Shown one piece after another: positions 1 to 33,776 of a DNA stretch of 33,776 bases. A program made the translations under genes and the position numbers. Source of the stretch: an uncultured Candidatus Saccharibacteria bacterium (GTDB taxonomy: Bacteria; Patescibacteriota; Minisyncoccia; Phycocordibacterales; UBA9973); the NCBI GenBank assembly GCA_964573395.1, contig CAZNJI010000002.1, positions 64,931-98,706 of the forward strand, written 5' to 3'. Below the pieces are notes generated by a model. It ran no database searches and was not told where the DNA came from. It saw only the letters and a list, made by a program, of their open reading frames with translations. Every line of letters begins with the position of its first letter. The first letter of the stretch is position 1.

Positions 1-195
1 AGAACGGGATGCATAACGATAAGTTTACGTGTTTGTTAATTTTGTTTCTTATTTAAATTTTAACATATTTTTTCTTAAAAGTCAATATACTGAAAACCAA
101 GGCTGAAACGGTTAAAATCTATTGACGGAGTAGTTTTTTCGATGTCTTATCCATAAAAACAGGCAAATTCTGGTATCATTCCTCTTTGTATTCTT

Positions 196-1275
196 ATGCA
201 ATCAGAAGATTCGATACCGCCCAGTTTGAAGCGGAACAATACAGGACGACTGGCATTTCCTACCTTGCTCGCCATCACTACCATAGCCTTCAACTATCAT
301 TCAGTTGAAGCGCAGCTCATAAAAAAGCTCAGTATTGGCGAAAAAATCGCCGAAGAGCTTACTTATAATTCGCAAACCATGCCGCTCCTTAAGCCTGGAG
401 CGCAAGTTTCTGCTGATCCTATTACTCTTGCAAGCGGCGCATTCGTGGCTGAAACCGGACCATTAGGGGTTTCCTACGACACAATCCCGGGAGGAGTTAT
501 TTCCCAGTATGTGGTGCAGTCTGGCGACTCGCTTGAGGAAATCGCTAAAACATTCGGTATTTCAAAAAATACTATTGTCTGGGCTAATAATTTAAAGAAA
601 GATGCCAAGCTCACCGTTGGGCAGCAGCTCGTTATTCTGCCTATTTCTGGCGTTCGATATGTTACAAAACAGTCGGGCGAGCGGGTAGTAAACATTGCAA
701 AGCAGTTTGGAGCGGATATCGACGATATCGTCAGCTACAACGACCTTGAAAGCCAGGTGCTTGCAAAGGGGGTTGAAATCATCATTCCTGACGGAGAAAT
801 TGTAATAGAGAAAAAGGAAGAAAAAGCAGTTGCGGGTACATCGACAAAGAAGAGCCAACCTACCGCTACTACTGGAGCTAAAAAGCTTGCAACTCGGGTA
901 TCAGTGAGCGCACTCAAAGATCCAAACGGCTACTATACCGTGCCGCTCAAAACTGGAACTCGTACTCAGAAACTGCATGGATTCAACGGAATCGACATCG
1001 GTGTGCCAGTTGGTACTCCCGTCTATGCCGCGGCTGCAGGAACGGTTATCTCGGTAAAGAATGGAGCATGGAACGGCGGCTACGGAAACTATGTCGTTAT
1101 TTCCCACTCAAACGGCAGCCAGACGCTTTACGCGCACAATTCAAAAAATCTCGTTTCGGTTGGAGAGAAGGTTTCCCAGGGCGACCAGATTGCCCTTTCG
1201 GGAAATACCGGAAAATCAACCGGCCCGCACCTGCACTTTGAGGTTCGAAATGCGAAACAGCCGTTTGCAAATTAA
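196..1275 (+). CDS. LysM-domain M23-family metallopeptidase (peptidoglycan hydrolase), membrane-anchored or secreted
   Basis: 359-aa ORF. N-terminal hydrophobic segment LAFPTLLAITTIAF. Two LysM-like repeats (VVQSGDSLEEIAKTFGISKNTIVWANNL; VTKQSGERVVNIAKQFGADIDDIVSYNDL). C-terminal M23 signature GIDIGVPVGTPVYAAAAGTV ... YAHNS ... GPHLHFEVR. Confidence 0.93.
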   Translation: MQSEDSIPPSLKRNNTGRLAFPTLLAITTIAFNYHSVEAQLIKKLSIGEKIAEELTYNSQTMPLLKPGAQVSADPITLASGAFVAETGPLGVSYDTIPGGVISQYVVQSGDSLEEIAKTFGISKNTIVWANNLKKDAKLTVGQQLVILPISGVRYVTKQSGERVVNIAKQFGADIDDIVSYNDLESQVLAKGVEIIIPDGEIVIEKKEEKAVAGTSTKKSQPTATTGAKKLATRVSVSALKDPNGYYTVPLKTGTRTQKLHGFNGIDIGVPVGTPVYAAAAGTVISVKNGAWNGGYGNYVVISHSNGSQTLYAHNSKNLVSVGEKVSQGDQIALSGNTGKSTGPHLHFEVRNAKQPFAN

Positions 1276-1308
1276 AAATCCGCTTTTAACAAAAGGCGGA
1301 TTTTTTTA
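1274..1308. terminator. Bidirectional rho-independent terminator between convergent genes
   Basis: aaaaatccgc-tttt-aac-aaaa-ggcggattttttt: GC-rich hairpin flanked by an A-run and a T-run, between the stops at 1275 (+) and 1311 (-). Confidence 0.8.
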
Positions 1309-1310
1309 CG

Positions 1311-1892
1311 CTACGAAATTGTTACTTTTTTCAGATCGAAATAATGGCGCAAGGGGCTTTTCTCCAAGCAGCAGCTGAGCGGTTTTTCGTACCAATCAAC
1401 CTCTGTTCTCTTTGTGAGCAGTTCGTACAAACTTGCTTTCTTATCTGCAATTTTATTCCCGTAATGCAAACGAAGGCTTTCATACGGATCTTTTCCTGCC
1501 TGAATGTCGTTTATCACTGACCGCGCAAGCGGAACTCGATCTCCTGTTTCCAAATACGGAGGGTCTTTAAAAAAATACAAAAGTGCAACGCAAAGAAGTT
1601 CGCCAGTGGTTGCTTCAATTGACTGCCCTTTCTGCAAAACAACATAAGCGGCATAATCAAACGCTGTTTTCTGGTGCTCGAACTGCATTTCAGATCGCAA
1701 GGTTTTCATTCGCGCATATGCTGAAGCTTTTACTGCCGCTTCGGTTACCGGTTTATCATTCCCGCCATATGGAATAATTCTCTCTTTGATTGCAACATCG
1801 TAGTTTTCAAGATACTTTCTTATCGCATTTCTTGATGCGATAAGTTTGTCGGGGTTTTCTGAATCGAAAACAACCAATAAAGTTTTTCTCAT
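1311..1892 (-). CDS. Hypothetical protein; possible non-canonical NTP phosphatase (DUF84/YjjX-like ITPase fold)
   Basis: 193-aa ORF with no competing frame. The N-terminal LLVVFDSENPDKLIASRNAI resembles the S-x-N-P-x-K motif of YjjX-type NTPases. GGNDKPVTEAAVKASAYARMK resembles their QP-x-G-x-EET-x-GA-x-NRA segment. This assignment is from memory and was not searched. Confidence 0.35.
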   Translation of the reverse strand: MRKTLLVVFDSENPDKLIASRNAIRKYLENYDVAIKERIIPYGGNDKPVTEAAVKASAYARMKTLRSEMQFEHQKTAFDYAAYVVLQKGQSIEATTGELLCVALLYFFKDPPYLETGDRVPLARSVINDIQAGKDPYESLRLHYGNKIADKKASLYELLTKRTEVDWYEKPLSCCLEKSPLRHYFDLKKVTIS

Positions 1893-1943
1893 AAAGAATT
1901 TTTTCTTTATCCTATTCCTTTTTCAGATTCATGCAAGCGGAAG

Positions 1944-3476
1944 CTAGAGCTCGAACTTCGGGCGATACTGGAGCGCTTCGAGTAGGTGTCCTTCTTCTAT
2001 GTGTCCTTTTTCTTCCAGGTCGGCAATGGTTCTGGCTACCTTGATAACCCGCAGGTACGATCGCGGAGAAAGTTCCAATCGCTTGGCATAGAGCTCAAGC
2101 ATTTCTTGCACCGCCGGGGCAAGCGCGGCAAGTTCGCGTAATTCTTTGGTGCCAAGTGCGGCATTTAAGTTTCCGCTCCCGCGTGAGCGCTGTTTCTTCC
2201 TTGCTGTTTCAACGGTACGGCGAAGGAGTGCGCTTTCTCCGCCGGTTCGATGTTCGTGAAGCGCTTTATACTCGATGTGCCCCACCGGAACCCAGAGGTC
2301 GATCCTGTCGATGATGGGGCCTGAGAGTTTTTTCTTGTACCGAAGCAGATCTTGGGCGCTGCAGCTGCAGGTTTTTTGGTTTGAGCCGCGGTATCCGCAC
2401 GGGCAGGGATTCATGGCTGCCAGGAGAATAAAATTCGAAGGGTACTTCGCGCTTCCTTTGGCGCGCGATATGGTTACTTGCTTGTCTTCGAGCGGCTCGC
2501 GGAGCGCTTCAATGACGCGCCGATCAAATTCAGGGAATTCATCGAGATACAGCACGCCCCGGTGCGCGAGCGTTACTTCGCCTGGCCGAAGCGCCGTTCC
2601 CCCGCCGACGATGGCTACATGGGAAGTGGTATGGTGCGGCGTCCGAAACGGGACATGCGTTTTCTCAAGTTCGTCGAGAAAGCCAAGGCTCGAATAGATC
2701 ATTGCCGTTTCAATGTATTCCTCCGGAGAAAGAGACGGCAAGATGCTCGTGAATGCTCGGGCGAGCATCGTTTTGCCGGTTCCGGGCGGGCCGTAGAGCG
2801 CAACGTTGTGCCCGCCTGCCGCTGCAATCAAAAGCGCTCGCTTTGCCTGCGTTTGCCCGGACACTTCGGCAAAATCCGCGGTTGTCGTTACTGTGCGTTC
2901 GGTAATTTTCTTCGGAATCAGCGGCGATATGCTGTGCGTGCCGGCAAGGTGATTCACCACTTCTTGCAAGGTAGAAACCGGGATGACGGAAATGTTTTCA
3001 ATGAGCTTCCCTTCTTCACTGTTTCCGGCTGGGATAAAAATTTTCGTAAATCCCAATCGGCGCATCGTTTCGATGATGGGCAGTATGCCGCGAACCGGCC
3101 GAATTTCTCCGTTGAGCGATAACTCTCCAATAAAGATTTTTCCTGCCGGATCAAAAGAGATATCTTTTGCTGCAAGCAAGTAGCCAAGCGCAATTCCTAA
3201 ATCGAAGTAGGCACCTTCTTTTTTCAGCTCGGCTGGAGAAAGCGAAACGATCACTTTTTGATTCTTCGTCTTCGGGCTTATTCCGAGCGAATGCTTGAGC
3301 GCGCTCATCACTCTGTCGCGAGCTTCTTCGACTGCCTTATCTGGCAATCCGACAATGGAAAAGAGGAAGAGGCCGCGGGAAAGGTCTGTTTCAATGCTCA
3401 CGACCTGCGGAGTGATGCCGCTTATTTGAGCGCTAAAGAGCCTGGAGAACCCTGATTCTGCCGGAGCTTTTTCCAT
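1944..3476 (-). CDS. comM: YifB/ComM-family Mg-chelatase-like AAA+ ATPase (competence-associated)
   Basis: 510 aa. N-terminal Lon-like ChlI domain (GLPDKAVEEARDRV ... GELSLNGEIRPVRG). Walker A LYGPPGTGKT, Walker B VLYLDEFPEF. Cys cluster NPCPCGY ... CSCS and the C-terminal RSYLRVIKVARTIADLE are typical of the family. Confidence 0.95.
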   Translation of the reverse strand: MEKAPAESGFSRLFSAQISGITPQVVSIETDLSRGLFLFSIVGLPDKAVEEARDRVMSALKHSLGISPKTKNQKVIVSLSPAELKKEGAYFDLGIALGYLLAAKDISFDPAGKIFIGELSLNGEIRPVRGILPIIETMRRLGFTKIFIPAGNSEEGKLIENISVIPVSTLQEVVNHLAGTHSISPLIPKKITERTVTTTADFAEVSGQTQAKRALLIAAAGGHNVALYGPPGTGKTMLARAFTSILPSLSPEEYIETAMIYSSLGFLDELEKTHVPFRTPHHTTSHVAIVGGGTALRPGEVTLAHRGVLYLDEFPEFDRRVIEALREPLEDKQVTISRAKGSAKYPSNFILLAAMNPCPCGYRGSNQKTCSCSAQDLLRYKKKLSGPIIDRIDLWVPVGHIEYKALHEHRTGGESALLRRTVETARKKQRSRGSGNLNAALGTKELRELAALAPAVQEMLELYAKRLELSPRSYLRVIKVARTIADLEEKGHIEEGHLLEALQYRPKFEL

Positions 3477-3525
3477 AGCTGATACTCTCTATTGTATAAC
3501 CAAATCGAAAATCTTTCTTGGGAAA

Positions 3526-3554
3526 ATAAAAAATCCCCTTTTGGGGATTTTTTT
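3526..3554 (-). terminator. Rho-independent terminator after the DksA-like gene
   Basis: aaaaaatcccc-tttt-ggggattttttt hairpin, flanked by A and T runs so it could work in both directions. Confidence 0.8.
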
Positions 3555-3916
3555 CATTGATTCATGTGCTCCTTGCAGGTTCGAGCTGCAGGGTTCGCTT
3601 CAAGGCGCGCTTCTTCTATCTTTCCCCCATCGACTTCGCACTTTCCGTACGTGCCTTCCGTTATCTTTTCAAGGGCGTCATTGATGTCTGTCAGGCGCTC
3701 TTGAAATGTCTTCACCATGGAGCTCCGGCTTTCAAAATCTTCGAACCGGTCTGCCGCATCGTTCTCATCGATTTCGCCGATCATGCTCTGGTCAGGAGTT
3801 GCTTCCCACGTTTTGGTTTCAGTATTGAAAAGCGCAATGCCGCGGAGTTCTTCTTCGAGCTGCTCTTTTTCTTTCTCTAACTTTTCCTTGAAATGGGTCG
3901 TATTCATGCGCCACAT
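3554..3916 (-). CDS. DksA/TraR-family protein with a non-canonical (C-x2-D ... C-x2-H) zinc-finger region
   Basis: Coiled-coil N-terminus (HFKEKLEKEKEQLEEEL). C-terminal YGKCEVDGGKIEEARLEANPAARTCKEH matches the DksA/TraR template YGxCxxCGxxI..RL.A.P.A..CxxC. Start is ambiguous: GTG at 3940, ATG at 3916 or 3907. Confidence 0.8.
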   Translation of the reverse strand: MWRMNTTHFKEKLEKEKEQLEEELRGIALFNTETKTWEATPDQSMIGEIDENDAADRFEDFESRSSMVKTFQERLTDINDALEKITEGTYGKCEVDGGKIEEARLEANPAARTCKEHMNQ

Positions 3917-3946
3917 GGTATCACGGATACTAAAAAGCACAAGCTG

Positions 3947-4828
3947 TTATTGCTGTCCTAAAATGCCGAGATAGACCGCATTGAAAGCGTCTTTGTCGGT
4001 CGTTATGATCGCGGTCTGCGCTTCCGCAAATCCGTAGAATGCAACGGGCGTATTTCCCGTGCCGGTTACTGCCCGCACCGGAACATTGTTTACGTATATC
4101 GTTTCGAACGGCTGGTCAAAAATTTCGGCTTGGTCGCGAATGTCGATGCCGAGCGCTCGGTAGAATGCGCGCACGAGAACCGGCTCGATGTTGCTTAATT
4201 TTTGGGTAAGAGAACTCCCTTCTTTTCCCTGTAATAGAATAAACGGCGAAGCGGTATTCCCGGTTGCAACGATGCCAAGCCGAACCGTATCAATCGCGCT
4301 CAAAAAATCTGCAGGAAGATTTCCTTCGGCGAATGCCATGAACGCGTCTGGCTCGAGCGGCAGTCCGTTAGCATCGATCAGGGCGATGGTATACGGAGTA
4401 TTAATTCGCAAGTCGGCATGAGACTTTGCATTCGAAACGACCTCTCGAATGTCGGTACTTTCTGCATTCACCAGCATGAGCTGGGAAAAAATAACCTGCC
4501 GCTCCCTTTGTACTGGCACTGGCATTGATCGCTGGTAGCTATTCCATAAAACCCACAGCGCTGCACCGGCAGCTGCAAAACACAGGAATGCTCCCAGGAT
4601 AAACAGCCAGCTTGTTTTCCGTTCTTTTTCCGTTTTCAGGGAAGTCTCCTCTTTTTCGCGAGCCATCGCGAGGAGCTCCTGCACTGCGCCTGCTTCAGTC
4701 GCTTGCATTGCTTTTGCCATGTCGTCGCTATAAGAATGAACGAGCGGCGTTTCTTGGGCAGGTTCAGGTTCTACCGCTGGTGTTCCGCCCTCTTTTTTTT
4801 GTTCTTCTGAAGGGGTAAGAGGATCCAT
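3947..4828 (-). CDS. Hypothetical single-pass membrane protein
   Basis: 293 aa. Acidic, Pro-rich N-terminus, one transmembrane helix (WLFILGAFLCFAAAGAALWVLW), then a roughly 190-aa C-terminal domain with no motif I recognise. The neighbouring genes on each side are 6 nt away. Confidence 0.7.
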   Translation of the reverse strand: MDPLTPSEEQKKEGGTPAVEPEPAQETPLVHSYSDDMAKAMQATEAGAVQELLAMAREKEETSLKTEKERKTSWLFILGAFLCFAAAGAALWVLWNSYQRSMPVPVQRERQVIFSQLMLVNAESTDIREVVSNAKSHADLRINTPYTIALIDANGLPLEPDAFMAFAEGNLPADFLSAIDTVRLGIVATGNTASPFILLQGKEGSSLTQKLSNIEPVLVRAFYRALGIDIRDQAEIFDQPFETIYVNNVPVRAVTGTGNTPVAFYGFAEAQTAIITTDKDAFNAVYLGILGQQ

Positions 4829-4834
4829 AGGAGA

Positions 4835-5344
4835 TTAATAGCCAAGCAAATATTTTTTTGGCGTTTGCGAAAGGTCAAAATAATCGTCCGCTGCTTCTTT
4901 CAGACGCAAGGAAGAGGATTGCCCGAATCCAACCACTTCTACTTGCACGCCATGGTGATACCGAAGGTATTCGCAGAGCGGAATGAAATCACCGTCTCCG
5001 GAAACAATGATAATTGCATCGAGCTTTGGCGCCATGGTTACCGCATCGATTGCCAAGCCAATGTCCCAGTCTGCCTTCTTGCTGCCATCATAAAAAATCT
5101 GAAGGTCTTTTGCTTTGGTTTCTATCCCGTTTTTGCTGAGTGCATCCAAAAAGGCTTTTTCGTCCTCGTTTTCAGTGGTAATGACATAAGCAATTGCTCT
5201 AATGAGTTTTCTGCCGGCAAGTGCATCGCGAACGACGTTTGAAAAATTTACTTTGCGCTTGTACAGATGCTTCGCTGAGTGGTAGAGGTTCTGCGTATCG
5301 ATAAAAATGCCAACCCGCTGATCTTTTTGTTTAATAACTGCCAT
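4835..5344 (-). CDS. NYN-domain (LabA/DUF88-like) protein, putative RNase
   Basis: 169 aa. RVGIFIDTQNLYHSAK at the N-terminus and IIIVSGDGDFIPL match the conserved acidic motifs of the NYN/LabA family. Confidence 0.85.
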   Translation of the reverse strand: MAVIKQKDQRVGIFIDTQNLYHSAKHLYKRKVNFSNVVRDALAGRKLIRAIAYVITTENEDEKAFLDALSKNGIETKAKDLQIFYDGSKKADWDIGLAIDAVTMAPKLDAIIIVSGDGDFIPLCEYLRYHHGVQVEVVGFGQSSSLRLKEAADDYFDLSQTPKKYLLGY

Positions 5345-5361
5345 AGTAGAGAGTATAGCAA

Positions 5362-5392
5362 GAAAACATCCGAGTGGTTCTCGGATGTTTTC
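5362..5392 (-). terminator. Rho-independent terminator of rpsO
   Basis: On the minus strand: aaaacatccgaga-acca-ctcggatgtttt followed by cttg; starts 6 nt after the rpsO stop. Confidence 0.75.
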
Positions 5393-5397
5393 ATTCG

Positions 5398-5658
5398 TTA
5401 TGATTTTACTGCTTTCAGTGCTTTTTCGTAGCGCCCCTTGTTTTCCTTCTCAAGATTCTTGAGATGACTTCGACGATCTGCAACCATCTTGATCAAGCCG
5501 CGTCGGGAATGGTTATCCTTCTTGTGCTTCTTTAAGTGGCCAGCGAGTTTGTCGATTTGTTCAGACAAGACAGCAATTTGGACATCACGAGAACCAGTAT
5601 CCTTCTCGTGGATCTGGTGTTTCTTGATTACCGCCTGTTTCTTCTTTGACGTTAACAT
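5398..5658 (-). CDS. rpsO: 30S ribosomal protein S15
   Basis: HEKDTGSRDVQIAVLSEQIDKLAGHLKKHKKDNHSRRGLIKMVADRRSHLKNL is a clear S15 signature. The ORF track starts at a GTG (5676); the ATG at 5658 (MLTSKKK) is the more likely start. Confidence 0.95.
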   Translation of the reverse strand: MLTSKKKQAVIKKHQIHEKDTGSRDVQIAVLSEQIDKLAGHLKKHKKDNHSRRGLIKMVADRRSHLKNLEKENKGRYEKALKAVKS

Positions 5659-5680
5659 ATATGCATTGTAATACACTTTC

Positions 5681-5714
5681 TAAAAAAAAGCAAGCCCTCT
5701 TCAAGAGGGCTTGC
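5681..5714 (-). terminator. Rho-independent terminator of the 5726-6313 gene
   Basis: On the minus strand: gcaagccctcttgaagagggcttgc followed by tttttttt. Confidence 0.85.
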
Positions 5715-5725
5715 GGCAATGCCGT

Positions 5726-6313
5726 TTAAGGCATTTGAACAAATATCTTTCCTGTTTGATTTCGAAGGGAATGCTTCCGAAGAACCTTTTTGGCTAAATC
5801 AACGAATGATTTTTTCAAACCTTCTTTTGTTATTTTTAGTTCGTTCGTAATGGTAATGGCTGAACTCTGTTCCAGCGCCGAAACGGCCGAGGCATGCCCA
5901 TTCGATCCGGTTACGTTATGAGGCACTGCTCCTATGATTGCGCCGATACAGTTTAGATGTCTGCACTCAGCAAACGGGAAGTCGTTTTTAAGCTTTTCAT
6001 AGTCAAGAAAAAGTTTGAGATTGTTTTCTGGAAAACCCTGCGCCTTTGCGATCTTCCGAATTTGATCCGAGGGAATTTTGCTGGCTCCGACTATGACGGC
6101 ATAGTGTTTCGGATAGTCGGAAAAATAACTTCGCATGCCGATAATGTTTTTTATTTCTTTTTCTTTATGTTCGTTTAAGTACTCTTTCACATTTCCCGTA
6201 TCAAGCAAGGAAAGTATCTGCTGGATCTGGCGGAGCTCTTCTTCGGAAACTCCCGGATCCCTTACTCGAAGCAGAAGGTCTAATAGTTGTTCATAAATAG
6301 AGCTTTTATTCAT
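5726..6313 (-). CDS. Hypothetical protein (weak resemblance to the DUF2325 fold)
   Basis: 195-aa ORF with its own terminator, divergent from xerC. AVIVGASKIPSDQIRKIAK ... CIGAIIGAVPHNVTGSNGHASAV loosely recalls the DUF2325 layout (GG ... SH). Not verified. Confidence 0.6.
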   Translation of the reverse strand: MNKSSIYEQLLDLLLRVRDPGVSEEELRQIQQILSLLDTGNVKEYLNEHKEKEIKNIIGMRSYFSDYPKHYAVIVGASKIPSDQIRKIAKAQGFPENNLKLFLDYEKLKNDFPFAECRHLNCIGAIIGAVPHNVTGSNGHASAVSALEQSSAITITNELKITKEGLKKSFVDLAKKVLRKHSLRNQTGKIFVQMP

Positions 6314-6406
6314 TACTAAAAGTAGTTTTTCTCCACTGTATCTTAAAAAGCCTCCTTGTCAATTGCTTGTGTCGCACAATTTTTTCTGCACGGTATACTC
6401 TGTACT

Positions 6407-7315
6407 ATGCAATTATTTGATGCAAAGCGGCAGTTTCTTGAGTACATCGAGATTGAAAAAGGCCGAAGTTTGCGCACGGTGCAAAATTATGACCACTACC
6501 TTTCTCGATTCATCGAGGAAATGGGAGCGAAGTCAATCGGAGACATCAGTGAATCTGCCATTCGGGAATTTCGACTAAAGCTCAACCGCGCGCCGGGTGT
6601 ATTCGTCAAAGGGCAATCGCGATCGACGATGAAGAAGAATACTCAGAACTACTACATGATTGCGCTCCGCTCTTTCTTGAAGTATCTGCGAAAGCGCAAC
6701 ATTAGCGCGCTCACGCCAGATGCGATCGAACTAGCAAAAACCGGCGCACGGCATCTTGATTTAATTTCTCACGATGAACTTGTTCGCCTCATGAATGCTC
6801 CCGGAAAAGAAGCGGTGAAAGATCTGCGCGATCGGGCAATCTTGGAGTTGTTTTTTTCAACTGGCCTTCGTCTCTCTGAGCTCTGTTCATTGAATGCCGA
6901 TCTCGATTTATCGAAAGACGAATTCTCAATTCGCGGAAAAGGAGAAAAGGTTCGAGTGGTGTTTCTCTCTCCTGATGCAAAGACTGCCATTAAAAAATAC
7001 CTCGATGCGCGCAAAGACATGGAAGAAGCGCTCTTCATTAACGTTGCAAAAAACGGCAAAGACAATACCCGGCTTACTCCCCGCTCGATTGAACGAATCG
7101 TAAAGCACTATGCGACTAAGGCTGGCATTTCCAAAAAGGTAACGCCGCACGTACTGCGTCACTCGTTTGCAACTGATCTGCTTTCAAACGGCGCCGATAT
7201 TCGCTCAGTACAGATGATGCTCGGGCACGCCAACATTGCGACCACCCAGGTCTACACTCACATCACCGACAAACAGCTCCGAGAGGTGCATAAGAAATTC
7301 CATTCAAAGCGATAG
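6407..7315 (+). CDS. xerC: XerC/XerD-type tyrosine site-specific recombinase
   Basis: N-terminal SAM-like domain (FLEYIEIEKGRSLRTVQNYDHYL). Catalytic residues R (TGLRLSEL), K (GKGEK), HxxR (HVLRHSFAT), H (LGHANI) and Y (QVYTHI). The ATG at 6407 is preferred over the 6356 extension. Confidence 0.92.
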   Translation: MQLFDAKRQFLEYIEIEKGRSLRTVQNYDHYLSRFIEEMGAKSIGDISESAIREFRLKLNRAPGVFVKGQSRSTMKKNTQNYYMIALRSFLKYLRKRNISALTPDAIELAKTGARHLDLISHDELVRLMNAPGKEAVKDLRDRAILELFFSTGLRLSELCSLNADLDLSKDEFSIRGKGEKVRVVFLSPDAKTAIKKYLDARKDMEEALFINVAKNGKDNTRLTPRSIERIVKHYATKAGISKKVTPHVLRHSFATDLLSNGADIRSVQMMLGHANIATTQVYTHITDKQLREVHKKFHSKR

Positions 7316-7417
7316 TTGACATTTTGTTTAAAAATGGTAAAGCGAGCGCAGTAATCGGTGTTATTTTACAAGCTTATCCTGCAAATAACGCCATTTGTTC
7401 ATTAAAAAAACGTAAAA

Positions 7418-7903
7418 ATGAAAACAAAAAATCTGGTAGCTACCCTGCTACTGGTAGGCTTCGGCCTTATGCTTCCAACCAGCTGCCGAAAGAGCAGTTT
7501 AAAAGATGAAGGTTTTGCAAAAGACGGCTTCATGATGCTTTTGCCGAATCTAGCACTTGCTATACCCATGTCGGTCGATTCATTTTTGGCTTCTAAAGCA
7601 AATTTGGATAAGTCATATGAATGGATACTGACAATGGAAGCTTCGGCAAGCACTACAGCAGGAGATACGATTATCAAGAAATACGTTTCTCAAGCTGAAG
7701 ATTCAGGTAGTGCTGATTCAGTGTTTCTTTATTTTTCGAAACAAATCGATTTTTCTCTGGTTACTGTAATTCCGCGCGAAGAGCCACAGCTTTTCCGGAT
7801 GGAGATTCTATTATCTGAACCAAAGAGAAAGTGGCTGTTTGAAGCAGAAAAAGCAACAGTAAATATAAAGGAACTTAAAGAGTACTTTTCCCTGCTGCAG
7901 TAG
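7418..7903 (+). CDS. Hypothetical secreted protein or lipoprotein
   Basis: 161 aa. Signal-like MKTKNLVATLLLVGFGLMLPTSC with a loose lipobox. Followed by a strong terminator. Confidence 0.6.
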   Translation: MKTKNLVATLLLVGFGLMLPTSCRKSSLKDEGFAKDGFMMLLPNLALAIPMSVDSFLASKANLDKSYEWILTMEASASTTAGDTIIKKYVSQAEDSGSADSVFLYFSKQIDFSLVTVIPREEPQLFRMEILLSEPKRKWLFEAEKATVNIKELKEYFSLLQ

Positions 7904-7919
7904 ATGTTTTCATTCATAA

Positions 7920-7950
7920 CGAACTTCCCGTTTTTACGGGAAGTTTTTTG
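7920..7950 (+). terminator. Rho-independent terminator
   Basis: aacttcccg-ttttt-acgggaagtt followed by ttttt. Confidence 0.85.
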
Positions 7951-7965
7951 TTTCAAAATACTTTT

Positions 7966-7994
7966 TTGACCGAAGAAAATATTTTTGCTATAGT
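7966..7994 (+). promoter_or_regulatory. Sigma70-type promoter with extended -10
   Basis: TTGACC (7966-7971), 17-nt spacer, TGcTATAGT (-10 at 7989-7994); 40 nt upstream of the ATG at 8034. Confidence 0.6.
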
Positions 7995-8033
7995 GCCCGT
8001 CCGAAATTGTTCATTTTAAAAATTAGAGATTGT

Positions 8034-8342
8034 ATGAAGAAAAAAGTTTTCAAGCTTGGAAGTGCCATCGTACTTGGCTTCGCATTGAGTAGTTGTAATG
8101 GCGGCTACTCGAGTAATTCCGTCCCTCCTTTGCATTATGATGTTGCAAGAGTCAGCAAGTTAGACACGGCGAACGACCGGATTTACTTGCGAAAAACCAG
8201 AAAACGAGGTGCCGATAGTTATATCGAAAACGCACTTGGCAAAGACTCAACGCTCAAAAAATTGAAAAAAGGAGACTTAGTTCTTTATGGGCTCGACTCA
8301 ATGAATAAAGTCGATACCCTTAGAAAAATAATTGTCCATTAA
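8034..8342 (+). CDS. Small lipoprotein, function unknown
   Basis: MKKKVFKLGSAIVLGFALSSC has a good lipobox (LSSC). The ATG at 8034 is preferred over the TTG-type start at 8007. Has its own promoter and terminator. Confidence 0.7.
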   Translation: MKKKVFKLGSAIVLGFALSSCNGGYSSNSVPPLHYDVARVSKLDTANDRIYLRKTRKRGADSYIENALGKDSTLKKLKKGDLVLYGLDSMNKVDTLRKIIVH

Positions 8343-8355
8343 TCATTAAACCAGC

Positions 8356-8385
8356 CCCTTCCACCGGAAGGGGTTTTTCTTTTGC
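8356..8385 (+). terminator. Rho-independent terminator
   Basis: ccccttcc-acc-ggaagggg followed by tttttctttt. Confidence 0.85.
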
Positions 8386-8397
8386 TACAATGGACAG

Positions 8398-9195
8398 ATG
8401 CGAATTATCTCGTGGAATGTAAACGGCATTCGGGCAGTGCATAAAAAAGGCGTATTCATTCCATTTATCGAGAAGTACCAGCCAGATATTGTGTGCCTGC
8501 AGGAAACAAAGGCCGAACAGCACCAGAGCGAAGTTGACTTGCCGGAATATGAAGAATACTGGAATTCGGCAGTGCGTAAAGGATACAGCGGCACGGCAAT
8601 TTTTACCAAACAAAAACCGCTCACCGTTGCGCTTGGGTTCCCAGAAAAAATTACGAAAAAGTTTAGCATTAATGATGATGGATATGGCGATCCGGCAACT
8701 GAGGGCCGCATTGTAACGGCTGAATATAAAAATTTTTTTGTGGTTACGGTTTATACGCCGAACGCCAAAGACGACCTCTCTCGCCTATCACTGCGTCATA
8801 AACAATGGGATCCGGCTTTCCTTGCGTATGTAAAAGAGCTCGATAAACAGAAGCCGGTTATATTCTGTGGCGATTTGAACGTGGCGCATACTCCTGACGA
8901 CTTGGCCCGCCCAAAAGAGAATGTCGGCAACAAAGGGTTTACCGCTGAAGAGCGCGAAGGAATTGAGCGTCTTGTGAATGCCGGATTTACCGATACCTTT
9001 CGCATGTTCACTACAGGAAACGGACACTATTCATGGTGGAGTCATTTCGCAAAGGCGCGCGAGCGGAACATCGGCTGGCGGATCGATTATATTTTTGTCA
9101 GCGATCGGCTTGCCAAAAAAGTAACGGCAGCCAAAATCCTCCCGGAAGTGCTCGGCTCCGACCATTGTCCGGTCTTGGTGGACATCAAGATGTAG
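8398..9195 (+). CDS. xth: Exodeoxyribonuclease III (AP endonuclease, EEP family)
   Basis: MRIISWNVNGIRA, DIVCLQETK, GDLNVAH, WSHF...WRIDYIFVS and GSDHCPV are all hallmark ExoIII/Ape1 motifs. Confidence 0.95.
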   Translation: MRIISWNVNGIRAVHKKGVFIPFIEKYQPDIVCLQETKAEQHQSEVDLPEYEEYWNSAVRKGYSGTAIFTKQKPLTVALGFPEKITKKFSINDDGYGDPATEGRIVTAEYKNFFVVTVYTPNAKDDLSRLSLRHKQWDPAFLAYVKELDKQKPVIFCGDLNVAHTPDDLARPKENVGNKGFTAEEREGIERLVNAGFTDTFRMFTTGNGHYSWWSHFAKARERNIGWRIDYIFVSDRLAKKVTAAKILPEVLGSDHCPVLVDIKM

Positions 9196-9262
9196 GCCGC
9201 TGTCCTGTACTCGTTGGCATTGCATTATAGGAAGAAACGTTTAGTATAGAAAAAAATAAAAC

Positions 9263-9838
9263 ATGTTCCGTATAAAAAGAATCTCCCCGAACGAGGTAGT
9301 GCGAATATATGATTTTCAGCTTTCTATACAGCGCCAAATTTACTACGACAGATCAGATGCTTCTCTCAACGATATTCCTTTTACCTACCTGAAAGAGTAC
9401 CCGCTGTTATATAGTGCATCGCTTGATCTGCTTTACGCGGCAGTACTGCCGAATACCGATGAAATTTTAGGATACATTATCGGCCACTCTCCAGGGCTTA
9501 TCGTGAAAGACACGTATCTAAAGCCAATTGATGCCTCATATAAGCTGCACGCTGGGCTCAGAAAAATGTACGCAAACTTGGCTGATCTCATTTTCGATGA
9601 CTACTTTCTTCTGGTAACTGCGGCTTTAAAAGAGGGCGTTGATCAGAGAAACATGCTCTCAAGCCTCCTTTCAAAGCTGCTCCGAAAATCAAAAGAGCAT
9701 CAGTTCCATGGCGCAGTGTATCTTGCCAAAAGTGATGGGTTGAAGAGATTTTTGCCGCTTACGAATTTCAATCTCATTGATACCGTACGATTCAAGTCAA
9801 AAGAGCCCTTTACTAATATTTACTATTGTTCAGTATAG
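9263..9838 (+). CDS. Hypothetical protein
   Basis: 191-aa ORF followed by a terminator. No motif recognised with confidence. A degenerate acetyltransferase-like fold is possible but unsupported. Confidence 0.55.
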   Translation: MFRIKRISPNEVVRIYDFQLSIQRQIYYDRSDASLNDIPFTYLKEYPLLYSASLDLLYAAVLPNTDEILGYIIGHSPGLIVKDTYLKPIDASYKLHAGLRKMYANLADLIFDDYFLLVTAALKEGVDQRNMLSSLLSKLLRKSKEHQFHGAVYLAKSDGLKRFLPLTNFNLIDTVRFKSKEPFTNIYYCSV

Positions 9839-9848
9839 CTCTTACCTC

Positions 9849-9877
9849 ACTCCGTGCTTGCCGCGGAGTTTTTTTAT
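9849..9877 (+). terminator. Rho-independent terminator
   Basis: ctccg-tgcttgccg-cggag followed by ttttttt. Confidence 0.7.
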
Positions 9878-9899
9878 TTCGGCTCCTTCACTCTCCTCC

Positions 9900-9927
9900 C
9901 TAAATCACCCCTTGTACAAGGGGTGAT
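9900..9927 (-). terminator. Hairpin terminator after cca
   Basis: 10-bp stem atcacccctt-gtac-aaggggtgat located 22 nt after the cca stop. The U-tract is weak (ttta). Confidence 0.55.
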
Positions 9928-9948
9928 CGGGCGACATTAAAAAGATAC

Positions 9949-11466
9949 TTACGATTTTCTCTTTGTCTGCACTTGGTGCTTTTGATGCAATTTTTCCACT
10001 TCTTGTTGTTCGGCAATATCTTTTTGATGTTTAGCCTTCTCCCCTAATGCTTTAAGTGTTGCGTCATCCTGCTCATCAAGGTCTTTAGCGTGCTCGGAAA
10101 GCTTCTCTACCGTATTAAGCGACGGGTCATCAAGTACTTCTTCAAGAAGTGCATGTAAAATCCAGCCCATGCGGGGGCCGGGTTTCATGCCAAGTTCCCC
10201 CATCAAATAGTTGCCGTCTATGGCGAGCTGGCTGACCGAGATCGGGTCGCGAAGCGCCTCTTCAATCATGGCGTGGTATTTCCGCAGCCGGTACGGTGCT
10301 TCAGCCTTCTTCATCCCTACCCGGTCGCACTCCCGCACCTGCATGAGGTGCCAAATATTTTCAGGGCCAACTTTCCTAATAATACGCCGAACAGCCGAAA
10401 GCGTAATTTGCTCGGTGTCAGAGAAAAACATGTGATTTCGCACTAAAAGTGTTACCCGTGTAACCGTTTCACGTGAAAAATTAAACCTCTCCAGTATTTT
10501 TTTTGTCATTCGCGCCCCTACTACTTCATGGCCAAAAAAGGTGTATTTATCTTTAGATCGGTCGTATCGACGGGTGGCCGGTTTGCCAATGTCATGGAAA
10601 AGTGCTGCTAGCCGGACATCGGTAGAAAACCCTTTATCGGCGGCATGCTGAAGCGCATGGAGAAGGTGTTCAAATACGTCGTAAATATGAGCCCCTTTCT
10701 GCTCGCAACCTACCCCTTCAAGGAGTTCTGGAATAATAAACTGCAAAAGGCCTGTTTTCTGCAAAAGGCCAATTCCGAAGGCCGGATTATCTGAATCCAC
10801 TATTTTAATGATTTCATCTCGAATACGCTCGTTTGAAACATTCTTAAGCAGCTCCCCTTCTGAAACAATGGCCTCCATTGTTTCATGTGAAATACTAAAA
10901 CCAAGTGTACAGCTAAACCGGACTGCTCGAAGCATGCGCAAAGCATCTTCTTGGAACCGCTCTTTGGAGCTTTCCACTGTCCTTATAATTTTGTCCTTTA
11001 TGTCCTTTTGTCCTTTATAAAGGTCAAATAAATGTCCTTTATGAGGATCATAAGCAAGGGCATTCATGGTGAAGTCTCGGCGTTCCAGGTCTTTTGCAAG
11101 CTCTGTTTCATAAGAAACACTATCTGGATGCCTAAAATCGCTATATTTTCCTTCGGATCGGTAGGTAGTAATTTGCACTTGGTTATTTTTATCAGGCACC
11201 TCTCTCCTATCTTCGGTAGCTATTGGCTCCATATTTAAAACTGTTACAGTGCCGAATTTGTTTTCATTCACCGTCTTTAAATGCTCAAAAACAGCTAGGA
11301 TCTGTTCCGGATGGGCATTTGTTGCAATATCCCAGTCTTTTGGCACCTGCCCCATTACCATGTCTCGAACGCAGCCGCCAACCAAAAAAGCCTCAAAACC
11401 AGCTTCCTGAAGCATGTGGGTTACATGTGAAACGAATGGAGGAATCGTTATATTAAGTTTTTCCAT
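9949..11466 (-). CDS. cca: CCA-adding tRNA nucleotidyltransferase with HD domain
   Basis: Pol-beta head GGCVRDMVMGQVPKDWDIAT and RDFTMNALAY. HD domain HLLHALQ ... LFHDIGKP. 505 aa, with a Lys/Gln-rich C-terminal tail. Confidence 0.93.
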   Translation of the reverse strand: MEKLNITIPPFVSHVTHMLQEAGFEAFLVGGCVRDMVMGQVPKDWDIATNAHPEQILAVFEHLKTVNENKFGTVTVLNMEPIATEDRREVPDKNNQVQITTYRSEGKYSDFRHPDSVSYETELAKDLERRDFTMNALAYDPHKGHLFDLYKGQKDIKDKIIRTVESSKERFQEDALRMLRAVRFSCTLGFSISHETMEAIVSEGELLKNVSNERIRDEIIKIVDSDNPAFGIGLLQKTGLLQFIIPELLEGVGCEQKGAHIYDVFEHLLHALQHAADKGFSTDVRLAALFHDIGKPATRRYDRSKDKYTFFGHEVVGARMTKKILERFNFSRETVTRVTLLVRNHMFFSDTEQITLSAVRRIIRKVGPENIWHLMQVRECDRVGMKKAEAPYRLRKYHAMIEEALRDPISVSQLAIDGNYLMGELGMKPGPRMGWILHALLEEVLDDPSLNTVEKLSEHAKDLDEQDDATLKALGEKAKHQKDIAEQQEVEKLHQKHQVQTKRKS

Positions 11467-11517
11467 GGTTTTTAACTATTTGAGCTAAAGACTACACTTT
11501 CATCCTGCTCGTTCCTG

Positions 11518-11588
11518 TGCGGGTAAGGAGAATCGAACTCCTGTCTCGTCCTTGGCAAGGACGCATTCTACCACTAAACCATACCCGC
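11518..11588 (-). tRNA. tRNA-Gly (anticodon GCC), CCA not encoded
   Basis: Folded by hand as a cloverleaf: GCGGGTA/TACCCGC acceptor, anticodon arm CGTCC-TTGCCAA-GGACG, T-arm AGGAG-TTCGATT-CTCCT. 71 nt; lies 51 nt upstream of the cca start on the same strand. Confidence 0.9.
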
Positions 11589-11668
11589 TCTTAAATTGGT
11601 AACGCTCGGAATTATAGCCATAATTTTTCGTGTTTGCAACGAAAATAGCTTTTTATTCTTTATTTTTA

Positions 11669-11677
11669 TGCTATATT
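11669..11677 (+). promoter_or_regulatory. Extended -10 element (TGcTATATT) upstream of tRNA-Arg
   Basis: TGcTATATT lies 15 nt before the mature 5' end of the tRNA. No clear -35. Confidence 0.4.
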
Positions 11678-11691
11678 TTCTGTGTGCTCAT

Positions 11692-11763
11692 GCACCTATG
11701 GTGAAATGGATATCACAGCGGTCTTCGGAACCGTTATTCTGGGTTCGAATCCTGGTAGGTGCA
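11692..11763 (+). tRNA. tRNA-Arg (anticodon UCG), CCA not encoded
   Basis: Acceptor GCACCTA/TAGGTGC, D-arm GTGA-AATGGATA-TCAC, anticodon arm GCGGT-CTTCGGA-ACCGT, T-arm CTGGG-TTCGAAT-CCTGG (two G-U pairs). 72 nt. Confidence 0.88.
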
Positions 11764-11902
11764 CAAAACGAGTGTAGTGAGATTTGTGCACCTACAGCAA
11801 GCAACCTGCTTTGCTTGCGTCAGGATTCGAAAGGAGTTTCGTTATCCTGAGCTTAGCGAAGGATCGAAACTCACCCGCGACCGTAGGGCGAGAATCCTGG
11901 TA
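11755..11902 (+). other. Highly structured tRNA-Arg trailer ending in a partial copy of the tRNA 3' end
   Basis: Three hairpins. (1) 13-bp perfect stem gtaggtgcacaaa (11755-11767) with tttgtgcacctac (11783-11795). (2) 7-bp stem gcaagca/tgcttgc (11797-11818). (3) 12-bp interrupted stem tcaggat-t-cgaaa-GGAG-tttcg-tt-atcctga (11820-11850). Then gaatcctggta (11892-11902) repeats tRNA positions 11747-11757. Confidence 0.6.
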
Positions 11903-12109
11903 AATAATAAAGGCCCAAATCCTGTCTTTTCATAAGTCTTTTTATTTAAGTTTGTCGCTTAGACAATTTTGACTAATATTGTTCTATAATTCTTATTAAT
12001 AAAGGCTTTTATTGAAAACTGTGGAAAAAGATGTGTGCAATGTGGTTAACAGACAGTCTTTTACAATGTCTTTACTAAAAAACCTTTATAAAATATGATA
12101 ATAAAAATC

Positions 12110-12127
12110 TAGTTTCACGTGAAACTA
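12110..12127. promoter_or_regulatory. Perfect 18-bp palindrome (candidate operator) upstream of yraN
   Basis: TAGTTTCAC|GTGAAACTA ends 10 nt before the yraN ATG and follows the AT-rich -10-like boxes tataaaat and tgataat. Confidence 0.45.
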
Positions 12128-12137
12128 ATTTATAAAA

Positions 12138-12500
12138 ATGAAAATTTTTACTTCAAAAACGCAAAAAATCGGTGAAATAGGAGAAGATATCGCCGTAGCG
12201 TTTCTCATGAAACAGGGGTTCTCCATAGTTGAGCGCAATATCGCCAATAAGTTTGGTGAAATCGATATCGTTGCAAAAAAGCAAGGCAAATATTACTTTA
12301 TTGAGGTAAAAACCGATAAGGGAGGCTTTATTCGAGCGGCTGAAAACCTTCACCATAGAAAAATAGAGAAATTCTACCGTTCTGTTGAATACTACCGTTT
12401 AATGCATAGACAGGTAGGGGAAAACTATGCAATTTCAGTACTACTTGTTTCTCTACAGGATGGGAAAGATCCAACGATAGAGTTTTTAGAACATTTATAG
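12138..12500 (+). CDS. yraN: YraN-family (UPF0102) endonuclease-like protein
   Basis: GEIGEDIAVAFLMKQGFSIVERNIANKFGEIDIVAKKQGKYYFIEVKT matches the YraN core (G..GE..A..YL...G..I...N......GEIDI.........F.EVK). Confidence 0.88.
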   Translation: MKIFTSKTQKIGEIGEDIAVAFLMKQGFSIVERNIANKFGEIDIVAKKQGKYYFIEVKTDKGGFIRAAENLHHRKIEKFYRSVEYYRLMHRQVGENYAISVLLVSLQDGKDPTIEFLEHL

Positions 12501-12614
12501 GGTTTTACATTGTATTTTAAGGCTCTTACTGCTAGACTGCTCCGTACTAGAAAGTAATATCGGGATGCGGCCCCGCCTATGACGGGGTAAATAACGGCTT
12601 AACTGCCTGTGTGG

Positions 12615-12772
12615 GATTGAAAATTACATAAGGGCGTTTAAAAACGTTGTTTTTATCGTCGGGGTGTGGTGTAACGGCTAACATGCCTGTTTTGGGAACA
12701 GGTGACTCAGGGTTCGAATCCCTGCACCCCGACCATGAGAGTAACTAAAACGCCCTTATGTAATTTTCAATC
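12615..12772. repeat. Perfect 25-bp inverted repeat pair bracketing tRNA-Pro
   Basis: Left arm gattgaaaattacataagggcgttt (12615-12639). Right arm aaacgcccttatgtaattttcaatc (12748-12772) is its exact reverse complement. The tRNA lies 20 nt inside the left arm and 12 nt inside the right arm. Confidence 0.9.
12660..12735 (+). tRNA. tRNA-Pro (anticodon UGG) with genomically encoded CCA
   Basis: Acceptor CGGGGTG/CACCCCG (C1-G72, typical of bacterial tRNA-Pro), anticodon arm CCTGT-TTTGGGA-ACAGG, T-arm CAGGG-TTCGAAT-CCCTG, discriminator A, then CCA (12733-12735). Confidence 0.9.
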
Positions 12773-12852
12773 GGAAGTATGAGGTACTTTCACAACATGG
12801 AGTAAGTAACTCTCTTGTAATTTTCGTGCTTATCGTTTTTTACTGTTTTTAC

Positions 12853-12861
12853 TGTTATAAT
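12853..12861 (+). promoter_or_regulatory. Extended -10 (TGtTATAAT) only 8 nt upstream of the large surface-protein ATG
   Basis: tgttataat at 12853-12861; ATG at 12870. Preceded by the tandem repeat tttttactg x2 (12837-12854). Implies a leaderless or near-leaderless mRNA if this promoter is used. Confidence 0.4.
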
Positions 12862-12869
12862 TTTCGATA

Positions 12870-15800
12870 ATGCATTTTAATTCTATATTGTGTAATAGGT
12901 ACAGGAAGAGTGTTCGGACAATATCAGGATTGATTATTGGTCTCATGTTATGCGCCGGTATTACATCGTTCTTTTCACCGAACACCGCTCATGCTGCAGC
13001 AATTTCTGATGACCTTATCAGCCACTGGACCCTTGATGAAGAATCTGGAACTAGAGTAGATTCGCACGGGGATAATGATCTCACGCCAAGTGGGACCGGT
13101 CCGTATGGCGAAGGGAAAATGAGCAATGGGTTTGCTCCAACCGGCAGCGGGACAGAGGGGAGAATCGAGGTTGCCGACAATGCGTCCTTAAGTATGACGG
13201 ATGCCGATGACTTCACCATTTCAGCCTGGGTTAATTTTGATACCTTGAGCGGCACAAGAGGTATTATAGGAAAAAGTAACACTGAATATCTTTTGTATTC
13301 AAGCGGCAGTATTTTGCGATTTGCTGTATATGGCGGCAGTTCAGGAACTGCTTCTACGGTAAGCAGTGCGAATGTGCCAGCGGGTAATTGGCATTTTGTT
13401 GTTGCCTGGTACGATGCGGATGCGCATACGGTAAACATACAAGTTAATAACGGTACGCCAGTTTCTGCCGCAGCAACAGCCGGTCGACCAGTTGATGGAG
13501 CAAATGCGTTCGTAATTGGTGCCATAACAACCACGGGCTATTCCGACGGCATTATTGATTCCGTGAGTATATGGCAGCGTTTATTAACCAGTGATGAACG
13601 AAGCGCACTATATAATTCAGGAGATGGTCTTGAGTACCCGTTCGTAATCATACCGGATTCTCCTACGAATTTGGAAGCAACAGGAGGTAATACTGTTGTG
13701 AACCTTACTTGGACAGCGCCAGAATCGGACGGAGGTTCTGCTGTTACCGATTACGTAATTGAGTACAAACTCAGTTCGGAACCAACTACCTGGTCTACTT
13801 TTTCAGATGGCGCTTCTTCAGAAACTGAAACAACAGTCACCGGCCTTACGAATGGACTGAGCTACGATTTTCGGGTGAGCGCTGTTAATGCGGCAGGAAC
13901 AAGTTCGCCCTCAGCTACCGATTCAGCAGTTCCTCCCGTCTCCGAACCGGAAGCACCAGTCGCTAATTCAGTTGCTATTTCGGGGAATGCAAACGTAAGC
14001 GAGATGCTCACTGGCAGTTATACCTATAGTGATGCGAATGGTGATGATGAAGGCGCATCAACATACCGATGGATGCGCTCAGATACCGCCGGTGGAACAT
14101 ATACCGCTATTTCAGGTGCAACCAGTACTACATACACGCTCACTGAAGATGATCTTGGGAAATACATTAAGTTCGAAGTAACCCCTGTAACGGATGTGAG
14201 CCCTACAACAGGAGGGGCGGCATTGAGTAGCGCCACAAGTCAGGTAAAAAACGAAAGAATTTTGTACCACATTGTTTCTACTGGGCAGAGCCTCTCACTT
14301 GGTTCACAGGGTTCTCCTGCACTTACGACGGAACAGCCGTACGAGAATGTGCAACTGAGCGGCACTTCGCTTGTTCCGTTGGTAGAAAGTAGCGTAGAGA
14401 CGATGAGTAGTGCGCTTGCTAATACCCTTACGAACCTTTCGCCCCTAGAAGACACCATGTCTGCGGTAACCGTTGGAGGTTTAGGCGGTTCGGCATATAG
14501 CGTTATCAAAAAGGGGACGGCAACCTACAACGGTAATTTAACCAAGGCAACAAATGTTAAGAATGCAGCAGCTGAATTAGGAATTCCTGAAAAGATTGCT
14601 GGTGTAACGGTAATTCACGGTGAAACAGATATGTTAAATGATGTTTCGGCGGAAACATACGAGTCGTATCTTGTTGAATGGCAGAGTGACTACAATACCG
14701 ATTTGAAAGCGATTACCGGGCAGGAAGAAGACATACCACTATTCACCGATCAAACCAGTTCGCAGTCTGGTTACAGTAAAATAACTGCCGGCGTGCCGAT
14801 TGGACAGTTGGCTGCATCTGAAAATCATCCCGGAGACATTATTCTCATCGGGCCTAAATATTTTTTGACCTATGATGATAATGTTCATTTGGTGAACACC
14901 AGCTACCGATGGCTTGGAGAGTACTACGGTAAGGTATTTAAAAAAGTATTAATTGATGGGGAATCCTGGCGCCCACTCTCGCCAGATCAAGCAACGCGGG
15001 TTGGTAATGAGGTTTACGTTGATTTTCACGTTCCAGAAGGAGAGCTTGTATTTGATACGACTCTGGTAATAGAACGCACTAATTATGGTTTTGAATATTA
15101 TGACGATGCGTCGTCGGCAACCATTAGTTCCGTAGAAATTCATGATGAAGATACCGTTAAGGTAACACTCTCTACTACTCCTACGGGAGGTAACCAGAGA
15201 ATACGGTATGCATACACTACCAATACGTTCACATGGCCCGGAGCGCAAAAAGTTAATAGTGCCGGAGGGAATCTCCGCGATACCGACTCGACTGAATCGC
15301 TCTATGGCAACACGCTCTATAACTGGGCAGTGCATTTCGATAAGCCGATAACTTCAGATTCTACCGCACCTGTTATTTCTTCGGTTGCCGCTAACTCTTC
15401 TACCACTTCTGCGGCAATAACCTGGACTACTGGTGAAAGCGCATCAAGCATCGTCGAATATGGATTAACGAGTGATTACGGTTCTTCTACTTCTGAAACC
15501 GATACATCTCCTCGCGTTACAAGCCATACGGTCAATGTGTCCGGTTTAGTTGCCTGCACCACGTATCACTTTCGCGTGAAGTCAGAAGACGATAATGATA
15601 ACCTCGCAACTGGTTCTGATAATAGCTTTACTACCGCTGGCTGTACCGGATCGGCACAGGTAGAGGAGGATGTGGCAGAAGAAATCGATTCTAATACAGG
15701 TGGCTCGGTAGAGCTTGATGAAGGAGGAATGACGCTTGCAGTTCCGGCAGATGCTACGGATGCAGATGCGACATATCAAATTAAGCTTCTTGGCGGAGAA

Positions 15801-16478
15801 GCTGTTATTGACGCACTTGGAAGCCCGAGCGGCTACCATGCCTCTTTTGGCAGAATCTACGATATTAAGGCTTTTAGTAATTCAACAACAACTATTGATA
15901 GCTTTGATCAGCCTATTGAAATTATCGTATCTTATTCCGATGAAGATATTGAGGGTTTAAATGAATCATCTCTTACGCTCTATCGCTATCATGATGGTGC
16001 GTGGCAAGCACTCGATGATTGCGTAGTGGATGCTAATGCAAACAGTATTACTTGCACCACCGACCATTTCTCCGTGTTCGGATTATTCGGAGTGGTGGAT
16101 AGTTCTGGATCTTCGAGATCAATAGTGAGCGGGGGCGTCGTGTACTGTACCGCTGAAAGAACGACTTTCTGCCGCCCTCGAGTACAACAACCTGCTCCTA
16201 TTGATGTACAGCTTGGCTTGCCAGTACGAAATTTGAAACTTGGCATGGTTGGGGAAGATGTCCGTGCGCTCCAGCGAATTCTTAATGCAAGCGGCTTCCA
16301 GGTTTCAGCCACCGGTCCGGGTTCTGTTGGTAGTGAAACAAACTTTTTCGGCTCTCTGACCCGTGCCGCGGTTGCTCGGTACCAATTAATGCGCGGCATT
16401 TCTCCGTCTGTGGGGTATTTTGGCCCGATTACGCGTGCGCACATGAAATCAGCGGGACTACCAGGGTTGTGGTGGTAA
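12870..16478 (+). CDS. Large mosaic secreted/cell-wall protein: LamG lectin-like, FN3, Ig-like, SASA/sialate-O-acetylesterase-like, FN3-like, C-terminal peptidoglycan-binding domain
   Basis: 1202 aa.
- Signal peptide: GLIIGLMLCAGITSFFSPNTAHA.
- LamG_3-like: LISHWTLDEESG ... FTISAWVNFDT ... NWHFVVAWYDA ... DSVSIWQRLLTSDE.
- FN3: PDSPTNLEATGG ... LTWTAPESDGGSAVTDYVIEY ... YDFRVSAVNAAGTS.
- Ig-like: LTGSYTYSDANGDDEGASTYRWMR ... GKYIKFEVTPV.
- Esterase-like: STGQSLSLG ... VIHGETDM, compare GQSNM / QGE(S/T)D of the SASA family.
- Second FN3-like: ITWTTGESASSIVEYG ... CTTYHFRVKS.
- PG_binding_1-like tail: GEDVRALQRILNASGF ... FGSLTRAAVARYQ. Confidence 0.85.
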   Translation: MHFNSILCNRYRKSVRTISGLIIGLMLCAGITSFFSPNTAHAAAISDDLISHWTLDEESGTRVDSHGDNDLTPSGTGPYGEGKMSNGFAPTGSGTEGRIEVADNASLSMTDADDFTISAWVNFDTLSGTRGIIGKSNTEYLLYSSGSILRFAVYGGSSGTASTVSSANVPAGNWHFVVAWYDADAHTVNIQVNNGTPVSAAATAGRPVDGANAFVIGAITTTGYSDGIIDSVSIWQRLLTSDERSALYNSGDGLEYPFVIIPDSPTNLEATGGNTVVNLTWTAPESDGGSAVTDYVIEYKLSSEPTTWSTFSDGASSETETTVTGLTNGLSYDFRVSAVNAAGTSSPSATDSAVPPVSEPEAPVANSVAISGNANVSEMLTGSYTYSDANGDDEGASTYRWMRSDTAGGTYTAISGATSTTYTLTEDDLGKYIKFEVTPVTDVSPTTGGAALSSATSQVKNERILYHIVSTGQSLSLGSQGSPALTTEQPYENVQLSGTSLVPLVESSVETMSSALANTLTNLSPLEDTMSAVTVGGLGGSAYSVIKKGTATYNGNLTKATNVKNAAAELGIPEKIAGVTVIHGETDMLNDVSAETYESYLVEWQSDYNTDLKAITGQEEDIPLFTDQTSSQSGYSKITAGVPIGQLAASENHPGDIILIGPKYFLTYDDNVHLVNTSYRWLGEYYGKVFKKVLIDGESWRPLSPDQATRVGNEVYVDFHVPEGELVFDTTLVIERTNYGFEYYDDASSATISSVEIHDEDTVKVTLSTTPTGGNQRIRYAYTTNTFTWPGAQKVNSAGGNLRDTDSTESLYGNTLYNWAVHFDKPITSDSTAPVISSVAANSSTTSAAITWTTGESASSIVEYGLTSDYGSSTSETDTSPRVTSHTVNVSGLVACTTYHFRVKSEDDNDNLATGSDNSFTTAGCTGSAQVEEDVAEEIDSNTGGSVELDEGGMTLAVPADATDADATYQIKLLGGEAVIDALGSPSGYHASFGRIYDIKAFSNSTTTIDSFDQPIEIIVSYSDEDIEGLNESSLTLYRYHDGAWQALDDCVVDANANSITCTTDHFSVFGLFGVVDSSGSSRSIVSGGVVYCTAERTTFCRPRVQQPAPIDVQLGLPVRNLKLGMVGEDVRALQRILNASGFQVSATGPGSVGSETNFFGSLTRAAVARYQLMRGISPSVGYFGPITRAHMKSAGLPGLWW

Positions 16479-16483
16479 TGCAG

Positions 16484-16554
16484 TGCGGATAGGGAGAATC
16501 GGACTCCCGCCCGATGCTTGGGAAGCATCTGTTCTGCCACTAAACCATATCCGC
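16484..16554 (-). tRNA. tRNA-Gly (anticodon CCC), CCA not encoded, unusual T-loop
   Basis: Acceptor GCGGATA/TATCCGC, anticodon arm GATGC-TTCCCAA-GCATC, T-arm GGGAG-TCCGATT-CTCCC, so the T-loop reads U54-C55-C56. 71 nt; starts 6 nt after the stop of the convergent large gene. Confidence 0.85.
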
Positions 16555-16700
16555 AAATAGTGCTAGCATCGTAGCAGACTTTCTGCTTTATTTAAATAAG
16601 GGTTTCTGCTACCATAGGGGTTGCTCCGAAAATAAGCTCGATACTCTCTCGGATTTGCGCTTTGAAATAAGGAGAATGTATACCCCTACTATGAAAAAAT

Positions 16701-16771
16701 GCGGGATTAGTTTATCGGTAAAACATCAGTTTTCCAAACTGAGGTGAAGGGTTCGATTCCCTTATCCCGCA
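16701..16771 (+). tRNA. tRNA-Gly (anticodon UCC), CCA not encoded
   Basis: Acceptor GCGGGAT/ATCCCGC, anticodon arm TCAGT-TTTCCAA-ACTGA, T-arm AAGGG-TTCGATT-CCCTT. 71 nt. Confidence 0.9.
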
Positions 16772-16951
16772 CAAAAACAAATGAGCTCAACACACCGTGT
16801 TGGGCGATTTTGTTTTGTAGCAGGGGAAGGGAAGAGAAAGACGGAGACGGTATACAAGACGAGCAACGCGAGTGCTTGTCGCCGAGTCGGGGCTGCGAGT
16901 CCTGGGTATAGTGAAGGAATTTGTGGCCGATTCCATTATCCCGCACAAAAA
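16754..16951 (+). repeat. 24-nt direct repeat of the tRNA-Gly(UCC) 3' end (att-like scar)
   Basis: cgattcccttatcccgcacaaaaa (16754-16777; T-loop 3' half, acceptor 3' strand and trailer) recurs as cgattccattatcccgcacaaaaa (16928-16951). Match is 23 of 24 nt; the copies start 174 nt apart. Confidence 0.8.
16788..16817 (+). terminator. Terminator after tRNA-Gly(UCC)
   Basis: caacac-acc-gtgttg followed by ggcgattttgttttg. The upstream A-run caaaaacaaa can extend the stem. Confidence 0.6.
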
Positions 16952-16977
16952 ACCGCAGCCTTGAAAAAGACTGCGGG
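16945..16977 (-). terminator. Rho-independent terminator of the 16987-17343 gene
   Basis: On the minus strand: ccgcag-tctttttcaagg-ctgcgg followed by tttttt. The T-run is the A-run of the second tRNA-end repeat. Confidence 0.7.
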
Positions 16978-16986
16978 AGAAGCACA

Positions 16987-17343
16987 TCACTTCGAAAAAA
17001 TTTCTTTTACACAATTGATTTTTCTAACTAGTTCCATCCCTTTTGATAGCGCTCTTTGGGGATGCGGGGGAATATTGATCCCATGAATGACAACTTGCCG
17101 ATTCTTGATTTTGGTTTTACGCAATTCGAGCGCCCAATGGCCAGTACTGCCGTTTCTTGTTTCGATGCAGACAACATCGGTTACATCTCTCTTTTCAAGA
17201 ACATTCTTGATGGTTCCAAAATTCAAACTTTCGTTGTTATCAAGATGATGTACGGCAGTATGGTCAAATCCTATTTCATGAAGCTTTTTAGCTTCACTGA
17301 TACGAACATCGGGTGCACCGATTAAAAGAAATTTTCTTTGCAT
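16987..17343 (-). CDS. Hypothetical protein
   Basis: 118-aa ORF with a terminator. No recognised motif. Confidence 0.55.
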   Translation of the reverse strand: MQRKFLLIGAPDVRISEAKKLHEIGFDHTAVHHLDNNESLNFGTIKNVLEKRDVTDVVCIETRNGSTGHWALELRKTKIKNRQVVIHGINIPPHPQRALSKGMELVRKINCVKEIFSK

Positions 17344-17396
17344 ATTGAATGAATTTTCCTGTTAATCTACAATAAAACCCCTTATTTATCAAGTGA

Positions 17397-17426
17397 AAAG
17401 AAAACACCCTCGTAAAGAGGGTATTT
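17397..17426 (-). terminator. Rho-independent terminator of hup
   Basis: On the minus strand: accctc-tttac-gagggt followed by gttttctttt. Confidence 0.75.
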
Positions 17427-17439
17427 TCCGATCAGAAAA

Positions 17440-17712
17440 CTATTTAACTGCGTCTTTGAGTGCTTTCGCAGGGCGGAAACGCGGAACACGGGTTGCGGCA
17501 ACTTTTACCTGCGCACCGGTCTTTGGATTACGCGCCATTCGAGCAGCGCGATCTTTCACAGAGAAGATCCCGAGGCCTGCAATTGATACTTCACCGCCCT
17601 TTTTTAAGGTTTGGGTGATTTCATCAATAATGCTTTCGATCACTTCTTCGGCCTGTACTTTCGTACCGCCGACTTTGCTGTGAACGAGCTCAACAAGTGA
17701 TTGCTTATTCAT
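17440..17712 (-). CDS. hup: HU-family nucleoid-associated DNA-binding protein
   Basis: 90 aa. MNKQSLVELV ... GEVSIAGLGIFSVKDRAARMARNPKTGAQVKVAATRVPRFRPAKALKDAV is a canonical HU/IHF signature (R-x-G-R-NP-x-TG). Confidence 0.95.
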   Translation of the reverse strand: MNKQSLVELVHSKVGGTKVQAEEVIESIIDEITQTLKKGGEVSIAGLGIFSVKDRAARMARNPKTGAQVKVAATRVPRFRPAKALKDAVK

Positions 17713-17794
17713 GGCTTAGGAGGGGATATCCCCTCAATCTAGCTGGTAAAGTATTACGTCAATGCCAAAGCGTTTCCGCTTTAAGGCTGAAACC

Positions 17795-17822
17795 ATTATA
17801 CCGTAAGGGTTTTTTGGTGCAA
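17795..17822 (-). promoter_or_regulatory. Candidate hup promoter
   Basis: On the minus strand: TTGCAC (17817-17822), 16-nt spacer, TATAAT (17795-17800). Confidence 0.5.
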
Positions 17823-17824
17823 AT

Positions 17825-17853
17825 TTGACAAAATATGATTTATAGTTTACTAT
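17825..17853 (+). promoter_or_regulatory. Candidate divergent promoter with no closed ORF downstream
   Basis: TTGACA (17825-17830), 17-nt spacer, TACTAT (17848-17853). Confidence 0.45.
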
Positions 17854-17990
17854 TTTCGATAAATTTGAAACCATGGAAACATGTTCGTACCTTTTCGCTG
17901 GTGCATCTGGCATCGGCATGATCGTTACTCTAGTCTTTGCGGTAAAAATTTATTTGCGCTGCAAAAAACTGAAGAAAAAAATAATGAAAG

Positions 17991-18023
17991 AAAAAACCGC
18001 CTGGGAAACCAGGCGGATTTTTA
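17991..18023. terminator. Bidirectional rho-independent terminator
   Basis: aaaaaa-ccgcctgg-gaaa-ccaggcgg-attttt. Sits 6 nt after the stop of the minus-strand gene 18029-19222. Confidence 0.85.
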
Positions 18024-18028
18024 TTCCT

Positions 18029-19222
18029 TTAGTTACCTTGAGCGAGCCCTTCGTAGAAATGCGCAGTTGTTTTCGGGTTAAACTTTACGAACTGATCCTG
18101 CCTCTCAGTGTCTCGCAGCCAGCCTTGCCCTAAAATCCTTTTATTTCCTTTTGCATATCTATCCAAAAATACGCTGGCATTCATGTCGTATGTTGCCTGG
18201 CCGGTTCCATCCCCTTTAACTTCTCGAGAAGAGAACCCGCCGATTTTGTCGGTTGCTTTCAGAAAGTCTGCTTCATTTTCAAAGAAATAATACACGCCGA
18301 CCTTGCCGTTCATGTCGCCTCGAACGTTAATAACGTATCCGCCTTTCGGCTGAGGTTCTGCTTCAGGAGTTTTCTGTTTTTTGGATGTTGTTTCCGTTAA
18401 TTTTTTCTCCATTACCTTTTTCGCTATCTCCCACGTTCGTACTCCAAGGTTGCCGTCAATAAGCCCTTGCACATCGATTTCTGCAGGAGAGAGGTTTCCT
18501 TCCTTTTCAAGCTGTTCGCCGAGTGCAGTTCTGCCGTACTTTTCGTTTATTTCTTTGATGATTTCAGGATAATGTTTTACGGTGTAATTGATGAGATCTT
18601 CTTGAAATGCAAGATTATCGGAGGTTCTGAATCCGAATGTTTCCGCCATTTTAAACAGGTCTTTTTCTGAAAGCTGGTCGTCGTTTTCAAGAAACGAGTT
18701 GCTTTTTCCAGTTGGAGTAACGCCGCCTTCTTTCGTTTTTGATTCCGTATAGACACTGAGATCTCCCTTTGACGTATCTTTGGCACGTTCGATTTTATGC
18801 TGTTTTTTCCCCGTTGAATCAGTAAGATTTTCAGCCTTCGCTTCTTGCTTTGCCGCAAGGAGGCCCAAGCTCATGAGTCCTGCCGTAAACGTTCTTCGAA
18901 GCCAGCTTTTCTGGTGCTTCTTCGCTTTTTCAACCGAAATATCGTTTGGATCGAGCTTTTCATCTCCGTCAGGTTTCTTTCGGAGCGCTTCGCTGATTAC
19001 GCTATCAAGAGTGCCTCCTTCTTTCTCTTTCTTTTGCCGGATGTCTTGCAGCAAGGTTTCCCGATGGACTTCTGGTGTTTCGACGACGTATTCCTCCTGA
19101 TCTTTCTCTAATTGCCGTTTTCTCCGATCTTCTAAGATTTCCGAATCAATTTTTGCTTCGTTGTATGTCTCAACGTCCTGATCCTGCTCGATCGCACCTG
19201 GCATTTCATAGTTGTGTTTCAT
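18029..19222 (-). CDS. Hypothetical membrane-anchored protein
   Basis: 397 aa. Highly charged Lys/Glu/Asp-rich N-terminal region of about 115 aa, one hydrophobic segment (FTAGLMSLGLLAA), and a C-terminal region of about 260 aa with no recognised motif. Confidence 0.7.
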   Translation of the reverse strand: MKHNYEMPGAIEQDQDVETYNEAKIDSEILEDRRKRQLEKDQEEYVVETPEVHRETLLQDIRQKKEKEGGTLDSVISEALRKKPDGDEKLDPNDISVEKAKKHQKSWLRRTFTAGLMSLGLLAAKQEAKAENLTDSTGKKQHKIERAKDTSKGDLSVYTESKTKEGGVTPTGKSNSFLENDDQLSEKDLFKMAETFGFRTSDNLAFQEDLINYTVKHYPEIIKEINEKYGRTALGEQLEKEGNLSPAEIDVQGLIDGNLGVRTWEIAKKVMEKKLTETTSKKQKTPEAEPQPKGGYVINVRGDMNGKVGVYYFFENEADFLKATDKIGGFSSREVKGDGTGQATYDMNASVFLDRYAKGNKRILGQGWLRDTERQDQFVKFNPKTTAHFYEGLAQGN

Positions 19223-19241
19223 ATTCCGAATAATACCATAT

Positions 19242-19265
19242 CAAAACAGCCTCTTTCGAGGCTGC
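19242..19265 (-). terminator. Rho-independent terminator after the ATPase gene
   Basis: On the minus strand: cagcctc-gaaa-gaggctg followed by tttt. Confidence 0.7.
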
Positions 19266-19270
19266 AGTGG

Positions 19271-21973
19271 CTATCGGTAGCGATTCATGATTTCGGCTTC
19301 AACTTCTGCTCGCGGCCGGCCGTAGGTAAGGTATGAAAGCTCCTTCATTTTTTCGGCGATTTCTATATTGCCTTTCGGCGGAGGAGGGATCTTCAGGTTG
19401 AATGGTTTTTCCGGTACTCCGCCAACCAGAATTTTTGCGTAGGCGTTGAAATTTTGCAGCTTCAAAACGTCGGCCGGAGTAAAGACGGGGGAGAGTTGTC
19501 GCTCGAATACGACGGCATTTTCAGGAGAAACACGGTAGATAATCATACTGCCAACGTTTCCGAATACTGCATTTTTGATGTTTTCCTGAAGCTGTTCAAT
19601 GAATTGGTGGGCAACCGTAAGGCCGAGGCGATACTTGCGTGCTTCTGAGAGAATCGTGGCAATTGAATCGGTAGTAATGTTTTGGAACTCGTCAATGTAG
19701 AGGTAAAAATCGTTCACCGCTTCTTTGCCGAGCACGTCAGATCGAGAGAGTGCCGCCATGGTGAGCTTGCCAACGAGCACGAGCCCGATAAGGTGCGAGT
19801 TAATATCTCCGAGCCGCCCCTTCGACAAGTTCACGAGAAGGATTTTTTTGTTATCCATGATCTCTCGGAAATTAAGCACCGAGTGCTGCTGCGCAATAAC
19901 CGGCCGCATGATGTCATTTGAGATGAAGACGTCGAATTTGTTCGTAATGTACGGGACAAAGTTCGCCAGCGATTGTTCGCCGGTCGTTTTTTCGGCATTT
20001 TCCCAGAATTGCTTGATGATCGGATTTTTGCAGCGCGAAAGTTTGAGCGCTCGGAATTCCTTGTCGGCAAGCACACGGCCGATTTCAAGGAGCGTTGAGC
20101 CTGACGCCGGATCTTCCATCACCAGGAGCGCTGAGTTTCTAAAGTATTGTTCGAAAGCCGGGCCGCCGGCTACCTTCATGTCGAAGAGCTTGTTGAAAAT
20201 GGCGAGCAGTTCGTTCACCACGAACGTCTTTTGCTCCGGGAATCGTTCATCATATTCGAGCATGTTAAGCCCCATCGGCCGGTCGGTGTGAGACGGATCG
20301 AAGTAGATAACATCTTCCAGCCGATCTTGGGGGATGTTGGCAAGAATGTCGTTCAGATCGGTTCCGTGCGGATCGATAAAGCAGAATCCGTTTCCGTTTT
20401 TCGCATCTTGAATCGCCATGTTTTTAAGAATGGTGGTTTTACCGGTTCCGGTTTGGCCGATCACGTAGCAGTGGCGCATGCGATCTTCAGGAGCAAGGAA
20501 TACGTCGGTGGTGTGTCCGCGGTAAATATTGGTGCCAAGATACACTCCGGTATTTTGAATTGAAACGGGAGCCGGCGCCGTTGCCCCTGCAACTTCTTTC
20601 AATTCTGGTGCGGCAATGAGCCCGACAGGGAAGTGGAAGAGGGTTGCGAGTTCGTCAACTGAAAAAATCATCTCTTCAGATGGCGTACGAGTGCGGAATG
20701 AAAAGGTACGACAAAAATCAAATACATGAGAAGTGCGGACGTCATTCCAAGTAATCGCATTTGACCCGGGAAGCATGAATTGGTTGAAAGAACTTTTTAT
20801 GGTTCTAAGAATATTCTCGGCACGGTCGGCAGTGCTGCTGCTTGCAATGATTCGGATTGCTGCCGCAATGCTCTGGCTTTTACTTTTTTCAGTCGCCAAT
20901 TTGATTCCTTGTTCATCAAGCGGCTTGTCTTTGTTTTCTGCTTCTTTCTGATTTGAAAAAAGAGAAAGCAGGGTTTTGCCGGTTCCTACTAACACCGATT
21001 CAGTTGCTTCTTGGTACAGCTCTTTTACCGTTTTACCTGGTTCCGCATGTGCTCGCGAGAGGACATCAGAAAAAACTTTTTGGTGGTTTGCTGTATCTGC
21101 ACAAATGAGGAATTGAATTGCAGCGCCTTCATGGTCATCTGCAAGCTGGGAAAGCGATCCGATGAGGGCAACGAGCGGGTCATGCTCAAATGATGCATCA
21201 GTGTTCAATGGAAAAATTGCCGGCTCTTGCAAGCTACCTACCGACGCTTTAATGGCTCCGTTTGAAGTGAAAATGTTGTAGTCATTAACAGCAGCTTCGA
21301 TGGCAGCTCCCGGATAAAACGCATGTACCGTTTTTTCAAAAAGCTCAACCGAATCTCGGGGTACTGCTGCGTAGAGCGCAATGTCTCTTCCATGATTTTG
21401 TACGGCGAGCTCAAGCGTGTAGTACGCATCGCCGGAAAGCGAAAGCATGGTTACGTAAAACTGCTTCATTGCCTGAATGAATGTTTTGAAGTTTTGCTGT
21501 TCGGCCTCCGAAGAACTTGCGGGAAGCGTTACGGTAAAAAGGGAATGACTTAATTCTGAATGGAGGGCTGATTTTTCTTTTAACCCCGGAATTGCTCCGA
21601 TGGTATGAAGGTATTGCACGAGAAAGCGATGAAAGTCATCAATCAAGTGCGAATCTTTTGTTTGCGCTGCGGCATCGAGCGCATTTTTAATACCCTTTTC
21701 AAGCGCGAGCGCGAAGAGCGCCTCGATGTTTTCATCATGCTCTTCTGGTTTTAAATGAAGCGTGAAACGCTCTACTTCATGATCCGGCAGAATCTGCGTT
21801 TCGTGGAGGAATTCTTTTGCTTCAGCTTGCGCGTATTGTTCTAAGACTACCTTCCCGACAGCTTCGGTTGAGCGCGGCGTTTCATGGCCAGATTGGGATT
21901 GTTCCTGTATTTGTGTTCCGAGCCAAGGTGCTTCTTCGGTAGGAGAGGTGAACTTTTCTGATCTGTGCAGCAT
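19271..21973 (-). CDS. VirD4/TraD/TraG-like (type IV coupling-protein-like) P-loop ATPase with a large N-terminal domain of unknown function
   Basis: Walker A CYVIGQTGTGKTT followed by FIDPHG. Walker B/sensor region FYLYIDEFQNITTDSIATILSEARKYRLGLTVAHQFIEQL is typical of the TraD/TrwB DNA-binding ATPase family. About 480 aa precede the ATPase and contain no hydrophobic helices. The ATG at 21973 is preferred over the GTG at 22018. Confidence 0.85.
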   Translation of the reverse strand: MLHRSEKFTSPTEEAPWLGTQIQEQSQSGHETPRSTEAVGKVVLEQYAQAEAKEFLHETQILPDHEVERFTLHLKPEEHDENIEALFALALEKGIKNALDAAAQTKDSHLIDDFHRFLVQYLHTIGAIPGLKEKSALHSELSHSLFTVTLPASSSEAEQQNFKTFIQAMKQFYVTMLSLSGDAYYTLELAVQNHGRDIALYAAVPRDSVELFEKTVHAFYPGAAIEAAVNDYNIFTSNGAIKASVGSLQEPAIFPLNTDASFEHDPLVALIGSLSQLADDHEGAAIQFLICADTANHQKVFSDVLSRAHAEPGKTVKELYQEATESVLVGTGKTLLSLFSNQKEAENKDKPLDEQGIKLATEKSKSQSIAAAIRIIASSSTADRAENILRTIKSSFNQFMLPGSNAITWNDVRTSHVFDFCRTFSFRTRTPSEEMIFSVDELATLFHFPVGLIAAPELKEVAGATAPAPVSIQNTGVYLGTNIYRGHTTDVFLAPEDRMRHCYVIGQTGTGKTTILKNMAIQDAKNGNGFCFIDPHGTDLNDILANIPQDRLEDVIYFDPSHTDRPMGLNMLEYDERFPEQKTFVVNELLAIFNKLFDMKVAGGPAFEQYFRNSALLVMEDPASGSTLLEIGRVLADKEFRALKLSRCKNPIIKQFWENAEKTTGEQSLANFVPYITNKFDVFISNDIMRPVIAQQHSVLNFREIMDNKKILLVNLSKGRLGDINSHLIGLVLVGKLTMAALSRSDVLGKEAVNDFYLYIDEFQNITTDSIATILSEARKYRLGLTVAHQFIEQLQENIKNAVFGNVGSMIIYRVSPENAVVFERQLSPVFTPADVLKLQNFNAYAKILVGGVPEKPFNLKIPPPPKGNIEIAEKMKELSYLTYGRPRAEVEAEIMNRYR

Positions 21974-22043
21974 ACGGCAATTATACGCGACAACCGTAGT
22001 AAATAAAATAATACTCACCGGTTTTTTGGTATACTTTTATCGT

Positions 22044-22418
22044 ATGAACATGGAAGGAATGAGCAAGGAGACCCATGAATATTTCTATGGAAAAGACGAA
22101 GGAGGAACGGCAAAACCTGTTGTAGCTCCAGAGCTTCTTTCCGTGCCTGAAGATCCGACAGAAATTAAGAATAAAATTACCCTCATCAAGGAAGAATTAG
22201 AAAAAGCTTCAGCAGATTTGGAAAAGAAAACCGCAAACGATAATCGTCCTGTTGAGATGAAGATTGAGGAAGATGCTTTGCCGATCGACATAAAGCATGC
22301 CGGCAAGATCTATGAAACGCTTGAGCGACAAAAAGACATATTGGAAAAAGCGCTCAAAGAAAGAAGTCCGCGAAAGAAAAGCTTAAAGGAAGTATTAAAT
22401 TCATTCTTAAGTTTTTAG
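22044..22418 (+). CDS. Small highly charged coiled-coil-like protein, function unknown
   Basis: 124 aa starting at the ATG at 22044 (MNMEGMSKE...). Lys/Glu-rich (IKNKITLIKEELEKASADLEKK). Divergent from the ATPase gene. Confidence 0.55.
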   Translation: MNMEGMSKETHEYFYGKDEGGTAKPVVAPELLSVPEDPTEIKNKITLIKEELEKASADLEKKTANDNRPVEMKIEEDALPIDIKHAGKIYETLERQKDILEKALKERSPRKKSLKEVLNSFLSF

Positions 22419-22421
22419 TTT

Positions 22422-23909
22422 TTATCGCGCAAAATCAATGATGCGCGTTTCGCGAATGATGGTAACTTTTATTTCGCCAGGGTAATGAAGTTCGTGCTCA
22501 ATTTCAATCGCAATTTTTCGCGCCATATTTCTTGCTTCCGTGTCAGAGACATTTTCAGGCGTGACGAAAATGCGCACCTCTCTTCCTGCTTGAAGAGCAA
22601 AGGCGCGTTCGACGCCAGAGAATCGCGAAGCAAGGCTTTCAAGCTCTTGCAATCGCTTAATGTAATTTTCTGCAGTATCGCGACGTGCTCCGGGGCGAGA
22701 TCCTGAAATCATGTCGGCAACTTGCACGATAACCGCTTCCAAACTTTCATGCGGCACGTCATCGTGGTGGCTTTTCATGGCAGTAATAATTCTTTCATCG
22801 GTGTTAAATCGTCGCAGGATGCGCATGCCGATATCAACGTGCGACCCTTGCACTTCATGATCGAGCGCTTTGCCGATGTCGTGAATGAGCGCTCCTGCTT
22901 TTGCAATACCCACGTCTGCTCCCAGTTCCTCGGCAAGCATACCGGCAAGATGGGCGCATTCGATGGAGTGCTGCAATACGTTTTGGCCGTAACTCGTTCG
23001 GTAGTGCAGCCGGCCGATGACCGCAACGAGCCGCGGATCGAAATTATAAATGCCGCATTCGTATACTGCATCGGCTCCTTTTTGCTTCATGATGTCATTA
23101 GCTTCTGCTTGCGACTTCTGAATGAGTTCTTCAATTTTTGCCGGCTGGATTCTGCCATCTTTAATAAGAGCAGTGAGCGCACTTGCGGCAACGGCGCGGC
23201 GGACCGGATCGAACGAAGAAATAATGATGTATCCGGGTGCATCATCAACAATCAGTTCAACGCCGGCGGTGCGTTCAAACGTTCGAATGTTCCGTCCTTC
23301 TTTTCCGATAATTTTTCCTTTTATTTCTTCAGAGGGGATGGCAACGGAGGTGGTAGTAAGTTCTGTTGCCGTTGAAACGGCAAGGCGTTGAATTGCGGTT
23401 GCAAGAATTTCCCTCGCTCGTGCTTGCAGGTCTTCCGAGAGGAGCGCATTGAGCTTGTAACGGCGAACCTCTAGGTCTTCCGCATATTCAGATTCAATAC
23501 GGCCGAGGAGCGCTTCGCGCGCTTCATGAGCGCTTAATCTTCCTACCGTCTCAAGCCGTTCGGTCACTAGCGCTTCTTCAGATTGCACGCGAGCTTCGCG
23601 CTCAACCAGTGCCGATTCCCGCGTTTTGAGGGCGGTTTCAAGCTTTGCTAGTTCCGCATGCTGTTCGTCGAGAGACACTTCTTTTTTTATCAGGCGGTCC
23701 TCCGTTTGCGCGATTTTTTCATCTCGCTCCTCGGCTTTTTTGGTGGCAGCTTCAATAATGCCTTGAGCTTCCTCCTTCGCTTCCATGATGCGCCGCTTTG
23801 TCTCAAGCTCAATTGAGCCCTTTTGTCCGAGGGAAATAAGAACGCGAAGCCAGTAGCCCAACAGGACTCCGCCGAATATGGCGCCTCCAATTGAAAGGAG
23901 CAGTTCCAT
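22422..23909 (-). CDS. rny: Ribonuclease Y
   Basis: N-terminal transmembrane helix (LLLSIGGAIFGGVLLGYWL), coiled coil, KH domain (IKGKIIGKEGRNIRTFE), HD domain (QHSIECAHLAGMLA ... LIHDIGKA). 495 aa. Confidence 0.95.
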   Translation of the reverse strand: MELLLSIGGAIFGGVLLGYWLRVLISLGQKGSIELETKRRIMEAKEEAQGIIEAATKKAEERDEKIAQTEDRLIKKEVSLDEQHAELAKLETALKTRESALVEREARVQSEEALVTERLETVGRLSAHEAREALLGRIESEYAEDLEVRRYKLNALLSEDLQARAREILATAIQRLAVSTATELTTTSVAIPSEEIKGKIIGKEGRNIRTFERTAGVELIVDDAPGYIIISSFDPVRRAVAASALTALIKDGRIQPAKIEELIQKSQAEANDIMKQKGADAVYECGIYNFDPRLVAVIGRLHYRTSYGQNVLQHSIECAHLAGMLAEELGADVGIAKAGALIHDIGKALDHEVQGSHVDIGMRILRRFNTDERIITAMKSHHDDVPHESLEAVIVQVADMISGSRPGARRDTAENYIKRLQELESLASRFSGVERAFALQAGREVRIFVTPENVSDTEARNMARKIAIEIEHELHYPGEIKVTIIRETRIIDFAR

Positions 23910-23910
23910 G

Positions 23911-24504
23911 TTACTTATCGGCAGCTGCTGCCTTTGAAATTACGTCGTCTACAATGCCGTACTTTTTTGCTTCATCTGCAGAGAGCCAAAAATCTCGGTC
24001 AGTTTCCTTTTCAACTTGCTCCAGTTTCTTTCCGGTGTGTTTTGCAATCAGGTTATTGAGAAGTTTCTTCGTTTTGAGGATTTCTCTTGCCTGAATTTCA
24101 ATATCACTTGCCTGGCCGTGCGTGCCGCCCCACGGTTGATGAATCATTACGCGTGAATTAGGAAGCGCAAACCGTTTTCCTTTTTCTCCTGAAAGAAGAA
24201 TGACTGCACCCATTGAGGCTGCCATGCCAACGCAATAAGTATGCACGGGCGGTTTAATAAACTGCATGGTGTCATAAATGGCTAGGCCCGCTGAAACAGA
24301 CCCTCCTGGACTGTTTATGTAGAAGTGTATTGGTTTTTTTGGGTCTTCGTTTGCAAGGAAAAGGAGCTGGGCAATAACGAGGTTCGCGGTATGGTCATTA
24401 ACCTCGTCATTTAAAAAGACAATTCGCTCGCGGAGCAACCGAGAGTAAATGTCGTACGCACGCTCCCCAAACTGTGATTTTTCAATAACTGTAGGAATTA
24501 GCAT
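23911..24504 (-). CDS. clpP: ATP-dependent Clp protease proteolytic subunit
   Basis: [27 protein letters not shown], catalytic Ser in [30 protein letters not shown]. Its stop lies 1 nt before the rny start. Confidence 0.96.
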
Positions 24505-24750
24505 AGGTTTATATCATTTATTTATCTGATAATGACCAACAAACGTGTTTTTACCACGTCTTGTCCCGTAGTAAATCGGCTGCGCATTCGATGCCGATTT
24601 TACAGCGGGATAACGGTTGGGATTAACATAAAATAGTTTTCAAGTTAAAAGTTATAAAGTTAAAAGGAATACAGGCCATCTGAAATAAAGTTCAGCAGAA
24701 AATGCGGTATGCACCCACTATAGCGCTTCTTTTATAAAACGCAAAAATAC

Positions 24751-25803
24751 TTATAGCGTCTCCAAAAACTTCATTACCTTTTCATTGGTAAGCACGAGGT
24801 GGGCATAGGCTTTGGTTCTGGCCTCATCGGCACCCGGGTACGTTGCGAGCAGGCGATCTGCTTCAGTTTGAACCGCTGCTTCATCAGGAATGAGTTTTTC
24901 CGCTTCTGCAATTTTATCGATTACCAGTTGGAATTTTGCGCGTTTCTCCGCATCAGGAGTGAGTTCCGTTTCAAGCTGTTCTTTGGTTTTTCCGGCTTTT
25001 TCAAGATATTCATCAAACTTCATGCCGGCGCGGTCAATTTCAAACGAAAGCTGCCCGATCATTTTTTCAAGCTCGGCGCGAACGAATAATGCAGGCACTT
25101 CAAGCGCTGTTTCGTTTGCAATTGCATCAAGGAGCGCGGCGCGTCGCTTGTCTTTTGCCTGGAGCTCTTTTTCGAGCTTCAGGTTTTCCTTAATTTTATC
25201 TTTCAGCTCCGCTACGGTTTCGAATTTTCCAAAAGATTTCGCAAAGGCATCATCGACAACCGGAAGCTCTTCTTCAGTATGCTCATGCGGGCCTTCTGAC
25301 GCGTGGTCGTCATGCTGATGGAGGCGCATGTGGCGCAATTCTTCGATGGTTTTGTGTACATCTTCGTCGGTTACTTCCGCTGGGACAACCGGAGCAGCAT
25401 CTTTCGCCAGTTTTTTGTAATCAGGCAGGGTAATTGCTGGCATGACAGAGACGAGAATTCGAAATTCAAGGTCATTTCCGCGCGCAAGCTTGGTTAGTGC
25501 AATCTTCGGCCGGCCGATCGCGTCGATCTTATGTTCAATAATCATTTCCGGATAATGTTTTTCAAGCGCCAGTTGGGCCATCTCTTCAAGCGTAAGTTGT
25601 TCGGGAACCTGCTTCTTGAGGATGTTTTCAGGAACGCTTCCCTTGCGGAAACCATCTACTTCGATGTTCTTTCCTAGGTTTGCAAGCGCCGCGGCTTCAA
25701 AAGCGGCAAACTGCTCCCACGGAATGCTGCCAACAAGCTCCACTTCGCTTTTTGGAAGCTCCTCTACTTTTACGGTATATGCGTTTTGATCGTCTTTTTT
25801 CAT
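24751..25803 (-). CDS. tig: Trigger factor lacking the FKBP-type PPIase domain
   Basis: N-terminal ribosome-binding domain with the GFRKGSVP signature. After VTDEDVHKTIEELRHMR, a short His/Glu-rich linker (LHQHDDHASEGPHEHTEEE) leads straight into the C-terminal arm domain (LPVVDDAFAKSFG ... ALEVPALFVRAELEKMI). 350 aa, against roughly 430 for canonical trigger factors. Confidence 0.85.
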   Translation of the reverse strand: MKKDDQNAYTVKVEELPKSEVELVGSIPWEQFAAFEAAALANLGKNIEVDGFRKGSVPENILKKQVPEQLTLEEMAQLALEKHYPEMIIEHKIDAIGRPKIALTKLARGNDLEFRILVSVMPAITLPDYKKLAKDAAPVVPAEVTDEDVHKTIEELRHMRLHQHDDHASEGPHEHTEEELPVVDDAFAKSFGKFETVAELKDKIKENLKLEKELQAKDKRRAALLDAIANETALEVPALFVRAELEKMIGQLSFEIDRAGMKFDEYLEKAGKTKEQLETELTPDAEKRAKFQLVIDKIAEAEKLIPDEAAVQTEADRLLATYPGADEARTKAYAHLVLTNEKVMKFLETL

Positions 25804-25897
25804 TGGATTGCCCAGTCTAACACACTCACCCTAAAACAAAAACCCAGCCATTATTTCTTTTCACATAACGGCCGGGAAAGTAATCCGAGTTACTTTT

Positions 25898-26194
25898 TTA
25901 TAACCCTTCAACTACTCCTTCAAAATAGAGCTCGTTGAGTTCTTGTTCGGTTTGGTCGAGTTCTGAAGCATTGTCTGATTGTGTTGCACCGACATTTTGC
26001 ATGTCATACTCATTGTTTATTACTTCAGCAGGATTTTTTTTGAGATACCAATACCCAAGCCCTGCTGCGACAAGGATAATAAGCAGGGCTATTAATAGTG
26101 ATTTTGCAGTATGCGGCTTTTTGTTCTGCTGCTCACCTTGCATGCTGCTTGGCATTTGCTCTAGCTTTGTTTCATTCAATCCGTTCGGTTCCAT
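25898..26194 (-). CDS. Small single-pass membrane protein (MEPN-type), paralog of 31115-31435
   Basis: 98 aa. MEPNGL..., a basic patch (KKPH), a transmembrane helix LLIALLIILVAAGLGYWYL, and an acidic tail (DQTEQELNEL). Begins 3 nt after the upstream secreted-protein gene. Confidence 0.65.
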   Translation of the reverse strand: MEPNGLNETKLEQMPSSMQGEQQNKKPHTAKSLLIALLIILVAAGLGYWYLKKNPAEVINNEYDMQNVGATQSDNASELDQTEQELNELYFEGVVEGL

Positions 26195-26197
26195 AAG

Positions 26198-26911
26198 TTA
26201 ATTTTTTGCCGCTTCTGCGTTCGCTGAGCTTTCAACTTCCGCCTTAGCTTCAACGGCTGCGTCCGTGTTCTTCTTTAAGTTAGTAATGGCGGCAACGAGA
26301 GATGCGCGCGTCTTTTTAAGCGATTCTTCTGCCGCCTTTGCGTATTCACGCGCTATTTCAATCGTTTCCTTGTTGTTGTCTTCAATGGTCATTGCGCCAA
26401 GCTTATCAAGGTTTTCAATTGAAACCTGAAGTGATGCCTTTGCATCAGCAATGCTTGCTTCCGCTTCAGTAGTTGTTTTTCCGCGCGCTTTCAATCGGGC
26501 AGCGGCATTTTCAATTCGCTCGATATGCGCAGTAAGCACTACTATTACCTGGCGAAGCTTTCGCTCAACGTATCCTTTGCGGACGCCGGCCTGTTTTTGC
26601 CGAATTTCTTTGATTTCCGCCTGTAATTCGGCTCGGCGCGCTTCGATTTTTGCCTGTACCTCAGCGCGTCGTTCTTCGCCGTTACTGTTTGACTCGGATC
26701 GGGCATTAACATCAACTTTCATCTCGGCTCGGCGCGCATCAATGTTAGTTTGCACATTTGTCTTTACACCCTCGCGCTTCAGCTGAAGGTTACTTTTTAG
26801 TTCATCAAGCCGAGCCCGAACATCGACTTGAGCATTTGTTTGCGCATAGGTACTTGTTTCAAACATGAGAACAAGCAGAAGCGCGGCAATGATATTAAAT
26901 AGTATTTTCAT
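26198..26911 (-). CDS. Secreted coiled-coil repeat protein, function unknown
   Basis: 237 aa. Signal peptide MKILFNIIAALLLVLMFETSTYAQ. Repeated (D/E)ARRAE heptad-like segments (IDARRAEMKVDV, EERRAEVQAKIEARRAELQAEI). Confidence 0.7.
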   Translation of the reverse strand: MKILFNIIAALLLVLMFETSTYAQTNAQVDVRARLDELKSNLQLKREGVKTNVQTNIDARRAEMKVDVNARSESNSNGEERRAEVQAKIEARRAELQAEIKEIRQKQAGVRKGYVERKLRQVIVVLTAHIERIENAAARLKARGKTTTEAEASIADAKASLQVSIENLDKLGAMTIEDNNKETIEIAREYAKAAEESLKKTRASLVAAITNLKKNTDAAVEAKAEVESSANAEAAKN

Positions 26912-26990
26912 GGTTTTTTTATTAATTACGTGGCTCTAGCCAACCTTACTAGTATAGAACAAGAGACGAATCAGAGGGGAGGAAACTTAC

Positions 26991-27019
26991 TTGACAATAC
27001 TATGTATTAGTGATATAAT
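26991..27019 (+). promoter_or_regulatory. Perfect-consensus sigma70 promoter with extended -10
   Basis: TTGACA (26991-26996), exactly 17 nt of spacer, TGaTATAAT (TG at 27011-27012, TATAAT at 27014-27019). Confidence 0.7.
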
Positions 27020-27035
27020 AGAGAAAATTGATTTT

Positions 27036-27446
27036 ATGAATAACTACGCAGTGAGTACCACTATTGCCGGCCAGGTAATTACGACTACTTCTCTGGGTGA
27101 TTTGTTTGCTCAAATGAATGACCTTTAGCGTTTGGCTTCAAACCGAAACTAGCTGGATGCGGCTATAAAGAGCATCGGGGAAATGGAGACGCCCTCGCTA
27201 CTAACCCAAGCGCTGTACAACAGTCTCCTCAATTTTTGAGTGTTTCCATGCCGGAACATTCAACAGTTGAAACAAAATTTGTTCATTATAAAAATCTTCC
27301 ATATGCTTCTTCTGGAAATTCTAATTCGGCTCCAGACTTGCTCACATTACTTTGTGACTGGAGTGTACGCGATAAAGAAATTTTTTTCCTGAATATATTA
27401 AATCCCAATGTCTACCAGGACGAACCGTGGACATATATGAAAACTA
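27036..27446 (+). pseudogene. Orphan transcribed locus: 30-codon ORF followed by stop- and frameshift-interrupted reading frames (gene remnant, small peptide gene or ncRNA)
   Basis: The ATG at 27036 gives MNNYAVSTTIAGQVITTTSLGDLFAQMNDL, ending at TAG (27126). The same frame continues through a second TAG (27150) to TGA (27237). A further open frame, shifted by one, starts near 27236/27248 and runs through the terminator hairpins. Confidence 0.3.
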
Positions 27447-27480
27447 CCGCTCCCACCATTAAATTCGAGCGGTTTTTTTA
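27447..27480 (+). terminator. Rho-independent terminator of the orphan locus
   Basis: ccgctc-(14-nt loop)-gagcgg followed by ttttttt. Confidence 0.65.
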
Positions 27481-27483
27481 TTT

Positions 27484-27511
27484 CAAAAAAATCCCGATTC
27501 GGGATTTTTTT
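27484..27511. terminator. Bidirectional terminator (serves ppa on the minus strand)
   Basis: aaaaaaa-atcccg-att-cgggat-tttttt, 6 nt after the ppa stop. Confidence 0.8.
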
Positions 27512-27516
27512 GAAAC

Positions 27517-28047
27517 TTACTTTTGGAATTTTTCTTCGTAGAGCTTTTGCGATCGCAGCACCGCTTCTTTTGCTGCATCAGCGCTGCCAATGCCGTTAAT
27601 GGCCACTTCTTTCTGTTGCAGTTTTTTATACGTGAGGAAGAAGTGTTCAATTTCTTTGATGGTGTGCTTATTAATGTCGGGAAGATCTCGGACATCGTCG
27701 AAGCGCGGATCTTTTTCCGGCACGCCGATTATTTTCGCATCGCTATCGCCATCGTCAATCATGTTTATTACCGCAATCGGCCGAACTTTCACTAAAATTC
27801 CCGGCGCGAGCGGGTAGGTCGTAAGTACTACCACGTCGAGCGGATCGCCATCTTCCCAATGGCTTTGCGGCATGAATCCGTAATCGAACGGATAATCTTG
27901 GCTCGTGTGCATGGCGCGATCGAGCGTAATGAGCCCCGTTTCTTTGTCGATTTCGTACTTATTTTTAGAACCCTTTGGAATCTCAATAATGACATTGATG
28001 ATATCGGGAACATTTTTTCCTGCGGTAATTTCGTGCAATAAATTCAT
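27517..28047 (-). CDS. ppa: Inorganic pyrophosphatase (family I)
   Basis: VIIEIPKGSKNKYEIDKETG, YPFDYGFMPQS, DGDPLDVVVL and DDGDSDAKIIGVP are canonical family I PPase motifs. Confidence 0.95.
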   Translation of the reverse strand: MNLLHEITAGKNVPDIINVIIEIPKGSKNKYEIDKETGLITLDRAMHTSQDYPFDYGFMPQSHWEDGDPLDVVVLTTYPLAPGILVKVRPIAVINMIDDGDSDAKIIGVPEKDPRFDDVRDLPDINKHTIKEIEHFFLTYKKLQQKEVAINGIGSADAAKEAVLRSQKLYEEKFQK

Positions 28048-28187
28048 GGCTTAATAGTAATTAGATAATAAATGAATAGTATATACGATTGCATAAATTC
28101 TTACATTCAGATTGCACGCATAAAATTCTCGTGAATTTTTGCTCCGCTCGGCTACCCGCCTGCGCGGGGCTCTCTTCGTGTAAGAAT

Positions 28188-29441
28188 TTATTTATCCTCT
28201 TCTGTTGAAGTGGTTTCGGATTCTGCTGGAACTTCCGTTGGATCCTCTGCGGCTTCTTCTGTCGGCGCACTTTCAGTTTTTTCAGACTTGAGATCAGAGA
28301 GTGATACGAAATTTTCTCCCTCGATTACCGGAGCATTTTCTTCATTCAGAACCGACTCAGATCCCTTGATGTCTATTTTCCAGCCGGTGAGCTTTGCAGC
28401 CAGGCGAACGTTCTGTCCGCCTTTTCCAATAGCAAGAGAGAGCTGGTCAGGGGTAACTTCAATCGTTGCTTTTCGTTCTTCCGGATTAAGTTCCAAATCA
28501 AGCACTTTTGCCGGAGAGAGCGCCTTGCGAACGAATTCAGCTGGGTCTTCGCTCCATTCAATAATGTCGATTTTTTCTCCACCTAGTTCATTCATGACGG
28601 TCGAGACCCGGACGCCTTTCTGGCCGACGCATGATCCAACTGGATCAATGTTTTGGTCGGCAGTATACACGGCAATTTTTGAACGACTTCCTGGTTCTCG
28701 GGCAATTGCTTTGATTTCAACGACGCCAGAAGAAACCTCAGGAGATTCATAGGCAAAGAGGCGCTCCAGGAATCGAGGGTGAGTGCGAGAGAGTCGGAGC
28801 GTCACACCACGCGGGCCTTCTTCTACTGCATACAAATAGGCTCGGATGCGTGATCCGCGGCTGTAGCGCTCTCCAGGAATCTGTTCGTTTGCCGGTAGTA
28901 CTCCTGAAGCGCGGTTGAAATCAATAAACACGATGCCGCGATCGACTTTTTGAATGTAGCCAGAAACAATGTCTCCTTCTTTTCCGCCAAATTCATCCAT
29001 AATAGAGCTTCGCTCTGCTTCTCGAATACGCTGCATAATAACCTGCTTTGCGGTTTGTGCCGCGATTCGCCCGAAATCCTCTTTTGCATCAAGTGGAAAC
29101 ACGATTTCATCGTTTACTGCGGCATCCTTTTTAATAATGCGGGCATCTTCAAGGAGAATGTGCTTTTCCTCGTTAAAATGCTCTCGCTCATCCGTTTCGG
29201 ATGCTTCTTCTTCATCGAATCGAACGACCGAATCGTCGACAACGATTTTTACCTGGTAGAACGCGACCGTGCCGAGTTCAAAATCGATAGTCGATCGGAT
29301 GATCTGCCCTTTTTTGCCGTATTCTTTTTTATACGCTGCCGCGAGCGACTGCTCGATTGCATCAAGGAGTTTTTCGCGCGGAATGCGCCGCTCCGCTTCA
29401 AGCTGTTCAATTGCTGATTTTAGTGTTTTGACATCTAGCAT
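28188..29441 (-). CDS. nusA: Transcription termination/antitermination factor NusA
   Basis: N-terminal domain (IEQLEAERRIPREKLLDAIEQSLAAAYKK), S1 domain (GDIVSGYIQKVDRGIVFIDF), two KH domains (DPVGSCVGQKGVRV; LSLAIGKGGQNVRLAAKLTGWKIDI) and an acidic C-terminal tail. No rimP upstream or infB downstream in this window. Confidence 0.95.
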   Translation of the reverse strand: MLDVKTLKSAIEQLEAERRIPREKLLDAIEQSLAAAYKKEYGKKGQIIRSTIDFELGTVAFYQVKIVVDDSVVRFDEEEASETDEREHFNEEKHILLEDARIIKKDAAVNDEIVFPLDAKEDFGRIAAQTAKQVIMQRIREAERSSIMDEFGGKEGDIVSGYIQKVDRGIVFIDFNRASGVLPANEQIPGERYSRGSRIRAYLYAVEEGPRGVTLRLSRTHPRFLERLFAYESPEVSSGVVEIKAIAREPGSRSKIAVYTADQNIDPVGSCVGQKGVRVSTVMNELGGEKIDIIEWSEDPAEFVRKALSPAKVLDLELNPEERKATIEVTPDQLSLAIGKGGQNVRLAAKLTGWKIDIKGSESVLNEENAPVIEGENFVSLSDLKSEKTESAPTEEAAEDPTEVPAESETTSTEEDK

Positions 29442-29526
29442 AGGGTAACTCTTTAAAAATAAACGCCCGAAGGGGATTCGGACTGTTGCCCCATGATTCT
29501 ACCATAGGATATACTGTTAATCAACA

Positions 29527-31080
29527 ATGCCACATAGCCTCCTGCAATCAAGGTTTATTTGGGTAACGCTTACATTTTTGTGCTTTTTGGTATCTTTTTT
29601 TTCGCATGGAATACGGAGTGCTTCGGCTGGAACGGGAGACAATATAACGGGGCATATCTGGAGTTCGAACGTGGGATGGGTGAGTTTGAATAATTGCGAT
29701 GAACTGGGCAGCTGCGGCCCCGTTTCATATGGCATTTCCTTTCTGCCGGTGGCGCCTGGCACTGGAAGCGGATATGCGTGGAGCCCGAACGTAGGATGGA
29801 TTACCTTCAATGACACCGGTTGTCCGGCAAATGTCCCCGGATGCGTTGGCGGTACCCGGATCGATTGGGAACATACAGACGGAGTTGGTTTTCATCAAAT
29901 GAAAGGATGGCCGCGAGCTTGCAGCGTCTATGTTTCAGGCTGCAGCGGAGCGCTCAAGGATGCATCGATTCTCGGGGGATGGGACGGATACCTGGCGCTT
30001 TCAGACGAGGTGGCAACCGACGGAATTGATTGGGGCGCGGTCGATGTTCGCTCTGATAATACGATTCAAGACTGGATGTGGGGGTCTGATGTATTCGGTT
30101 GGATGAAATTCTACGCCAAGATTAATAGCGGGTTCTTCGTCACGCTCACGGCGAGCAGCCCGACCATTAGCCCGGGGCAATCGTCGAACCTTACCTGGAA
30201 TTCCAACGGCGTATCGTGCACCGGAACGAACTTTTCAACCGGATCGGCAAAGCCGCGGACGGGAACGGTAACGGTAAGCCCGACCGTTACCACCGATTAC
30301 ACGGTTACCTGTAGCGATTCAATCGGCAATACGAAAACAGCAACGGCTCGAGTAACCGTCGTCTCTTCTTCTGCTGTAAATAATTTTACGTCATCGAGCA
30401 GCTGTCTGCCGCCAGGAAATCGAGTTCCGGCGTTCAGCTGGAGTACGACCGACCTAAGCCAGTGCACTATTAAGATGCAATCTTCAGGAAACACTGCTTC
30501 ACAATCCGTTCTGCCGTCAGGGAACAACGTAACATTGAACAGTTCCATGGGAATTCCTGCATCATCGGCAAGCGCGAATTATACGCTCGAATGCGCGGCC
30601 AACGGTTCAGGCGCCGTTCTGCCGAATCTCGTTTCAAGCGTCCCTCCGGTATCGGTTTCAATTTGCGCAACCAGCTATGGCATCAGTGTTACCCCGATGG
30701 ATCCTCGCTTGGTCGATGCGGCCAATGATCCCGTTACCGGGCTGCCGCGGAAAAAACAGCAATTCAGAATTAGCGTAAGCCCGAGCGGCGGCTTTACCGG
30801 AACGGTAACCCTCGGCAGAACGCTGCCAAGTTTTGCGGTAGGAGCAAATCCGGTATTTCCAAGCGGCACCACGGCAGTGTTTGATGCCTCCACGCTCAGC
30901 TCTAGCGCCGGCTCGTACGGAACGGCAATTCTTACCGTTTTCCTGCCGGCGGCAAGCGTTACGCCGAATACGACCTGGGCGAATATTACCGTAACCGGCA
31001 CATCCGGATCATTCTCTGCTTCCGCGCCGGCAACTGTGTCGTCAGCCGGAAAGCGCGAGCTCATTTACGAAGAAATTTAA
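29527..31080 (+). CDS. Secreted protein: three WSxNxGW-type repeats followed by Ser/Thr-rich Ig-like domains
   Basis: 517 aa. Signal peptide FIWVTLTFLCFLVSFFSHGIRSASA. Repeats GHIWSSNVGWVSLN, GYAWSPNVGWITFN and DWMWGSDVFGWMKF. Ig-like units, e.g. LTASSPTISPGQSSNLTWNSNGVSCTG ... TTDYTVTCSDSIGNTKTATARVTV. Confidence 0.75.
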   Translation: MPHSLLQSRFIWVTLTFLCFLVSFFSHGIRSASAGTGDNITGHIWSSNVGWVSLNNCDELGSCGPVSYGISFLPVAPGTGSGYAWSPNVGWITFNDTGCPANVPGCVGGTRIDWEHTDGVGFHQMKGWPRACSVYVSGCSGALKDASILGGWDGYLALSDEVATDGIDWGAVDVRSDNTIQDWMWGSDVFGWMKFYAKINSGFFVTLTASSPTISPGQSSNLTWNSNGVSCTGTNFSTGSAKPRTGTVTVSPTVTTDYTVTCSDSIGNTKTATARVTVVSSSAVNNFTSSSSCLPPGNRVPAFSWSTTDLSQCTIKMQSSGNTASQSVLPSGNNVTLNSSMGIPASSASANYTLECAANGSGAVLPNLVSSVPPVSVSICATSYGISVTPMDPRLVDAANDPVTGLPRKKQQFRISVSPSGGFTGTVTLGRTLPSFAVGANPVFPSGTTAVFDASTLSSSAGSYGTAILTVFLPAASVTPNTTWANITVTGTSGSFSASAPATVSSAGKRELIYEEI

Positions 31081-31114
31081 TTTCTCTTTTTAAAAGCGGT
31101 ATACTCAAAAAGTA

Positions 31115-31435
31115 ATGGAACCGAATGTACAAGCTCAAACATCCGGAGTGCGCTTGCCCGAAGCAAAGCCAAAGCATCACCATATGCCGCTCGTGCTAGG
31201 GGCGGTGCTCATCCTCATACTTCTACTTGCGGGTTGGTATTGGTGGAACCAAACACAAAAAGGCGTTACGCCGCTCGAGCAGTTAAGCGAACTGAAATAT
31301 TCATCACGTCCGGTTTCTGAATCAGTAGAAGATCGGCTGATTGAACTTGAGGCAATCCAAGAAAGTTCCGCGCCGGTTACCGCAACTAGCGATGAACAGC
31401 TCAACATGCTTGAGTCGCTTGGCCGCTCAGAGTAA
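31115..31435 (+). CDS. Small single-pass membrane protein (MEPN-type), paralog of 25898-26194
   Basis: 106 aa. MEPNVQ..., a basic patch (KPKHHH), a transmembrane helix LVLGAVLILILLLAGWYWW, and an acidic tail (SDEQLNMLESL). Confidence 0.65.
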   Translation: MEPNVQAQTSGVRLPEAKPKHHHMPLVLGAVLILILLLAGWYWWNQTQKGVTPLEQLSELKYSSRPVSESVEDRLIELEAIQESSAPVTATSDEQLNMLESLGRSE

Positions 31436-31450
31436 AATTTTAACTTACTT

Positions 31451-31888
31451 ATGAAATTCTCTTCTCCGCTATCTTCAAACACACAGGCACGGCTTCTGCT
31501 CTTTCTGCTCGGATTGTTTGTTTTTTTTGGAGCGGGAGTTTCTGCTTTTACGCCGCCCGTCGGCCATCCGGCTGATTGGAACATTGCTCCTCCGATCAAC
31601 GTGACTGAAGCGAATCAGGTAAAGGGCGGCGGTCTTTCGGTGAACGCATTCACTGCCCGCGGCAATGCTCAGTTTGCCCAAAAGGCAACGTTTAAGGGAA
31701 TAGTGCGGGGATCGAACGCAGCAAGCTCAACCATCTACTTCGGAGGCGCATCGAACGAAGTGGGAGTGAGCATTTTGGGCGACGTTGAAACGACGGGCCG
31801 ATTTCAAATAGATGATCTGCGGCACGCCGAGAGCCAGCCAAAGCGGCTCTGCGCGGATGCGAATGGAAAACTTATTTTTTGCCCATAA
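31451..31888 (+). CDS. Secreted protein, core-only member of a three-paralog family
   Basis: 145 aa. Signal LLLFLLGLFVFFGAGVSA, then FTPPVGHP ... PPINVTEANQVKGGGLSVNAFTARGNAQF ... IYFGG ... RLCADANGKLIFCP at the C-terminus. Confidence 0.7.
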   Translation: MKFSSPLSSNTQARLLLFLLGLFVFFGAGVSAFTPPVGHPADWNIAPPINVTEANQVKGGGLSVNAFTARGNAQFAQKATFKGIVRGSNAASSTIYFGGASNEVGVSILGDVETTGRFQIDDLRHAESQPKRLCADANGKLIFCP

Positions 31889-31890
31889 TC

Positions 31891-32784
31891 ATGAAGCATA
31901 AAATCATTCCACAACTACTCATTCTTATTTCCGGCATCGTGCTTGCTGTCGGCGCTAGTTATGTGCATGCAGCGCTTTTCACTGAGCCAACAGGTGCTCC
32001 GGTAATGAGTAATAAGGATGTGCCGATTCACGTCGGTGCCGATCAGGTGAAAAACGGCGGCCTCTCTGTCGGAACTTTTTTAGCAAACCAGAACGCGCAA
32101 TTTGACCAGCAGGTATTTCTGGGGGGGACGACCGCTCGGATGGTTCGAGGAGGCGCTCCTGCGACTGCCAATTCAACTGTCAATATCGGTGGGTTCAATG
32201 TCGATAATTCGGTCGACCGGGTAAAAACGATGGTTGACGGAAGCGTATTTGCCAATTCTCTTGAAGGAACGGATCTAAGCAATAACAGTTCGCGGAAGGT
32301 TTGCGCAAATGCCGCCGGAAAACTGGTGCTCTGTGAAGTTGTCTATGCTGCCGGAAGTGTTCAGGCGTGGTCACGATATAGTGCAAGTTCCGGCGATCCA
32401 ATTCCATGTCCGGTTCCGGGTCCCTTCTGCAGCAACACCGGACAGTCTGGGGTAGGCTTGCCACCGGGCAGTACATCAAATACAGGGTATGCATTTACCA
32501 TTCAAGCATGTTTAGATAAACACTATACTCAAGATAAGCAGGTAACGATTCAATGGACGGCAGGTGGGCAGCAGTACCAAAGCAACGTAACGGTGTATGC
32601 AAATCCAAACAGTAACGAAGGATATACGAATACCTGGTTTGCACTTAATTATGGAAACCCGAATGTGTGTTCAAAAATTTACGGGGTGGATGGGCCAACT
32701 ACGGGCGGCGTACCAACTATTAGCAACGTTTGCATCCGCCCGGCCGACAGCACGATTCCGGTGGCGCCAAGTCAGCAATGTTAA
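31891..32784 (+). CDS. Secreted protein, paralog 2: shared core plus a Cys-rich C-terminal domain
   Basis: The ATG at 31891 (MKHKII...) lies 2 nt after the previous stop. Signal ends VHA, then ALFTEPTGAP ... PIHVGADQVKNGGLSVGTFLANQNAQF ... NIGG ... KVCANAAGKLVLC, then about 150 aa with 6 further Cys. Confidence 0.72.
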   Translation: MKHKIIPQLLILISGIVLAVGASYVHAALFTEPTGAPVMSNKDVPIHVGADQVKNGGLSVGTFLANQNAQFDQQVFLGGTTARMVRGGAPATANSTVNIGGFNVDNSVDRVKTMVDGSVFANSLEGTDLSNNSSRKVCANAAGKLVLCEVVYAAGSVQAWSRYSASSGDPIPCPVPGPFCSNTGQSGVGLPPGSTSNTGYAFTIQACLDKHYTQDKQVTIQWTAGGQQYQSNVTVYANPNSNEGYTNTWFALNYGNPNVCSKIYGVDGPTTGGVPTISNVCIRPADSTIPVAPSQQC

Positions 32785-32786
32785 CC

Positions 32787-33719
32787 ATGAATACCACTTT
32801 TAAAACATACGCATCCATATTCCTTATTACAGTACCACTTCTTTTTCTGGCGGAAACGCTTCAAGCGCAATTCGTGTATCCGCCGGTATATCCGGCATTT
32901 CCGAATAACAATACCGAAGCCTTAATTCACGTCGGCGCCGATCAGGTGAAAGGAAATACCACAAACAGTTCAGGCCTTGCGGTCGGCGCGTTCGTAGCCA
33001 AACAGAATGCTTCGCTTGATGGGCAGAGTTTTTTTACCGGCCACTTAAACGGATTGTTCTTAAGTACGGTTCCAGGCGGCGTTGGTTTTTTTCCGAATAC
33101 CACTCATTTTTCAATGTTGCGATTCGGTGGAACCATTTCTGGTGATCCGCAGCCCAAAAAAGCCACCATCGATATAAATGGAAAATTATCATCTCTCTAC
33201 GGCCTTAGTTCAGGCATGCTTGCTTCAACAGAGAGCGAAACGGAACTCTGCGCCGAACAGGATGGAACGATTATTCTTTGCTCCGATGCGCTCTGGGAGC
33301 CGATATACGTAGTGGTGAATGAAACTTTTACTCCTGCTGAGAATCATTATCAGTGCATTGATTCAAACGGCGATCCAATCGGCTATACGGTTCAAGACGG
33401 ACAAGAACACGTGACGGTTACGCTTGAGTTTTATCGAAGCCAGACTGATTATCAAAACAGTGGTAACTTCTTCGTGTGTGGATTTAGCCAGTGCAAGTTC
33501 GACGTAACCGGAAGAAATTTGGTCATCAAATATGCGTTCAACGGTACGCAGCAACAGACTCCGGCGCTCGCCGGCATGAGTCATGTACTCTTCAGTAATT
33601 TGCCGACCGATCGAATCGTTGGGGATGTATACAATTGCTCGGTGGAAGCGACTCCCGTAAACACTTACACTATCCAGAACGGAACCGCGCTACCTGTTCC
33701 ATATCAGCTGAACCCGTAA
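32787..33719 (+). CDS. Secreted protein, paralog 3: shared core plus a different C-terminal domain
   Basis: The ATG at 32787 (MNTTFK...) lies 2 nt after the previous stop. Signal ends LQA, then QFVYPP ... LIHVGADQVKGN..SGLAVGAFVAKQNASL ... RFGG ... ELCAEQDGTIILC, then about 150 aa unrelated to the paralog 2 extension. Confidence 0.72.
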   Translation: MNTTFKTYASIFLITVPLLFLAETLQAQFVYPPVYPAFPNNNTEALIHVGADQVKGNTTNSSGLAVGAFVAKQNASLDGQSFFTGHLNGLFLSTVPGGVGFFPNTTHFSMLRFGGTISGDPQPKKATIDINGKLSSLYGLSSGMLASTESETELCAEQDGTIILCSDALWEPIYVVVNETFTPAENHYQCIDSNGDPIGYTVQDGQEHVTVTLEFYRSQTDYQNSGNFFVCGFSQCKFDVTGRNLVIKYAFNGTQQQTPALAGMSHVLFSNLPTDRIVGDVYNCSVEATPVNTYTIQNGTALPVPYQLNP

Positions 33720-33776
33720 AGGTGCGATACTCACACTCTTTTTCCTTGTGCTCTCTCGGCAAGGCGCTATATACTA

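Follow-up and report, generated by a model that had tools for sequence, protein, structure and literature searches.

What five adjoining genes at the 3' end of the window (the whole stretch of 33 776 nt of DNA that was analysed, from an uncultured Candidatus Saccharibacteria bacterium) might build together is the question raised by this locus. The five open reading frames (O1–O5) all lie on the plus strand, to which all coordinates given here refer, and are separated by gaps of 34, 15, 2 and 2 nt, in agreement with the layout reported in a preliminary description of this DNA. They encode an exported WSxNxGW/Ig-like protein of 517 aa (O1; 29527–31080), a bitopic membrane protein of 106 aa with its N-terminus inside (O2; 31115–31435), a core-only paralog of 145 aa belonging to class g3 (O3; 31451–31888) and two further paralogs, counted from ATG, of 297 aa (O4, class g4; 31891–32784) and 310 aa (O5, class g5; 32787–33719). 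Terminator-like sites across the cassette region numbered five, compared with 6.3 ± 2.9 in shuffled sequences, and were thus not above chance; the earlier statement that internal terminators are lacking was upheld.

Homologues of O1–O5 with 25–45% identity were found in the same gene order in many genomes, and this sequence comparison confirmed the genes of the cassette as real. The order O1–O2–three core genes lies beside nusA in at least 18 divergent Patescibacteria lineages (71–82% identity between their NusA proteins), always with exactly three core genes, so that the idea of a five-gene system survived the test of synteny to which the preliminary description had tied it. L029 carries a highly divergent five-gene version in a different neighbourhood. 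The cassette is surrounded by housekeeping genes and looks vertically inherited, and this setting is also compatible with a constitutive role in the envelope that has nothing to do with host recognition.

The suspicion that the block might run past the window edge was borne out in part: the cassette itself ends at the fifth gene, and a type IV pilus operon comes next in 5 of 18 lineages, with the pilus genes lying 58–79 nt 3' of the third paralog on the same strand. In L034, L036/37 and L038 the cassette is followed by pilB–pilC, three pilin-like genes and a gene for a protein of ~595 aa; canonical class III signals are present in 3/3 of the pilin-like genes in L034 and in 2/3 in L036/L038. 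In L017 and L031 pilB also follows the cassette. The other 13 lineages have no pilus genes beside the cassette and have tpiA, lipoprotein genes or dnaA there instead. This adjacency is new beyond the preliminary description and was seen in relatives; the window itself ends 57 nt past the O5 stop codon (spacer 33720–33776), and an independent Logan contig (L001) stops at the same base. In Saccharibacteria, type IV pili mediate host binding and further close-range adhesins have been postulated (PMC12206443).

Signal peptides and topology were called heuristically. By these calls O1, O3, O4 and O5 each begin with a basic n-region followed by ~17–21 apolar residues and a small-x-small site (the signal-peptide pattern is MKK, then ~17 apolar residues and V/A-x-A), and O2 has a single transmembrane segment (approximately residues 24–45; 31184–31249), placed by hydropathy and positive-inside residues and preceded by KPKHHH; the first reading of four cleavable-looking signal peptides and one single-pass membrane protein agrees with this. 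O2 continues into a predicted extracellular tail of ~60 aa with the motif TPxExLQxL...SxPV...R...L...ML..L, and every cassette has an O2 homologue at this place in the gene order. Of 149 family members, 144 have an even number of Cys in the mature protein, in keeping with an extracytoplasmic location. A class III pilin signal, LPXTG, a lipobox and a C-terminal transmembrane segment were found neither in the window proteins, as had been noted for pilin, sortase and lipoprotein signals, nor in the 149 family representatives. The five proteins likewise belong to no nameable family: searches of Pfam, NCBIfam, PHROGs, PDB sequences and Foldseek gave no match apart from generic Ig-like domains in O1 (none for O1 in Pfam, NCBIfam or PDB sequences), and the profile and structure searches revealed no sequence or fold similarity to a known fibre, pilin or adhesin.

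O1 has full-length homologues in Patescibacteria (33–37% identity) and was modelled by AF2 with a pLDDT of 77. Its N-terminal domain (aa 35–200; 29629–30126), delimited from alignment columns and the AF2 model, contains three WSxNxGW beta-hairpins (40–53, 79–93 and 183–198 in the model) and three short C-x5/6-C loops. The alignment of O1 homologues (A7) has three sets of invariant W-S-x-N-x-G-W columns as well as WDGYIAL and ACSVYxxGC, and this domain is the sole part of O1 kept in all cassette variants, short or divergent O1 included. It is followed by a spacer in which the AF2 strand pattern indicates three Ig-like beta-sandwich domains (aa 203–505; 30133–31041), the last with pLDDT >90. Foldseek matched O1 only to generic tandem Ig/FN3 arrays, the best of them from adhesins and receptors. 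The spacer domains differ between lineages (L034, for example, has five CPNIxGxQ...C repeats); irrespective of the spacer, all O1 variants keep the C-terminal tail (KP[IV][YF]xEF, PxYIES, HYEEH), which in the window ends ELIYEEI (31042–31077) and fits a conserved [YF]-x-E-[FISHT]-COOH motif.

The three 3' genes had been described as sharing a module of about 115 aa, and pairwise comparison supports this statistically (E = 2e-16 for O3/O4, 8e-12 for O4/O5 and 3e-6 for O3/O5). The shared core is closed by a C-x9-C loop (CADANGKLIFC, CANAAGKLVLC and CAEQDGTIILC). O3 consists of a signal peptide (aa 1–32), a Pro-rich arm and the core, and stops one residue past the C134-x9-C144 loop, much as first described. 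O4 comprises a signal peptide (1–27), the core (28–149; 31972–32337) and a C-terminal domain (150–297; 32338–32781), and O5 a signal peptide (~1–27), a core with an insertion after QVK (28–166; 32868–33284) and a C-terminal domain (167–310; 33285–33716). These extensions were correctly anticipated as being about 150 aa long and unrelated to each other: that of O4 has 149 aa with the expected six Cys, and nothing related to it was found in the family representatives or in PDB sequences, and that of O5 has 145 aa, four Cys, one relative (P0177) and no PDB sequence match. Throughout the 359 representatives of the core family the core occupies the N-terminal part, at residues ~25–150, and is followed by C-terminal domains of 0–400 aa; 24 of 149 representatives (16%) are core-only (among them P0002 and the first of the three paralogs in L014, L015 and L019), and in 119 the core is followed by C-terminal domains, which BLAST groups into 42 clusters, so that the picture of a conserved module with swappable distal domains holds at the level of the family. 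O3–O5 are ancient, positionally orthologous classes and not recent duplicates. The C-terminal variation is known between lineages, and relaxed constraint rather than adaptive swapping could explain the divergence.

Our favoured reading, put forward tentatively and at somewhat less than even probability, is that the cassette specifies a Sec-exported, disulfide-stabilised surface module in which the paralogs co-assemble through their cores and present variable binding heads, and which is linked genetically to type IV pili. The five genes would form one Patescibacteria-specific envelope module. O2, as the sole membrane-embedded component, would be the likely tether, and O1 would act as an exported stalk or adaptor with a disulfide-stapled N-terminal domain, a lineage-variable spacer and an invariant C-terminal tail. 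O3–O5 would most likely form a 1:1:1 hetero-oligomer through the shared core, probably a fibre-like trimer, with their lineage-specific C-terminal domains (absent from O3, 149 aa in O4 and 145 aa in O5) pointing outwards as binding heads. Physical association is suggested by the 2 nt gaps between the genes and by a natural fusion with two cores in one chain (P0057/P0058, within the L022 cassette); pairing of the N-terminal core arm with the WS domain is suggested by arm-only proteins that adjoin O1-like proteins in L029, L030 and L033. The AF2 model of O4 (84-sequence alignment; pLDDT 63, 71–85 over residues 70–150) has almost no intrachain strands or secondary structure in the core, for which an intertwined obligate oligomer is a candidate reading; at this pLDDT it could instead be a prediction failure. 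The module may serve cell-to-cell or cell-to-surface contact, possibly host attachment, coupled genetically to the type IV pilus, by which members of this phylum are known to attach. Given the conserved gene order and the position directly before a type IV pilus operon in some lineages, the cassette makes a good candidate, as yet unproven, for a component of a cell-contact apparatus in these ultra-small bacteria.

An unlikely alternative, though the one that survives best, is that O1 and O3–O5 are cargo, translocated by Sec, folded and then pushed through the wall or S-layer by a pseudopilus in a monoderm counterpart of type II secretion, to end as matrix or surface proteins. The same-strand pilB–pilC–pilin genes downstream, together with Sec signals and disulfides in all four proteins, suit this mechanism, and it has a precedent in the bsa operon of the Gram-positive Clostridium perfringens, which has no outer membrane: matrix proteins with Sec signals need type IV pilus genes for release through the wall, the genes being required for secretion of BsaC and for efficient secretion of BsaA oligomers (PMC11580942). 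The cassette proteins share the Sec signals, pilus dependence here being only a proposal, but they lack homology to TasA/BsaA or vWA proteins, no SipW-type peptidase is encoded in the cassette and the locus is without pilus genes in most lineages. A fixed paralog trio with a dedicated membrane protein is more suggestive of an assembled complex than of free cargo.

Sec-dependent polymerisation of the paralogs into a thread or pilus independent of type IV machinery, with core-only subunits as the shaft, forms with C-terminal domains as tip or decoration and O1/O2 as base or anchor, is decidedly unlikely. The mature core is small (~115 aa) and closes with a disulfide loop, variants consisting of the core alone are common, tandem-core fusions exist and the Pro-rich arm might serve as a donor segment; AF2, however, did not give the Ig-like or jelly-roll fold that is usual in donor-strand pilins even when monomeric, bulky C-terminal domains are present on all three paralogs in most lineages and the tight 1:1:1 coupling in the operon differs from the way major and minor subunits are expressed. 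Sortase-assembled Gram-positive pili (three pilin genes and a sortase) resemble the cassette in having three exported paralogs in one operon and Ig-like domains, but neither LPXTG or another sortase signal, an isopeptide motif, a C-terminal membrane anchor nor a sortase gene was found in it.

Equally hard to credit is the reading in which each of the three paralogs is a secreted effector in its own right (enzyme, lectin or toxin), with a shared N-terminal targeting or wall-anchoring module and O1/O2 as docking or immunity-like partners. The diversity of the C-terminal domains would follow such a polymorphic-effector logic, and Hint/bacterial-intein-like domains with small Cys-rich domains behind them, an arrangement like that of pre-toxin HINT proteins, occur in 2 of 84 members. 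Against this, no C-terminal domain matched any enzyme or toxin family, core-only members would lack an effector, the three classes are positionally fixed and do not form a variable array, and no immunity-like small gene follows each paralog.

There is only a slim chance that the cassette is instead a pilus-machine accessory, a Patescibacteria-specific stand-in for the alignment or envelope-conduit parts (the PilN/O/P/Q role) and not an adhesin. The adjacent pilus operons examined lack pilM/N/O, the cassette is conserved amid housekeeping genes, and O2 is bitopic with a helical ectodomain like PilN/PilO/GspM. Its GspM match is nevertheless far below threshold (15.4 bits, cut-off 60), and the weak matches of 19 O2 members spread over unrelated bitopic proteins, including FliL, GltJ and anti-sigma factors; machine parts are normally conserved, whereas in both O1 and the paralogs the C-terminal half varies greatly, and pilM/N/O may simply lie elsewhere in the genomes. 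A structural role in an S-layer or in the envelope generally, unconnected with pili or host contact, is very improbable, since, for all their export, conservation, housekeeping neighbourhood and richness in Ser, Thr, Gly and Asn, the cassette proteins are disulfide-rich, as typical S-layer proteins are not, a multi-component set of three paralogs with variable distal domains is atypical of S-layers, and the Deinococcus HPI S-layer is just one of the many generic Ig arrays that Foldseek matched.

The favoured co-assembling surface module resembles known systems only in part. As in type IV pilus tip and minor-pilin modules with a PilY1-type adhesin, several small paralogs are encoded together with one large Sec-exported protein, here next to pilB–pilC–pilins in some lineages, and, as in 'modular pilins' that carry grafted domains at the C-terminus, variable functional domains follow a conserved N-terminal module for assembly; but 0 of 149 family members have the class III (G|FxxxE) signal that the neighbouring true pilins possess, O1 has no beta-propeller or vWA domain and the searches turned up no pilin similarity in sequence or fold. 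C1q-type heterotrimers are built from three clustered paralogous chains with a shared stalk and three different globular heads. The cassette resembles them in its tandem trio of fixed number with a common N-terminal assembly region and a separate C-terminal head on each chain, but it has neither collagen repeats nor homology to them, and the heterotrimer here is only inferred. Phage tail fibres or receptor-binding proteins and the chimeric trimeric fibres of predatory bacteria (Bdellovibrio fibres, PDB 8ond among them) also combine a conserved N-terminal attachment part with diverse distal domains, and a further parallel is that the O4 chain did not fold as a monomer in AF2. In contrast to these fibres, the cassette proteins have no PHROG, Pfam, PDB-profile or Foldseek match, carry Sec signal peptides at a chromosomal housekeeping locus and comprise three distinct paralogs where homotrimeric fibres need one gene; the core motif had no exact match in 2.9 million viral contigs. 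A VGIGTxxPxxxLxI motif is common to the divergent L029 paralogs and a Peptidase_S74 fibre-like protein of L004.

The block consists of five open reading frames on the + strand. O1 (29527–31080, 517 aa) encodes a WSxNxGW/Ig-like protein and O2 (31115–31435, 106 aa) a small bitopic membrane protein; they are followed by the three paralogs O3 (31451–31888, 145 aa), O4 (31891–32784, 297 aa) and O5 (32787–33719, 310 aa). The strand and the intergenic gaps (34, 15, 2 and 2 nt) are as reported in the preliminary description. Promoter-like and terminator-like sites showed no excess over the shuffled expectation in this region, in agreement with the earlier statement that internal terminators are absent. 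Sec-type signal peptides were predicted for O1, O3, O4 and O5, and O2 has a single transmembrane segment with basic residues N-terminal to it, which bears out the four exported proteins and one single-pass membrane protein proposed from the sequence. Regular-expression searches of O1–O5 likewise found no class III pilin signal, LPXTG motif, lipobox or C-terminal anchor. The similarity of O3, O4 and O5, for which statistical testing had been suggested, was significant in all three pairs (E = 2e-16, 8e-12 and 3e-6). They have in common a module of ~115 aa (the core) that closes with a C-x9-C loop, and they differ beyond it as had been described: O3 ends directly past the loop, O4 continues for 149 aa with six Cys and O5 for 145 aa with four Cys, the two extensions being unrelated.

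The core family is marked by a Sec signal, an N-terminal Pro-rich arm ([WFY]-[TS]-x-P...P-P-x-x-N...P-[IL]-x-x-G...Q-[VI]-K-x-G-G-L), ~80 aa after the arm followed by a C-A-x-x-x-G-x-x-x-x-C hairpin, and a gene position after O1- and O2-type genes. O3, O4 and O5 matched a profile built from relatives with E = 5e-43, 2e-39 and 6e-32, respectively. Exhaustive searching of 1.84 billion representatives with HMMER recovered 359 members at E ≤ 1e-3, of which 184 reach E ≤ 1e-10, and the cluster members carry only the name 'hypothetical protein'. A 1047-aa repeat protein (P0160) with 13 partial profile matches was dismissed as score inflation from repeats. The core always lies at residues ~25–150 and is followed by 0–400 aa. 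Among the 149 representatives examined, 24 consist of the core only and 119 have C-terminal domains of at least 60 aa, which fall into 42 BLAST clusters; within this set the C-terminal domain of O4 is an orphan and that of O5 has a single relative. The number of Cys in the mature protein is even in 144 of the 149, as expected for disulfide-bonded extracytoplasmic proteins. In a natural fusion (P0057, L022:966-2603, and P0058) two complete tandem cores (residues ~30–151 and 176–290) precede a large C-terminal domain, and the L022 locus has one separate core-only gene ahead of the two-core gene.

Loci were gathered from contigs of O1 homologues and from genome and metagenome collections, and HMMs were built for O1, O2 and the core. 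Full-length homologues of O1 were found in Patescibacteria at ~35% identity. The order is the same at every locus that spans enough DNA: a WSxNxGW protein, a small bitopic protein and exactly three core-family genes (the cassette), divergent from nusA and with ppa and tig further out. The preliminary description had asked whether the five-gene order is conserved; it is kept in at least 18 lineages, the NusA proteins of which are merely 71–82% identical. The three paralogs are positionally orthologous and each has class-specific marks: FEARGNA...CADxxGxFYLC in the first, FLAxQNAQFxQQ in the second and an insertion after QVK in the third. A highly divergent five-gene cassette (L029:5890-10006) lies between smc and rplJ instead of beside nusA; its WS-hairpin protein has Cys-rich repeats, its bitopic protein is 100 aa long and its three paralogs, of ~250 aa each, have Cys-containing arms. 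At two further loci (L030 and L033) proteins with the N-terminal arm of the core alone adjoin O1-like proteins.

The preliminary description could name no family for these proteins, and O1–O5 indeed gave no match above threshold in Pfam, NCBIfam or PHROGs. No PDB sequence was matched in profile searches with the core, with O1 in full length, with the C-terminal domain common to third paralogs or with the two C-terminal domains specific to the window. In the AF2 model of O1 (pLDDT 77) an N-terminal β-domain that contains three WSxNxGW hairpins precedes three Ig-like domains; the strand topology shows tandem β-sandwich domains over residues 203–505, the last with pLDDT > 90. Foldseek returned only generic Ig/FN3 arrays for this model (probability 0.99–1.0). 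The Ig-like assignment denotes a class of fold rather than a family with a known function. Of O1, the N-terminal domain alone, which contains three hairpins and three short Cys loops, is kept in every variant; the spacer domains vary, and all variants end in [YF]-x-E-[FISHT]-COOH. The extracellular tail of O2 carries the motif TPxExLQxL...SxPV...R...ML..L, and its profile resembles generic bitopic proteins only. Kinship of O2 to GspM/PilO was rejected: GspM scored 15.4 bits against a cutoff of 60, and the 19 O2 homologues match a range of unrelated bitopic proteins with comparably weak scores. GspM, PilO and PilN have a ferredoxin-like ectodomain of ~100 aa, whereas that of O2 is merely ~60 aa. 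Between tig and ppa the window encodes another small bitopic membrane protein (98 aa, 25898–26194, − strand) that is weakly like O2 (E = 3e-4 to the O2 profile), and relatives have an unannotated gene of 138–176 aa at the equivalent position.

For O4, AF2 modelling with 84 family sequences gave a model of low overall quality (pLDDT 63), in which the core is nearly devoid of intrachain secondary structure even at pLDDT 71–85. Foldseek searches with this model found nothing significant in the PDB (best E = 2) or BFVD (best E = 0.06); fibrous viral proteins among the non-significant BFVD matches were excluded from the evidence. Mean-field DCA of 175 core sequences returned gap and short-range artefacts only and no contact information. 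No description of the cassette was found in open-access papers. The protein families of the cassette are new; the logic that we infer for them (a constant assembly module, variable heads and a link to pili) is of a kind already known.

The cassette–pilus association is recurrent, not universal. In five of the 18 lineages pilB, pilC or pilin genes lie on the same strand 58–79 nt downstream of the cassette; they are absent in the other 13. A compact type IV pilus operon is seen at L034:10434-15047, L036:7019-13224 and L038:8299-14502, where it begins 58–74 nt past the cassette (L034, L036/L037 and L038) and encodes PilB (T2SSE+MshEN), PilC (T2SSF), three pilin-like proteins of ~150–185 aa and a ~595-aa protein with a pilin-like N-terminus that lacks the Glu at +5. 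Canonical G|[FY]xLxE class III signals are present in three of three pilin-like genes in L034 and in two of three in L036/L038. The operon is without pilM/N/O, pilD or pilT, and is followed by tpiA in L036 and L038. PilB lies 60 nt after the cassette in L017 and 79 nt after it in L031. In the 13 other lineages tpiA/pgk comes next, preceded in some by small lipoprotein genes, and one has dnaA instead. One to three such genes (lipobox e.g. ...SC[GSA]K) follow the cassette in several lineages without the pilus block (L004:12867-13241, L005:13077-14937, L007:13075-13617 and also L012, L013, L014 and L041). Pilus-linked and pilus-free arrangements have the same flanking genes, nusA and tpiA, and the pilus-linked loci do not form one tight clade by NusA identity; the pilus block has therefore been gained or lost repeatedly at the cassette site. 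The window stops 57 nt past the O5 stop codon, and so does L001, a Logan contig in which this sequence was assembled independently. This recurrent assembly break (window 33720–33776) coincides with the 58–79 nt spacer before pilB in relatives, and the gene beyond O5 lies outside the window.

Our tentative reading, which we put at somewhat less than even, is that the cassette specifies a Sec-exported, disulfide-stabilized surface module with a role in contact or adhesion. O2 would serve as the membrane tether and O1 as a stalk or adaptor, and the three paralogs would join through their common core and expose variable C-terminal domains. Assembly of the paralogs as a 1:1:1 hetero-oligomer is suggested by their number, fixed at three across a large evolutionary distance, by the 2 nt intergenic gaps, by the existence of the two-core fusion protein and by the failure of the modelled core to fold alone. 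A contact function is pointed to by the recurrent adjacency to a pilus operon together with the role of type IV pili in this phylum, in which they bind hosts and additional close-range adhesins have been postulated (PMC12206443). The match in number between three O1 hairpins and three arms is suggestive only. A bolder version, which we consider unlikely, would make the cassette a previously unrecognized organelle of Paceibacteria-type Patescibacteria: a Sec-exported heterotrimeric fibre of three different chains with as many different heads, tethered by O2 and docked by its Pro-rich arms to the WSxNxGW hairpins of O1, of which there are also three. Together with type IV pili it would be the device by which these bacteria recognize their hosts.

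The pilus operon also allows the cassette proteins to be viewed as cargo of a pilus-type secretion machine, for which there is precedent in Clostridium perfringens (PMC11580942). Type IV pilins and pseudopilins themselves have a class III signal processed by PilD (a short basic leader, Gly at −1, Phe or Met at +1 and Glu at +5). By regular expression this signal was absent from all 149 family representatives and from the five window proteins, whereas the genuine pilins adjoining the cassette in L034, L036 and L038 do match it (G|FFLIEV and G|YSLIEL). The cassette may alternatively build a Sec-dependent polymer. TasA/BsaA matrix fibres have a TasA/camelysin-family domain and, encoded in the operon, a signal peptidase of their own, SipW; Pfam matched no such domain in any window protein or in the 84 family members scanned, and the cassette contains no peptidase gene. 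The secondary-structure-poor core of the O4 monomer model would be compatible with a trimeric intertwined fibre but is not proof of one. Phage tail fibres and receptor-binding proteins would be recognized by a PHROG or Pfam fibre family, a structural match or occurrence in viral contigs, and the cassette proteins showed none of these: the best PHROG match, to a family of unknown function, had E = 0.003, the Foldseek matches given above were not significant, and an exact-pattern scan of viral contigs, a weak test since it used one motif, gave no match. A third view takes the paralogs as independent effectors with a common targeting module. In polymorphic toxins with pre-toxin HINT a Hint domain precedes a variable toxin domain and an immunity gene is adjacent. 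The window shows neither feature; among 84 core-family members Hint/intein-like domains were found in two and no other Pfam family was matched. In P0060 and P0086 the core is followed by a Hint/bacterial-intein-like domain (C...HN) and this in turn by a small Cys-rich domain, an arrangement that recalls pre-toxin HINT proteins. The cassette could also be a structural accessory of the pilus machine. PilY1-type tip adhesins have a C-terminal β-propeller and/or an N-terminal vWA domain, and O1 shows neither by Pfam, NCBIfam, AF2 or Foldseek. Lastly, an S-layer-type structural role may be considered. Sortase pilins and LPXTG proteins end in an LPXTG-like motif, a hydrophobic segment and a basic tail, and neither an LPXTG-type signal nor a lipobox ([LVI][ASTVI][GAS]C at the signal-peptide end) was detected in the 149 representatives or the window proteins, unlike the small genes downstream of relatives' cassettes, which do have lipoboxes.

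A large part of bacterial diversity belongs to the Patescibacteria. To our knowledge they live attached to other microbes, and we know of contact molecules only from a few cultured Saccharibacteria. The cassette is conserved, exported and entirely unannotated, is repeatedly wired to a type IV pilus operon and is built as one would expect of a recognition device, with an assembly part that stays constant and outer parts that vary. The five genes and the family of ~360 sequence clusters thus provide a concrete testable set for how Patescibacteria recognize and hold their partners and, if the three chains do form a heterotrimer, would also represent a new protein fibre fold.

Several further features of the window and of related loci were recorded. 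A module of ~25 aa (C-x-N-I-x-G-x-Q-x-x-x-P-x-G-...-G-x-C) occurs in five copies as the spacer of the L034 O1 protein (L034:7001-8047), and the C-terminal domain common to third paralogs (L005, L007, P0093, P0117 and others) begins with it; domains are therefore shuffled between cassette components. A 582-aa fibre-like protein with Peptidase_S74, an intramolecular chaperone, is encoded ~2.5 kb downstream of the cassette in L004 (L004:15271-17019). Kinship of the core to this protein was rejected (E = 9.5); the motif VGIGTxxPxxxLxI is common to it and the L029 paralogs.

Within the window, positions 12870–16478 (+ strand) encode a 1202-aa exported protein with LamG-like, FN3, SASA-type esterase, purple-acid-phosphatase-N and peptidoglycan-binding domains, a candidate for another surface or wall-acting protein. 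Its gene is flanked by five tRNA genes (Gly-GCC, Arg-TCG, Pro-TGG, Gly-CCC and Gly-TCC; 11517–12735 and 16483–16772), and in the window no Rfam family besides tRNA passed the threshold. A 915-aa VirD4/TraG-like coupling ATPase (19271–22018, − strand) stands alone amid housekeeping genes, an arrangement with an equivalent in L007 (DUF8128). A link between the cassette and this coupling protein, ~7.5 kb upstream, was rejected because housekeeping genes intervene and because coupling-protein genes are commonly far from virB4 in this phylum (PMC12102498). A ~570-aa protein with a Por_Secre_tail (type IX secretion sorting) domain is encoded between nusA and O1 at L034:5191-6915, and another lies beyond ppa on the opposite strand at L037:1-544, running off the end of the locus; such a domain is odd for bacteria thought to be without an outer membrane and type IX secretion.
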